Below are positions 1 through 64,000 of a DNA stretch of 64,000 nt, piece by piece. The position numbers and the translations under genes were made by a program. The DNA comes from Marsupella aquatica. Lineage: Eukaryota > Plantae > Marchantiophyta. A model generated the notes under the pieces. It was given only the letters and a program-made list of their open reading frames with translations, searched no databases and was not told the origin of the DNA. The stretch's first letter is position 1. Each line of letters opens with the position of its first letter. The stretch spans positions 16,182,576 through 16,246,575 of the forward strand of contig OZ316896.1 of NCBI GenBank assembly GCA_973895155.1. Reading direction: 5' to 3'.

Positions 1-582
1 AATGTGGGAATGAAAATACCAGAGCCGTTTCTACTGTAGATCAGTACCTATCTTTCGTAATTCTCGAGACCTACAGGAAGCCTTGCAGATGCCAATCTAT
101 GATTGTTATATATGACCCATCCGTCTGGAAATCTTCGCAATCAAATATTTTGAGATACACACAATCTGTTCCAAACCTCAGCCTCCAGAATGATGTCCCT
201 ACCGAAAGGCAAAGGAATCTTATTGCTTGAGATCAATGTCTCTCCTTGTGATCCTAAATCTTGAGGTTGATGAGTTGTTTAGGAAGACACGAAGCACATA
301 TCGACCTGAGCTCCAAACAATCATGAGCTGATTCTCTCCGCTGGTCAAACTGTTACGAAATCATTCTTCATGACATCATTCTCTGTTCCAGCTGTCCATA
401 TTGCCAGTCCTAAGGTTGAGATTGAGAAGCCAAAGCTCTGGAGAGTGGAGATTAAAGGTTTTCTGACAATTTTTTAATTAAGATCATGTCATTCTCCCAT
501 CTGTAGTGGTTATCTTGGAATCAGTCTCCACGAGATAGTTCTACTACTCATTCAAAAGCTGCACTCCTGTCCACACACATTC

Positions 583-2292
583 TAGGTATTTTAATAGACC
601 CCCAAACAAGAGTTCCTTGCTTATTCAATAGACTCCCAAACAAGAGTTTCCTGGTTGATCAACCCCCCCAAGTCCATTTGTTACCCAATCGGCTTTGTGA
701 CACTTTCTTAAGGATAGTTCCTGTGAGGAGCACTACTGGGAGACTTTACCACAGTAAACCCTAATTTTCTATGATACAAGCCCGTGGCCCCGCCCGTGGT
801 AAGCTGTAACTGTGTTGAGATAGCAGTGCGCCCACAATCAGCGTGTCATAAGTATGGCACCAGAATGCTAAGTATGGCACCAGATGCAGTCGTGGGTACT
901 TTTGTGTTTAAAGACAGAACTAGTATGGTCTTCAGTAGTTTAGGGGTTAGGTCTTCAGTAGTCTGTCCAATTTGGAATTGAGGATCTTATTTAGCCAGGA
1001 AGCAATAACTTTGTTAAGGAAAGTTTGCTGGCTGGGAAGCACTCCACTTCTGTGGTTATTTTTTAATACAATTAGGCTATCTGCCGAGTACATGTGCTTT
1101 GTGTGACAGATTAGTCTCCCACAATCACTTCAAATAGTTTGCATAAGCAACTTTGGTATGATATTGTATATTGAAATCAGATAATTTAGAGAGCTGTAGT
1201 CTACATAGATGGGTTGATAATGTGGAAGGTACTGAGGACTGACCACTTTGGTGTTACAAATCCCTAGAGCAGAATGTGCAAGGAAAAGACATTGGTGTGC
1301 ACATTTATGTGGATTGATGTTTATTGGTATGGAATGCAAATGGTATTCTAACAACTGGATAAAGAATTTGATCTCACTCTTTGCCAAATTGACCCTGGCA
1401 TTAAGCATTGGCAATTGCTGTATTTTCAGTGGACAAACTTGGAAAGTAGGAACAAACCAACTTTGGATGGCCCTACCTCAAACTAACTCTAAGCTAGGGG
1501 GTCCACTAACTAATTGTGAAGACAAAGGCCCATGTTTTGGATTGCTTATATAAATATTAAATTTTACAAAGGCACTTCAATAGTCACAAGCAAACAACTT
1601 GGGCATATGCAAAACCATTCTCCGCTTTTCCTCACATTCAATGAACCTTGTTTGCACACTGATATTGTCCTCTCCGACAACTGAAATCCCTAAGTCACAA
1701 CACTATAATGCCACCCAGATAGCATGTGAAGGCTGACCAAAAGACACTCAGCCTCCCAATAACCTCCACTATGACATATTCCCCCAAACCTTATGACTGA
1801 CAAAAGTTGTTGTGACAAAATGTGAAGCAATGAATATGATCTGGATTGCATTTTGTGAGGAGAATTTAAGTAAGAACATTTGAAGACATTACACATATTG
1901 TCTTCACATAATTTCTGAGATCCTCGATAGCGGCAGTCTCAGCCAGCCCTAAACCAAGTGGTTGACTGTTTGGTCAAGTTGCTTGCACCCATGGAAGCGG
2001 TCATGTAGACTGCAATCACAATACACTCAGGGTTATGCCATGAATTGGGTTCACATTCTCATATGTCATAGTATACGGTTAATGCCCCATACAAGGAAAT
2101 TTCACCAAAAACTATTAGAGGCACAGTTTGGTGGCTTAGTTCATGTCAAAAAGCTTTCTGGGTACATAAAACACCTGTGAAATGTCTTCTTTCTCAGCAA
2201 TTTTGGCGAAGGGGTTGATTGGGTAACAAGCGGACTTGGGGGGTTGATCAAGCAAGAAACTATTGTTTGGGGGTGTATTAAGTATATACCTC
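583..2292. mobile_element. Non-autonomous Mutator-like element (MULE)
   Basis: Long imperfect terminal inverted repeats: ~583-690 (aggtattttaatagacccccaaacaag...gttgatcaaccccccca agtccatttgttacccaatc) versus ~2218-2292 (gattgggtaacaagcggacttggggggttgatcaagcaagaaactattgtttgggggtgtattaagtatatacctc). Flanked by an exact 9-bp direct repeat CACACATTC (574-582, 2293-2301), the TSD length typical of Mutator. No intact transposase inside. Confidence 0.8.
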
Positions 2293-2489
2293 CACACATT
2301 CATCTATAGATTCACTAATTGAATGGTAGATTCTCGGGTAGATTAATGCGGGATTAATGTTGAGACTTGGGAGGTTTGGCAAGGTAACTCCAACCCTGTG
2401 GTGTGGAAATAAATAATATCAACTCGGGTAGTGGGGAGGTATGTATGGTCGACTTGCATGGGAGGGCATAACAACTCGCCAGAGGGAAC

Positions 2490-2830
2490 CAGGTCTGTCA
2501 TGGAACCTGGCTCCCGCCACTGGGAGTGGGAGTGTCCAACCCCCACCCAAAACTTTTTCCAAGGAGATCCAAAAATTCCTGACTTTGATTTTACGGACTG
2601 CTGCGACATTGCACAAATATGTTCAACAGGGGAGGCATGAAAATTAATGCAAATGTCATCCCAAACGAGATCCCAAACTGGCTGATTCTACCATGGAACA
2701 TTGGCCCCGCCATTGGGAGTGGGAGTGGGAGTGTCCAAACCCCCCACCCCAATGATTTTTTATGGAATCCAAAAATTCCCGACTTTGACTCATGGGATGC
2801 TTGAATATGACATTGCAAGAATATGTCCGA
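2490..2830. repeat. Diverged ~200-bp tandem duplication
   Basis: The block catggaac..ggc(t/c)ccgcca(c/t)tgggagtgggagtgtccaa..ccccaccc..tccaaaaattcc(t/c)gactttga occurs twice, at ~2500 and ~2692. Confidence 0.7.
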
Positions 2831-5418
2831 CAACATGGAAGAGTGAAATGCAAATGCCATCCCAAATGGCTGATTCACCAACTCAGAAGGATGCAACCCA
2901 CTACCCGTGTCTGCCTGCCCAAGTGTTGTGATCAATGGGAAATTCCTTGAATGGGGTCTCCCAGAAGGTAAGTAAATAATTACTTTTTGGCCTGAAAACG
3001 TGACCAGTGCCTTGGGTCTCGCAAATCTTTTGATATATTTGTAAGGCTCTCTATCCCAACAAAGGATTACCCCAAGTCTTTACAAACACTAATCTATGAG
3101 ATTTCTCTGCAAATTGATTGCATTGTAATGGCCCATACTACTGAATGGTTGTAGATTGTCCCCAGCTGCGGTACAACAAATCTTCCACCATCCGGCTGTT
3201 CCTGAATGCGCATCCAGGTTGCTTATCTTTAAAATGAAGTGTCCATTTCAAATCTAGGGTCCACAACAGCCACAGATTAGGGCTTTCAAAAGGGAGTACA
3301 TGGAGATTTTTTGGACTGCTTCAACTTTGTTTTGTTGCTTTTCCACTTAGCATTCCGGTTGCTAGTTACTGTGGCGGGTTTTTGTCTGGGCTTGTATTGT
3401 TTCTTTGTCTGCTGCTTTATGGTGATGTAGTAGTGGTGGGCTGAATGAGTGTTGCCATTTTTACTACAACATCAGGTGAGTATCTTCTCCATGGAATGCT
3501 GGTAATATTGGACACATCTGAAGCTTCTACTTCATTTGATCATTTTTGGCAGAGCTTCCAAAGTAGAGTTAGTGAGCTGTGTAATGGGCAGCTATTTTGC
3601 ACAGTTTGGAGGGCACTTCAGTAGGCCCTACATGCATGGGCTGAATAGTCTTGACTCCTATTCCTTTTGAAGGGCCTTTTGATGATGCCTGAAGTCATTT
3701 CGATATACCATTTTATTTATTATATCCGATTCGGAAGTCATTTTTTCATTTCCTTGGGCAGTTTCTCTTAACAAGAATTGGTTCGTTTGGATTCTGGCCT
3801 ATGATGGTATGTTTACTTATTTTGCCGATTGGATTTGTATATGAATGGAAAAAGGGCGCTTTAGATTGGGAGTAACTCTTCATTCGTGAAAGCAAATGGA
3901 GTGGAAAGAAAAAAATATAAGCCTGCAGGCCTGAAGCTCTCATTAGAGCTCTCATCACTCTCTTTCTCCCTCTCCTGGCACTTTGTTGGTCCAAAGGGCA
4001 CAAAACTTGTCGGGTATCTATCGTGTGTGGATTCCAGCCAAAAAGGAATTTTGGCTCTTCTGTGCCCCCGACCCGCTTGGCGGTTTAATTAATCCTCCGG
4101 ATTGGAATTCCTAAATGTTTGTCTGTATTGTCCCTCTGAATTTGACACCCTTGCACTAGTTATCCTGATAGTTATCTGCACACCCTTTGTGATTCAGTCT
4201 ACAACTTTGAATTCCTAACCTGTCCCAAACTACTCAATATTCCTAATGTGTCCCCCAAACAAAATTAATTATAAACCTGCCCCCCCCCCCCCCATTTTGA
4301 ATGTATTTGGGTGTTAACTCATAAGGGTTCCTGCTGCAATATGGCAAGTTGTTACTGGCTAGCCTGAACCCCCCTCTGTGCCCCTTCCCTGCTGCATTTT
4401 CCTGAGTAAAAGGGAGGGCCAGTGTCGGGATGTTTTGAGGGGAGTGGAGCTAAAGACAACTTGTTTTCACCCCTCGAAGACCTGTGACTGTGCCCTGCCA
4501 CAGGGAAGGCCAAGGGGGTTGAGGCTTGCCAGTAGCAACTTGTCACATGGCAATGGGAACCCCTGTACATGCAAGTTAATACTAACCCAAATATTCTGTT
4601 ACTTTGTGTCCGCCAATATTTTGCATTCGGGTTGCATTACTAGTGATCAATCCATTCTTTACTTCAATCATTCAGATATGTCCCTCTGCCATCATAATGG
4701 CCTGATGCATTTGAGTCATAGTTGCTTTGCATTTCTCATGCAGCACCAAAATCTCTATAGTTACTTGCTAATTTGATGGTGCAATTTATCTTAATTTCCA
4801 GCACTAAATGCTCTCTTTCGTGTTCTCTCCATTGTTCAGCTTTGGGTTGTTGGCATATGCTATGACTCTAAGCTCAAGCACCAACCGGCAAGAAGGCATG
4901 CTTGAATGGAAAGGAGATACTCCCCCATGCTACTTTGTTGTTGCGTAGTGGTTCGAGTGTCATAAGTGGCAGACATTAACTCTTAGGTCTATAATTACTA
5001 TGTAACCACAGTAAATCTAATCATAGTCAGGTGCATGGTTAAGGTTAAATGTGCAATTACTATCACTAACAAGACTTAGTTATTTAGTGAGTGAAATTTT
5101 GGTTCATTGTTACAAGACAAGTTGAGAGATAGGAATAGCTTAGTCTGGGGAGACTCAATGTGATCTACAAACTTATATAAGAATTCATTAAAGTTTTCTT
5201 GTGTGTGGACATAACCTTTTGTCAGGTGAACTACATATCTCCTATGTATCCTACTTATTTGTTCGTCAAACATAGCTCCTATGTCAACTACTTCCGTGTT
5301 TGTTAAATGTTGCATATATGCATGTTGTCTTATAAGTAACTATTGTGTACTGAACAACATTCCTGCAAACAAAGACTCTTGTGTTTTCTAATTTGTTTAA
5401 GGAACAGAACATTGAAGA

Positions 5419-5574
5419 TGTTAGGTTATGCCTCTAATATAACCTATATACTTCCATAGTACTAGCTAGATTTCAGTAGACTATGATAACACTAGTTTGA
5501 GTTCCAGGTTCCCATAGACCATGGGAAAGGGTATATCCAAGAGGAAGACAAACTTGTACTCATACTTGAAGGTT

Positions 5575-5611
<37 letters not shown>

Positions 5612-5774
5612 ACATTGGCTATGGCAGGTGTAATTATTTTGCATTACTGAATTTCTCGTATGACCGTGGACGTAACCTAGACAAGGTGAATCACATACTT
5701 TCATTGTCGGAGTCTATGGATGAATGTTCACACATGTTGATATTGTCTTGTTCGGTCTAGATCATAACCCAACA
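5419..5774 (+). mobile_element. Solo LTR, Copia-like, containing a (GA)n microsatellite
   Basis: Termini TGTTAGG...CCCAACA; flanks gaaga/caaga (5-bp TSD, 1 mismatch). Shares the ccgtggacgta(a/g)cct...ggtgaa(t/c)cac motif with the Copia LTRs at 22712 and 30921. (GA)n run at ~5578-5610. Confidence 0.6.
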
Positions 5775-8401
5775 CAAGAGCCTAGCAACTAGCAAACACA
5801 CTCATGGCTATGCTCCATTCCATCATACACATGTGAAGCTATAGTAAGGTTTAGGGTTTAGTGTACTGAGTGGAGTGTCCAAGGACTACCATCATCCAAG
5901 TTCCTAGACAGACATGAATCCTTTCAGTGCACCCTGCTTCTCTTGACAAATGGGGCTATGGGTCCCCTAAACAATTTCTATGTGTTTGAGAGATTGGTCC
6001 TGTGTTGACAAGTGGGCTGTTAATAGATTAAACAGAAATGTGTGTTTAGGAGATTGGATGCCATAGCTATGCCAGAGGACCTTGTAGCACACAATTGCAG
6101 TACCCCTGCTAACAAAATTCTTTGAGCAATTGAATAAGAACGATGGAGCTTTTGTACCAAGCATAAGGGTCTCGAGTCTACAGTCCACTGAATCTTCTTT
6201 TGAGCAAGTGACAAAGAACTATGGAGCTTTGTACCCAAGCCAGACCCTACTCCACATTCCACTGAATCCTAAGTCCAAAGTAAGAAGCCAGAATCCAATA
6301 CTCAAGTAAGGATGAGCCAATTTTTTGCATGAGGACTAGTCCTATATTAAGCAGGTTGGCATTTTGTGAGTTGGCATTTTGTGAGTTTTGGCCATGGAAA
6401 GCGCAGGCGCAATTAACAATCCCAGAACCTACAAGAGACCTAAAGAATGTGGCAAGTTACTTTCTAATCTCCGCAAATATGAATAATTCCAATCTACTAC
6501 AATATTCCAATGTTGATATCAACATTGTGCAATGTGGCAAGCCACGGTTTGAAAGCACTACTCTCTAACCTCCATATGATCCAATTTTTGCCATCGACAA
6601 TGTTTCCATAGCCAAGATCGTCAACTACCCATGATTGTAGGGACTGTGATTGGAGATAGTTGGTGAATCTAAAAATGGAGGAAAGGAGAATTTCACTGGA
6701 TTGATCTGAAGGATTTCTGCAGGAATTTAACCAGGTCCGTGATCAAATCAGAAAGGGCTGAACTGAATTATTGTACACTGCTGGCCTGTCAATGTGGAAA
6801 GCCACGGATTTGAGGCCTTCCTTTCTGCACCTCGCACAGTAAAACTGATGTACAATTAGTTGTAGCGCAGCTCCAAGAGCTCCGTTTTCGAGGCAGACAC
6901 AGGCGAGGCCCCAGGCCAACATCGCCTGAAAGGACGCAAGCTCGAAACGCCGCAACTCTGAAAGGCGCAGCTGTTCAAAGATTTCGAAATATTCGATATG
7001 GTTTTCACGTCACCTGGGCTCAAATCTTGAAATTTGGGCTGACATTTCTGATGTATTAACATCGAACGGTTTTTTTTTTTGTTTTGGTTTTTTGGAACCA
7101 ATCCCAAATGAGCTTAGAGGAAAATACTGCCATCCCCTGAAAAAACGTAGGGCCACAGGACAGAAAGCTCGTTATGCATGCATTGTATTGTTCAGCCTTC
7201 AGGAGGTAACAGGACTTGATTTTTCAAAAGTGCGTAGATGTGTTGGGAATAGCAAATTACTGTAATCGCCTCACTGCTAGATACCTGTACGCAACATATT
7301 CCCGTCTCAAGCTCCCTACTTAGTGTCACGGAACGACATGGCACAGAGAGAGAAACATGAACCTACAGACGGAGCTCAGTAGGGATAGCAACCAGAAAAC
7401 ACTGTGTTTTCGTTCGTCGATCAATCCTGGATAGTTCCACAAGCTCAGCATTGTGTTCAAAAAGTGAAGGTTTGGCATCAGTGACTAGCAAATGTTCATT
7501 CAAACAGAAGAATCTGTTTGTGGTTGGTTACTTTCTTGGATATAGCTTGGAGCCCTGCCCCGATTAGTTACCATATATCTACTATATACTATATCAAATG
7601 GAAAATGCCGAGCCTTCAACGAATTATTTGACAATTCTGGCGCATGGTATCATCTTCCTCTGATTACCCTCATATGCTTTTGGATGCTAGTAACTACGTC
7701 AATTCTACTGCCGCATCCTCTTTGATTATTAGAATCATGACGCCTTCCCGCCAACAATTTTCATCAGCCCAACATGGTTTTCCTGACGAAACCGAAAATC
7801 TGACTCCGAGTTATCCATCTAGCTGATCGAAAATTTCTCTGCCCTGATTTTGATGGATGCATACACAACTCTTTCCATGAAATCTTGATTAAAGAAGGTT
7901 TTAAGGGAGCCATATTCCCTATGCGCCTAATCCCAAATCTACTTAATGTAGATCATCCAATTAAACCCTAAACGTTCATTTCCATCTAAAAAGTGCATGA
8001 ATTGTACTTTATTCCATTATTATTTTTGGATATAAGATAACATTAACTTAGGAATCTACCAAAGTTTAACTCTTAGATCTGAATCGTACGTCAGATTTAA
8101 GTTGGTTCGTCCTTCGCAAAAGTTTTAATTTTGAATGGGAATAAGCATTTCGAGAGTCATGATCACTTTGGCAGTCCTCTCATTCAGACCAATCGCTGAT
8201 AATTATTCGAACCAAACAGTCGTCAACTCTTAGTACCAGGATATAATCTAGCTCGAGCGCAAATTTTGACTTAGGTTGCTGATTTCATGCAGGAGGCTGG
8301 GCAACCACAGTACATGATCGCTTATATAGCAGTTTTCAAAATCGCTCTGCCCCTCTAGTTCCATCACTGGAATTCCAAATTTCATAGCAGTACAACTAGA
8401 G

Positions 8402-10789
8402 ATGGCGGCTTGTACCCAAAGGTTGACGTCCCCGTGTAGCAAAAACAACGAGGCAGCAGATCCAAACTCAAAGCCCGCGCAATGCTCGCCATGTTGCGTC
8501 AAAGGCCCAAAGCTTCCAAAGAAGAATTCGACGTCACTTCTATCACCAAATCATTACCAGGTGCCGAAAAAAAAGATAAGTTCGTGCTGCAGACGAAAAA
8601 CGGAGGAGGTAGAATACCTACATTACTCTGGGGACCAACTGGATGACGTCTTTGCAAACCCACCTAAGAAAAAGGGTTCCTGCTGTTCCTCAGGCAAGCA
8701 AACTCCAAAGAAAAGACGTCTATGTGCCTCCCGTTGTTCTTCAGGCGTGCAAACATCGCCAAAAGTATCAAATCAAATTTGTCAAAAACCCTACGTCAGA
8801 ACCCCTTCAACAAGTTTTCCAGGACCCCACTGTCATGGCGGGCAGTCGCCCTTAAGCCAAACGCACAAAAAAAATTCAGTAAATTTTTCTCCAATACCCA
8901 CCCAATCCCTAGCAGCCAGCCACAAAACACCAATTCTAGGCCAGTCTCCCACATCCCAAAGACGAAGAAAAGGTCCAGTATATTTCTCACAGCCTGGAGC
9001 TTCTCCAAAACCCACGTCCCAACCCCTCACTAGTTCACCCAAATCACCATCCAATGGCCAGCAACCGTCCAAAAAGGCAAATTCAAGGTGTTCATCCCGG
9101 CCAGAATCGCCATCAAAAGAGCTAGCTAGTTGCCCAAAATCCTGCTGCCAATTCCCTCCCTCGGCCCAACCTCCAAAACATTTCCACCTATATCGACCTG
9201 TATCTTGGCCTGCAGAAATCCCAACGGACTCAACCTGGAGGGATCTGACCTCGAGTGATTACGATCGCATAGATGGCCAGCCACCCTCTACACCACCGTC
9301 AACATCAGCAAGGCCATCCTCTGACTGCTTCGCCCAAAACCCACCCATCCCACGCCTCACTGCTGATGCTTGGACCTCGGCAACTTCCCCGATCATGCCA
9401 ACTTCGGCGGCACCAGACCCTCAACAACGTAAGTCAATCTTGAAACAATACCCAAGCACGGTGGCCTCGACCACGGTAGCATCCGCGACACCAGACCCCG
9501 AACAACTTCACACAATCCTGAAAGTATACCCAACCCAAAATGCGGGGCCCTCGGTCATGGTGGCATCCCCAACACTAGACCCTGAACAACTTCAGTCAAT
9601 CCTGAAAGTATACCCACGCCAAAATGCGGGGCCCTCGGTCATGGTGGCATCCCCAACACCAGACCCTGAACAACGTCAGTCAATTCTGAAAGTGTGCCCA
9701 GGCCAATATGCGGGGTCGATGGTGGCATCCCCGACACCGGACCCTGAACAACGTAAGTCAATCCTGCAACTCAGCCCAACCAAAAGGGCAGACGCCTCGA
9801 CCTCGATAGCATCCCCGACACAGACCCTGCCACCAGTGTATCACAAATCACAGACGATTCAGATGTGTAGCCCAACATTAGTTGTAAATTCCTCAGGCTC
9901 CACCAGGTCATGCTCAAGTTCGTCCAGCCGAGACAACTCGCCCTCAAGATTATCAAGTTCATGCTTTTTTTTTGCTCGATCTCCAAAACGCTCACGCCCA
10001 AGCCTAGCCACGTTAGATAGGAGCCCTCAGAAGTCGAAGTCTCTCCGCATCTCTGCCCCATCAGCAGAAGTATTACATCGCTCAACCTCAGCTTCATCAG
10101 AACTAGTCCCGAGAAATTGTCCCCAACATGCTCAGCAGGGCTCAAGATCGCGATCCGATGCAATGCCGCCACACTACGGTAAATTGCCCCTAAGACCACA
10201 AAGTGACCCTATCCCATCTACACATTACGAGCAGTCAGCCACTTCGAGCTATGATTCTCGAGCCCAAACAAGATCAAGGACAGGCCTACAAGATACTCCA
10301 CATGATCTCGAAGTCTCCAGTCTGAAAGACCTGACAACAACAGTTCAACAGAGTGAATCGCCCTCGAGACCACCGGCTAGTTCGTGGTTTAGGAAGCCCA
10401 GTTGCGCTGGACCATGGACAGCAAGAAACTTTTGGGCTCGCCTGTGGAATAAATCTACAAGCCTAACTTCAGCTGGATGCCGCTTACAGGACCTGGCATC
10501 TTTACTCAGTCCCATTCTCTCGGCATCGAAGGGTCCTGCGAATCCACAATATATCAAGGACCAGCGGTGGATTGAATGCAGTGATACCCGAGCGTTCTTC
10601 ATCTTTGGAGTCAATGTGGTCATTGTAATTTTTCTCACCTATTTTGTGGATCTACTGCACGATGGGAAACAAAAAGTAGAGGCTGTCAAGGCAGCTGATC
10701 ACAGTGATAACTCAAGGTGTTGCCATCACCAACAGCCACCTTCTCAGTATCGAGGCTATCCTGTGTACAATGTAGACATCATCAAGTAG
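8402..10789 (+). CDS. Intronless 795-aa Ser/Pro/Thr-rich protein with five ~26-28-aa internal repeats and a C-terminal transmembrane helix; function unknown
   Basis: 2.4-kb uninterrupted ATG-to-TAG frame. Repeats of type ASPTPDPEQRQSILKVYP at ~9400-9830. Hydrophobic segment FFIFGVNVVIVIFLTYFVDLL near the C-terminus. Confidence 0.7.
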   Translation: MAACTQRLTSPCSKNNEAADPNSKPAQCSPCCVKGPKLPKKNSTSLLSPNHYQVPKKKISSCCRRKTEEVEYLHYSGDQLDDVFANPPKKKGSCCSSGKQTPKKRRLCASRCSSGVQTSPKVSNQICQKPYVRTPSTSFPGPHCHGGQSPLSQTHKKNSVNFSPIPTQSLAASHKTPILGQSPTSQRRRKGPVYFSQPGASPKPTSQPLTSSPKSPSNGQQPSKKANSRCSSRPESPSKELASCPKSCCQFPPSAQPPKHFHLYRPVSWPAEIPTDSTWRDLTSSDYDRIDGQPPSTPPSTSARPSSDCFAQNPPIPRLTADAWTSATSPIMPTSAAPDPQQRKSILKQYPSTVASTTVASATPDPEQLHTILKVYPTQNAGPSVMVASPTLDPEQLQSILKVYPRQNAGPSVMVASPTPDPEQRQSILKVCPGQYAGSMVASPTPDPEQRKSILQLSPTKRADASTSIASPTQTLPPVYHKSQTIQMCSPTLVVNSSGSTRSCSSSSSRDNSPSRLSSSCFFFARSPKRSRPSLATLDRSPQKSKSLRISAPSAEVLHRSTSASSELVPRNCPQHAQQGSRSRSDAMPPHYGKLPLRPQSDPIPSTHYEQSATSSYDSRAQTRSRTGLQDTPHDLEVSSLKDLTTTVQQSESPSRPPASSWFRKPSCAGPWTARNFWARLWNKSTSLTSAGCRLQDLASLLSPILSASKGPANPQYIKDQRWIECSDTRAFFIFGVNVVIVIFLTYFVDLLHDGKQKVEAVKAADHSDNSRCCHHQQPPSQYRGYPVYNVDIIK
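9400..9830 (+). repeat. Coding tandem repeat, 78-84-bp unit, ~5 copies
   Basis: The motif gaccc(t/c)(g/c)aacaac(g/t)t..caat..tg(a/c)aa recurs at ~9412, 9491, 9575, 9659 and 9737; all spacings keep the reading frame. Confidence 0.85.
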
Positions 10790-12270
10790 GAAATAGGCAA
10801 GAATTAGTCGTTGAGACTTTTTAGTTTCCCAAGCAAATGGACGTGGAGCAGACAACCACGGTGAATATATCATCAACCTATGATACCTCTCCGCAAGCTA
10901 CATCGATGAATCATCAGAGATTATTCATCAGCGTTATGAGCTTTGCTAAAATAAATATTTTTTGGTTTGGGCGTATATTGGACTCAAGTCACTCCCAAGT
11001 GTATCAAACGATAGCGGTTGAGCTCAACAACTTACGAAGCACAGGTAGCCCGAGTGATGGCCTTCACGGATTGTTATCGCCGAATTCTGTGGAATACGAG
11101 ACCAAGATTTCTCCCGCACACACTAGCGTCATAAGGATTCTGGTGGAGGAAAATCCACGGCAACAAGGCTAAAGCTGAGAATTGCCAACAGTGTCACATG
11201 GTGCCAATTCAGCCTTACAAGCAAGATAGGCAACTACGTTAGTTTCTAGCTGCAGCGATTGAGTACAAATGACGAGAGGCATCATTTTTTATTTCGATGA
11301 GATAAGTTGCCAGGTTGCTTATCGCAGGCTTACATCAAGCGCCAACTTGCTGCAGGATACCGGCAGCACCATTTTATCTAGATCCAATCTTATGGTGCAT
11401 TTGAGTTTGGGGTGCTACTTAGACAAGGTTTGATGACAGGCCACATGCTGAATCCTTCTCTTCACTTCGAGGAAAAAGATTTTCTCTGCGATCAGTCAAG
11501 CAGGTTTTCAGAGTCATTTCTGTCGCATCTAACACTGGGCATAAGATCACGTGCAGCAGTGACATTTTAAACTTCGATCTGTTCATAGTTGAATCATGCA
11601 AGCGCAGCCAATTTCACCATATGGATACATTTGTACAACAACCACCCTTGGTGACGAAAAGCAGAAGGATTAGTAAATCATAATCGGTAACGTTTGGAGA
11701 AAAGAAATATATTTATACTCATGGAATGGAAACACTCCCCAGAAGAAATGTTCTAACCCGATTCATCTTTACGGCAAACCCTACCAATTGACTTACACAC
11801 TATACCATTTCCAGGATGTAAAGTATGACTCAATGGTAGTGAAGCAATTAGAGTATTTTCTTCAGACTCACTCATGCAATTATTACAAGTTTGAATAATC
11901 AGTGCACTACTGAAGCGTACTCCCCTGTTCGCTACAACAGCCTACTCCATAAACCATCTCTGCCCGTGACAAAGAAAGAAAGGACCAATTTATCGCAAAG
12001 TAGCCAAGCAAAGTATTGACTAAAATTGGAGAAATGAGTTTAGAGAGTTCCTGCCTATTTGATCAAAATATTGTGAATCTGCGCTCATTGTAGGAGAAAC
12101 TTAGGACTTTGAATTCCGGGAAAGTACATATCGGTAAGAGGTTAATATGCTTATGTCTGTTGTTACCCTAACAGAGCATGCTTTTTGCTCAGAGTTAAGG
12201 CTCCTCAAAAACCATTTTTCCATCAGCGTTTGCCGTTTTGCAGAGATCAGCTTCTACCATGATAGTTGCA

Positions 12271-14633
12271 TTATGTGCAATGGATATACTTTTTGATGAT
12301 TCCCATCATCTCAATACCTTGGAACCGTCCCAGGCAACCTCTGGCGGCAGCAATCTCATTGAATATTGCCACCGAATCTCCTGCCACTGGGGAGTGTTGG
12401 CAGTCATGAGTGGCTTTTGCATTCGCTCTTTCAGCAAGGGCTGCAAGGGCTGAAGATGCAACAATTGGCAGATTAATGGGGGACAGAGATGTGGCCAAGA
12501 TTGCTGCTTCACCTCCTCTGGCTTTCAAGAAATCATGTAAGTGACAAGTGGAGAAAGGGACGGGTTCAAAGCTGTGATCTCCATATTCAACTGGGGTTGA
12601 ATGATCCCCTGTTATTGCCAAGGTGTACTGGAACCGTCCATTTCTCTCCTCCTCCCAGAGCAAACGTGCAAGCTGTCCAATCATCACATCAACAGCTTCG
12701 AAGGCTCTTACTTTCAATTCGACAGCCTTGTCATGTCCAGCATCATCTATAGCCTGCAAAAGTTCTCCGAGACTAGTTAGGATTACAGACACAAGTTTCA
12801 AAATCATAAGGAAAAGAGGAGAGACTGACGGAATGAATGAATGTTTACGGTGCCCGGGGACCCAAAGAGGCATGAGATCAGCGATGTACAAAGATTAACC
12901 GCAGTCAGCTGAGAACCCTGAACAGAGACTTGAAAACACTAAATTTACCTTAATGTGAAGAAAGCCAAACTCGTATCCTTCAGGGCATCCAGGTCTAAGG
13001 TCCTCCTTTCCTGGGACAAAGATGCTTGGTGGTGACTTGGAAGGAGCTGCCAATGCACTGGCAATTGCCGTAGCCTTTGATGTCAAAAGGGTTCGATAAT
13101 CCCCCGTGGCACCTGGAGCATCCAGGATATCGATGCCTAAAGAGAGGCCCAAACCAGCGATAATTTTGGTGGGAGCGACCATACATGGGCGTAGGCCATG
13201 CTTACTTGCAAATGCTGGTACCTACATACATAAGTAAGGTATTACTTGGTTACAGACATTTATTAAAAGCTAAAAACATGTGTTGCTCAAAGAAAATGTG
13301 CTCGGTTGCACCTAGGATATCTGGAAATTGTCGGTGCATTAAATCCTCACCGCTACTTGATTGTTTGCTGTTACAAATGTAAGAGAAGAAAGCAAGACAC
13401 GCACCTCGATCCGAATTCCACAACCGCGAAGTAAAACAACATTTGCAATATTCTTTCCCTGGGCTTTGCGTTGGGCATTTAATGGATGTGATGACAGAAT
13501 ACGCCTCATTTCAGTAGAAAGCTCATTGACGACTGCTGCTGTATGCTTCGACTCCTCGGTCTCATCAAGGGCAGCAGAAACTTGCAAGAGTCGATTGTCC
13601 TTGAGAGGATCTGTGCCTGATATGTTCCCAGTCAAACCAGCACCTTTGACAACCACTCCACACCTATGTTCCGTTGCATATCTGAGCCACCGATCACCAC
13701 CACAGGGTCATGTCAGTCAGACTCAATGCTTCCCGATGTTAAACATTTGCCATGCTTACACAATGGTTCTAAGGAAGGCTAAAACGACGTAAGGAAAAGG
13801 TTTCCAGGAAAACAGATAAATCGCACTGACCAAATAAGAAGCTCATGTGCACCTTACACAAACCTGATACTTGGGATAAGAAGGCAACTTGAGCCCGTCA
13901 AGGGCAGCACATAGAATAGGACCCTCCTCTTCAAAACGCCGGTCCGCCCTCCTGCTCGTCACTGTCCCTGACCTCTCGTCTATAGTCGCAAAGTTGCTCT
14001 AAGAAAAAGAAAGAATCAGAAAATAGTCCTTGCATGCGGTTAAGATCCTCTGTCTGAGCAGAACTTCTGCAAAAAATGAAGGGGGAGATACATTCCATGC
14101 ATCTAACTGCAAAGAGGTAGAACACAGCCAACCTCAAATTACATGACAGCACCAGTCAAATCTCAGAAATTGGTTCCCGTAGTTCGTCCTAGGATCTAGC
14201 CAAGCCAAGCTACAAACATCCAATCGGGTGGTGGCCAGCATTCCAGAGAGAACTACAACATAGTTTTTTATAAAAAAACATGCTAGGGTTGAGGATATTC
14301 ACCCAGAATGCATACCTTGAATGCAATATCACCAGGTGACATGGCAAGCCCGGCTCCCAGGGATTCGAAAGCACCACGACCACGGTAATATGTGCGCGGA
14401 TCGTATCCCAACAAGGACAAATGCGCCGTGTCACTTCCGCAAGCGAGACCAGGCTCCACTGGATCCATTAGTCCGTTCACTCCTGCACTGGCTATGGCAT
14501 CCATGTTTGGCGTTGACGCTGCTTGCACCGGGGTACGAAATCCCAGGGATGGAATGCTCACATCCGCCAACCCGTCGACCAAGACCAGCACCACCCTCTT
14601 CTCAGGGCCACTTTCATTCTCAGCAATCGTCAT
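12271..14633 (-). CDS. Cofactor-independent phosphoglycerate mutase, archaeal ApgM type (metalloenzyme superfamily), 498 aa
   Basis: Five exons with GT-AG junctions: 14633-14316, 13998-13853, 13681-13405, 13221-12949, 12753-12271 (1497 nt, in frame). Motifs VLVDGLAD, CGSDTAHLSLLGYDP, YRGRGAFE, ATEHR, TDP, NVVLLRG, FLHIKAIDDAGHD, TGDHSTP and DHSFEPVP. Confidence 0.93.
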
Positions 14634-14918
14634 GCTTGTCTTCGTATAAAGTTCTGCTCTACTCTTTCTCTAATCTGCTGTCGTCGACTGATCAACCGGC
14701 TCTCGCTCCCAAATTCAAGAGAGGACTGAAACTGGCGATCACATGCAGAACGGGGTTCCCTCGCTTTGAAGTATCTGCCTGCCCAAATCCAAACCCAATT
14801 CGATGAAACCTAAGACATTCGACTGTCACCGCTCCAATCGAATTGAGAAAATCGTCGTGCGAAAAATGGTGTTTTACTCCAAATCCTCTGTTTTTGTCAC
14901 CCATACGTTTTTATTCTC

Positions 14919-14922
<4 letters not shown>

Positions 14923-14965
<43 letters not shown>
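14923..14965. repeat. (CT)n/(GA)n microsatellite upstream of the iPGAM gene
   Basis: Run of about 21 CT units. Confidence 0.9.
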
Positions 14966-14971
<6 letters not shown>

Positions 14972-16684
14972 GAAACTGTTCGTATTGTATTAGCTCGTAA
15001 GCAATTGGGCATTTTGTGAGAAACAACTTTCTTTGCACATGTTTTTTTGTTATACCTGTTTCCATACTTAGCTTACGAATTAAAGGCGATTTTCACTCTA
15101 CTTATTAGCTTGACTATTTCTCAACATGTATCGCCAATTAGAGATGAGATCCTGGCCAGTGCTCAGCCTAAAACTTTATGACAACATAACTGCCCCATCC
15201 CTTAACTTATTTTGTGATTGTACATTTCTTAGCGTCAACTAGGAAATAAAGTCTACCGAGTATTAAGCTTGCCACATGTGTCCAGATGACACATGTTTTT
15301 ACTGACTTCGTGATGCCCATGTCTTAGATTTATTTAATAAGACTAGCTCATTACGGGTGTGTTGCACAAGAGATGGTGCGGCATAAAAGAGGTAAATGTA
15401 AAACCAATTAGTGCACAAAAGATGGCGTGGCATAAAATATGTGTGTAAAAATGTTCTTGCCCAAAAGATTTTATGGCATAGGAGAAGTCGTTGGGGAAAA
15501 GATATCATTAATGTCGTGGAGGAAAAGATGTTACATAACAAAAGTTGTTCGACAAAAGAGTTACTTGTGTAAATGATGCCATTGCATACAAAAGAGATTG
15601 TTCCAGAACAGTGTTGTGTTTAGTAATTCATAGCTCAAAAAATGTTGCATAAAAGATGTCATTGCACAAAGATGTCCAGAAGGAAAAGACATTGTTATCT
15701 AAATGAAATTGTTACGTAAAAGATGTCAAAGGCAGGCACTCTGGCAGTCTCATAAGAGGCTATATTTGGCCTTCAAGAAGAAAATGTGAAAGATTGGCCC
15801 ACTTGACTCACAAAAATGAGTTCAGTTTCAATTTGTGTTAAATGTCACAAACAAGATAACTCAGGATTGACATTGATGGGCCACTTTTGGAGCTTTGTGT
15901 AATTGGTGCACAATACCTGTATAAGAGCTATGGGCAACCTGGAGTTTTTATTATACATTGCACCGTGAAAATTTCCTTAGGAATGGACTTGAGCTCCACC
16001 TTTTACAATCAGTACACTGTTCACCACAGGCAGGAGTGAGCAGTAGCCAGCAGGACTATGGCCCTTTTATAGAGGCAGGTGTGGTACATTGCCTCTGGTA
16101 AGAGCATCTCCAACGGTTACGCCATTTGCTTACGCTACACATTAAATACAGCGCACCTCCGCTGCTTTTTTTAGGTTGCGCTAAAGCCCATGCGGGGTTT
16201 GTCAAAGTGCAACCCCATCGGTTACGCCATTTTTTGTGCGCGCCATTTTATTTGGACACGCGTCCAGCTGTCCAGCAAAGACGTGGTTGCTTGTATTGTG
16301 TTCGCCCCCTCTCTTCACGGAGGTCCACTCCGCAATGGCAATGTCCGATGTTGGGCTTTGGACATATGTGTGTTGACCTCTCACATCCATAATTTGAGCT
16401 TCTTGCTTCAAAGGTTTGCACCCTTTCGTCCACTGGACTTGGCATGTTGCCATTGAAGGCACTTGTCCACATTGGCTGAAATTGCTGAAGTTCGGCTGAA
16501 ATTGCTCTGCGACATCGATGGCACACTGCATCACAATGTCTTGTGGATTCCGAAGGAATCACCTGAAGCTTCATGGACACATAAGTCGTCTCTTGCCATT
16601 TCAACATTCACAGTTGTGCTTGAATTGTCGATTGATTGGCAATTTCACATCCTATTCGTCAATCAGCATTTCTGTTTGTGAGCT

Positions 16685-18003
16685 ATGGATCCCCCTCAAT
16701 TTCAACAATGGGTAGTTGATCGAGTTGGGTCCGACGATGACATAGAGGATGTTCATGCTGATCACATCAGCAATCTCTTGGAGGAAGGAGACATGCTTGA
16801 AGAGATGGCAGAGGTCTTGAATAGAACACATGGAGGGTCGACAATTGGCCGCTCCCCAAATATTTTGCGCGATCATGTCTCAGGGCATGACAGGATTTGG
16901 GGAGACTACTTTTCATCCTTTGCAGCTTTTCCACCTCATTTGTTCAGGAGGAGGTTTCGTATGAGAAGAGATTTGTTTATACGTATTCACAACAAAATTC
17001 TTCAGGAGGATGAGTACTTTGTGCAGAAGCCTGATGCAACCGGGAAAGTAGGCCTCAGCAGCATTCAAAAAATGACTGCAGCACTCAGGATGATGTGCTA
17101 CGGCTCGGCAGGGGATGCTGTCGATGAGTATGTTCGGATTGGAGAGTCTACTGCAATTGCTGCATTCAAGCACTTTGTGGAAGCCATTGTGAATTGTTTT
17201 GGCGAGGAGTACCTTCGGCACCCTACAGAGGAGGATGTGAGAAGGCATATGGAGATCAATCGAAAGTGAGGATTTGTTGGGATGTTTGGGTCACTTGATT
17301 GCACCCATTGGACATGAAAGAATTGCCCAATGGGTGAACAAGGACAATTTCGAGACAAGGATGGGTTGAATTCAATTGTACTCGAAGCAGTTGCCACTTC
17401 AGACTTGTGGATATGGCATGCATTTGCTGGAATTCCAGGATCAAACAATGACATCAACATCATTGATAGATCTCCATTGCTGGTCAACTTGTTGAATGGA
17501 GTGGCTCCTAATGTTGCCTTCTCTGTTAACGGGCATGACTACAAAATGTTCTATCTTCTTGCAGATGGAATCTATCCAGATTACACAATCTTCATGAAGA
17601 CTATTGCAGATCCCCAAGGAGCCAAAAGGAAATGGTATGCCAAGAGACAAGAATCAGTGCGGAAGGATGTAGAACGATGCTTTGGTGTCTTGCAGGCCAG
17701 ATTTGCAATGGTTAAGAACCCAGCACGATGGTGGAGTAGAGATCAAATGACATTGATCTGGAAAGCTGCAGTCATCATGCACAATATGATCATTGAGGAC
17801 GAGGCTGATGAATTTGACTTGACACATGATTATATGTTCGATAGAAATGATGTCCAGTGGCAGCACAGGCCATGACCTCGTGTCTCTTTTGCAGGACTGA
17901 CTCACAATATGGGGCTTATCGCCAATGCAACAAATGCAAACCAACTTCGAGATGACCTGGTTGAACATCTATGCAGATTAGAGGTGACGACGATGAGGAG
18001 TGA
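16685..18003 (+). pseudogene. PIF/Harbinger DDE transposase (HARBI1/ALP1-like), inactivated
   Basis: Motifs FRRRFRM, GMFGSLDCTHW, LEAVATSDLWIWHAFAGIPGSNNDINI, YLLADGIYP, QESVRKDVERCFGVLQARF and MHNMIIEDE. In-frame stops at 17267, 17315 and 17873, plus a terminal frameshift. Confidence 0.9.
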
Positions 18004-18370
18004 CACTCCGAGTGATAGAGTGACGATTTGAGTGAGGGTACACATTAGACAGGGCCAAGCTTGACGTACAGAGTCTCTAGTTCGGAGGAATTGTATTTGA
18101 CTTTATTTATATAAATTTCTCCACCATACCTTTTACTTGTGCAAAATTGAAGGACTTCAATGGATTTCTGGAATGTGAGTTTATGAATGCCACGACAACC
18201 TAGTCATTCATCTCATATGAGGTTGCAAAGTACATTAAATCGCAATGCATTGACAATGCAATGAGCAGTAAGTTGTAGCTGGAATATCTGGTCCAGGCCA
18301 TATGAATAAATATCGTGATCAGACATACAATGTGTGCAATGGTTTGTGAAATGAATGTTCTGTTTGCACA

Positions 18371-18934
18371 CTACATGAAAGAGTACAAGTTTCTAATATC
18401 CTGGTATTGGAGAGCAGTCCCTGAAAAAGAATCCATCTGGTTCGGACTCTGACTGTCTAGGGGAGTATCGTTTTCATTTGCAAAGTCTCCTCCTACTGGA
18501 GGTGATTCCTCAATGTCCTCACCGTCGTCAGCATCCTCTTCATCTTCGATCCTTTCATCGCTCGGGAAGAGTGCAGAGTTGCATTCTCTGTTTGCAACAT
18601 TGGGCGAAATGTTCTCTTGGTGAACTGGAATCGTCGGTGAGAGCAAGGGTTCGTCCCTGGAGGTTTGCACAGATTTAAGGTGCTTCATGAGCTGTAACTC
18701 TGCCACCTCCCTCTTCAGTTTCAAAAACTTTTGAGCCTGCAGGTCCAGGTTGTCCATGTTCACAGAGAATAGCTGGATCTCATAAACATCCTCCATAGCA
18801 CGAGCCCTCCGATTCAAAGCAGCGGCAATCTCTGATGTGGAATCGGCCAATGAACTCCTGCTCTTGGCAGCCTTCCTTTCTAGAGCAGCCAACTCCTTGG
18901 CTTTCTTGTTACCAATTGGGCGATCAGTAACCAT
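18371..18934 (-). pseudogene. PIF/Harbinger ORF1 C-terminal part (NAM-associated-like domain), 5'-truncated
   Basis: RPIGNKKAK motif followed by a coiled segment and IQLFSVNMDNLDLQAQKFLKLKR. Convergent with the transposase. The N-terminal Myb/SANT part is not visible. Confidence 0.7.
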
Positions 18935-20898
18935 TTCTGGTGTAGCAATTTTGTTACGGTAACGGGGTTTAGGACATTTTCTGGTGGTCGCATTTTGTCA
19001 ATAGGACAGTTTTCTACCAGGAATAACTTGTGTGCCCAAAGAGATGGAGGAATACCCTTTTGGATTAATTTTCTAGGATCCTATCAAAAATTCTATAAAG
19101 AAATTGAGTTTGATACAATCATTCATGTGTGGCCCAATAAAAAAATCCTGCTCAGATGCTGAAATTTCTCCCATGCATTAAAGAATGGTGCTTTCTACAA
19201 GGGTTTGCTAGGTAAGAGCTGTAGCCGGTTTGCTCTATTGAGAGGTACCCAACTACAAATAAAAAAACTACAGAATTTCGTCCTTCTCTTAGAGAGGGCA
19301 TTGGGAGTAAAAAGCTTTACTGGCCATAGATTTTGGTGTAATGTGTTAATATTGAGGTCTCAAAAAATGGACGTCACGCATCATCTCCATGACTTTAAGA
19401 ATATTTGGGTACCAAGAGGAGCCCACTAGATGGAGCCACAATGGAATCTGACTCGAATCTGGCTCGTGTAACAAACTTGACGTACTCGCGTTGGAGTACT
19501 ACTCCAGATGAAAAATCCCCACTAATGATTTGAGTGGGGTAAGATCAACCTCGAATACTCGAGAAGGCTGAAGATCTATGGAACCCCAACCTAACTTTGC
19601 GCTCACCACAACCTGCATTTTTAAGACGTGCATCCAAGCCAGCTATTCAGCATTATAGGGTTTCTCAAGCCACGTCATGCCAAGGATAGTTTCTGCATAG
19701 CCTGCAAGAGATTGCTTAGTATTCCCAGCTCTATGAATACAGACCACCATTCCTTTGGTTGCATGTTTATGGCCCCAATTGTCAATTCACACGGTTGGAT
19801 TTTAACTACATGCGTAATGCTGTGGATCATTTCTGCACGTTAGTCACATGTTGGAATTTGACGACATGCTTACTGTTGTGGATCATTCCTACACGTTAGT
19901 GACCTGAATTTGACAGTTGGCCTAATTATACTGGAAGATATACCATATTTTCAGTTACAGTGCTGCACTATCTATGTAATTCCTTGTTGCACTTTCTTTG
20001 ACAGACCATTTCCAGGTCGTGTATCTGTGCCATATTTTCTAATGAAACTGGTCGTTGGTTTTCGATTTGTGGTCAAGTTGCCTATACTTTAATCAAGTCA
20101 GCAACTAACCAAGCTTGCCAACAAAGCTCCACATCACATGTGCAACGAACCCCTCAATACAATCAACCTGTACAGCCTATTCAAAAGTGCGCGGTTCACT
20201 TGCAGGAGATCAGTAGGCTATTGTGATGCAAGTTCCGTACTTGTATCTTGAACTTCTGTTATACATTTAATTCTCCTCAATCATAGTACTATCCATTGTC
20301 ATAGTTTCTTCTAATACCACACGAGGAAGTGGTCACACTGCACCATTATGTACTAGTCTGCCTATGCTTCTATTTGTGATATTGTGGACATAAAGTTTGA
20401 AAACAAGATCACTTCCGATGCCAGCGACTTTCCTCTCTACCTTAAGATCAGCAACCCCCATCGGCTTACCAACTCAGCTGTCCCCCTGTTGGGGAAACAA
20501 ACAATTGTGTCCCACGGATTGACAATTTTCAGAACATGAAGATCGTTTGGAGAGCTATGGATTCTTATATTGCAGCGTAAATTGAACGGTTGAACTCTAG
20601 TAAAGCAAAAGAGAAACCCTTCCTCGTGAACAGAAGGTGCTAACCATCTGAAGTCACATGTGTATTTGTGAGCCATAGCAGTGGGTTCGGAAGGTCTGTC
20701 AATGGAGGAAATTACGATGAGCTGAAGGAAGTAGGAATTCTACCCCATGGGCCGGACAATCCCTTCATGGATCTCATTCCTACTTTACTTCTCGGATACT
20801 ATCCAGCGAGGTGAACGTATCCTCCCAAAATACACAGCAAAACTGTGAGAACGCCCTCAACTGCTTGCATCACGAGTTGTCTCTGATGCAAGATTCAC

Positions 20899-22167
20899 TC
20901 AGACTAACATGTCCTCGAAATCAGCATCGAAGATTAAGTCTCCATCTTTGCTCGACAGTGCCCTTGCTTCTGCAAGCAACTCCTCCACGTCCAAAAACTT
21001 CTCTTCGTTGGCATTATTCTTCTGCATAAGAACGGGCACAGATTAGTCGAAGTTGGAAGGTCAGCAGGACAAGGCGAGGTATGTCTGTCTTCCCACCATA
21101 ACAGAAATGGGGTCACATCGTCCATCTCGACTGTCTCTTTCGCAAAGAAATGAGACTTCGAAGTCATTGACGAGTGTTACAGTTTGCTAGGTGAAGCATA
21201 ACGACTTGTCCACGCTTTCCGACTCGATGAGGAACTACAACTCTCCGAAGCGTACTTCCAAATACTTTTTTCACTCTGCTAGGACTACCTGTTGTAAGCA
21301 GTAAATATATAAAGAACAGAGAAGTAATGATTTAGAGCAACTTACCACAGTCTCTGGATAGATGTTCACTACGTCAGAGATGACATCTCGGGAAATGGTT
21401 CCAGCCATCTGATACCAATCAATCAATTGTTAGATCATCTTCGAGATGTAAGGTCTCTATGTCTGAACACATCTTCTCCTTTCCAATGTTCAAAGCAGGG
21501 CAACGCAACCTCTCACGGAAGAACACGGAAGAATGGCTAAGCTGAGACGGAGATAGGGCATAGGCAGATGCCTTCCATTAACAGCATCTAACCCAACGCG
21601 AGCGATGGAATGCAAGGCAGACACAATTCAAGACAATGTACCAAAGCTGCCTACGATATCACTCCTTTTAATCACTTCATAAATTGGAAAGAAAGAAAAA
21701 AAACACTGAGACAACACCCAATGCAAATTCATCCGTGTCACGATACCCACCTGGCCTGTCTCGTACTTAGCCTCGAACTCCTGCATGGTCTTCTGCGCCA
21801 CCAGAACCTCGAATTCTTTGCCTATGCCAGACATGTCAGCAGTGGAATCATCCTTGCTAAGCCCGTGGCTGCTGCATTTGCCACTGCTCTGCCCTCCGTC
21901 GCCTCCGCCACTGCCTCCACAACAACTACTCTTCCCCTCAACCCCTCCGTCAGAGGCAGCACAGTGAACAATTCGTCGCCCCTGTCTTCTACCACTACGC
22001 ATCAAACTCAGTCCACAACCAACACGCGATTGAAAGGGGACAGTAGTTCGATTTTGCACCATTACTCCGGCTTGCTGCGACGTCGTAGTAGTCCGCCCAG
22101 AGAACGACGCCGAAGCTCCTTCCACGGAGATTCTAGTGGGGAGCGCACAGCACAGGGTGGCCGCCAT
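20899..22167 (-). pseudogene. Four-exon gene for a plastid-targeted protein of unknown family, with three premature stops
   Basis: Exons 22167-21751 (MAATLCCALP... transit-peptide-like ...HCAASDG...YETGQ), 21408-21346, 21288-21097 and 21021-20899, all phase-0 GT-AG. Exon 3 carries TGA (21271-21273), TAG (21235-21237) and TAG (21187-21189). Confidence 0.7.
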
Positions 22168-22511
22168 CGCTACCAATTCACCCGTCCAAACCGTCTGCTC
22201 CGAAATGGAGTTCCGCAATGGCGAAGCTCAGTCGAGCACGAAGAACGAGTGGGTGAGAGAAAGACTATCGGATATTGCTGGCATTCAGGAGCACTCGAGA
22301 GGTCGATCGCGCATTGAAGCTTTCGAAGGAGTATTGTCGCGAGAAGTGCAGTCACTCCATCGAGAACTGAGCGAAAGGTGGGGAACGAAGAAGAGGATAA
22401 GAGGGGTTCCATAACAATTATTGGGAAGCTGTTCGTAGCGAATGGAGAAGCTCGGCTGGCCAATAGGTTGGCGATCCTTGATTGCTGCTAGTTTTACTTT
22501 CTTCCAATATC

Positions 22512-22698
22512 GAAACTACGTTTTTCACTATCCTATCCCCCAAACTGGTCTAAATTTAAGTCCCCCTCATTTCTCCACTTTCAATGTGGGAGTGAATTAG
22601 CTTGGAAACTAAGTTTTTCACTATCCTATCCCCCAAACTGGTCTAAATTTAAGTCCCCTCATTTCTCCACTTTCAATGTGGGAGTGAATTAGCTTGGA
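22512..22698. repeat. Near-perfect 93-bp tandem duplication next to the Copia 5' LTR
   Basis: gaaacta(c/a)gtttttcactatcctatcccccaaactgg...gtgaattagcttgg occurs twice. Confidence 0.9.
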
Positions 22699-22711
22699 CT
22701 TGTTACAAGCC

Positions 22712-23056
22712 TCTTAGGATTTATTCTTAGGTTTAGAGTCACGACTGTACCGTAGTTAAGGCTAACCTTAGTCGCAGACTTGGTTAGGTTAGTCATGTTG
22801 TGCACACTCTATAACCAAGCGGTGTTTGCTTGGAGAGTGGGAACTTAGGCTCATTGTTACGGAGCTAGTTGAGAGATAGAGAGAGCTTGTGTTGTGGACA
22901 CTTGGTATGGCCGGTCGACCTAGAGTGCAGTAAAGCTCTTCTATGTTCCCGTGGACATAGCCTCATGTGAAGGTGAACCACGTATCTCTCTGTGTCGACT
23001 CTTGTGCATTGGATGGTTCATGGGCTTGCCGTTACGATTGTCGTCTATGCTCAACA
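22712..23056 (+). repeat. Copia 5' LTR
   Basis: Aligns end to end with 30921-31263 and ends in TCAACA. The first dinucleotide is not TG (mutated or deleted). Confidence 0.9.
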
Positions 23057-23058
23057 AT

Positions 23059-23070
23059 TGGTATCAGAGC
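23059..23070 (+). promoter_or_regulatory. Primer-binding site (initiator tRNA-Met)
   Basis: TGGTATCAGAGC two bases after the LTR end. Confidence 0.9.
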
Positions 23071-24562
23071 ATGCCTGGGAGGGGATGAGGTTTTTTTTGT
23101 GACGGTTTTCCAGCGTCGATGTTGCATTTGGAGTTTCGTCACTTGAAACTCGAATGTGTGTGGCTGAGCGGATAGATTAGTGAGAGGGCTTTCTATCGGT
23201 GTATAGAACTCACTAGTTGGTATCCGTGGTGCGGAGGAATCAGAGTTTGCGTAGTTCTGAAGGTTTTTCGTGTCGACGGTTTTTGGGGGGAGAGACCATA
23301 GTTCAAGTTTCCAATGGTGTGAGTTGTGTGGTGCGGGAGGCGTTGCATGTTATAGCTCAAGTTGGAGGTTGAAGCGAGTTGATCGTTTCGGTAGCTGATT
23401 TTCTGTCGAGTGGTTACCGAGTGTGTCGTGACGATTGAAAGAGGCGTTCAGATTTTTTCACAGGCTATGGAGCTTGTCCCCATCTAAACTGGGTTTCACA
23501 TCGTGACATCCAACTTGAAGAAAGAAACGCGAAGTGCTGGGGCTCAATGGTGAGATCGCGGAGCAGTGGTCATTTTGAGTCCGGGATTGGCACTTGACGC
23601 GGAGAGAGTGAGTTGCGACGGAAGGTTTTTCCTCTGCGTGCAAACGACGCCGGTTCAATTCGGCAACTTTTTCCGTCGGCAGTCGTCATTTCTCTCGTGT
23701 AAAGCAGCTACATTTAAGGTATGTAATCAATAAAAAGTTTCCTTAGGGTCAAATTTTTTTGTTTAATGGGGGTTAGTGGGCGTTTTGTGTGTTTATACAC
23801 ACACCAACGTGTGTACATACACACTCTCACGCCCGACCGGCCCCGATACCCCCTTCGCGCTCCCCATCCTTTTGTGTACGCTACCGCAGCCGCGGCCGCG
23901 ATCCTTCACGCAGCCTCGACCGGCGCCAAACCCGCAGCCCGTGGGTTGTAACCCCCCCCCGACCCGCCCCCATCGGCCCTTTGCCTCTCGTCGGAGCTCG
24001 CAAGCCACGGCTTGCAGCCCCGTCCCTACGCCCTTCGCAGCTGCGACGGCTGCCCCACCGCACCCCGTCCCTTATAACCGGCCCGGCCATGCAGGAGTAT
24101 GGCTTTTCTATTGGTTCTCTCGATCCCGGTGACCCCCGGTTTTAACTGCTTGGACAGGGAGAATGGCCCCCTGTGAGACCTGCGGTACTGTACGGAGAAT
24201 ATTCCCAAAAAACAAAGAGCTGTTTTTTGGCCGTCCGACAAAGATTCCGCGCACCAAATGGTAACTTTTTTGGTTCTTTTTCGGCGAGGTTGTAGCCATT
24301 GAAGTTAGCAACACGGCGCACCAATCAAATTGCAATTCCAATGACGGGTTGTACTTGGCATTTCGGTTATTCCTTGAGGTGGTCAAAACGGGGGAGTTTT
24401 CCAAGGTTAAACCCCGACCAAAATTTGAATATCTTTTCCGTCAAATTTTGATTTTAATTTTGGTTTTCAGTGTTGGACTCCTAGCTTTGTGGGCTACGCG
24501 GCGGTGATTAGTTTTGAGTTTTTTGAGAAGTTGTGAAAAATGACATTTTTTGTGATTTTCTC

Positions 24563-25608
24563 ATGAGTGATTCGGAGGAGATTTTCAAAGATGTGGAACT
24601 TAAAGCAAGAGGATCACCGCGGTGTTTGAGGGGGAGAGAGAGGAGCAGGAGGAAGAGCGCGTGACACTGGAACCATCACTAGTGCGGCGTGTGGTGGAGG
24701 AAGCAGTACTACTACCGGAGCTCACGGTAGTGCCAAAGAAGAAGATGGGTATGTTCAAGCTTGGGGGACCCAAGTATGAAGTGACAAAGTATGATGGGCG
24801 CTTTGACTACTTGCTATGGGAGAAGCAGGTGAAGGGAGTGCTATATGCGTCAGGGATGGGCCAACTGTTGAGCCCTCGTGAAGACGATGTTGATGAGAAA
24901 CAATGGGACCGCATGTAGGAGCAGGGAGTGTGGTGTGTTACACTCTATCCGGGACTCTATCTCATGCCTAGCTCCCATCATCAAGCAATTGGGTGCACAT
25001 AAGGACTGTATGTCCTTGTTTGTGGAATTGCAGAGCAAGTATCACCGCAAGGAGTTGTCGAACCGGTTGTATACTTCCTACAAACTGATGAGTTTCAGGA
25101 TGAAAGAATTCGGTACGAAGTTGCAGGACCATGTGGATGCTTTCATCGACATGGTCGTTGACTTGGAAAACCTTGGGGAGACTTTGAATGATGAGACGAA
25201 GGCTCTGCAAGTTCTCAGTTCATTGCCTCCATCTTATATTAGTCCCTATCACGGGTGTTGTTGCATCGTGATAGGAATTCCATTTCATACAATGAAGTGG
25301 TAAGTTCTCTGCTTAGTGATGATCTTCAGCAAAAGATGCACATCACGTCACAACCTTCATCATCTGGTGCTGCCCTTAATGTTAACCGTGGGAGGAGTAT
25401 GCAGCGACCAACTAGGGACCGTAGAAACCAATTTAGATCTAAGTCCAGGGGTAAATCCCCTCAGAGGAGGCAGGTGACATGTTGGAAGTGCAACCAAATT
25501 GGACACTTCAAGCGAGACTGTAAGGGAAAGGCAGTTGAATCTTCATCGGTAAATATGGCTAGGGCTGATGGAGACGCTGATTTACTCAACGATGAGTATG
25601 TATTATGA
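24563..25608 (+). pseudogene. Copia gag, with frameshifts and stops
   Basis: KYDGRFDYLLWEKQVKGVL, LQVLSSLPPSY and a zinc knuckle CWKCNQIGHFKRDC. Confidence 0.85.
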
Positions 25609-27469
25609 AGCCAGGGGTATGTCTTGTGCACGTCATCTCGGAGAGCAGATAATGTATGGATTTTTGATTGTGCTTGCTCTTTTCACATTTGTTACATTCA
25701 TGAGTTTTTTAGTTCTTACTCTGTTTCAAACGGTTCAGTTCTGATGGGAAATGATCATTCTTGTCAAATTGAGGGTATTGGGTCTGTGAAGATCCAAATG
25801 TTTGATGGCGTTGTGCGCACAGTGTCCGGAGTCAGGTATGTACCTGGCATGCGTAAGAATTTGATTTCACTCGGTGTGTTGGATTCAAATGGTCATCAAT
25901 GAAGCGTTGTTGATGGTGAACTTCAAGTCAGGTCGGGAGAGATAGTGATTTTGAAGGGGAGCAGACAGAAGAATTTGTATGTGTTGTAGGGCAATACTGT
26001 ATGTGGAGAGGCCAATGTAACCAAGTCTCACGAGGAGATGACTCAATTGTGGCATTCACGGCTAGGCCACATGAGTGAGAAGGGTTTGGCTATCGTATGG
26101 AAGAATGGACTCATTTCTTATTTGCAATCTTGTAAATTAGAGTTCTGTGAGCACTACATTATTGGAAAGCAGCATTGTCGTGCTTTTGGTGTTGGAACTC
26201 ATTGTTCCAAAGCGATTCTTGAGTACATACATAGTGACATGTGGGGTCCATCCCCGACTCCCTCACACTCTGGAAATTTGTACTATGTATCATTTATTGA
26301 CGATTACTCAAGATTTGTGTGAATTTATTTCATGATGCATAAGTCTTATTTATTGTCCATTTTTAAGAAGTGGAAGGCCCAGGTGGAGAACTAGACTGGA
26401 AACACGGTCAAGTGTTTGGATACAAGGGTGAAGAGTCTGAGGTCAGACAACGGCGGGGAGTACACTTTAGTGGAATTTGAAGAGTATTATTCAAAACAGG
26501 GGATAACTCGCCATCTCACCATAGTTTATACTCCGTAGCGGAATGGTGTCACTGAGAGGCTCAATCGGATATTATTGGAGCGGTCACGGAGTATGTTGAG
26601 CCAGTCAGGTTTACCACAAGAATTTTGGGCAGAAGCTGCCAATACCGTAGCTTATTTGGTAAATTTTTCTCCTTCTAGTGCTATCAATTTCAAAACGCCA
26701 TTTGAGATGCGCTATAAGCGGCAAGCAGACTATCAAAGCAGACTATCATGGGTTGATAGTTTTTGGAAGTGATGCATATGCTCTCACACCAAAGCAGAAT
26801 AGGACCAAGTTGGATCCTACCTCCAATAAATGTGTTTTTCTTGGATACCAGAGTGGTGTGAAAGCCTACAGGCTATGGGATCCTATTGCCTGTAAGCTCG
26901 TTGTCAGTAGGGATGTTTTATTTTAATGCTCGGGGGTTTCACTTCCATAAAAATGGCATATCACGTGCGACGAAGGATATGGTCATTTTATTGGTTCTAA
27001 GGGAAGACTTAAGAATTTTTGTAGAAGAAAAATAGGGTCTTTTAAATTTATTTTTGAGACTTATAAGAATATTAGGGTCTTTTTAATCCAATTTTTAGAA
27101 TATTCCAAGAATATTCCAACTTTATAGGGGTTAAAAAATTAAAAACATTTCTTACATTTTAGAGGGTCCGAGGCCTAAAAACGTCGCAGGTGATGGGGAG
27201 GTCCCCATATAGTGAGACCCCCGAGCTTCAATGAATCCAGATTATTGAAGGAGGGGGAGAATACTCAGGTCTCCCGTATTGACAAAGAAAAATCTCCTAT
27301 CCCGAATCTTGTTGAGGGGGAGATTGGTCATGAGGTGCATGACCGGAGAGAAGGAGTTGCTCCAATTATGGAGTTGGTTCTTGTGCCAAAGGAACCAAAG
27401 AAGTTTGTTGATCAATGCTGGTGAGCAGCAAGTGGATGCTACTGAGCTTCAAATTGTACCAGCACACGC
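25609..27469 (+). pseudogene. Copia pol: protease, GAG-pre-integrase and integrase, decayed
   Basis: WIFDCACSFHIC, LWHSRLGHMSEKGL, YIHSDMWGP, FIDDYSR, RSDNGGEY, FWAEAANT and KCVFLGY. Multiple stops; interrupted by a MITE. Confidence 0.88.
26928..27226. mobile_element. MITE nested in the Copia integrase
   Basis: 16-bp TIRs GCTCGGGGGTTTCACT / AGTGAGACCCCCGAGC (1 mismatch). AT-rich non-coding interior. Flanks tttaat/ttcaat. Splits the conserved SRDVxFNE motif. Confidence 0.85.
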
Positions 27470-28992
27470 TGTCTAGGGGAAAAATGTGGTTCTTGAAGAA
27501 ACACTGGGCCTATGGCTGCTAGTGTCAAGAGAGAACTTAAGTTAAGATCATGATTACTATTCTAGACTGGGTAACAGACACCACAATAAATGGTTATGTG
27601 GATAAAAGCATAATATCATAATCCTTTTCTCCATACCTACGGACTATTGTCTCCTTGGCAGCTACCTTGGGTCGAGTTACAAAACAAATATCTCCCAATG
27701 AGAAAGAAACGGGAGGTTCGTCGGAAGGAGGTTTGTTGAGATTCATCTCAATACAAGATAAAAATTGTGTAAGCCCAATCCTGCCCGTAAACTACATAAG
27801 GGTATACAATTGGATCTATTGAATTTAACACTGTAGTTGCAAATGCTTCTCCAAAGTGAAAAGTCATATGCTGATGCATTATCTCTTTTTGGAGTACCTG
27901 AATTCTAATAAGAAAAGGATTAGGGAGAGGAAGAACAGGTGCTGGTATGGACATTATCGTACTATCAAATATTCCACTCAACTAATATTTATTCTAATGA
28001 CAAGATATATAATCATTTAACAAAAAGACCATTCATTTCAAACAAATACTATGCATTGAGTTAACTCTATGTAAAATGCAAATATTTATCTTAATAAGTT
28101 TATCTTTTTTTGAATGAAAACACTATCTGAAGGTCCAACGCATACAAACTACCACTGACTGAGCTAAGCTCCAAGCCAGCGTGCATGCGTGGATCTACTT
28201 CATAAGGGTTTCACCCAAAAGGAGCACATGATGTAAAGGTATTGTTGAGCACTTTGTAATTCTTTAGGACTTAATAACCATCTCCTATCAAATGATAACA
28301 CTCTTTGAAAGTTCAACTCATACAAAATATCTCTAGCCGAGCCGAAGCTCTAAGCAAGCGTGTATGAGTGGGTCTACTTCATAAGGGTTATATTCATAGA
28401 GGAGGTCATCAAGTCCAATGGATTCTCAAGGCTTCACAACTTAGTTGATGAAAGATGGGGAGTGAGGGAAGATAGCCCCTCTCCTCTTTATTTATAGTGC
28501 TCACACTTCAAGCACACGGATCAAGCATGGCACACGGATGGAAGCCATGTGTCACACATCCAAGGCAAGTAAGTGTACTAGTACTGTAGTTATGTGAGTG
28601 GAGCAACTGTAGGCAGTACACTGTAGCATGCACACTGTAGATCGTACACTGTAGCATGCATACTATAGATCGTACACTGTAGCATGCACACTATAGGTCT
28701 TGCACTGTAGCATGCACACTGTAGGTCTTGCACTGTAGCATGCACATTGTAGATCGTACACTGTAGCATGCATACTGTAGACCGTGTACAATAGCATGCA
28801 CTCTGTAGACTGTACACTATAGCATGCACACTGTAGCATGCATACTGTAGACCGTACATTGTAGCATGCACACTATAGATCGTACACTATAGCATGCACA
28901 CTATAGACTGCATATAATGCAATTCAAACTACTATTTTATACTACTAAACTATACTTAGAAGGAACTTAGTAAACAAAGAATCCCCACGACA
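27470..28992 (-). mobile_element. Nested solo LTR (1.5 kb) in opposite orientation
   Basis: Termini TGTCTAGGGGA ... TCCCCACGACA (inverted repeats, TG..CA) and an exact 4-bp flank duplication ACGC (27466-27469, 28993-28996). Minus-strand TATA-like CTATAAATAAAG near 28487-28498. No coding capacity. Confidence 0.75.
28610..28915. repeat. 28-bp (2 x 14-bp) tandem minisatellite inside the nested LTR
   Basis: About 11 copies of tacactgtagcatgcacactgtagatcg. Confidence 0.9.
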
Positions 28993-29099
28993 ACGCAGAT
29001 CAACCGCAGTCATCGACCAGAAGAACATTTGGTTGCACTATACGCGCTCCACCAAGGTATGGACAGTGGGTTGATTCATCTCAGTTGCAAGAGGAGGAT

Positions 29100-30729
29100 C
29101 TTGTTACTGATGATGAGGGTGATGCATTAATTTTGGAAGAAGGGGAACCTTCTTCATTTCATGAAGCAAGTGCTTCAAAGGAGAAGTAGGAGTGGATTGC
29201 AGCAATGCAAACAGAGATGCAGTCATTGAAGGACAACAAAACTTGTGAGTTTGTCAACCTGCCTGAGGGACAGCAAGTGGTGGATAGCAAGTGGATATAC
29301 AAGTTGAAGGATCAGTCCATGGGAGGTGGATCGAAGGTCTACAAGGCTGTTGGTAGCCAAGGGATTCACACAAGAAAAAGGTGTGGATTACAATAAGGTC
29401 TTCTCATCAGTTGCTAAGTACTCAACAATACGGCTATTGTGTGTGCTTGTTGTTATGTTTGGTCTGCTGCTAGATCAGATGGATGTTGTCACAACTTTCC
29501 TCTATGGCACCTTGGAAGAGGTCATCTTCATGAGACAGCCGCTAGATTTTGTGAAGAAAGGACAAGAGGATTTGGTTTGCAGATTGCTAAGATCCTTGTA
29601 CGGGTTGAAGCAATCACCAAGACAGTGGAATAAGCGATTTGATGATTGGATTCATGCACAAGGCTTTCACAGGAGTGTGTTTGACCCATGTGTGTATCTT
29701 AAACCGGTGAAGAATGTTGTCTTTGGGTTCATTGTTTTAGTACTTTATGTGGATGACATGCTTATTGCGGCCAAGGATAGGTCTGAGATTGTTAAGCTCA
29801 AGGCACTACTAAGTGCAGAGTTTAATATGAAGGACTTAGGGCTAGCTAACAAGATTTTGGGTATGGAAATCACTAGGGACTTGGAGGCTGGCAAACTATG
29901 GTTGACGCAGAGCAGTTATGCGAGGAAGGTAATTGCAAGGTTCAACATGGGGGATAGCAAGCTAGTAAGTACCCCGTTGGCTCCACACTTCAAGTTGTCA
30001 TCAGCTTTCTGTCCTACGGATGACACAGAGAAGGGGCTGATGTCAAAGGTTCCTTATAACAAGGCAGTGGGGAGTTTCAAGTATTTGATGACTTACACTA
30101 GACCTGATTTTGCCATGGCTATGGGCAAGGTGAGCAGGTACATGTCAAATCCAGGGAAGGTACATTGGAAAGTAGTGAAATGGATTATTTGGTACGTGAA
30201 GGGTACCATGGATCATGGTCTATTGTTTGATGCACATGTTGATAATGCTAGATCATTGATGGGCTATGTAGATGCTGACCATGCACAGGATCTGGATCGA
30301 AGGAGGTCAACAACAGATTATGTGTTCACACTTGGCGGTGGATGCATAAGTTGGAGGTCAACTTTGCAGAAGTGCATTGCTCAATCTACAACACAAGCGG
30401 AGTATGTTGCAGCAGCGGAAGCAGCAAAGGAAGCGATTTGGTTGGATAGACTGATCACTGAGATGAGATTGCCATAGGGGAATGTGAGGCTTCATTATGA
30501 TAATCAGAGTGCACTCCACCTAGCTGTGAACCAGGTGATGGACAGCAAAGTGAAACACATTGACGTCAGGTACCATTTTATCAGGCAAGCTATGTCTGAT
30601 AATATGTTTGAGCTAGTCAAGATTGACGGTAAACTCAACCCGGCTGACGCTTTTACCAAAGTGATTCCTTTGGAGAGTTTTTCTATACACTGTGATGCGT
30701 TGCAGGTTTTGCAATTGCCTCACAAGTAG
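29100..30729 (+). pseudogene. Copia reverse transcriptase and RNase H
   Basis: KWIYK, LVAKGFTQ, QMDVVTTFL, LYGLKQSPRQW, LYVDDML, GYVDAD, STTQAEY, DNQSA, KHIDVRYHFIR and NPADAFTK; one frameshift and stops. Confidence 0.92.
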
Positions 30730-30920
30730 GGTTACTTAACATTTGTGTAGATACTGAGATATGTTTTTGGTCATTCCTTGTATAGGCTACGACTTAGTTC
30801 TAGTCTACTCTTGTATAAATAGGGAAAAACCGGTTTGGTTTTTCTTTCTAGAACTTCCCGCTGAGCAATCATATTGGTAGCAGTCTTTACCCTCCCCTAG
30901 ACCAGAGTCAAGGGGGAGAT

Positions 30921-31263
30921 TGATAGGATTTACTCTTAGGTCTAGAGTCACAACTGTACCGTAGTTAAGGCTAACCTTAGTCGCAGACTTGGTTAGGTTA
31001 GCATGTTGTGCACACTCTATAACCAAGCGGTGTTTGCTTGGAGAGTGGGAACTTAGGCTCATTGTTACGGAGCTAGTTGAGAGATAGAGAGAGCTTTGAT
31101 GTGGACACTTGGTATGGCCGGTCGGTCTAGAGTGCAGTAAAGCTCTTGTGTGTTCCCGTGGACGTAGCCTCATGTGGAGGTGAACCACGTATCTCTCTGT
31201 GTCGACTCTTGTGCATTTGATGGTTCATGGGCTTGCCGTTGCGATTGTCGTCTATGCTCAACA
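30921..31263 (+). repeat. Copia 3' LTR, preceded by the polypurine tract at 30911-30918
   Basis: TG...CA termini; matches the 5' LTR. Confidence 0.92.
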
Positions 31264-33699
31264 ACCTCACATGCCTACAGACCAATTATGTGTCATCCCT
31301 GATCCTGTTAGTCTACTTTGGTCTGCAAACTGGGGGCAGCCTGATAATTAAATCAGTTTGGAGGCAGGTTTGTAATATCAACCACTTTGGGGGGCAGGAA
31401 ATAGGGGGAATGAGCACCCCCCTGCCACCCCTGGTCCAATAGAATGATGAAGTAATACCAAGGCTTTCATACCCCCTATTTCCTAAACATTATGCTCCTT
31501 GAAGACCATAATGTTGTCCAATAGAATGATGAAGTAATACCAAGGCTGTCCAGGGCAGCCACATAAACAAATAGGAGGGTATCAGCCATCTTTTAAACCC
31601 TCCAATGACACAATTGTTCCAAATGAAGGGATAATTCAAAGGCTTTCAGTTTGAGGGATTTCCAATTTGAGAGAATGCCCAGACTTAGGGCTCTGACTAA
31701 CTTTAAGCCATCTGGATTTTTTGTTTTATATGCTTTGGACCTTATGTGTCCAGTTAATTCTAGTGGGTGAGATAGCATAATGCCCTGGATAGACATTCTT
31801 GCTATTTTGAGACTGCCCAGCATAAAAAATATCCATTTGTGGTATTTTGATAACAAGGCGATAAACATCAGAAGGCAGGAACTGGCATTAAATAATTAAT
31901 ATCCCTGCTCAGGAAAATCAATTCCCCCGTGCATACCATGGGTGAGCACACTGTCTGGCTCGCTGATCAAAGGTTTGAGTTTGAGCAAGGCTAATTTTGA
32001 GCACATTTGTGTCCTAAGTAAGTTGCAAATTCTAGGATTGTTTGGGAGTAAGGGCCTGACACTTCCATCCTAATGAAGGGAGACAGGATCCATGGCAGAC
32101 ACACCACCCACAAAAATACATAGTTCTTCCAAGCAATCAATGAAGGAGTTTTGGCCCAATAGAACTCTGTGTAGTGTACTGGTCATTAAAAGCAATTGTA
32201 CTGGGGGAGGGTATGTCAAAGGGGTGGGGTCCCGGTAACTGCACATCAAGATATGACATATACGGTGTACGACATCCCTCCATACCATAATGACCCTCGT
32301 TATTTTATTTAAATCAATGAGTGCACACCATATATTACCACATTTTGATGTGTGATTACCGGAGAAAGGGGTGGACGGAAATCCTAACTCCTCGAGCTCT
32401 TATCTATACCCCCTCCATGTGAATACAAGAAATGGTGTGTGTTCAATGGTTCCAAGATTCTAACTCCCAATCCCCAACCATGTAATCTAGAAGTGTTTCC
32501 ATAAAGTTTGGATGGGATCTCCATCCCAAACTTCTGTTTGGATGGTAGTTCTAAATCTACATGAGATCTATAGAAACATGAGTTTTAAGTAGCACAATCT
32601 AGATTTAGAGTAAAATAGTTTGACTTTCATACAAAGAGCACTTTGGGATTGCATCCTGGTTCAAAGGTTTGGATGGAGATGCCATGTGAGCTTATGACTT
32701 CCAAAACTGGGAACTGTTATTATCTCTTCTAGCTTGCTTAGAGCATTTCCAAGGGTTTGCTCTATTTGTAACCCCTTGGGGTCAATGGTGAGGCCTTGGT
32801 GTTCAGGGTTTTGAAGAAATCTCAGTTCTGCAGAGATTGGATGATCGGTGCCGTCCACACACACTTTGGTGAGACTAAGCAATGGCCCCTAGCTAGGACC
32901 AACATGTGTGAGGCCTCATCTGGCTGGCCTGGGGGGGGGGTTCAAAAAAGGGCTTCAGCAAGCACCTAAGTTGCCACTAACCTTGACAAAACCTGGATCC
33001 ACCCGTTTCATCATTAAAAGTAACTTTTTGAAATTGTGGAGCAGACTAGCAAGGTAAAGGAAAGGAGTGAATGTCTTGGACACTTCCCCCTTATATATGG
33101 CCAGTAGCGATTTTTGTTGCTGCTGGACGGGCAACCCCACAATGGGTGGGGATTCTCTTACACTGTATACATGTGTAAAGTGCCGATCATAGTCCTGTGA
33201 TCCTTTCCTAGCAAGGTCCTTATGTGCCAGAAAACTAGTCTCCAATCTCTCACACATGGTTCTGTCACCAATGAGACACGACAACAACTGGTACCCCACC
33301 ATTCCTACACTGGAGGTTGAATTGACACACAGACTAAGTAAAAAATCGTCTATGACCAATTCGGAATTCAAGGGCCCTTCACGAATCTTCACGCATCCGT
33401 CTTGTTGATAATAGGATTCCCGAGTGGAGATTGTGCAGTAAGGGATACCTCCAGTCCTGTTAGAGACTATGGCCAGTGCCTCCAATCCGAACTTAGAAGT
33501 ACAAAATTGAGAGCTATAAGTGAAGTCTCGTTTGTGGATCATCACTCTGCAAGAGTAGGGTCTCATACCCTTGGACGTGCAAATGAAGGAGATCACGACA
33601 TATTGAGAATCGGGGTTCACTTCCTATAGCGCATGGAAGAAGGTACAGAACAAAAACTCGGTTGTAGTCATTTGGGATGTCCATTTGTATCACAATTTG

Positions 33700-36219
33700 T
33701 CCAAATGGAAATCTATCGCATCTAACAATCAAATAAGTTAAAAAGTACCTCAAATCCCTCTAATCATTGCACAGCCTACAGAATCGTTTCTGACAAGAAA
33801 CCTTTTAAGAACCATTCACGCTGCCATATAAGATGCTTCGAGATAGTTTGAGCTTGCGCAGCCTACGAGGCATCTCCATATCTGATCTACCTGAATCGCA
33901 CCCACGACATCTTTGTACCAATTGGATTAAGAATCATCTACATTTCATAAGTTCCTGGTCAATTGCAGGAATATTCAACACTGAGCACCATCTCTCTTTG
34001 AGGAAAATCTTTGTATATTATTCATTCTTACTTAAGACCATTGAGTTTAGCTCATCATATCAGCAAAAGGTTTTTGTCAGAATGGTTCTCAATTTTCAAT
34101 TGCGATCAGATGTAACTTTGAAAAGAGTAAAAACCTAAAAAAGGGCTACCAAGTGATGTATGGTGTGTTTCAAGTGTGCCACAAGCAGGTAGCAAAAAAA
34201 TAAGTTTATGGTTTGCACTTCAGTCTATCGAGGTTAATGTGATGTTCGCTCTGTAATGGGTCAAGTACATTTCTAAAGATTGAAATTTAGAAGGATTGGA
34301 GCTGTTAGTTTCGAATAGGGCGTATAATTACTATTAATGGTAGAATTGGATGGACTGTTGATTCAAACCTCTTGAATTGGCTCGTAGGTCACAAAATTAC
34401 CAGATGTTCCACTTTCTGGAACGATGGTCATAGTGAAAAATCTTGGTGTCAACGAAGTTGACTCGATACATATTGAATTTAAGAATGAAAGAGAGAAGAG
34501 AGTGGCCTGTTGTTCTCTCGGGAGCGTGATGGTCAAAACTTCTGGTCTACTTTCTCCGAATACACCTTCTGTGGAATAGAGGCAAGAAATGGGGCCCAAA
34601 AAGAAGGGAAAGAAAGGGAAAAAGAAGAAGGCAAAAGAGCCAAAGCGCGACTCAGGTTGGAACAAAGTGAGTACTTCATTGTACCTCTGTAATGGATCAT
34701 GTTAGCAAATTAATTGATGAAACGTACCTGAGAGAGTGCTCATTGCTGACTAATCATACACTTCTTGTCAATGATGCACGATTTGTTGTAATGAAAATGC
34801 TTCGCGTATTATCAGAAGTGGTTTCCCTAGAAAGAATATACAATTCATAAACTTTTGAGATCTACTTTGGAAGGGCTATGTCTCTTATCTGGATCAAGCA
34901 TAACCTGTGGTTTCATATCTACCAGAGCATTCAAAATGGAAAGTGGGAAAGGCCTTATGAGTCCTTACCCAGCATAGAGAAGTGGTCCGCTTGGGGAGAA
35001 TTGAGAGAGGAAATGTTCGCAGCATTGAAAGTGGTGAGAACAGAATCCTTGTAGAAACAGCTAGGTTCCGAATTTCAATCATGAATCAGTACATCGACCT
35101 CTTCAGAATATGATTCTTGATTGCACAAATATTGGATGAAGGTTGACAGTTCTGTGTTGATCCATAGATTGTCATACAACAGAGTATGGAAATTAACTAG
35201 CATGCGCTTGGTCTTCAGCTAACTATTATATGGAGTGAAAACTTGGGAGATGAATTTATTGCCGAGTTATTTGCCGTCCCTCGACCCAATTTGGTGAGCA
35301 CATACATCAACCACCTAATTAGCTCATTCCTTCTTTGTGTTATAAATATATTGCGAATTTGGCAATTAGCAACAAGCTCACTGTTTTGTCTGAGACGAAA
35401 ATTTGCAGGTTCATCTTGAGCTTCGTGGGTCGAAATTGCTTACAAAGTTTATACTCTCGCCAGAAACTCTTTCTCCTACAATAAACTTCATCGACATTTC
35501 GTGCTGCCCAAATTTGACATTTGTTTTGATTCAAGTTTGTACCAATCTCTCATTTTCATTATCCTCATCCATCTGTTATGTCATCGATATGAATGCTACA
35601 GCTTTACAACCCACGTGAATGTTCTTAAGTTGAAGTTGCCTTCTATTCGACACTGCTCATCTATCACGCTGATTGCCGAATGAATCACCCATCTACAGGG
35701 GCCTTACAACAGCATGACAACGCATTATGGTAAGAAAAAATGGAGTTTGTGAGGTGGGTGACACAAGTATAGAAGCAGTGTTTGCAACATTTGCTTTCTG
35801 AGAAGTCACCTCAAGAGAATTCATTCTTGTCTCAATAGTTTATATCTTCTTCTTCGTATCATGGGTGTCACTGGAGGATACAAAATGATTATGCAATCTG
35901 GGGCGGACGAAAATCCCGAAGACAATATTTTGGAATCGATTATATTGATAATGATATCAATCGTTTGCAGTCAGACTCGTTGAAGGAACTTACACTGGCA
36001 CGGTCATTTGCGTTGGAGAAGGTTTTATTACAGACAAGGACTCTCAAGACCCTGATTCTGGGTACATGTCCACTACTGGACACCCTTATGGTGTGGAGTA
36101 ATGACTTAATTAACTTGAATCTCTTGGACTGCAAGGATCTTACCGTCCTTGAACTCTATTGTCCAAAGCTTACAAATTTGGAGAAAAACGATCTCAAGGT
36201 TCGGAATGCTAATTACTAA
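33700..36219 (+). pseudogene. Possible decayed leucine-rich-repeat (F-box/LRR-type) gene fragments
   Basis: LxxLxL..C..L patterns, e.g. LKELTLARSFALEKVLL, LKTLILGTCPLLDTLMV, LINLNLLDCKDLTVLELYCPKLTNL, INFIDISCCPNLTFVLI. No complete gene model could be built. Confidence 0.4.
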
Positions 36220-37941
36220 ATTCCTACATCTCTTTTATGATGCTCCTCTCCTTTGAGTTTTAGGAAATGTCCAGGAGATTGATTTGGACCACACCCGGCA
36301 TTGCTCTCCCATCTAGTGGTCCTGTGCCTTGCTCTCTAATCGCAAAAGTTGCTTGTTAGAATTGTCTTAATCCTTGCTGCACGACAAACTTGGAGGTGAA
36401 ACTGAGTGAGCTTCAATCCTTGATCAGTTTTTAGCTCTCTTTAGTTATTTTTTAATTTTTTATCAGCTCGAAAGAGATATGAAGAAGAGTTGCATGCTAA
36501 TGAACCTCTGTGCAAAAGAAAAAACTAACACACATACCTTCTGACTGACAGGTAATCTCGACCGAGAACGAACCCAAACCGCCCATTTTGTATATCCTTC
36601 GACAAATGGATCTAAGGGCACCAATAAAACCCCCAGAGTTTGGTTATCCAGATGCTGGTACAAAAGATGGTTTGGAGAGTACTCGACCAATAGTGCCACG
36701 AACTCTTTTGTATGGCTTCTAGGCTATGTCCAGGTATGGTGTACACACGTACTATACAGTAGTCATTGTTGAGGGTCGCCGAGTTGAATCTCTCTTCTTC
36801 CAGGTATACGTGATACAAGTTTGAGAGACAAACACCACTCAAGCTTGGGACCCCCGGTGACTAGAAAATGTATGAATGAATCCTGTCTCCTTTGATTCAT
36901 GGTGGATGTACACTGGCATTTTAACAAATTGAAGGCCACACATGTGGCCTTCAACTTCGAGAGTATGGATTTGTTGACCAAAATTTCAATCATCATATTC
37001 CATAGTATTCCACGAGTTTGGCTGCAAAATAGCGTTTGCACAATCCAAAAGTTTGGGCGACAACTTCTACTACTGCTGCCAAGTCGTCCCCAACCTTGCC
37101 GTTTTACTACCCTATCCCAATCCAGTCCACTGCAAAGTAGCGCCCGTCAACTTTTACGATTCTCGAAAGGTCGATGGCTTGCCCCAGCTGGGGATGCCTG
37201 CTTATCTGAGACCATTGCTTCTTGTCATGAATCCCGCAATTTTGCGGTTCTAAATGAAGATGGATCTCGAAAGTACATGCCTTGTTGCCGGTTTCGTGAC
37301 AGTGGTGTGTTTCTCCTGTCTTTGAAGCTTGCAGTGGGAGTCTCCTTAATAAACTCAATAGGTAAGAATCCCGACCACAGCACTCAAAATCCCTGGGGAT
37401 TCATATCTCGCACCCAAAGTATTTTGCGCGGTGAGCGAGTAGAAGGCATTAAGCAGAACACACTATTAGTACATGGACTGCTTCCTTCAGTGCCCTCCCA
37501 AAAATTTGATCCAGCTCCAAAAGAGAGGAGTCAATGAGAAAACGATGAGGATCGAGCGGGCTGTCAAGAGTCAGCTGGTGTGGAAGGTTCACTTGGACTT
37601 TAAGTTTTTCCATTTTGTGGCTCACAAACTGTGAAGTCAGGAACGAACCCTGCTAAATCTCTTGTGATGGGGTGGTAGAACAACTCCATCGAGAGACAGT
37701 CAACATTTAGATTTACTTGGAATTCCGTAGAACACAGAATCACGGTTCTAGCTTTTGAAGACAAGAGTGTTCAGATTCATGACATTAAACTAGTAATTGT
37801 TTAGTGACAAACACATTGCAGCTACTTATTACTTTGTGACAAATCCACTTTGTACATTGGCATCAAAACCCTGAAGAGAATTATACACCTACATAATGGT
37901 GGACTCCAAAAAACTTATCACTGTATAAGAAAAAGAAACCC

Positions 37942-38304
37942 TGAGTTAAGAATATCATCATATCCCGATTAGGATTAACTCTAGTTTTGGGTTGGTTTCT
38001 TGATACTTAGGGTTAAATTGTCATTAAGGTATTAATGGCAATTAGCCTCTACTCTTGCATCTAGCATATAGAGGGGCTAGGGAGAACTTCTCTTGGAGAC
38101 TCATGCTCTTTGTTGAGGGAGCTAGGTGCTAGTAGGAGAGCTTGTGCAAGGAGTCTTTGTGTGGTCATGGTGGCCAAAGTTTAGTAAAGCTCTTGTGTGT
38201 TCATGTGGACGTAACCTTGATAAAATGAACCACATATCTTTTGATGTCGGTGTGTGCACATTTGTTGATTGTTCTCGTGATTGTTTTGTCACGGTTTACC
38301 AACA
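37942..38304 (+). mobile_element. Probable solo LTR, Copia-like
   Basis: Contains gtaaagctcttgtgtgttc..gtggacgtaacct..tgaaccacatatct, shared with the Copia LTRs, and ends in CCAACA. TG start at 37942 with accc/accc flanks; the left boundary is uncertain. Confidence 0.5.
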
Positions 38305-39187
38305 ACCCCACCACCCACCCAGCAAAGAAATAAAATCCTCAAAAACCACCTGTTTAGTTCCAAAAAGTGGTATGACAGATTAGAATGCCTCGAATTCACA
38401 ATTCTCCCCAGCCAACTACTCCAACGAGCAAACTCAGAGCATCTCAAATACTCCAACACAACAGCCAACACAAGGAAAACAAACTACCTAGTTAAGAGAT
38501 GCCCACAATGGAATAGAATCAGAAATGGGTGACTCTCATGCCTACAATGCACTTGGCCACAACATGACATGACGCTACATCTCTCACAGATGCCAGGTGA
38601 GCGCACCAAAAATCAAGTTGGCCAGACACATGAATCGAAAGGAGACAACACAACAAATGGAAAGAGCAACAAATGGGAAGGGAACAGAGAGTAGCCAGGT
38701 CCTTGCAAGCAGTAGCCAGTGGGAGAAATTTGTTAGAATCCTCGTGATGTGTCGGGGAGAACCCCATTTTTATCTCTCTTGTCTGCAAAATAATATTAAC
38801 AACCAGGCGTATGGTGGTTTGGAAAATCAGTCTAACCTATGGGCACATGCCAAGTGACACACTACACTCAATGTTGGGACGTTCTGATGTGCTTTCTTCA
38901 AAACTCTAATAGGGGGTCTCAAAGCCTGGTGTTAACAAGATAAGGCCCTTCCGTAACTCAAGTGTTAAGGGAAGTCCTCTACAATTATGGTAGCCAAACT
39001 ACCAGAAGGAATGCCCATGGACTCAACACTAACCCGCAACTTTAAACAAAAAATCCAAAAATTTGGACTCTGGGAAGCCGCAACTAAAGGCACATGAACT
39101 TTGTGCTTGACGTGGTGATGATGGCGGTCGCTGGTCAACAATGAAGGGAAATTGATATATGCTATGAGACAAATGTGGAACTATTAA

Positions 39188-39410
39188 CTCTTGCCTTATG
39201 GGGCATGTCAATGGTACCTCCACCCATTTTAAAATTTCCTCTTGCCTAAAGGGGCTAGTCAATGCTACCTCCCCCCATATTTTTAATTTTCTTAAATGGG
39301 TGCCATAAAGTCAATGGTAACACCCCCCATTATTTCTTTTCCTCTTGCCTAACGGAGCTAGTCAATGCTACCTCCCCCCTCATTTTTAATTTTCTTAAAT
39401 GGGTGCCATA
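39188..39410. repeat. Degenerate ~50/100-bp tandem repeat
   Basis: ctcttgcct..gtcaatg(c/g)tacctccc..catttt recurs 3-4 times. Confidence 0.65.
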
Positions 39411-39880
39411 CCACAAATCCGTATTGTTCAACAAGGACCCAACTTTGAGATGCCCTAATGTGACCAAGTACAATGGTCACGGGCTGGGTACTAAAGGCTT
39501 TCCATGTTGTCCCGGAAGCGCATTTTAATTAGGGTTGTAGCCGACTTTAGGGTTTAGTGCGTCCTCGGAGGGAATGAACCACCAACAAACAAACAGGTGA
39601 CTAGAGTTGGGGACACCGTAGTCATATGCCCTCCATAGTTCTACGAAAGCAGCGAATTGCCCGACCTTCAGATGTACAGCTTCGATTTTTCCGGGGAAGA
39701 GGAAATGACGGGGTGGTGTGGCAATCCTTCAAAAAGTGTTTCATGACGTCAAGAAAACGGGTTTTTGAGAGTGAAGTTCAAAACCTAGCCGATTTGGTTT
39801 TGATTGTGGATTTTGGGAAAAACTCTCTCCGGTTCTCTGCTATCGGTGACGCACCCACAGCAATCGCCTGGTTGAAAGCA

Positions 39881-40449
39881 ATGTCGAAGAAGAACAAGAA
39901 GAGCACTCGCGCCAGGCTGCATAATTTTGAACTGAGTAGTGCGTATTACTTCCAGCTCCTACCATTCGACTCTTCTCTTTGTGACTGTCCCTGGCAATTT
40001 CTCTTCAGCCGTTAGGTCTTCCGAATCAATTCCAGCTGATTGCGGGAGATATGGAGATTTAGAACCCTAGGTTTATTTGAATTCCTTAGCAAGGAATTGA
40101 CCTTTCTTTACAGTTGTTGGGGCGCGTGTATGGCATTAAGACTTGTTTCCTGATGTTTTGCAGAAGAGAAAGAGGCGCAAGAACTGAGGGCCAAGAAGTT
40201 GCAGAAGAAACAAATAAAGCTCAAGGTAATTATCTGAAAAGCCCACACGGATCATCTATCCTTCGTCATATATTCTAAGAGACAACAGCCGTCTGTGTGA
40301 AAAATTGAAGTGGTTTGCGATTTGCATTTCTTTTCCAGGTTAATATGAAGAAGGGTGTGAAGGTTGGGAAAAAAGTGAAATTCGGCTCGAAAAAACTGTC
40401 GAAATCCGAAAAATCTGCCGTAGTCAAGTCGATGGAGATTGATGGGTGA
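39881..40449 (+). CDS. Small, very basic 76-aa protein (uncharacterised plant family, possibly nucleolar)
   Basis: Exons 39881-39938, 40164-40225 and 40339-40449 with GT-AG introns give MSKKNKKSTRARLHNFELSKEKEAQELRAKKLQKKQIKLKVNMKKGVKVGKKVKFGSKKLSKSEKSAVVKSMEIDG*. Telo-box TTAGGGTTT at 39547-39555 upstream. Confidence 0.8.
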
Positions 40450-41582
40450 ACGAATGTCACCTCTGTTGATTGAACCATTCGCATGCTCTTCGGAGGATTT
40501 CAACCTGGCTCCTTCTGTGCATTGGCTGCTGGACTTTCCTTGTCCTCGACAAATCTACTAGGCATTGCCTCCTCATCAGTTCTGTACAGATTTTTCCGAA
40601 TGGGTCTGCTGCACAGGATGTCTGCCACTTCCTTGAAAATTAGCTCTAGTGTAACACAAGAAGTTATGCGGCCTACTTTTGTGCATTCATATGTCCTGAC
40701 CGGGCAGAGGATTTCAGTAGCTCTAACACATAGGCATAAGTCGGAGAGTGACTGTCGGTTTTGTTGAAGCTGGTGGGCTTTCAGAGGAGGCATGAAGTAT
40801 TATTATGTGCCTTCACGAGGTGAAATTCATAATTTTCGTGGATACCGCTAGGTGTGTCTGCAAATGTAGCACAGTCCCACAGTGGGAACTTTCCCACATA
40901 CATTTTGCGAGCTTATGGACTGCTAACAAGTCTCTGTGATTCGATCAATTGGACCAGTTGTAAGTTTGGATCGGCGAGGACGTGTTGCAAAGCTGAATCT
41001 GGAACTTTGCAATACTTCTGGTTACAGCCTCGTCTGTTACTTTTTACTATTTATGATTACACGAACCCAATTGCGTGTGCATTGTACAGCGTGTGCATTG
41101 TACAGTCGTAGTCTTCGGAAGGCTACTGCTATGGAAAGCGTCGGCAATTAGTGTGGCATGGAATCCGGTGGAAGTCGCCGAATTAACTCTGAAAGCTGGT
41201 AAATGGAGTCTTAAATCATTTCTTTGTCTGCTCGTTTTGAATGGTCAAGTATCTCGAACAGCCTTTTGAAACTAATTACAGGCAAAGCTAGTTCTACTAG
41301 TTTGTGGATTGGGCCTCTGGAGACAAATCTTTTTCAGGGTTCTTTCCGGATCACGACCAAGTAGTGCAGATGCCCCATCTTTGGCACATTTAGATGCGGC
41401 CGCTCCACCGTAGTAGACGTGTTTCGTTTCTGGAATGAAACCGATTGCTAACGTTTCGTTGCTTTGATCGATCACCCAATGGGTTGAGTGGGGCTCGGCA
41501 ATTAGTAGTTGTAGCAGGTAAGGAATTATACATTCCATCCGAAGACCCAGGAGTGAATATCGACATGGGCAAGTTGACTCTC

Positions 41583-41970
41583 TTGACCTTATTGAAATTT
41601 GCTTGTACTAGAGATGGTTTAATGCGAACAAAACTATCATCACCATTGCAATTGTTACCGAGCTCGTTTGGAAGTGACTATTGATTGAAATGAGAGGGAT
41701 CCAGCTGACGCAGTTGACTATTGATTGTAATAGGATTTTGAACGGGCCATTAGGGCAGAATTCAAAGTAATAGGTTGACCTTATTGAAATTTGCTTGTAC
41801 TAGAGATGGTTTAATGCGAACAAAACTATCATCACCATTGCAATTGTTACCGAGCTCGTTTGGAAGTGACTATTGATTGAAATGAGAGGGATCCAGCTGA
41901 CGCAGTTGACTATTGATTGTAATAGGATTTTGAACGGGCCATTAGGGCAGAATTCAAAGTAATAGGTTGA
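41583..41970. repeat. Apparently perfect 192-bp tandem duplication
   Basis: ttgaccttattgaaatttgc...caaagtaatagg starts at 41583 and again at 41775; no difference seen. Confidence 0.92.
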
Positions 41971-44900
41971 GAAGGTGAGTCAGCCAGCACTGGATAGATG
42001 AGCTCACGGAATCATTAAATATCATTCTCAAAAGGGATCGCAAACTATAGAACGAGAGTTAGAAAGGAAATGGAGCACTTTGCGTCAAATTCCTGAGATT
42101 GCAAAGTGCAAAACCAAATGGAGCAGAGACGATTGCAAATGAACGATTGTCGAACCGCATCCCCTCTGCCAGAACGACCTCCTGGAACCTGATGATCACC
42201 TTGTTGTTAGAGTCACGAGCTGCAGCTTCTATCTCATTACGTTCGATTCATGTTTAAGTTCAGAAATGAATCCAGAAATGAATCGTACATTGGAAGACCG
42301 TAAGCCTCACATGTCGAAAAGTTATGCGCTGCATAGCCTTAGATAAAAAGGATCCGTTGTCAGAACCCTAGTTGGACACTGTGGAATGTTATGAGAAGTG
42401 GGCCCTCCTATGAAGTTGAAATGTGATGTAGAAAAGAGACGAATCGGTAAAGAGTAAAAAGAATCGAAATGTGGTGTAGCAAGGAATCGTATCGGTAGAG
42501 AATGAAGAAGGATTGGTCACTTATGAAACCATGGTGTACAGGTGCAAGGATTTAGGGTTTGAGTAATTTGAAGCGGGCCCTGGTAATTTGAAACGCACAA
42601 AATGGAGTGGCTGGTGCAGCAGCACCTGAGCGATTGTATAGAAAACAGCGACTAGCCCTTAGCGAAAGGCTGAACAGATTATTGAGCCAGAAATCGTGCC
42701 CCGACCAACGACCCACAGCCAGGTTCAGAAATTTAACCTATCAAAGGTGCAAGCAGGAGAAGAACCTCTTATAGTAGTTGCGCCTTTTTTGGGGAGGGAA
42801 ATGTGTCCCCAGCTTGACGATGTGCTAACGAGGCTGAATTGAGATTTCAAAAGACACTGAATGCTGCTACATATGCTCTTCTTCCTACTACTGTACACGC
42901 AACCCAGTCTAGACTAATCTCTGACAAACATCAAATGAAATTCAATTGGACCTAATTGATTACGAATCCCAGCTGAGAAAACGACATCAGTTGAAATGAA
43001 AGTGAGACGCGACTGAGAGAAAGATTTGTTGGATGGCATCAATTTGGCGGCTACGTTTGGAAGGCTTTCAGCGCAAATTCGGATAGTTTGCTTTTCCTGA
43101 ATCAAACTTGACAACTTCTAGTGAATCTCTACATGTTCTCCAAAGCAAGCTAATGCACAGTCAAGCAGTTTCGTGTCCACAGAATCCAACAATCCGAAGT
43201 AATCTATCGTCTGCTCTTCGCCCTCCCTGGTGAATGGGTTATCCGTAAATTGAGAAGCATCGGGATTCCATGCAGCAAATCAAACCAGATTCTTACTCCT
43301 TACGCATACACTTACAGCTGCTTCCTTTCCTTGCCTCCCAGTTGTTGGATTCCACCTCCTCAAACCTCTTGATGTCCATGCCAGAGATGACTGCCCAACC
43401 ATTGAGGATTTTCTAGCAAAACTTCTTTCACAGCTTTCACCTAATCTACACTCCCTTCACAGTTTCCTATCGGCAGCAACGGATCCGAGAAAATCAGGGA
43501 CCATCGTAGCTGAAACCGGAGCCATCACCAACAAGAAGAAGAACAGCAGCCGATTTTGACAGTGCTCACACCTGGTTTGCAGCAGACTGCAAGGGTTGTC
43601 GTTCGTCACACCCTACGGCTGCGTGTTGATCTGTGGGTAGAGCATCGCAATGGTGTCGAATAAGTATATCCTTATGGCAAAGGTGTCTGATAAGTATATC
43701 CCCTTAGGGTGGCTTTACAGAAAGTTGGGTTGCTTTTGAACTTTTTTGTGGTCTCCAATATATGATCATCAACCTTTTTTTCTGGCTCCAATATGTGATC
43801 AGGGCCATCCATTTGGGAGAAAGGGTTGCAGTTCACTTTACAAAATGTTTGGGGCACTTTCAACCTAGCCTGTTGTGGATCCTACATGGAATGGAGTGGG
43901 GGCCCCAATTTAGATTTTGTGGAACACATTTTTGTCCCAGATTTTAGACCACCTATCTTGGAGTCTCCTCAACTGGCGGCTTGGTCTATTCCTATTTTGA
44001 GTCTTTTACATTAAAAGTGTACCCTTATGCCTTTTGTCAGATCCCCTCTTGTGGGAACAAGAAAAGCCTTAGCCAAAGAACTATATGACTTTTAGGTGAA
44101 GTGGGTACCCAACTTGTCTCCTAGCAGACTGTTTTAACATGGTTTGCTCCACTTTGCTTTACAAGACATTTGGCGCAATAAAATGATTATAAACTCTCCT
44201 TTCGCCAGGTACACTGTCTTTAGGATGTTAAATGGCTGACAAAATAGCTTCGGTAAAAGGCACCCAAATTTCCCCCAAGGTCTTGTAAAGCCACCGTTAG
44301 TATTACATAGCACGGTGCCAAAAAAACAAATGGGGCCAAGCTGCCAAATTTTAAAAGGTACCATATCCCTTAATATAATATAGCAAAGTGTCAAAAACAA
44401 AAACAAAAGGCCCCCATCCTGGGGTAGACCCTAAACACAAGCACAACACTCAATAAAGGGGAGGCAACAAGGAAAAACCTAGAAAGAGCCAAAAGCCTGG
44501 GAGTCCCGAGAAAAGTCTCCCACAACAAGAAACTAAAAACCTACAACCCTACCTATCATTAGATTGAAAGCCTGGTAGAGCTCCAGGGTCAACTCCATAG
44601 CATAATCCTGGAGAGTGTTTGACTAGAGGCAGTGAAATCTAGGTCCACGATGCCACAAGCAAAGATACAAGTCTGGTTTCTTAGATCAAAGAATGAGATC
44701 ATATGCTGATAATTATTGATGACATTCTGTACTTTAAACCAACACTACTCTAATTAGTTACTTGATCTTTTTGGGTTTTCATGATATTGGTTCTGCTATA
44801 GGAGTCTGCTAGCATTCTAAGATGCATCAAAAGAGTTTTCAGCCGTGATATTGTTGTCTCAAGCGTGTTTGGCTGAGAGTTTTTATGTTGCTACCTACCT

Positions 44901-46337
44901 TGGGGACCTCCCTACTAAATAAATTTGAAGAAAAATGGATATCCCAAAACTTCTTGATGAACGTCATCAAACAATCGAATGAAAAGGACTGAAAGGAAAC
45001 AGCAAAAAAAGTGAAAAGCCTGGTCAGACACAAAAGTTGACCAGGTGCTTGCCTTGGATGGACTTATAGACCCCAATAGACACAAACCAAACCTATTAAA
45101 TGTGACAAACAGGGTGGGGCAGGGGAAGTGTCCTGCCTGGCTTGCTTTGCAAGGTCAGGTGTAGGGGTAGTGTTGGTGTATGGAAAGCAACCCTAATAAG
45201 AAGCTATGGGTGACGGTTTGACTGGTCAATGAACTTTCATTGTTCCACTTGGTGAACTAACCTTTGTCTATGAAAGTTCATCCTTTCAATAAGGACTGAT
45301 GGGTAACACTTAGCAGTTTGTATTTTGGCAAATTTTTACCTAATTCCCAAGATTTGGGTTTGGCTAATTATACAATACAAAAAAACATTGAGTTTTTTTT
45401 GGTCCAAATTCTGAGCCTTCATTTTTGCTTTGAGACCCTGATAATTAGCAGATCCAATGATAATCCTTAAGTATTGGATAATATAGTGGTGCAATTAAAT
45501 TTATCACACATGTCTCTCCTTGGCAGACCTTATGCTCTCAATAGTGTGAAAGCGGGTGTGTGTAGCACTACAAGGACTCAACATTCATTATTCTTTGTAG
45601 GGCCAAGGCTGTTGGTTTTAGGGTCTCTAGACAAATTACTCTTTGTGACTCTCCTATGCGGTTTACTCTAGAGCTTTGCCAAGCTTTTCAGTTGCTCCTA
45701 GGGTTTTAGTTCTTGTACCATTGTAGGGAACTCTCTGGCTTTTTGGTGTCTTTGGCCTTTCCCCTTGTTTTCTTCCTTTTGGGTGTCTTTTGCTTTTGAG
45801 TTCATGTTCTTCCTTTTGGGCACATTTTGTTTTGTGGCAACCTAAACACAACAGTATGCAATCCGACGCTTTCCTTCTCAAGGTCTGTATACAAAATGAC
45901 CTTCTCCTTGGCCATTTGATTATAGTGACAACTTTTCCTAGCCATGAGATAGTCCTTATTGTGCCAATATGCACCTTTTTAGTGCCCAACCTCTCACTCT
46001 CACTACAAATTGTACACTCCTTGAAATCCAGGTGCTAGGCAGGTAACCTGCAAGGTCTAACTACCTGACCATCTCAGTTTTGCTCAACATCACTTACTAT
46101 GAACAACTGTGCAATGCACATACATTGGACTAATTATGCATACTCTGCAAAACTCGGTGATAAGTTGACACTTGATCAGGATCTCTTTACACCGAGACCA
46201 CAAAATGGAAACAATGTATTAGAGACCACTCAGCAAACCAAGCGAGTATCTTGGTTTGTGTTATGGTAGGTGTAGATCCAACCTCGGGCCTCCCCAAATG
46301 GCCCTAAACTTGGACCCACACTAAAAACCCTAGCCAC

Positions 46338-47268
46338 GTGGATGGGTGTCAGTTTGCTGTGCCGACTACTTTTACACTGTGCTAAACACTGAATGGTTGA
46401 CAATTTGCCATGCCAGCTAGCTTTTTATCCTGTGCTAAACACTGGATGGGTGACAGTTTGCTGAGCCAGCTAGCTTTTACAAGGTGTGCTAAACACTGGA
46501 TGGGTGACAATTTGCTGTGCCGGCTAGCTATTACATTGTGCTAAACATTGGATGGGTGACGGTTTGCCTTGCGGGTTAGCTTTCACACTGTGCTAAACAC
46601 TGGATGGGTGACAGTTTGCCCGCGCAGGTTAGCTTTCACACTGTGCTAAACACTGGATGGGTGACAGTTTGCTCGCGCAGGTTAGCTTTCACACTGTGCT
46701 AAACACTGGATGACAGATTGTCTTGTCTGTTAGCTTTCACACTGAGTGTGCTAAACACTGGATGGGTGACAGTTTGCCCGTGCAGGTTAGCTTTCACACT
46801 GTGCTAAAGAGTGGATGGGTGACAGTTTGCCGTGTCGGTTAGCTTTGACACTGTGTTAAACACTGGATAGGTGACAGTTTGCCCGTGCAGGTTAGCTTTG
46901 ACACTGTGCTCAACACAGAATGGGTGACAGTTTGCCGTGCCGACTAGCTTTTATACTCTGCTAAACACTGGATGAGTGACAGTTTGCCCGTGCAAGTTAG
47001 CTTTTACACTCTGCTAAACACTAGATGGGTGATAGTTTGTCGTCCTGACTAGCATTTACACTGCTAAATGCTGGATGGGTGACAATTTGCCATGCCAGCT
47101 AGTTTTTTACAATGTGCTAAACATTCCATGTGTGACAGTTTGCCTGTGCCTGTTAGCTTTTACACTCTCCTAAAGACTGGATGGGTGACAGTTTGCCGTG
47201 CCAGTTAGCTTTTACACTCTCCTAAAGACTGGATGGGTGACAGTTTGCCGTGCCAGTTAGCTTTTACA
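46338..47268. repeat. 52-bp tandem minisatellite, about 18 copies, upstream of the DUF212 gene
   Basis: Consensus cactgtgctaaacactggatgggtgacagtttgccgtgccagttagctttta. Confidence 0.95.
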
Positions 47269-47889
47269 GGGTGCTACTTTACTGAAAGGTAACCCGGACG
47301 GCAATCATTCAGTCTCCCTCCACTCCAGTCATTCATCCCGATTGGTGTCATTCATCCCGATTGGTTCTCTCTCTCTGTGTCTCTCCTCGTCGTTCACCTC
47401 GATGCATCGCTGAACGAAATCAAGGGATCCACTTCGCTTTGTGTGAAGCAAGGTCGACCTCTTCCCGTCGTCCGTCCTGTCGCTCTGCCGGGAGTCAGAG
47501 TCCATGTTTGGAAGGCAAACAGCAACAAACTAAAAACGCTGGACCTCGAGTAGGGCGAAGATCTCCGCTGTGGAATTTGGGTTTTGTGGAATTTGAGTGA
47601 TTGCACCGGCAGTTTGGGTGTGGGACGGAGCGGAATTCGATCTGGAGGTTTTGGAGAGAGGCGTCGCGGGTAGGACGCCTTCTCATCGAAGGTGCAGTTA
47701 GGTTGCCGTGGGCAGGATCGTTGCGGGAGATTGGCGGAATGGAAGCCGTGGAATGTGAACGAGGGATGTCTCCGGAGTGCGTCCATTTTCTTTAGTTCGC
47801 TACTGTACTGTTGTTTCTCAAGGGCCTATTCCCGCCGGAATTCCATTAGATCGAGTTAAAGGGCGAAAGAGGGGCGTCGGGGAGCAGCA

Positions 47890-48426
47890 ATGAGGATGCT
47901 GGCTGAGGTAATGGCTGCCGGCGTGCATGCATCAGACAGTAAAGCCCTGAACACCGCGCAAGATGGGACTGTATCGTTCTTCTCGAATACTCCCATTGTG
48001 GCTGCGTTCTTCTCGTTCGCCTTGGCCCAGAGTCTGAAGGTCTTCATGACCTGGTACAAGGAGAAGCGTTTGGATTGGGGTCGTCTTCTTGGCCCAGGGG
48101 GGATGCCTTCTTCCCACTCCGCAACAGTGATGGCTTTGGTGGTTTCAATTGGCTTGAGGGATGGTCCTGGGAGTTCTATGTTTGCTATAGCTCTTGTGCT
48201 TGCCGGAGTTGTCATGTATGATGCATCTGGTGTCCGACTACAAGCTGGTCGTCAGGCGGAGGTGTTGAATCAGATTCTTTGCGAGCTGCCTCCAGAGCAC
48301 CCACTGTTTGACTCCAGGCCTCTTCGAGACATGCTTGGCCATACGCCTATTCAGGTGGCTGCCGGGGCCGTGCTGGGCTGTGTGCTGGCCTTCATGCTTC
48401 ACCTCCTTGAGTATGTCGCCCGTTGA
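47890..48426 (+). CDS. DUF212 / acid phosphatase-vanadium-dependent haloperoxidase-related membrane protein (YuiD-like), intronless
   Basis: AQSLK, GGMPSSHSATV, VMYDASGVRLQAGRQAEVLN and LGHTPIQVAAGAVLG. Confidence 0.92.
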   Translation: MRMLAEVMAAGVHASDSKALNTAQDGTVSFFSNTPIVAAFFSFALAQSLKVFMTWYKEKRLDWGRLLGPGGMPSSHSATVMALVVSIGLRDGPGSSMFAIALVLAGVVMYDASGVRLQAGRQAEVLNQILCELPPEHPLFDSRPLRDMLGHTPIQVAAGAVLGCVLAFMLHLLEYVAR

Positions 48427-50398
48427 TTGTTGCTCAAGTGGAGTATGGCACGAGTTCTTCAGGCATGAAGCATTAATTCAGGTGGGTTCCAGAGTTTGGA
48501 TGGACTTCAATCGTGATTATGAGGGCCTCTTTTGTCTCCGCCACTTACGTGGGTTTTCAACCTAGATTGAAGCCGCCCTAGATCTAATTCTGTTGCCGCT
48601 TAAGTTTCCATAAGCTATCAAACTAGACTACTTGAAGCGGTCCTGTTTAAAGGACTTGATCACCTTTCAATTGATACTTCAGGTTTCGTAGATTTGGAGG
48701 CTTTTGCTGGTCATGCAACTACAGCGCTGGTGTAGTGCTTTTTACTCCCAATCTTGGGTGTTGCATCCCATTCCGTAGCTACTGTTGTACATTCGATTCC
48801 CTGTGTTCAATTGGAGAGCACAATAGTGAAATTGTAAATCATGAAGTTTAACTTACGCTGGGTACTTTCGTACCGTGCTTTCACATGTGTTTAGTTGTCG
48901 TAAGATTGTAATCCTATCATCTAAGTCTTCTTAACAAAGCATACTTGTGTTAAGTTGGAAGCCAATTGTAATCTTAATCTTGTAAGTCTTCTGAACACAA
49001 ACATACTTGAGTTAAGTTGGAAGGTAATTCTAAGACTTCTCAACAAAATCATGTGTGTTGGAAGGCATAATTGTAAGATTTTTAATTTCTTTCTTCGAAG
49101 TCCTCTGAACAAAAGTTTACTATCGCTGGTTTGAGATCTTGTATACAACCTGTTCATTTGAGAGCATTGTTGCCACTGTAAATCACGAATAAGGAGCTTG
49201 CACAGGAAAAGTTTGGATGGTGATAGAATTACGTGGAACGCATCAATTAAATCTCTTTCATGCAGCGACAATTTTTACTTGATTCTTTCAATTTAACGTA
49301 GTCTTCGGAAACAACCGTCAAGGATTTAGGTCTTTTTTCAAGACATCTCGAGCTTATTACAGAGACCGTCAGATAGTTGGACCTTCAGGAAGTCAGACCT
49401 GAAATGTGCCTTCCGGCAATAACTTATGCTAGCTACTTTCGCGCACTCTTTTAAATGTGCTCAGATGGAAGGCACAATATTAAGCTTCTAAACCAAAGCA
49501 TATGTTCGTGGTGTGATGCCTTGTATTCATTTCTGTTCACGAGTACGAAGTCTGTCAAAGGAAATCATTTGATGCGAACATAATGCCGTGGGAGGCATCA
49601 ACCAAACGTTTCTTCTGCAGAGACAATTTTTACATGACTTTTCCACTTAAATGGTACTCATCTGAACTAAACCTAACAAATTTTGGGATAAAGGACGACT
49701 CTACCAGAGACATCTAGAGCTTATTACAGATACCCCAGATAGTCGACAGTCAGCAAGTCAGAGATTTGACATGCGCCCTTCAAACTCTCATGGAAGTCAA
49801 TTGTTTCATTTTGGCTTCCTCCCTACAACTTTTCGAAACCCATTGAACAACTGTCTGTTACATTAAAAACTTGTCGACAATCAGAGTGCCTCAACATCAG
49901 CCCACTACATTCAGCTATCGAGTTTCGTCGTTCCCTTCCAATAATGTAGCACTTCTGAACCTTCCCCTAGCTTCCCAGACTACAAGAAGTCTTCAATTAT
50001 CCAAGATTGGATCCCCAATGATTCCAACTTCCACATGCAATAGCCGCAAGGATCCCCATGATTCCAACTTCTCAGTCCATAATACCTGCTCTTTTCTCTT
50101 TCTGCATCTCTCATAAGACTTGGTACTGTCCCAAAAGTGGACAACGTAGGCCGTCAACAGACTCAATTTTTCCGGATCCAGATTAAATCCGTATTGCTCA
50201 TATCAGAGGGCCCCGAAGAAAGAAAGTATGCCACAACTGTGGATTGGGTCAAAGAATGTGAAGTCTGCCAGAACCAGATTAACTTCATCTGCCAACGAAA
50301 TCGCCAATTACCACCAACTTAGATATATGTTTCCTATAAGGAGTACATCAAACGCCCAGCGAGGCGATAGTGCTGCTTAAATCGGAAAAATTCCATAC

Positions 50399-51385
50399 TT
50401 AATCTCTCCACCGATACCCACAATTAGGGTTACAACACACGAAGAACAGAGTCATTCCCTCTTCTCCTCTAGTTGTTGCCTGCAGTCATTGATGTCCAAC
50501 AGCATCGAGTCAGGGGATCTTCACTAGAGCTCTTGGTTCTTTGGGCCAAAGTTGAATGTAAAAGACTTATAGAGTTTGACAGATCACGGCAATTGCAGCA
50601 AACGCTCACGAATTTGCAAGACAAAAATTAGGGTTTACGGTCAAGGGTTGCCAGTAAAATCAGCCAGCAATCTGAGCTAACAGGCTGGAAAAAGTAACAT
50701 ATTAGACAAATTGCTATAGAACGTTCAGGGCGCTGGTCTCCTGCCATCCATTATTAAATTGTAGAGACTCGAATAGTAGGAAAACTGTACCTGGAAGAAC
50801 ACAGCTTCTCCATGCTGGCAATTGGCACACCGCACAGACTTGGTGCGAGGGAGAGTAGGATCTGACGCCACATCTTGAAGCACCTGGGTGCGCTCATCAG
50901 CACTGTGATGGACCTCGTTGCGGTAGACACAGTTATTGTCAGCGACTTCCTGCCAAACCCCAAGCAAGCAGCATATCAACAGCACCCTGTGGTTAATCGA
51001 AGAAATCCCTTCATCCAGAACTTAAAACATACTTCAGCTTGTACAATTCCGCCAACTGAGACTTCCCCTTCCTTAGTTATGTCATCCAATTTGCCTCATT
51101 CATTCTGAAATGATGGACCTTTAGTGAAAAAAGCTCTAAGTCGTACCTGATGGTCACAATTCCTGCACGCATAGAGAAGAATCTTCTGATCCCGGTCCTC
51201 TCGCGGGTACAAAATGTTGTTGCTGAACGAAAGGCAACAACCAACGCACGGCCTCAGCACAATTCAGCTGAACGAGGATAGGGTTAGACTGAACTTCGGC
51301 ACATTTCCGTAGATGAGATCTCAAGAAACAGTGACTGGAGAGGTCAGAAAGCGCACCACTCGCGGCAAAATTTCATGGTACTCAT
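50399..51385 (-). CDS. NRPB9: DNA-directed RNA polymerase II/IV/V subunit 9, 114 aa
   Basis: Exons 51385-51357, 51222-51147, 50949-50791 and 50479-50399. Sequence [19 protein letters not shown]...ACRNCDHQ...[21 protein letters not shown]...[18 protein letters not shown], with two zinc ribbons. Confidence 0.96.
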
Positions 51386-51560
51386 GATTGCAAACTGTTG
51401 TCCGAAGAGCCCGCGGGCAAGCTTGAACGAGCCCGAGACAATGGATCCCGACACAATCCCTCTCGCTCTCGCTTCCTCTGGGTGCGAGTCTAGTGTGTCC
51501 CAACTGATTGGATTGACGGCCTAAAGCAGACACCTCAGAAACCCGCCACCAGTGACTCGC

Positions 51561-51770
51561 GAGAAGATGATTTGTGATCAGCGATGGCGTTGAATTCCAC
51601 TTCCGACTGCTCTGTGTTCGGTACTGAAGTTCTTAAATGAAACAATCTTCGAGCGCACCACTGGTGATTCCGGAGAAGATGATTTATAATCAGCGATGGT
51701 GTTGAATTCCGCGTCCGTCTGCTCTCTTTTCTGTACTGGAGTTCGAAAATGAAACAATTTCCAAGCTCTC
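51561..51770. repeat. Diverged ~112-bp tandem duplication upstream of NRPB9
   Basis: gagaagatgattt..atcagcgatgg.gttgaattcc...gtactg.agttc..aaatgaaacaat occurs twice. Confidence 0.7.
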
Positions 51771-54700
51771 GTCAGAGTATAAGTTGAGCTTCGTGGGAAG
51801 TCTCCCCTCTAAGTGCACACTCCATAAGTGAAACCCCTGGATAACTGCAAGACATCCCGTTCTTCCCGTTTTTCCCCACTGAGTTTGCACCTTCTCTTAG
51901 TGTAGACAGGCCAAAAGACTTTCTCTAAACGACAAAAAATTAAGTACAAATCCCTGATAACTGTACATGCACACTTATGGGTAGGCACAAAAGTTAAGGG
52001 GTTTGCTCTAAAACCCCCATGGATTTCCAAAGCCGGTACGGACTAACTCAGTTTACAGTTTTTACTAAACAATGTGACCTGTAAACGTGATACTGACCAG
52101 TTGCAACTTGTTTCCATTTTTACATATAGGATAAGGCAGGTCTGGTTTGGGGTTGATAGTCTCTAACCCTGTGACCTAAAAGTGAAGAAAACCTGACTGG
52201 TGGCAGTGGGGAAGATTTTCTGAACTTCTTGGTGCAGGGTTCAAGTTCAAACCCCTGCCCAAACATGCATTATAGTAAGTACTTTCTGTCCAAAAAACAA
52301 TTACTTTGGGGCAACAGATTATGTGAGTAGCAAGGGTATCCAAAAATGTTTACATGCCAGTAACTTGCCTTCCTGACAGAATTTATGTTGTGGTAAGTCA
52401 GGGTTCACTTACAAACTAGTCAGGGTCTACTTCACAAAGTGAAATATCCTTCCTCAAAGCTTGATGGGACCCTTGCCAAAATTAGTTTGTGGACCCCTTG
52501 GCTAATAAAATCCGGGGGAAGAGTCGATCTGAGTCGTCTCCATTTCTTATCTCCGGAAATCTCGTCTGTCCATCATAATGGCCAATCTATGGCTCAAAAG
52601 AAAGATCTCAAATAGATCTATGGATGGGATCTGTCCGTTTTGCAAATGGGTTAATATTTTTCAAATGAAAAATTACACAAATCCAAGCCTTCCTAGCCGT
52701 CAATTTTGTTGATTTTATGATCTTTGCCGTCCATTTTGTAATGCCTCTAGAAATCTTATTCATCCATGTAGAAGGCAATCTAGGGTGCAAAAGAAAGATC
52801 TCAATGACATCTACGACTGGGTATTTTTTGTTTTGAGAATGAGTAAATAGTTTTGAGTATAAAATTTGATGAACTTTCAAGATTCCAGCCATTCCTCCTC
52901 CCCGATCCTGAGTTTCTATGTGCTCTTCCCAGCATTAATGACCGTACAATACGAGAGGTCGTTACATACCGGGAGTTGCGGTTTAACAAGGAAGTTATCA
53001 AGTTAGTTATTAGTCATTATTTATTATATGAAAAATACTTTTTATAAATCTTTGAATTTAAGTTTTAAAATTGGAAATGTAACTAAAACGGTTACATCGT
53101 GACAGTTTTTACCGTCTTGTTCTTTGTATTTCTAATGTTTTTATTTTTCTTTTTATGGCACGGCGTCCCAAAATTTACACCCAAATTGACACAAACACGA
53201 ATGAAAACTATAAGTTTGATTCACAAAACCGACGAGTCTTGTTTGTTGCGGTTGTTGTTGACGTGGCATGCTGTGGTGCCAGGAATTTTGGAAGGGACCT
53301 CTAGTGGGGTCCGTAACAAATTTTAGTGATAGGCCCCTACTAAATCTTTGTTACAAGCTAGGCCCCCCAACAAAAAGTTATTACCAACTAGGCCCCCTAC
53401 ATAGGTTCCATACACACGGTTCTTATGTGGTGCCTTAATGCATGGTCAACCGTATATTTCCCACTGCAATTGATTGCACATTGCGTTGCAGTCCACTGCG
53501 CATACATCTATGTTTGAAGACATAATGAGTTATGTTTTCACATGTCTTCACATGATTTTAGAGTATATCTATGCTTGAAGACATAATGGATTATGTGGTC
53601 ATATGATTATAGAATTTTAAGTGATCCACTATTATAGGGTAGTGGGTTCAGACAACATTTAGTCTAGTTCTTGCAGGCCATTGGTAGTTAATTTATAACA
53701 TTTGACAATTTTTCACTCGTCCGCAATCCAACAAATGACATCAAGAAAATCTGAAACTTTGCCACATAATAAATTGAACATCAGAGAACATGTTGGACAA
53801 GATTGAGCTTAAGAAAAGATATTCAAAAGTTGTCCAACTAAATGCATGTCTGATAAAAACTAGCGTTTTACAGTTGGTCACGCTGGTTGGAAAAACTACT
53901 TGGGGCGACTTCTCAAATTGAAACGTCATTTCAAAGATAGCCGGTTAGTGTCGATTTTGGGTGTAAAGTGAAGCAACATGAATCACAGTCTATGCAGATG
54001 GGCAAAGCAAGCCCCTCAGTCCATTAGGGCTTAGCTTCCGGGCAAGTACCCAATTCCATCAAACTACGCTCACTGATGAGTGCAGGGTAAGGGTTGAGCT
54101 TAAGTTCCCACGACAGAACTGACCACAAAGCTCAGTACTGATAGTGGGCCATAATTGCACTGTACAATTCTTGTGTGATCGGTGGAATTGCACATTTCTC
54201 TTGCTTGCTCAATTCAACATGGCAGCAAGTCACGGTATAAATTACACTTCCAAGGAGCTGAAGCAGGTTTGCTACAGTGTCCTTCATGTTTTGCAGGATC
54301 TGTGTGTTGGTGCTATGCAGGGGGCAGAGAAATTGGGATAGGATGACAGATGAGTATGAATGTGCAGGTATTGTGGTCTTCGAGCTCATAATTTGTGAGC
54401 CAAGTGCAATTGCACAGCAGGCCAATCTGGTTCAAACCATTGCAAGGGCGGTCCAAGAGCACAGTTTGTAAATGGGGTCTATTTTCAGGAATACCCTTGG
54501 AGAGAGAAACTTTTGAAGACCCGACACGTAGCAGATAAATATTGTGCCTCCACACTTTCCTGATTGTGAGTGAAAATCAACAGAAAGTTTCCAAAGTTGG
54601 AGATGCTCACTCAAGTGAAATGACCTGGTGTTGAGATTTAAATAAGTGAATTCCTTTTAAGGAATAATTATGGCCAATAACTTTCAGTAAAAATACAAAA

Positions 54701-56312
54701 GCAAAATCACAATGAGAGTTTACGCTCCCACGGACCACCATGGCTCCTTACTCAAAAGAAAAGACAACTCACATGTTTGTCTAAATACACAAGGGTTCCC
54801 ATGGACCACCATGTTTGGCAGGATATAAATTTTGTGTAGATGGGCACACTTTTGGATTTGAAAAACTGCTAGGTAAATCCGATACCACAATCTGGAAGTC
54901 CTAGTGCAGATGCAAATAGTTTCACTGTAACATTAGAGTTACTAATTTTATTTCATATCTAGACCCAGAAATTTATCCATACACAATTTGTGTTCATAAG
55001 ACTAAGGGCAGTCTCATGTCCAGTCTCCTTGAGTTTCCGGCCTGAACTGAACACCTGGCATGCCAACATTGAGTAAGATTTGTGTGCCTCAACCTCCTTC
55101 TTAGGCAGGCCTGACTGCATGGACTGCACACAAAGTGGAGACCTTATGGCAAAAATTGCACAGGCTTCCACAGTTCCCACGTACCAGGTTAAGCAAAGTG
55201 TGGAGATTTGGATATGCTCTTTACCAATACTTTTGGGAGTGCTAGTGGCTAGAAACTTGTGAGATGATACATGGAAGACTGCCCTAATTGAGGTGCACAG
55301 TGTAGTTTGCAACCTAGAGCTACTATACTCAGGCAAGTACTGTTCACTCTCACCAACATCACATGCCACTAGGGAGTGCATTTCAGCATGTAATGGCTCT
55401 AACCGCATTTGATTTTACTAGTCTGCATGACACAAGTTGCATGCAACGGTACCTCCTGCAAGATCAGGGGTTTCGAATGGAGGTTGTCGTCTTAAGTATA
55501 GTCCTCCTCCCTGATAATAAGATTGGTTAGTGCTTGACGATATTCTGCAACACAAAGGTTGTCAACGAATGTAGAACAGGATGGGGCAGCCAGGAGGAAT
55601 GTTTTAGAAGAAATCAAGCGTTATCAGATTTAGAGGCGAGAGTACAGGAACCACATGCCCATTTCTGGCCGATTTCTATGATCTGAGATGCCAAGCTGAA
55701 GTACTTAAAGGCAGGTTGCTGACAAACGCTATAGTTAATTACAACAAACATCTACTGTACTTTTCTCTGTGCAAGTTTGTGCATTCCTTTGGACGATTGG
55801 GGTTTTGTGAACCATACTCAGAAATCAATTCAATTAAGGACTAACAGTATTGGGGCAGGGTTCAATCCAGCTTATGTCGTACGTTCCCTAATGATGCTGG
55901 ACAGGTCTGCAGTGCTCAACTTCTCCTTGCATTTGGATTTTACGGTTTCCATTTCATGTCGACCTTCAACTTACTGGTTAGTGGAAATGCAACAATTGAA
56001 ACAGCTTTACTGAGGCGACAATAGAGACAAATTTATCAGAGGAAATGAGACACATCAACTCCCTAGAGTCCCTCTCCACAAGACCAGAGGAAATCCACGT
56101 AAAATCTTGAAAAATCACCTCAGTCGTCTCGTACATTTCTCAACTAATGTTATTTCCTATTGACGATCGGAAAACAATGAAGAACATCTAAACTACAATT
56201 TCATTATGCCTGGCCTCCATTAAATTAGTCCTTAGGATGAAGATTTTCATTCTAGCGCTGGCGCTTGAAACTCAGATTATTGTCATTTGATGGAGCCAAG
56301 CGTTGTGCCATC

Positions 56313-56487
56313 GCTGATGCCTTCATCTCTCAAATTCTGAACGGTTTCCAGCCCACTCGGAAAGATCAAACCTTGAGTGTTAGAAGTGAACGCCAAGTAG
56401 CTGACGCCTCCATCTCTCAATCCTGGAAAGATTTTCAGCCCACTCCGAAAGATCAAACCTTGAATTTGAAAGTGAACTCTAAGTAGC
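56313..56487. repeat. 87-bp tandem duplication
   Basis: gctga(t/c)gcct(t/c)catctctcaa...cagcccactc(g/c)gaaagatcaaaccttga...aagtgaac occurs twice. Confidence 0.75.
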
Positions 56488-57590
56488 TAATCCATCGCTG
56501 ACAACGACAACCTAATTGGTCAAGTGCATACCCCAAACAAAAATGCAAGCGAGTACAATAGATGCGGGGAATTGTCGAAGGAAACTCTGACACGAATCTG
56601 TGTTCGCAATAAAGACTATACACACTTTTGCAGTAACTTATTTTCGGCTTTCGGCTTTAGTGGTACAATCGGGTGCAAAAAAACGACCGAGTCTGATGCA
56701 CGACGCTCAGTAGCAAAGTTGGAAGGCTTCAATCACTGCTTGGACATGTCAACCTAGACTTTGGAAAGCTTCCAAGAAGGATTGATGAGATATCCGCACC
56801 ATGATAAGCATGGGCTGCTCAATCTTTTGATTCGTGCACCGAGCATAGAGCTTTCCGGAATATTCTCAAAACTGCATTTTTTCTTTCTTTGGAAGGTACT
56901 TGTAACTGCTCAGCATATATAACTCGTCCATACATCCAAAACTACTTGTGCAATTCAGGTGACACCACAGTAACTTCTTATCCACTATGGTACTACAAAC
57001 TCCCCACAATGTCAGCGTTTACAAAGGTGCATGTGGTATTTGCAACAAGTTGCGTTCCCATAGCTTGAAGGCTACAAAAGAAAACCCACTGTACATCACA
57101 GCTCATTTAAAATTTGTTGGGTTCAAGAACCCGAAGCCACATGGACACCACTGGTTGACAAACGCTAACATAATCCTACTACTCATACAGAAGGTTCTAC
57201 TGTTGTCTGTGCCTAGCCTGTTTTAATTTGTCCATACGTAGCTATTGTAATGGGGCCATTGTGCTACTATATCGGAGACTGCACGACTCTCCGAAGAAAA
57301 TTTCCTCGAAGAAGGTGCTTTCGAAGTTTCATGTACAAAAGCACTGCCGAGCTGTCCTCGGGACATTGAGCAAACTTCGCGGACAGTTCTCTCTTGAGGA
57401 ATGCAGCAAAACAATTCTGCCGGGACAACTGAACGGAGTAGAAAAACATTTCCGAATCGAACTTAAAATTCTTGCTTTCGTCGCAGCTTTCAATTTCAGT
57501 ATCTACAGGACCTCTACCTGGTGATGGAGTCAACTTGACACCAGCAATGATCGGGTCTCTAATTGACCGGACATTTCTTGTCTTTGAAAC

Positions 57591-58416
57591 TTAAGCGGAA
57601 GCGGCCTGACGTACATCTTCTGAGGATGCAGAAGACTTTGCTTTCTTGTCCTTATAGTCTCTTACAGCTGCCTTGATGGCATCCTCGGCCAACATACTGC
57701 AGTGCAACTTTACTGGTGGCAGAGAAAGATGCTTTGCGATATCACTGCCACAAAACAACAAAGAGATGAACGGTATGAGACACACAGTACGACAACACGA
57801 GACAACTCTCTCTCAAAGACAGGCATCTGAGACGAAATCAGACCTGAATTCACATGCAACACTCTAATGAACAGATCCCATCATGTGAAGTCCTAAGAAA
57901 CCAATGAACAACTGGAGATCACTCACCTGTTCTTGATTGTCAGCACCTCCGCCATGGGCTTTCCCTTGATCCACTCAGTGGCTGCAGAGGTCCCGTTACA
58001 GCCGAAAGTTAGGGCTACGGATTATAACAATGAATTACAGATGGAAACCCAAAAAAGCAATCCCAACCACAACCACAAACTCTTCAACTCGGGAACAAGG
58101 AAAGCCATGCGTACGTACCAACAGAAGAGGAGGCGATGGCCGAGCCACACCCAAAGGTCTTGAAACAAGAATCCACGATATTCCCGTCATCATCGACCTT
58201 AATCTGCAGCTTCATCACATCCCCGCAGGCCGGAGCACCAACGAGACCAGTTCCAACATTGGGATCGTTCTTATCGAAAGATCCGACGTTTCGTGGGTTG
58301 TTGTAATGCTCCACCACCTTCTCATGATACGCGCGCTTTAATTGAATCAAAGCGCCATTTACATTCCCCGCACCTCCGGCGGTGCTCGTCACCCGCCTTG
58401 CAATCTGAGCCAACAT
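57591..58416 (-). CDS. ISU1: Mitochondrial iron-sulfur cluster scaffold protein (IscU/ISU), 168 aa
   Basis: Exons 58416-58119, 57981-57927 and 57744-57591. Motifs YHEKVVEHYNNPRNVGS, GAPACGDVMKLQI, FKTFGCGSAIASSS and LSLPPVKLHCSMLAEDAIKAA. Arg-rich presequence. Predicted 5'-UTR intron at 58683-58440. Confidence 0.96.
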
Positions 58417-58841
58417 GACGCCGGTGTGGTCGCTAGAACCTGTCAGCGACAAACGAACAATTGCCCGGAAGCACAACAAGAGCCAAAACACAATCAGAAA
58501 TCTCCTTCAAAACTCAGGCATCCAGCCAGTAACTGGCCAAACCACAGGCATGAATAAAACCCTAAGGAGATTCACATGAATGCAAATCAGCCGAAGTATC
58601 GATACATCCGAGTTTCCCCCGCCCCACAGCAAGGGCCGAGAATTGGCAATTGATTTTCGTCTCCTAAGAGAAAAGAGACTCACTGCCTCAGGAGTCTGAA
58701 GCGGCAGCCTGAGAAGCTCTCCGCCAGTCTCAGAGGGTCTCCGCCAAGTAAAACAGCAGAAGAAGGAGAAGGGGAAGGAGGATAATCGAGGGGCGAAGAA
58801 GCTTGCCAAGCCCTAACAACCTTATCCGCTTGCTTGCTTCG

Positions 58842-59084
58842 CTAAGACCGGGAGAAGTCGGAGTCGAAGGCGAATGGGGAAGCGGGGCGCAGGAAAAACG
58901 CGAACACGGAGCAGAAGAGGCAGAAGAAGAGCACGGACAAGTACACGAAGCCGAACCAGAGCACGAAGGAGACGTTGAGCAGGACCCAGAATGACAGGAA
59001 GCTCCACGAGTTCACCGGCAGTCCGTCGCAGATCGAATTGAGAACCAGAAACAACGACGAGAAGGTCGCGACGTCAGCCAGCAG
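58842..59084 (-). CDS. Candidate non-AUG (CUG)-initiated 80-aa hydrophobic uORF or micropeptide in the ISU1 leader
   Basis: Open frame LLADVATFSSLFLVLNSICDGLPVNSWSFLSFWVLLNVSFVLWFGFVYLSVLFFCLFCSVFAFFLRPASPFAFDSDFSRS*. Most codons end in C or G. No ATG in frame or anywhere in 58684-59416 on the minus strand. The start codon is inferred. Confidence 0.5.
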   Translation of the reverse strand: MLADVATFSSLFLVLNSICDGLPVNSWSFLSFWVLLNVSFVLWFGFVYLSVLFFCLFCSVFAFFLRPASPFAFDSDFSRS

Positions 59085-59099
59085 TTCGCTCTGCTTGAT

Positions 59100-59163
59100 T
59101 GCCTGCCTGCTTGCTTGCTTGCTTCCTTCCTTCCTTCGTTCCTTCCTTCCTTCCTTCCTTCCT
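59100..59163. repeat. Compound tetranucleotide microsatellite (GGAA)n(GCAA)n(GCAG)n on the minus strand
   Basis: tgcc/ttgc/ttcc runs immediately 5' of the candidate uORF. Confidence 0.85.
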
Positions 59164-62100
59164 TTTTCTCTCAAATTCGATCCAAAATCCCAAATCCAAA
59201 ACCCCCCAAATCGTATTTCGTTTCGTGCAGTTCCAGCAGCACTGGTTCAATGCGTGAAACAATCAATCACACCTCAAATCCGAGCAATTCACTTCAGCGA
59301 ATCGATCAGTACTCGAATCAGATCAGCCTCCGCAGCAAAACAGGGGAGAGCAGAAGAAGAAGAGAACACAGAGAGATTGCGGGGAAAACAAGAGGAGAGG
59401 AGAGGAGAGGAGAGGACATTAGAGGCGGAAAGCATTAGAGGGAGAGGGCGACGTTCTTTGAGGGTGGAGGGGGCAGGGGGCGGAAACCCGGAGGGTAAGG
59501 CAAAGACACCTTTTGACGTGGCCACTTTTGTACCTTCTCGACGCCGCTTGTCTTGTCGACGAGGGCCCCCCGGACAAGAGTGGTCCTTCTATTCTATTCG
59601 AGTATCACTTTTATCGATATGGAAGAACCAAAACCCTTTATTAATTAAGTACAAGAAGGGCCCAAAGTACAATGAAGGGAAAGTCGAGTCACTCCAGCTC
59701 CAAATTCTCCAAATCTCGGGACACTGGAAGGTGGACATAATTTACAAAAGCGCCAAACAAAGTCCAATGAAGGGAAGCAAATTAGGTCCAAAGAGAGCAA
59801 ACACTAAAACAATTTATAGTCTTATAGTCGTCAATCACTTACTGTGGGTACTAGTGTGCCCAGACTTGTCCCCCTAGACTACATTCCTGTCCCAATTGCA
59901 GATTTAGTTAAAACACTGTATGTGGGCCATTATCTCTTGTCACATTTGTTTTAGATGTGGACCTTAGTCCATCCCACTAGTTAAGAATTAAAATATATAT
60001 TCCCCTTTTTTCTTTTCTTTTTCTTTAGAGGCACACTTGCCCTTCTTTTTCTTGTTTGGTGTTTGTCCTCTTTGGAACTCTTTCACTTTCCCTCATCGGA
60101 CTTTGTTTTTCCCCTTTTTTTACAACGTATGGTTCTTTGTTAATTAAAAGAAGAGGCAAATGAAACCCCCACAAATTTAGGAAGAGAACAAATAGGGACA
60201 GCTACCCACTGCAATAGTGTGATGAACCATAGTTCACATCTAACAGAAAAATGTTAGGAGCTAATGGTCCACATCTAGCACCTAACTAAAGTGAGACATG
60301 GATGTACTCTAATGGGACAAGACTTTGTGTAGGCCCCAGAGTGAGTGATTTACAATAGATTGTCTGAGCTTGAGCACATTATAATGTCACTGAAAGTTGC
60401 CAACGCCAACTAAAGTGCATAGTCAAAACACATAGTGGTAGTTATAAACTGTAAACTTGCTTACCTGAGTGAACAATGGCAGTTGAATTGTTTTAATTTA
60501 TCTTGACTAGTATGCAATGTTGCTCTTTCTTTTTCTCAGTTCTGTTTACTCAATGTTATCTGGATATTTTAACCAAAGTATCTAAACTAGTATGCAAGTT
60601 GGATGTTTCTTTCTCAAGTCTATTTACTAAATGTGATTCAGGCAGGAAGTCTTATGGTGAATTTTCATAAGCATGACAGGGGCGTAGATTCTTCCCCCAG
60701 GAAAAATATGAGCAAAAATAAAAACCAATCCACAAAAACCCTGTACCCATTATTATATGCATTGACATGTTTATGATCCCTTGTTGAATATATATTCCAA
60801 AAAATGTGTTTCCAAAGTAGGAGTTTTAAGTACTTTAGTATAAGTAATAGCCCAACCGGGCTAAAACTAGAATTCATGTGTTCCTCATTTAAATTATATC
60901 CAATGAGTGATTCCCAGGGGGGCACTCTCCCCACAACTCTAACACTCCTTGTAATCAAGCTGCCAGGCCAACTAATCATCTCCATGTAGCGTCTGCCGCC
61001 TGGCCACCTCACTTATGCTCAAAATCACTTATTAAGGACTATACTATGCAACGAATGGGCTAATTTATCAATAAAATGCATTTCATTGCACCCCAAAGCA
61101 AGTCGCAGCTGATGGACCTTGCAATAAAGATGTACCTCGGATCGATGTCCCTCACCTGCTTTATAGTCACAAGGAGAGAAAAAGACATGAGGGGCTACCC
61201 AATTGAGCTGGGGACATCTTGAACCACTCTTCCTTTGGGCATTAAAAAATTCTCAAATGCAATTGGAATCAATGGTCATTAGTTGCCCTTTTAACACTTA
61301 AAGTGGAGCTTGAGACCTTGAGTTGTTGTTGAGAAATCAGCTCAAAAGATGATCATCCACAATCATCCACTAGACTGGGTTTTACTGTACGAGAATGTTA
61401 GTCCTCATTAAATGATACCTTTTGTAAATACCTAGATCACGCCCATTTACTGTAGGTTGCGGGACCCTACCTGAATTTATGCTTTCGGACAATAATACTT
61501 AATAATATTGACCACGGCAACTTGTGATGTAAGCTTTGGTTCTCCACCACATGATTGCACCTTTACTAAGTACTCTCGATGTCACACGTCGAATAGATGG
61601 ATTCGTTTAGGTGGTGGAATGGGACTGTCTTCCACATAGAACATGGGGTTTACTCACTACATTTGCTTTAATGTAATCTCTTAGGAGTAGCTATAGGGGG
61701 TCAATTTGGAGTCCCTGTGCCACACATTGGGCACACTCCAATGTGTGCTAATCCTCAGCTTTTGAGGTGCCTGAGCAGGGTGCAGCCTTTATGGCCCACC
61801 CATCACGCACAAAACACAAGACAATCTGTTTTATGCTTTGTTTTGACCTGATTTGACTGTAAGTTTTGAGAACAGTGAGGTAATTTGTCAACTCTGGAAT
61901 CTTTTCTGTCATCCACTTTGCAGGGGAAAAAGCTATGTTCTGAAATTCTACCATGTCAATTACTATACAAGCGATGAAACATGAAATTATATGGGAGGAC
62001 GATTGAAATTTTAAGGGTGATGATTAATGCCTTCAATGTAAGAATAAAGGCATGCAAAATTTTAAAACTTTCGATTCCACAACAAAAATAATGATCTCAG

Positions 62101-62829
62101 CCAAAGAGGAAAAAGAAATGTTCAATCCAAAGTGCCCAGAAGACATCCCTCAGTACCTGAACACTCAATTTGAACAAGAGAAAGACCTCTTGACCTCCAA
62201 GAATGTAACAATTTTGTCGAAGGACAAAACAAGGGAAAAACCACAATTCTACACTTGCAATGCAATAGAGCCAATGAGTTGCTTAACATTTTGAGTGTCG
62301 TCCTTCTCAAAATGAGTTGGATAAGGACTTTGCAGTCAAGTTGAACTTGTTCCACCTGTTCAGCTTATTAATTCCTAGAAGTTCCTCCAGTTGGGGCAAA
62401 GTGGGTATTTTAAGCTACATGAGGGAATGTCAAAAAGGTGTTCCGTGGCGGTTTTACAAGACTGGAATGCTGCGGGCTGGGTCGAGAGCTGAAAATCTGT
62501 GGTTCCAAAAAATTGCTACCACCACTAACTTGGGTGGTCAGTGCACCGGCATCCACACCAAAAATTGGTCTGTGCAATGTGTCAGCGGCTTTCAGAAGAA
62601 CAGCCAAATTTAAAAACAACAAGTATTTACTTGTCCGTGGGCTGTTGTTGTCAATTGTCTCAAAATGAAAACCCCCTGGGTTAAGTTTGCACAGGGTAGT
62701 GGACACAAATTTTTGTGCAACTACTCACCAAACAGAAAAGGGGAAACAGCCACCTGAGACCCCCTATATTTCAACAGGAAACAAATTTCAAAAAGTTGGA
62801 ATTCATTATTCCCAACTAATTGTCACTAG

Positions 62830-64000
62830 AAGCTAGAGTTCGGGTCTACAATTCTAGAGTGAAGTCTCTAGCCCATGACTCTAGGGGTGCAATGGATGTC
62901 TGGTGGCAGCCCTTGGCCCTCCCGCTCTCTGGCAAGGATCACATTGCTTGATAAACTGGTGTACATCCTTGTGTAAGGTTTGCCACCAGTAGCCTCCATC
63001 AAAATTTATGTGGATGGAAAGAAGAAGGAGATATTTGTTGTCAAAATGATAATCATGCATGATAATTTAGGTCATCTTACTAGTACATAGGTTACTTTAA
63101 AGGCCTACTATTTAGGATGAAGTCTTTGGAAAGTAACTCCCAATAAGGACAAAACTGAAATTGAAGGTGGACAAAAAGCAGAGATGGAACCAAAGATGAA
63201 GTAAAGTGACATAGATTCTAAATAAAGACAAAACTGCAATGAGGATGGACAAAAAACATGGATGAGACAAAGATGTACAAGAAATAACATAGAATATTTT
63301 CTTTTATTTTTGGTTGTCATATTTATCTGCCTTCAAGGAACCACTTATAGGGTGTGATGCAAAGCTGCTTTCTAGGGCTACCATCTAGAGTGAAGCCTCT
63401 AGCCCGTAACTCTCAATGATGGACATAAAAGACTCTGACTAAATAAGGACAAAGTTGAAAATGAGAATGGACTAAAATGAGGGGAGACAAACTAAATACA
63501 GGGATGAGGGCAAAGATGAAAAAGAAATAACATAGAATGTTTTTTTTTTGTAAAATACATTTATCTTCATTTCTATTTACTTGAACAGGTAGTCGGGCTA
63601 GTCTTTTCTATTCATCTTACTTATAGAGCGCAAAGGGGAAGCTAGAGTGAGGGTCTAGGTTTCTAGAGTGAGGGTATATTATGTACAATCTACAACTATA
63701 ATAAGGGATCCCACATTTCTTGTCCTTTGTCCCAATACCAAAAAGCTCCTGGGCGGGAAAGATCCATAGCCGTTGGATTCGAGTAGCTGTTTTTCCTGAC
63801 CATTGATAGAGGAAATGTGCACCCCTGACACATATGTGCTTTCCACTGCCCCATAAATACCCCGACCCAACTTGCTATGGGCTGGCCCTCCTTGCACAGT
63901 ACAATGCATTGGCATAGGGCTAGTCTTTAACTATAATAAGGGATCTTGCCTATTTTTGTCCTTTGTCCCAATACAAAAATGTTCCCAAGTGAGAAATATC
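62830..64000. repeat. Degenerate repeat-rich region, probably a transposon remnant
   Basis: Recurrent tctagagtga motifs; duplicated blocks ~63140-63330 / 63440-63570 and ~63694-63745 / 63929-63985. Confidence 0.45.

Follow-up and report, generated by a model that had tools for sequence, protein, structure and literature searches.

An AUG-less 80-codon reading frame under apparent coding constraint in the alternatively spliced leader of the liverwort ISU1 gene

Introduction

Several upstream open reading frames of plants that encode conserved peptides (CPuORFs) begin at near-cognate codons in the leader, among them that of GGP/VTC2 and the CUG-started uORFs of RAPTOR1B and MASP1 (10.1101/2021.03.25.436978; PMC6380273), and in Arabidopsis, CUG uORFs are known to repress in a sequence-dependent manner (10.1101/2021.03.25.436978). 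Leader splicing that removes or truncates a uORF has been described for Medicago HAP2-1 and Ceratodon PHY2 (cited in PMC7284334), two Arabidopsis CPuORFs have their stop codon spliced out (PMC6380273), and in the AS-sORFs of Physcomitrella the choice of leader splice site sets the presence of the full uORF (PMC6724668). The leader of the metal-related Arabidopsis gene ZIF2 combines 5'-UTR splicing with a sequence-dependent uORF (10.64898/2026.02.12.705568); further background comes from PMC9305500 and 10.1101/2022.10.07.511279. An ESUCA-type criterion for wide conservation of a CPuORF is presence in five or more orders.

Here, we describe a reading frame without AUG in the leader of ISU1, the Fe-S scaffold gene of the liverwort Marsupella aquatica. 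With the non-AUG CPuORFs above it shares a putative near-cognate start in the leader, signs of purifying selection and a predicted repressive effect on the main ORF that depends on the peptide sequence; it differs in being longer (80 aa), of membrane type, split by the main splice donor and located on a liverwort Fe-S scaffold gene, with a suboptimal CUG context and no sequence likeness found. As in HAP2-1, PHY2, the Arabidopsis CPuORFs and the AS-sORFs, the choice of leader splice site appears to decide on the full uORF, but none of these, in the accessible parts of their sources, combines initiation at a non-AUG codon with a membrane peptide and selected intronic codons, and none concerns ISU. 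The ZIF2 leader involves an unrelated gene and peptide, and its uORF is not stated in the accessible text to cross a splice site. The bicistronic CDC26-TTM3 transcript, which carries a microprotein and a main ORF, likewise places a conserved small protein above an unrelated main ORF in one transcription unit; there, the small protein is AUG-started, of a known family and on the normal mRNA, whereas the ISU1-leader peptide belongs to no known family and would occur on minor forms only.

No case of a plant ISU gene controlled by an upstream ORF was found in the open-access literature searched, where neither the combination of ISU1, iron-sulfur, uORF and alternative splicing nor six motifs of the peptide led to a paper. 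The accessible parts of the supplements of PMC7106846 and PMC6380273 contain no mention of ISU, which weighs little because both are angiosperm surveys. The ORF looks like a genuine coding element, apparently not described before, whose layout is unusual, and it would offer a concrete handle on the post-transcriptional setting of mitochondrial Fe-S scaffold output. Selected coding sequence that lies inside a usual intron and lacks an AUG is missed by annotation pipelines and protein databases. The layout also suggests a reason for non-AUG starts, namely a start codon held in common with the main mRNA, and a peptide acting in trans would represent a new membrane-protein family.

Results

The ISU1 Locus and the Sequences Compared

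The window analyzed is a stretch of 64,000 nt of M. aquatica DNA, in which the ISU1 (IscU/NifU_N) coding sequence occupies 58416–57591 of the minus strand (exons 58416–58119, 57981–57927 and 57744–57591), as placed by a Pfam match (PF01592, E 1.5e-30) and contig joints. The 168 aa product is 92% identical to that of Calypogeia fissa, 87–88% to that of Marchantia and 72–79% to those of the mosses and vascular plants compared, and its coding sequence has a GC3 of 0.56.

Contigs from public sequencing runs served as comparison material, and 10 runs were found to match. We compared four of the six related RNA-type runs (X1, X2, X4 and X6, from three studies) and one of the four near-identical runs (X7, which may itself be the origin of the DNA analyzed); the RNA type of the former is an automated guess, and their contigs do join ISU1 exons. 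The relatives sampled are a few related liverworts representing two ISU lineages only. In our reading, the variant listing omits differences within about 30 nt of alignment ends. The start codon, C19 and the stop codon of the relatives fall in this blind zone, with one to three unlisted changes per relative.

An 80-Codon Frame Without AUG

The ORF spans 59084–58842 of the minus strand, comprises 80 codons and a TAG stop, opens with CTG CTG, contains no ATG and is predicted to encode a membrane micropeptide. The original prediction described the leader 59416–58684 as devoid of ATG, which was borne out, and placed the only nearby ATGs in an intron, which was not: two more lie at 59419 and 59435, just beyond the leader boundary that it had assumed, and open frames of 33 and 48 codons that both close before the 80-codon ORF. 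The tandem CTG that it took for the beginning of the ORF, following a microsatellite, is present, but the frame stays open further upstream, to 59246 (134 codons), through the repeat. This length-variable GAAG/GCAA microsatellite (59164–59092) lies just upstream of the conserved block and is 45 nt shorter in X4 (record coordinates). Since X7 shows 0 differences from the window over 58822–59092, the CTG is not an assembly error. The ORF is offset from the ISU1 frame in both splice forms, has its own stop and is not an N-terminal part of ISU1.

The strong C/G bias at third positions, claimed at the outset, held: GC at codon positions 1, 2 and 3 is 0.46, 0.40 and 0.88, and the contrast between GC3 and GC12 is the highest of 5,899 stop-free 80-codon segments in six frames across the whole window. 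Four-fold third positions carry G 20, C 19, T 4 and A 3 times, and the commonest codon is TTC (14 of 80). A TTC-microsatellite relic was considered and rejected, as the ORF contains no tandem repeat and G and C are about equal at four-fold sites.

Evolutionary Constraint on the Frame

Relatives show 27 distinct changes in the ORF, and 16 of these are synonymous compared with 9.6 expected (p about 0.003) under a null in which each type of change is placed at random on the same reference letter. The change at 58860 becomes non-synonymous once its neighbor is counted, which leaves 15 of 27 (p 0.013). Splice constraint may act on two of the three changes located at the main donor; without the donor-site changes, 14 of 23 are synonymous (p 0.004). 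In the ORF frame, pN/pS was 0.16 (X4) and 0.19 (X6), calculated from 26 of the 27 rows, with 58994, which adjoins a compensating indel pair, left out. The ratio was about 1.0 and 3.6 in the remaining two sense frames, i.e., no constraint, and 0.33 in the in-register antisense frame, with a new stop, a weaker shadow of the kind expected. A ratio below one, by which the original prediction proposed to judge the frame, was thus obtained (pN/pS 0.16–0.2, p 0.003–0.013), in a sample of few species.

Indels follow the same frame. X6 carries a 12-nt insertion at the codon boundary after codon 72, adding four residues to the tail in frame, and a +1/−1 indel pair inside the ORF, in a contig of depth 3, restores the frame; indels of 1–2 nt occur just below the stop. 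Residue swaps are conservative (V/L, L/I, F/L, S/C/A), of the membrane-helix type, with constraint along the whole length, and several of the listed changes are private to M. aquatica. Divergence inside and outside the ORF did not differ significantly (Fisher p 0.10 and 0.15).

A second ISU lineage, more distant than the first, matches 58993–58910, while its ISU targeting-peptide region no longer aligns. Its loose contig ends, read by hand, stay in frame with synonymous changes (V-N-S-W-S-F, F-L-R, P-F-A-L-D-F). The tie of this lineage to a second ISU consists of co-varying contig depth in four runs, with no joint contig; because no second copy of the element was found in X7, the lineage may represent co-sampled liverworts and not a paralogue. 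Taken together, the comparisons make it highly probable that the ORF is under coding constraint, as judged from relatives in few species. As in a CPuORF, the frame lies in the 5' leader, is under apparent selection and is independent of the main frame, in four related runs and two lineages.

Alternative Splicing Within the Frame

All four related runs, which come from three studies, have contigs in which 59016 is joined to the acceptor region near 58444. The main leader intron, 59015–58440, contains codons 24–80, and its donor separates codon 23 (Pro23) from codon 24 (Val24) where the hinge of the two helices is predicted; junction letters of this splice are visible in loose contig ends of X1 and X6. 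The original view of an AUG-less membrane-peptide uORF in the leader is upheld by the conserved substitution pattern and has to be revised in one respect: in relatives, the main splice removes codons 24–80, because donor 59015 sits inside the ORF. The GT of this donor is present in M. aquatica, where 59015 would probably be the main splice as well.

The exon 59089–59016, which holds codons 1–23 (59084–59016; predicted helix 2–20), is common to all leader forms seen and is joined to ISU1 exons in single records of X1 and X2 and in junction records of X4 and X6, which bears out the supposed linkage of the frame to ISU. In X2, the exon carrying codons 1–23 has 3 differing letters of 74, compared with 19 of 326 in the first ISU1 coding exon.

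A shorter intron, 58683–58440, had been proposed for this leader. It keeps the whole ORF and, if retained, holds four ATGs before the ISU1 start. An X6 contig ends exactly at 58684, in agreement with this donor and as the one contig behind it, but it is not the main intron, given that 4/4 runs use 59015. The distances calculated for this form were right: the ORF stop lies 158 nt above the UTR junction, and the 80-codon CUG frame ends 181 spliced nt before the ISU1 AUG. After the main splice, the CUG frame here would be 39 codons long, extending across the ISU1 AUG in a different frame, and full retention of the leader would place four more AUGs between the CUG frame and the ISU1 start.

Contigs of the close lineage keep the ORF region in two of the four runs. 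The X4 contig (58510–59045) has a depth of 75, compared with about 910–940 on the spliced path, and the X6 contig (58684–59045) a depth of 147, compared with about 940 upstream; whole-frame forms amount to ~1/10 to 1/3 by contig depth, a rough and poor measure. DNA carry-over is an unlikely source, because both ISU1 coding introns are without cover in all four runs while the leader intron is covered in two. Among the related runs, no contig spans both the whole ORF and the ISU1 coding sequence. The complete 80-codon frame appears to survive only in minor forms, produced by the 58683 donor or by a retained intron. On a rough matrix of our own, the leader donors score 0.1 and −1.4 (weak) and those of the coding introns 3.3 and 5.6. 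Second-lineage contigs break at about 58955 (X1, X2 and X4), adjoining another weak GT, a hint that this lineage may also splice inside the ORF, at a different codon.

The location at an alternatively used donor raises the question of a non-coding, pyrimidine-rich splicing-control element, of which PTB-type sites are an example, that merely mimics a hydrophobic ORF. The intronic part of the ORF is indeed 72% pyrimidine and 6% A, with only two AG dinucleotides, and the prevalence of TTC fits such an element. Nevertheless, we consider it very unlikely: the excess of synonymous changes persists when the null is matched for mutation type, the base counts at four-fold sites are unlike those of a TTC-repeat relic, tandem repeats are absent and indels keep the frame. 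The RNA is also unremarkable in structure, as folding was weaker than in shuffles (z +0.5 to +2.1) and Rfam returned three matches, all far below gathering scores.

The Putative Translation Start

The tandem CTG CTG (59084–59079) is the candidate start. The first CTG has G at −3 and the second has G at +4; neither context is optimal, and both are suboptimal under the scheme in 10.1101/2021.03.25.436978. Similarity to X1, X2 and X6 extends no further upstream than 59089–59092, 5–8 nt above the first CTG, which suggests a start at this point, with CUG as the putative initiation codon. The near-cognate codons themselves are verified only in M. aquatica (X7). A hairpin below the CUG was looked for and rejected (z +0.5 and +0.9).

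In the relatives, the frame might be an ordinary uORF or a small gene with an AUG start, while M. aquatica alone has CTG or starts further up the 134-codon frame; we consider this unlikely. The start codon of the relatives falls in the alignment-end blind zone, so that a change from CTG to ATG could be among the unlisted ones. M. aquatica alone carries several of the listed changes, and the upstream indels of X4 add up to −15 and −45, both divisible by three, which has a chance of about 1 in 9. Against this, a uORF begun by an AUG in the shared exon would, in X1, X2 and X6, overlap the ISU1 start out of frame (hand-read junctions), and an AUG-started 80-aa ORF would be likelier to appear in protein collections, where none was found. 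The end of likeness 5–8 nt above the CTG also weighs against this reading, and the X4 contig, which begins near 59326, has no joint between about 59326 and 59016.

Structure of the Peptide and Searches for Relatives

An AlphaFold2 model of the 80-aa peptide from a single sequence (mean pLDDT 77.8) comprises a helix of residues 2–20, a three-residue hinge, a 42-residue helix of residues 24–65 and a loose tail. The long hydrophobic helix (codons 24–65; 59015–58890) includes residue 48 and the C55-L-F-C58 motif (58922–58911), present as first described. The tail (codons 66–80; 58889–58845) has a P-F-A core in both ISU lineages in hand-read alignments; it had been called acidic, a description that two Asp residues (D74 and D76) do not justify.

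Several relatives have His at residue 48, where M. aquatica and X6 have Tyr; this residue lies on one helix face with residues 55 and 59. Where visible, C55 is without a listed change in three contigs and C58 in two. Positions 39 and 59 vary between Ser and Cys among relatives, which weakens the CxxC argument, and a Foldseek search of the PDB gave 0 matches to a known fold. A link of the peptide to metal, Fe-S or redox status is a guess from its location in the host gene. By extension, the leader CUG could give rise to a second membrane microprotein, switched on by skipping of the hinge donor, whose His/Cys face (48, 55 and 58/59) would bind a metal or Fe-S intermediate and feed back on ISU1 as a sensor of mitochondrial Fe-S assembly; we regard this as quite unlikely.

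Protein searches with the peptide returned two candidates and 0 matches among 5.8 billion proteins of 44–140 aa, and phmmer against 1.84 billion representatives gave 0 matches at E ≤ 0.001, with no longer protein containing the peptide. The in-register antisense frame yielded no candidate in the protein search. Pfam found nothing real in the ORF or three alternative frames (best for the ORF: US6, E 1.3, 9.4 bits, with a cut-off of 27), and the ESM Atlas gave no named match and three unnamed clusters at 0.80–0.82, i.e., at chance level. A pattern scan of prokaryote genomes for the peptide gave 0 matches. One metagenome DNA match (L001; 52 of 64 parts, among the matches listed) reached 54% over 24 residues; its surroundings are phage- or bacteria-like, and it was judged a chance match.

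Models of Function

The peptide is constrained throughout, and its residue swaps are conservative ones of a kind typical for membrane helices; together with the confident single-sequence model of a helix pair (mean pLDDT 77.8), this would fit a stable microprotein that is made from the minor splice forms and acts in trans, as a subunit of an organelle membrane or as a feedback regulator, with the CUG keeping its level low and sparing ISU1. The GC3, far above that of the host coding sequence, and the varying tail length point the same way, and the spliced uORF intron of Medicago HAP2-1 offers a precedent (accessible part of PMC7284334). The absence of a homologue from both protein collections, of any Pfam, atlas or PDB match and of a known partner speaks against it, and a minor form with a weak start would yield little protein. 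This reading, possible and on balance doubtful, is a close rival of the one that follows.

We tentatively favor a CUG-started CPuORF in which 5' splice-site choice controls the presence of the full length; its peptide is predicted to act in cis as a repressor of ISU1. The main mRNA, spliced at 59015 in relatives and presumably here, would keep codons 1–23 and a variable tail; the majority of ribosomes would bypass the weak CUG, and ISU1 would be made by leaky scanning. Minor forms, seen in two relatives, keep the whole frame. On these, ribosomes that start at the CUG would make a two-helix nascent chain, leading to slowing or stalling and perhaps docking the mRNA on a membrane, and scanning to ISU1 would be blocked. 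A stop codon more than 50–55 nt above a junction can trigger NMD, and the 158 nt found here would correspond to such a geometry. The use of CUG rather than AUG would be explained by the position of the start in an exon shared with the main mRNA, where an AUG would be expected to cripple ISU1 on the main form too. A brake in cis on total ISU1 would be limited, because the whole frame sits on minor forms.

The tail tolerates the four-residue insertion near the stop, which many arrest peptides do not, and this counts against an arrest peptide acting in cis.

Splice sites of the ISU1 leader

At the acceptor of the ISU1 leader intron (58445-58444, minus strand), the related liverworts carry ~24 nt more than Marsupella aquatica, and comparison of the contigs placed their splice site 18 nt farther upstream. 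This ~24-nt stretch appears, from the sequences compared, to have been lost in M. aquatica, where the predicted leader acceptor would be the AG at 58441-58440. Read by hand in the ISU1 frame, the additional exon letters of the relatives give the peptide E-L-F/I-N-R-T, and the differences between the sequencing runs X1/X2, X4 and X6 are mostly synonymous. This pattern hints at either a short non-AUG N-terminal extension of ISU1 or tandem acceptors.

In three runs, contigs of the second, more distant ISU lineage end at one common point (58956-58955, minus strand). A weak GT adjoins this break, and the second lineage possibly uses a different main donor within the same AUG-less micropeptide ORF.

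Antisense frame over the ORF

A stop-free plus-strand frame of 343 codons (58846-59877) lies antisense to the ORF and in register with it, extending ~790 nt past it. The frame is partly a shadow of the ORF's G/C-ending codons; it had no Pfam match, and a search with its first 80 codons found no homologue.

Other features of the window

An intronless ORF (47860-48426, +) appears to resemble DUF212 acid-phosphatase/haloperoxidase-like proteins, and we take an exon at 12271-12894 (-) to resemble the C-terminus of a cofactor-independent phosphoglycerate mutase. Interrupted ORFs at 16682-18997 (+) resemble a Harbinger/PIF transposase and its partner. Fragments at 24872-25303 and 29308-30477 (+) are presumed to be Copia-like retrotransposon gag and reverse-transcriptase/RNase H. 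Finally, a Ser/Pro-rich ORF of 819 codons (8330-10789, +) contains internal repeats of ~30 residues each, of the ASPTPDPEQ type, and a hydrophobic stretch close to its end.
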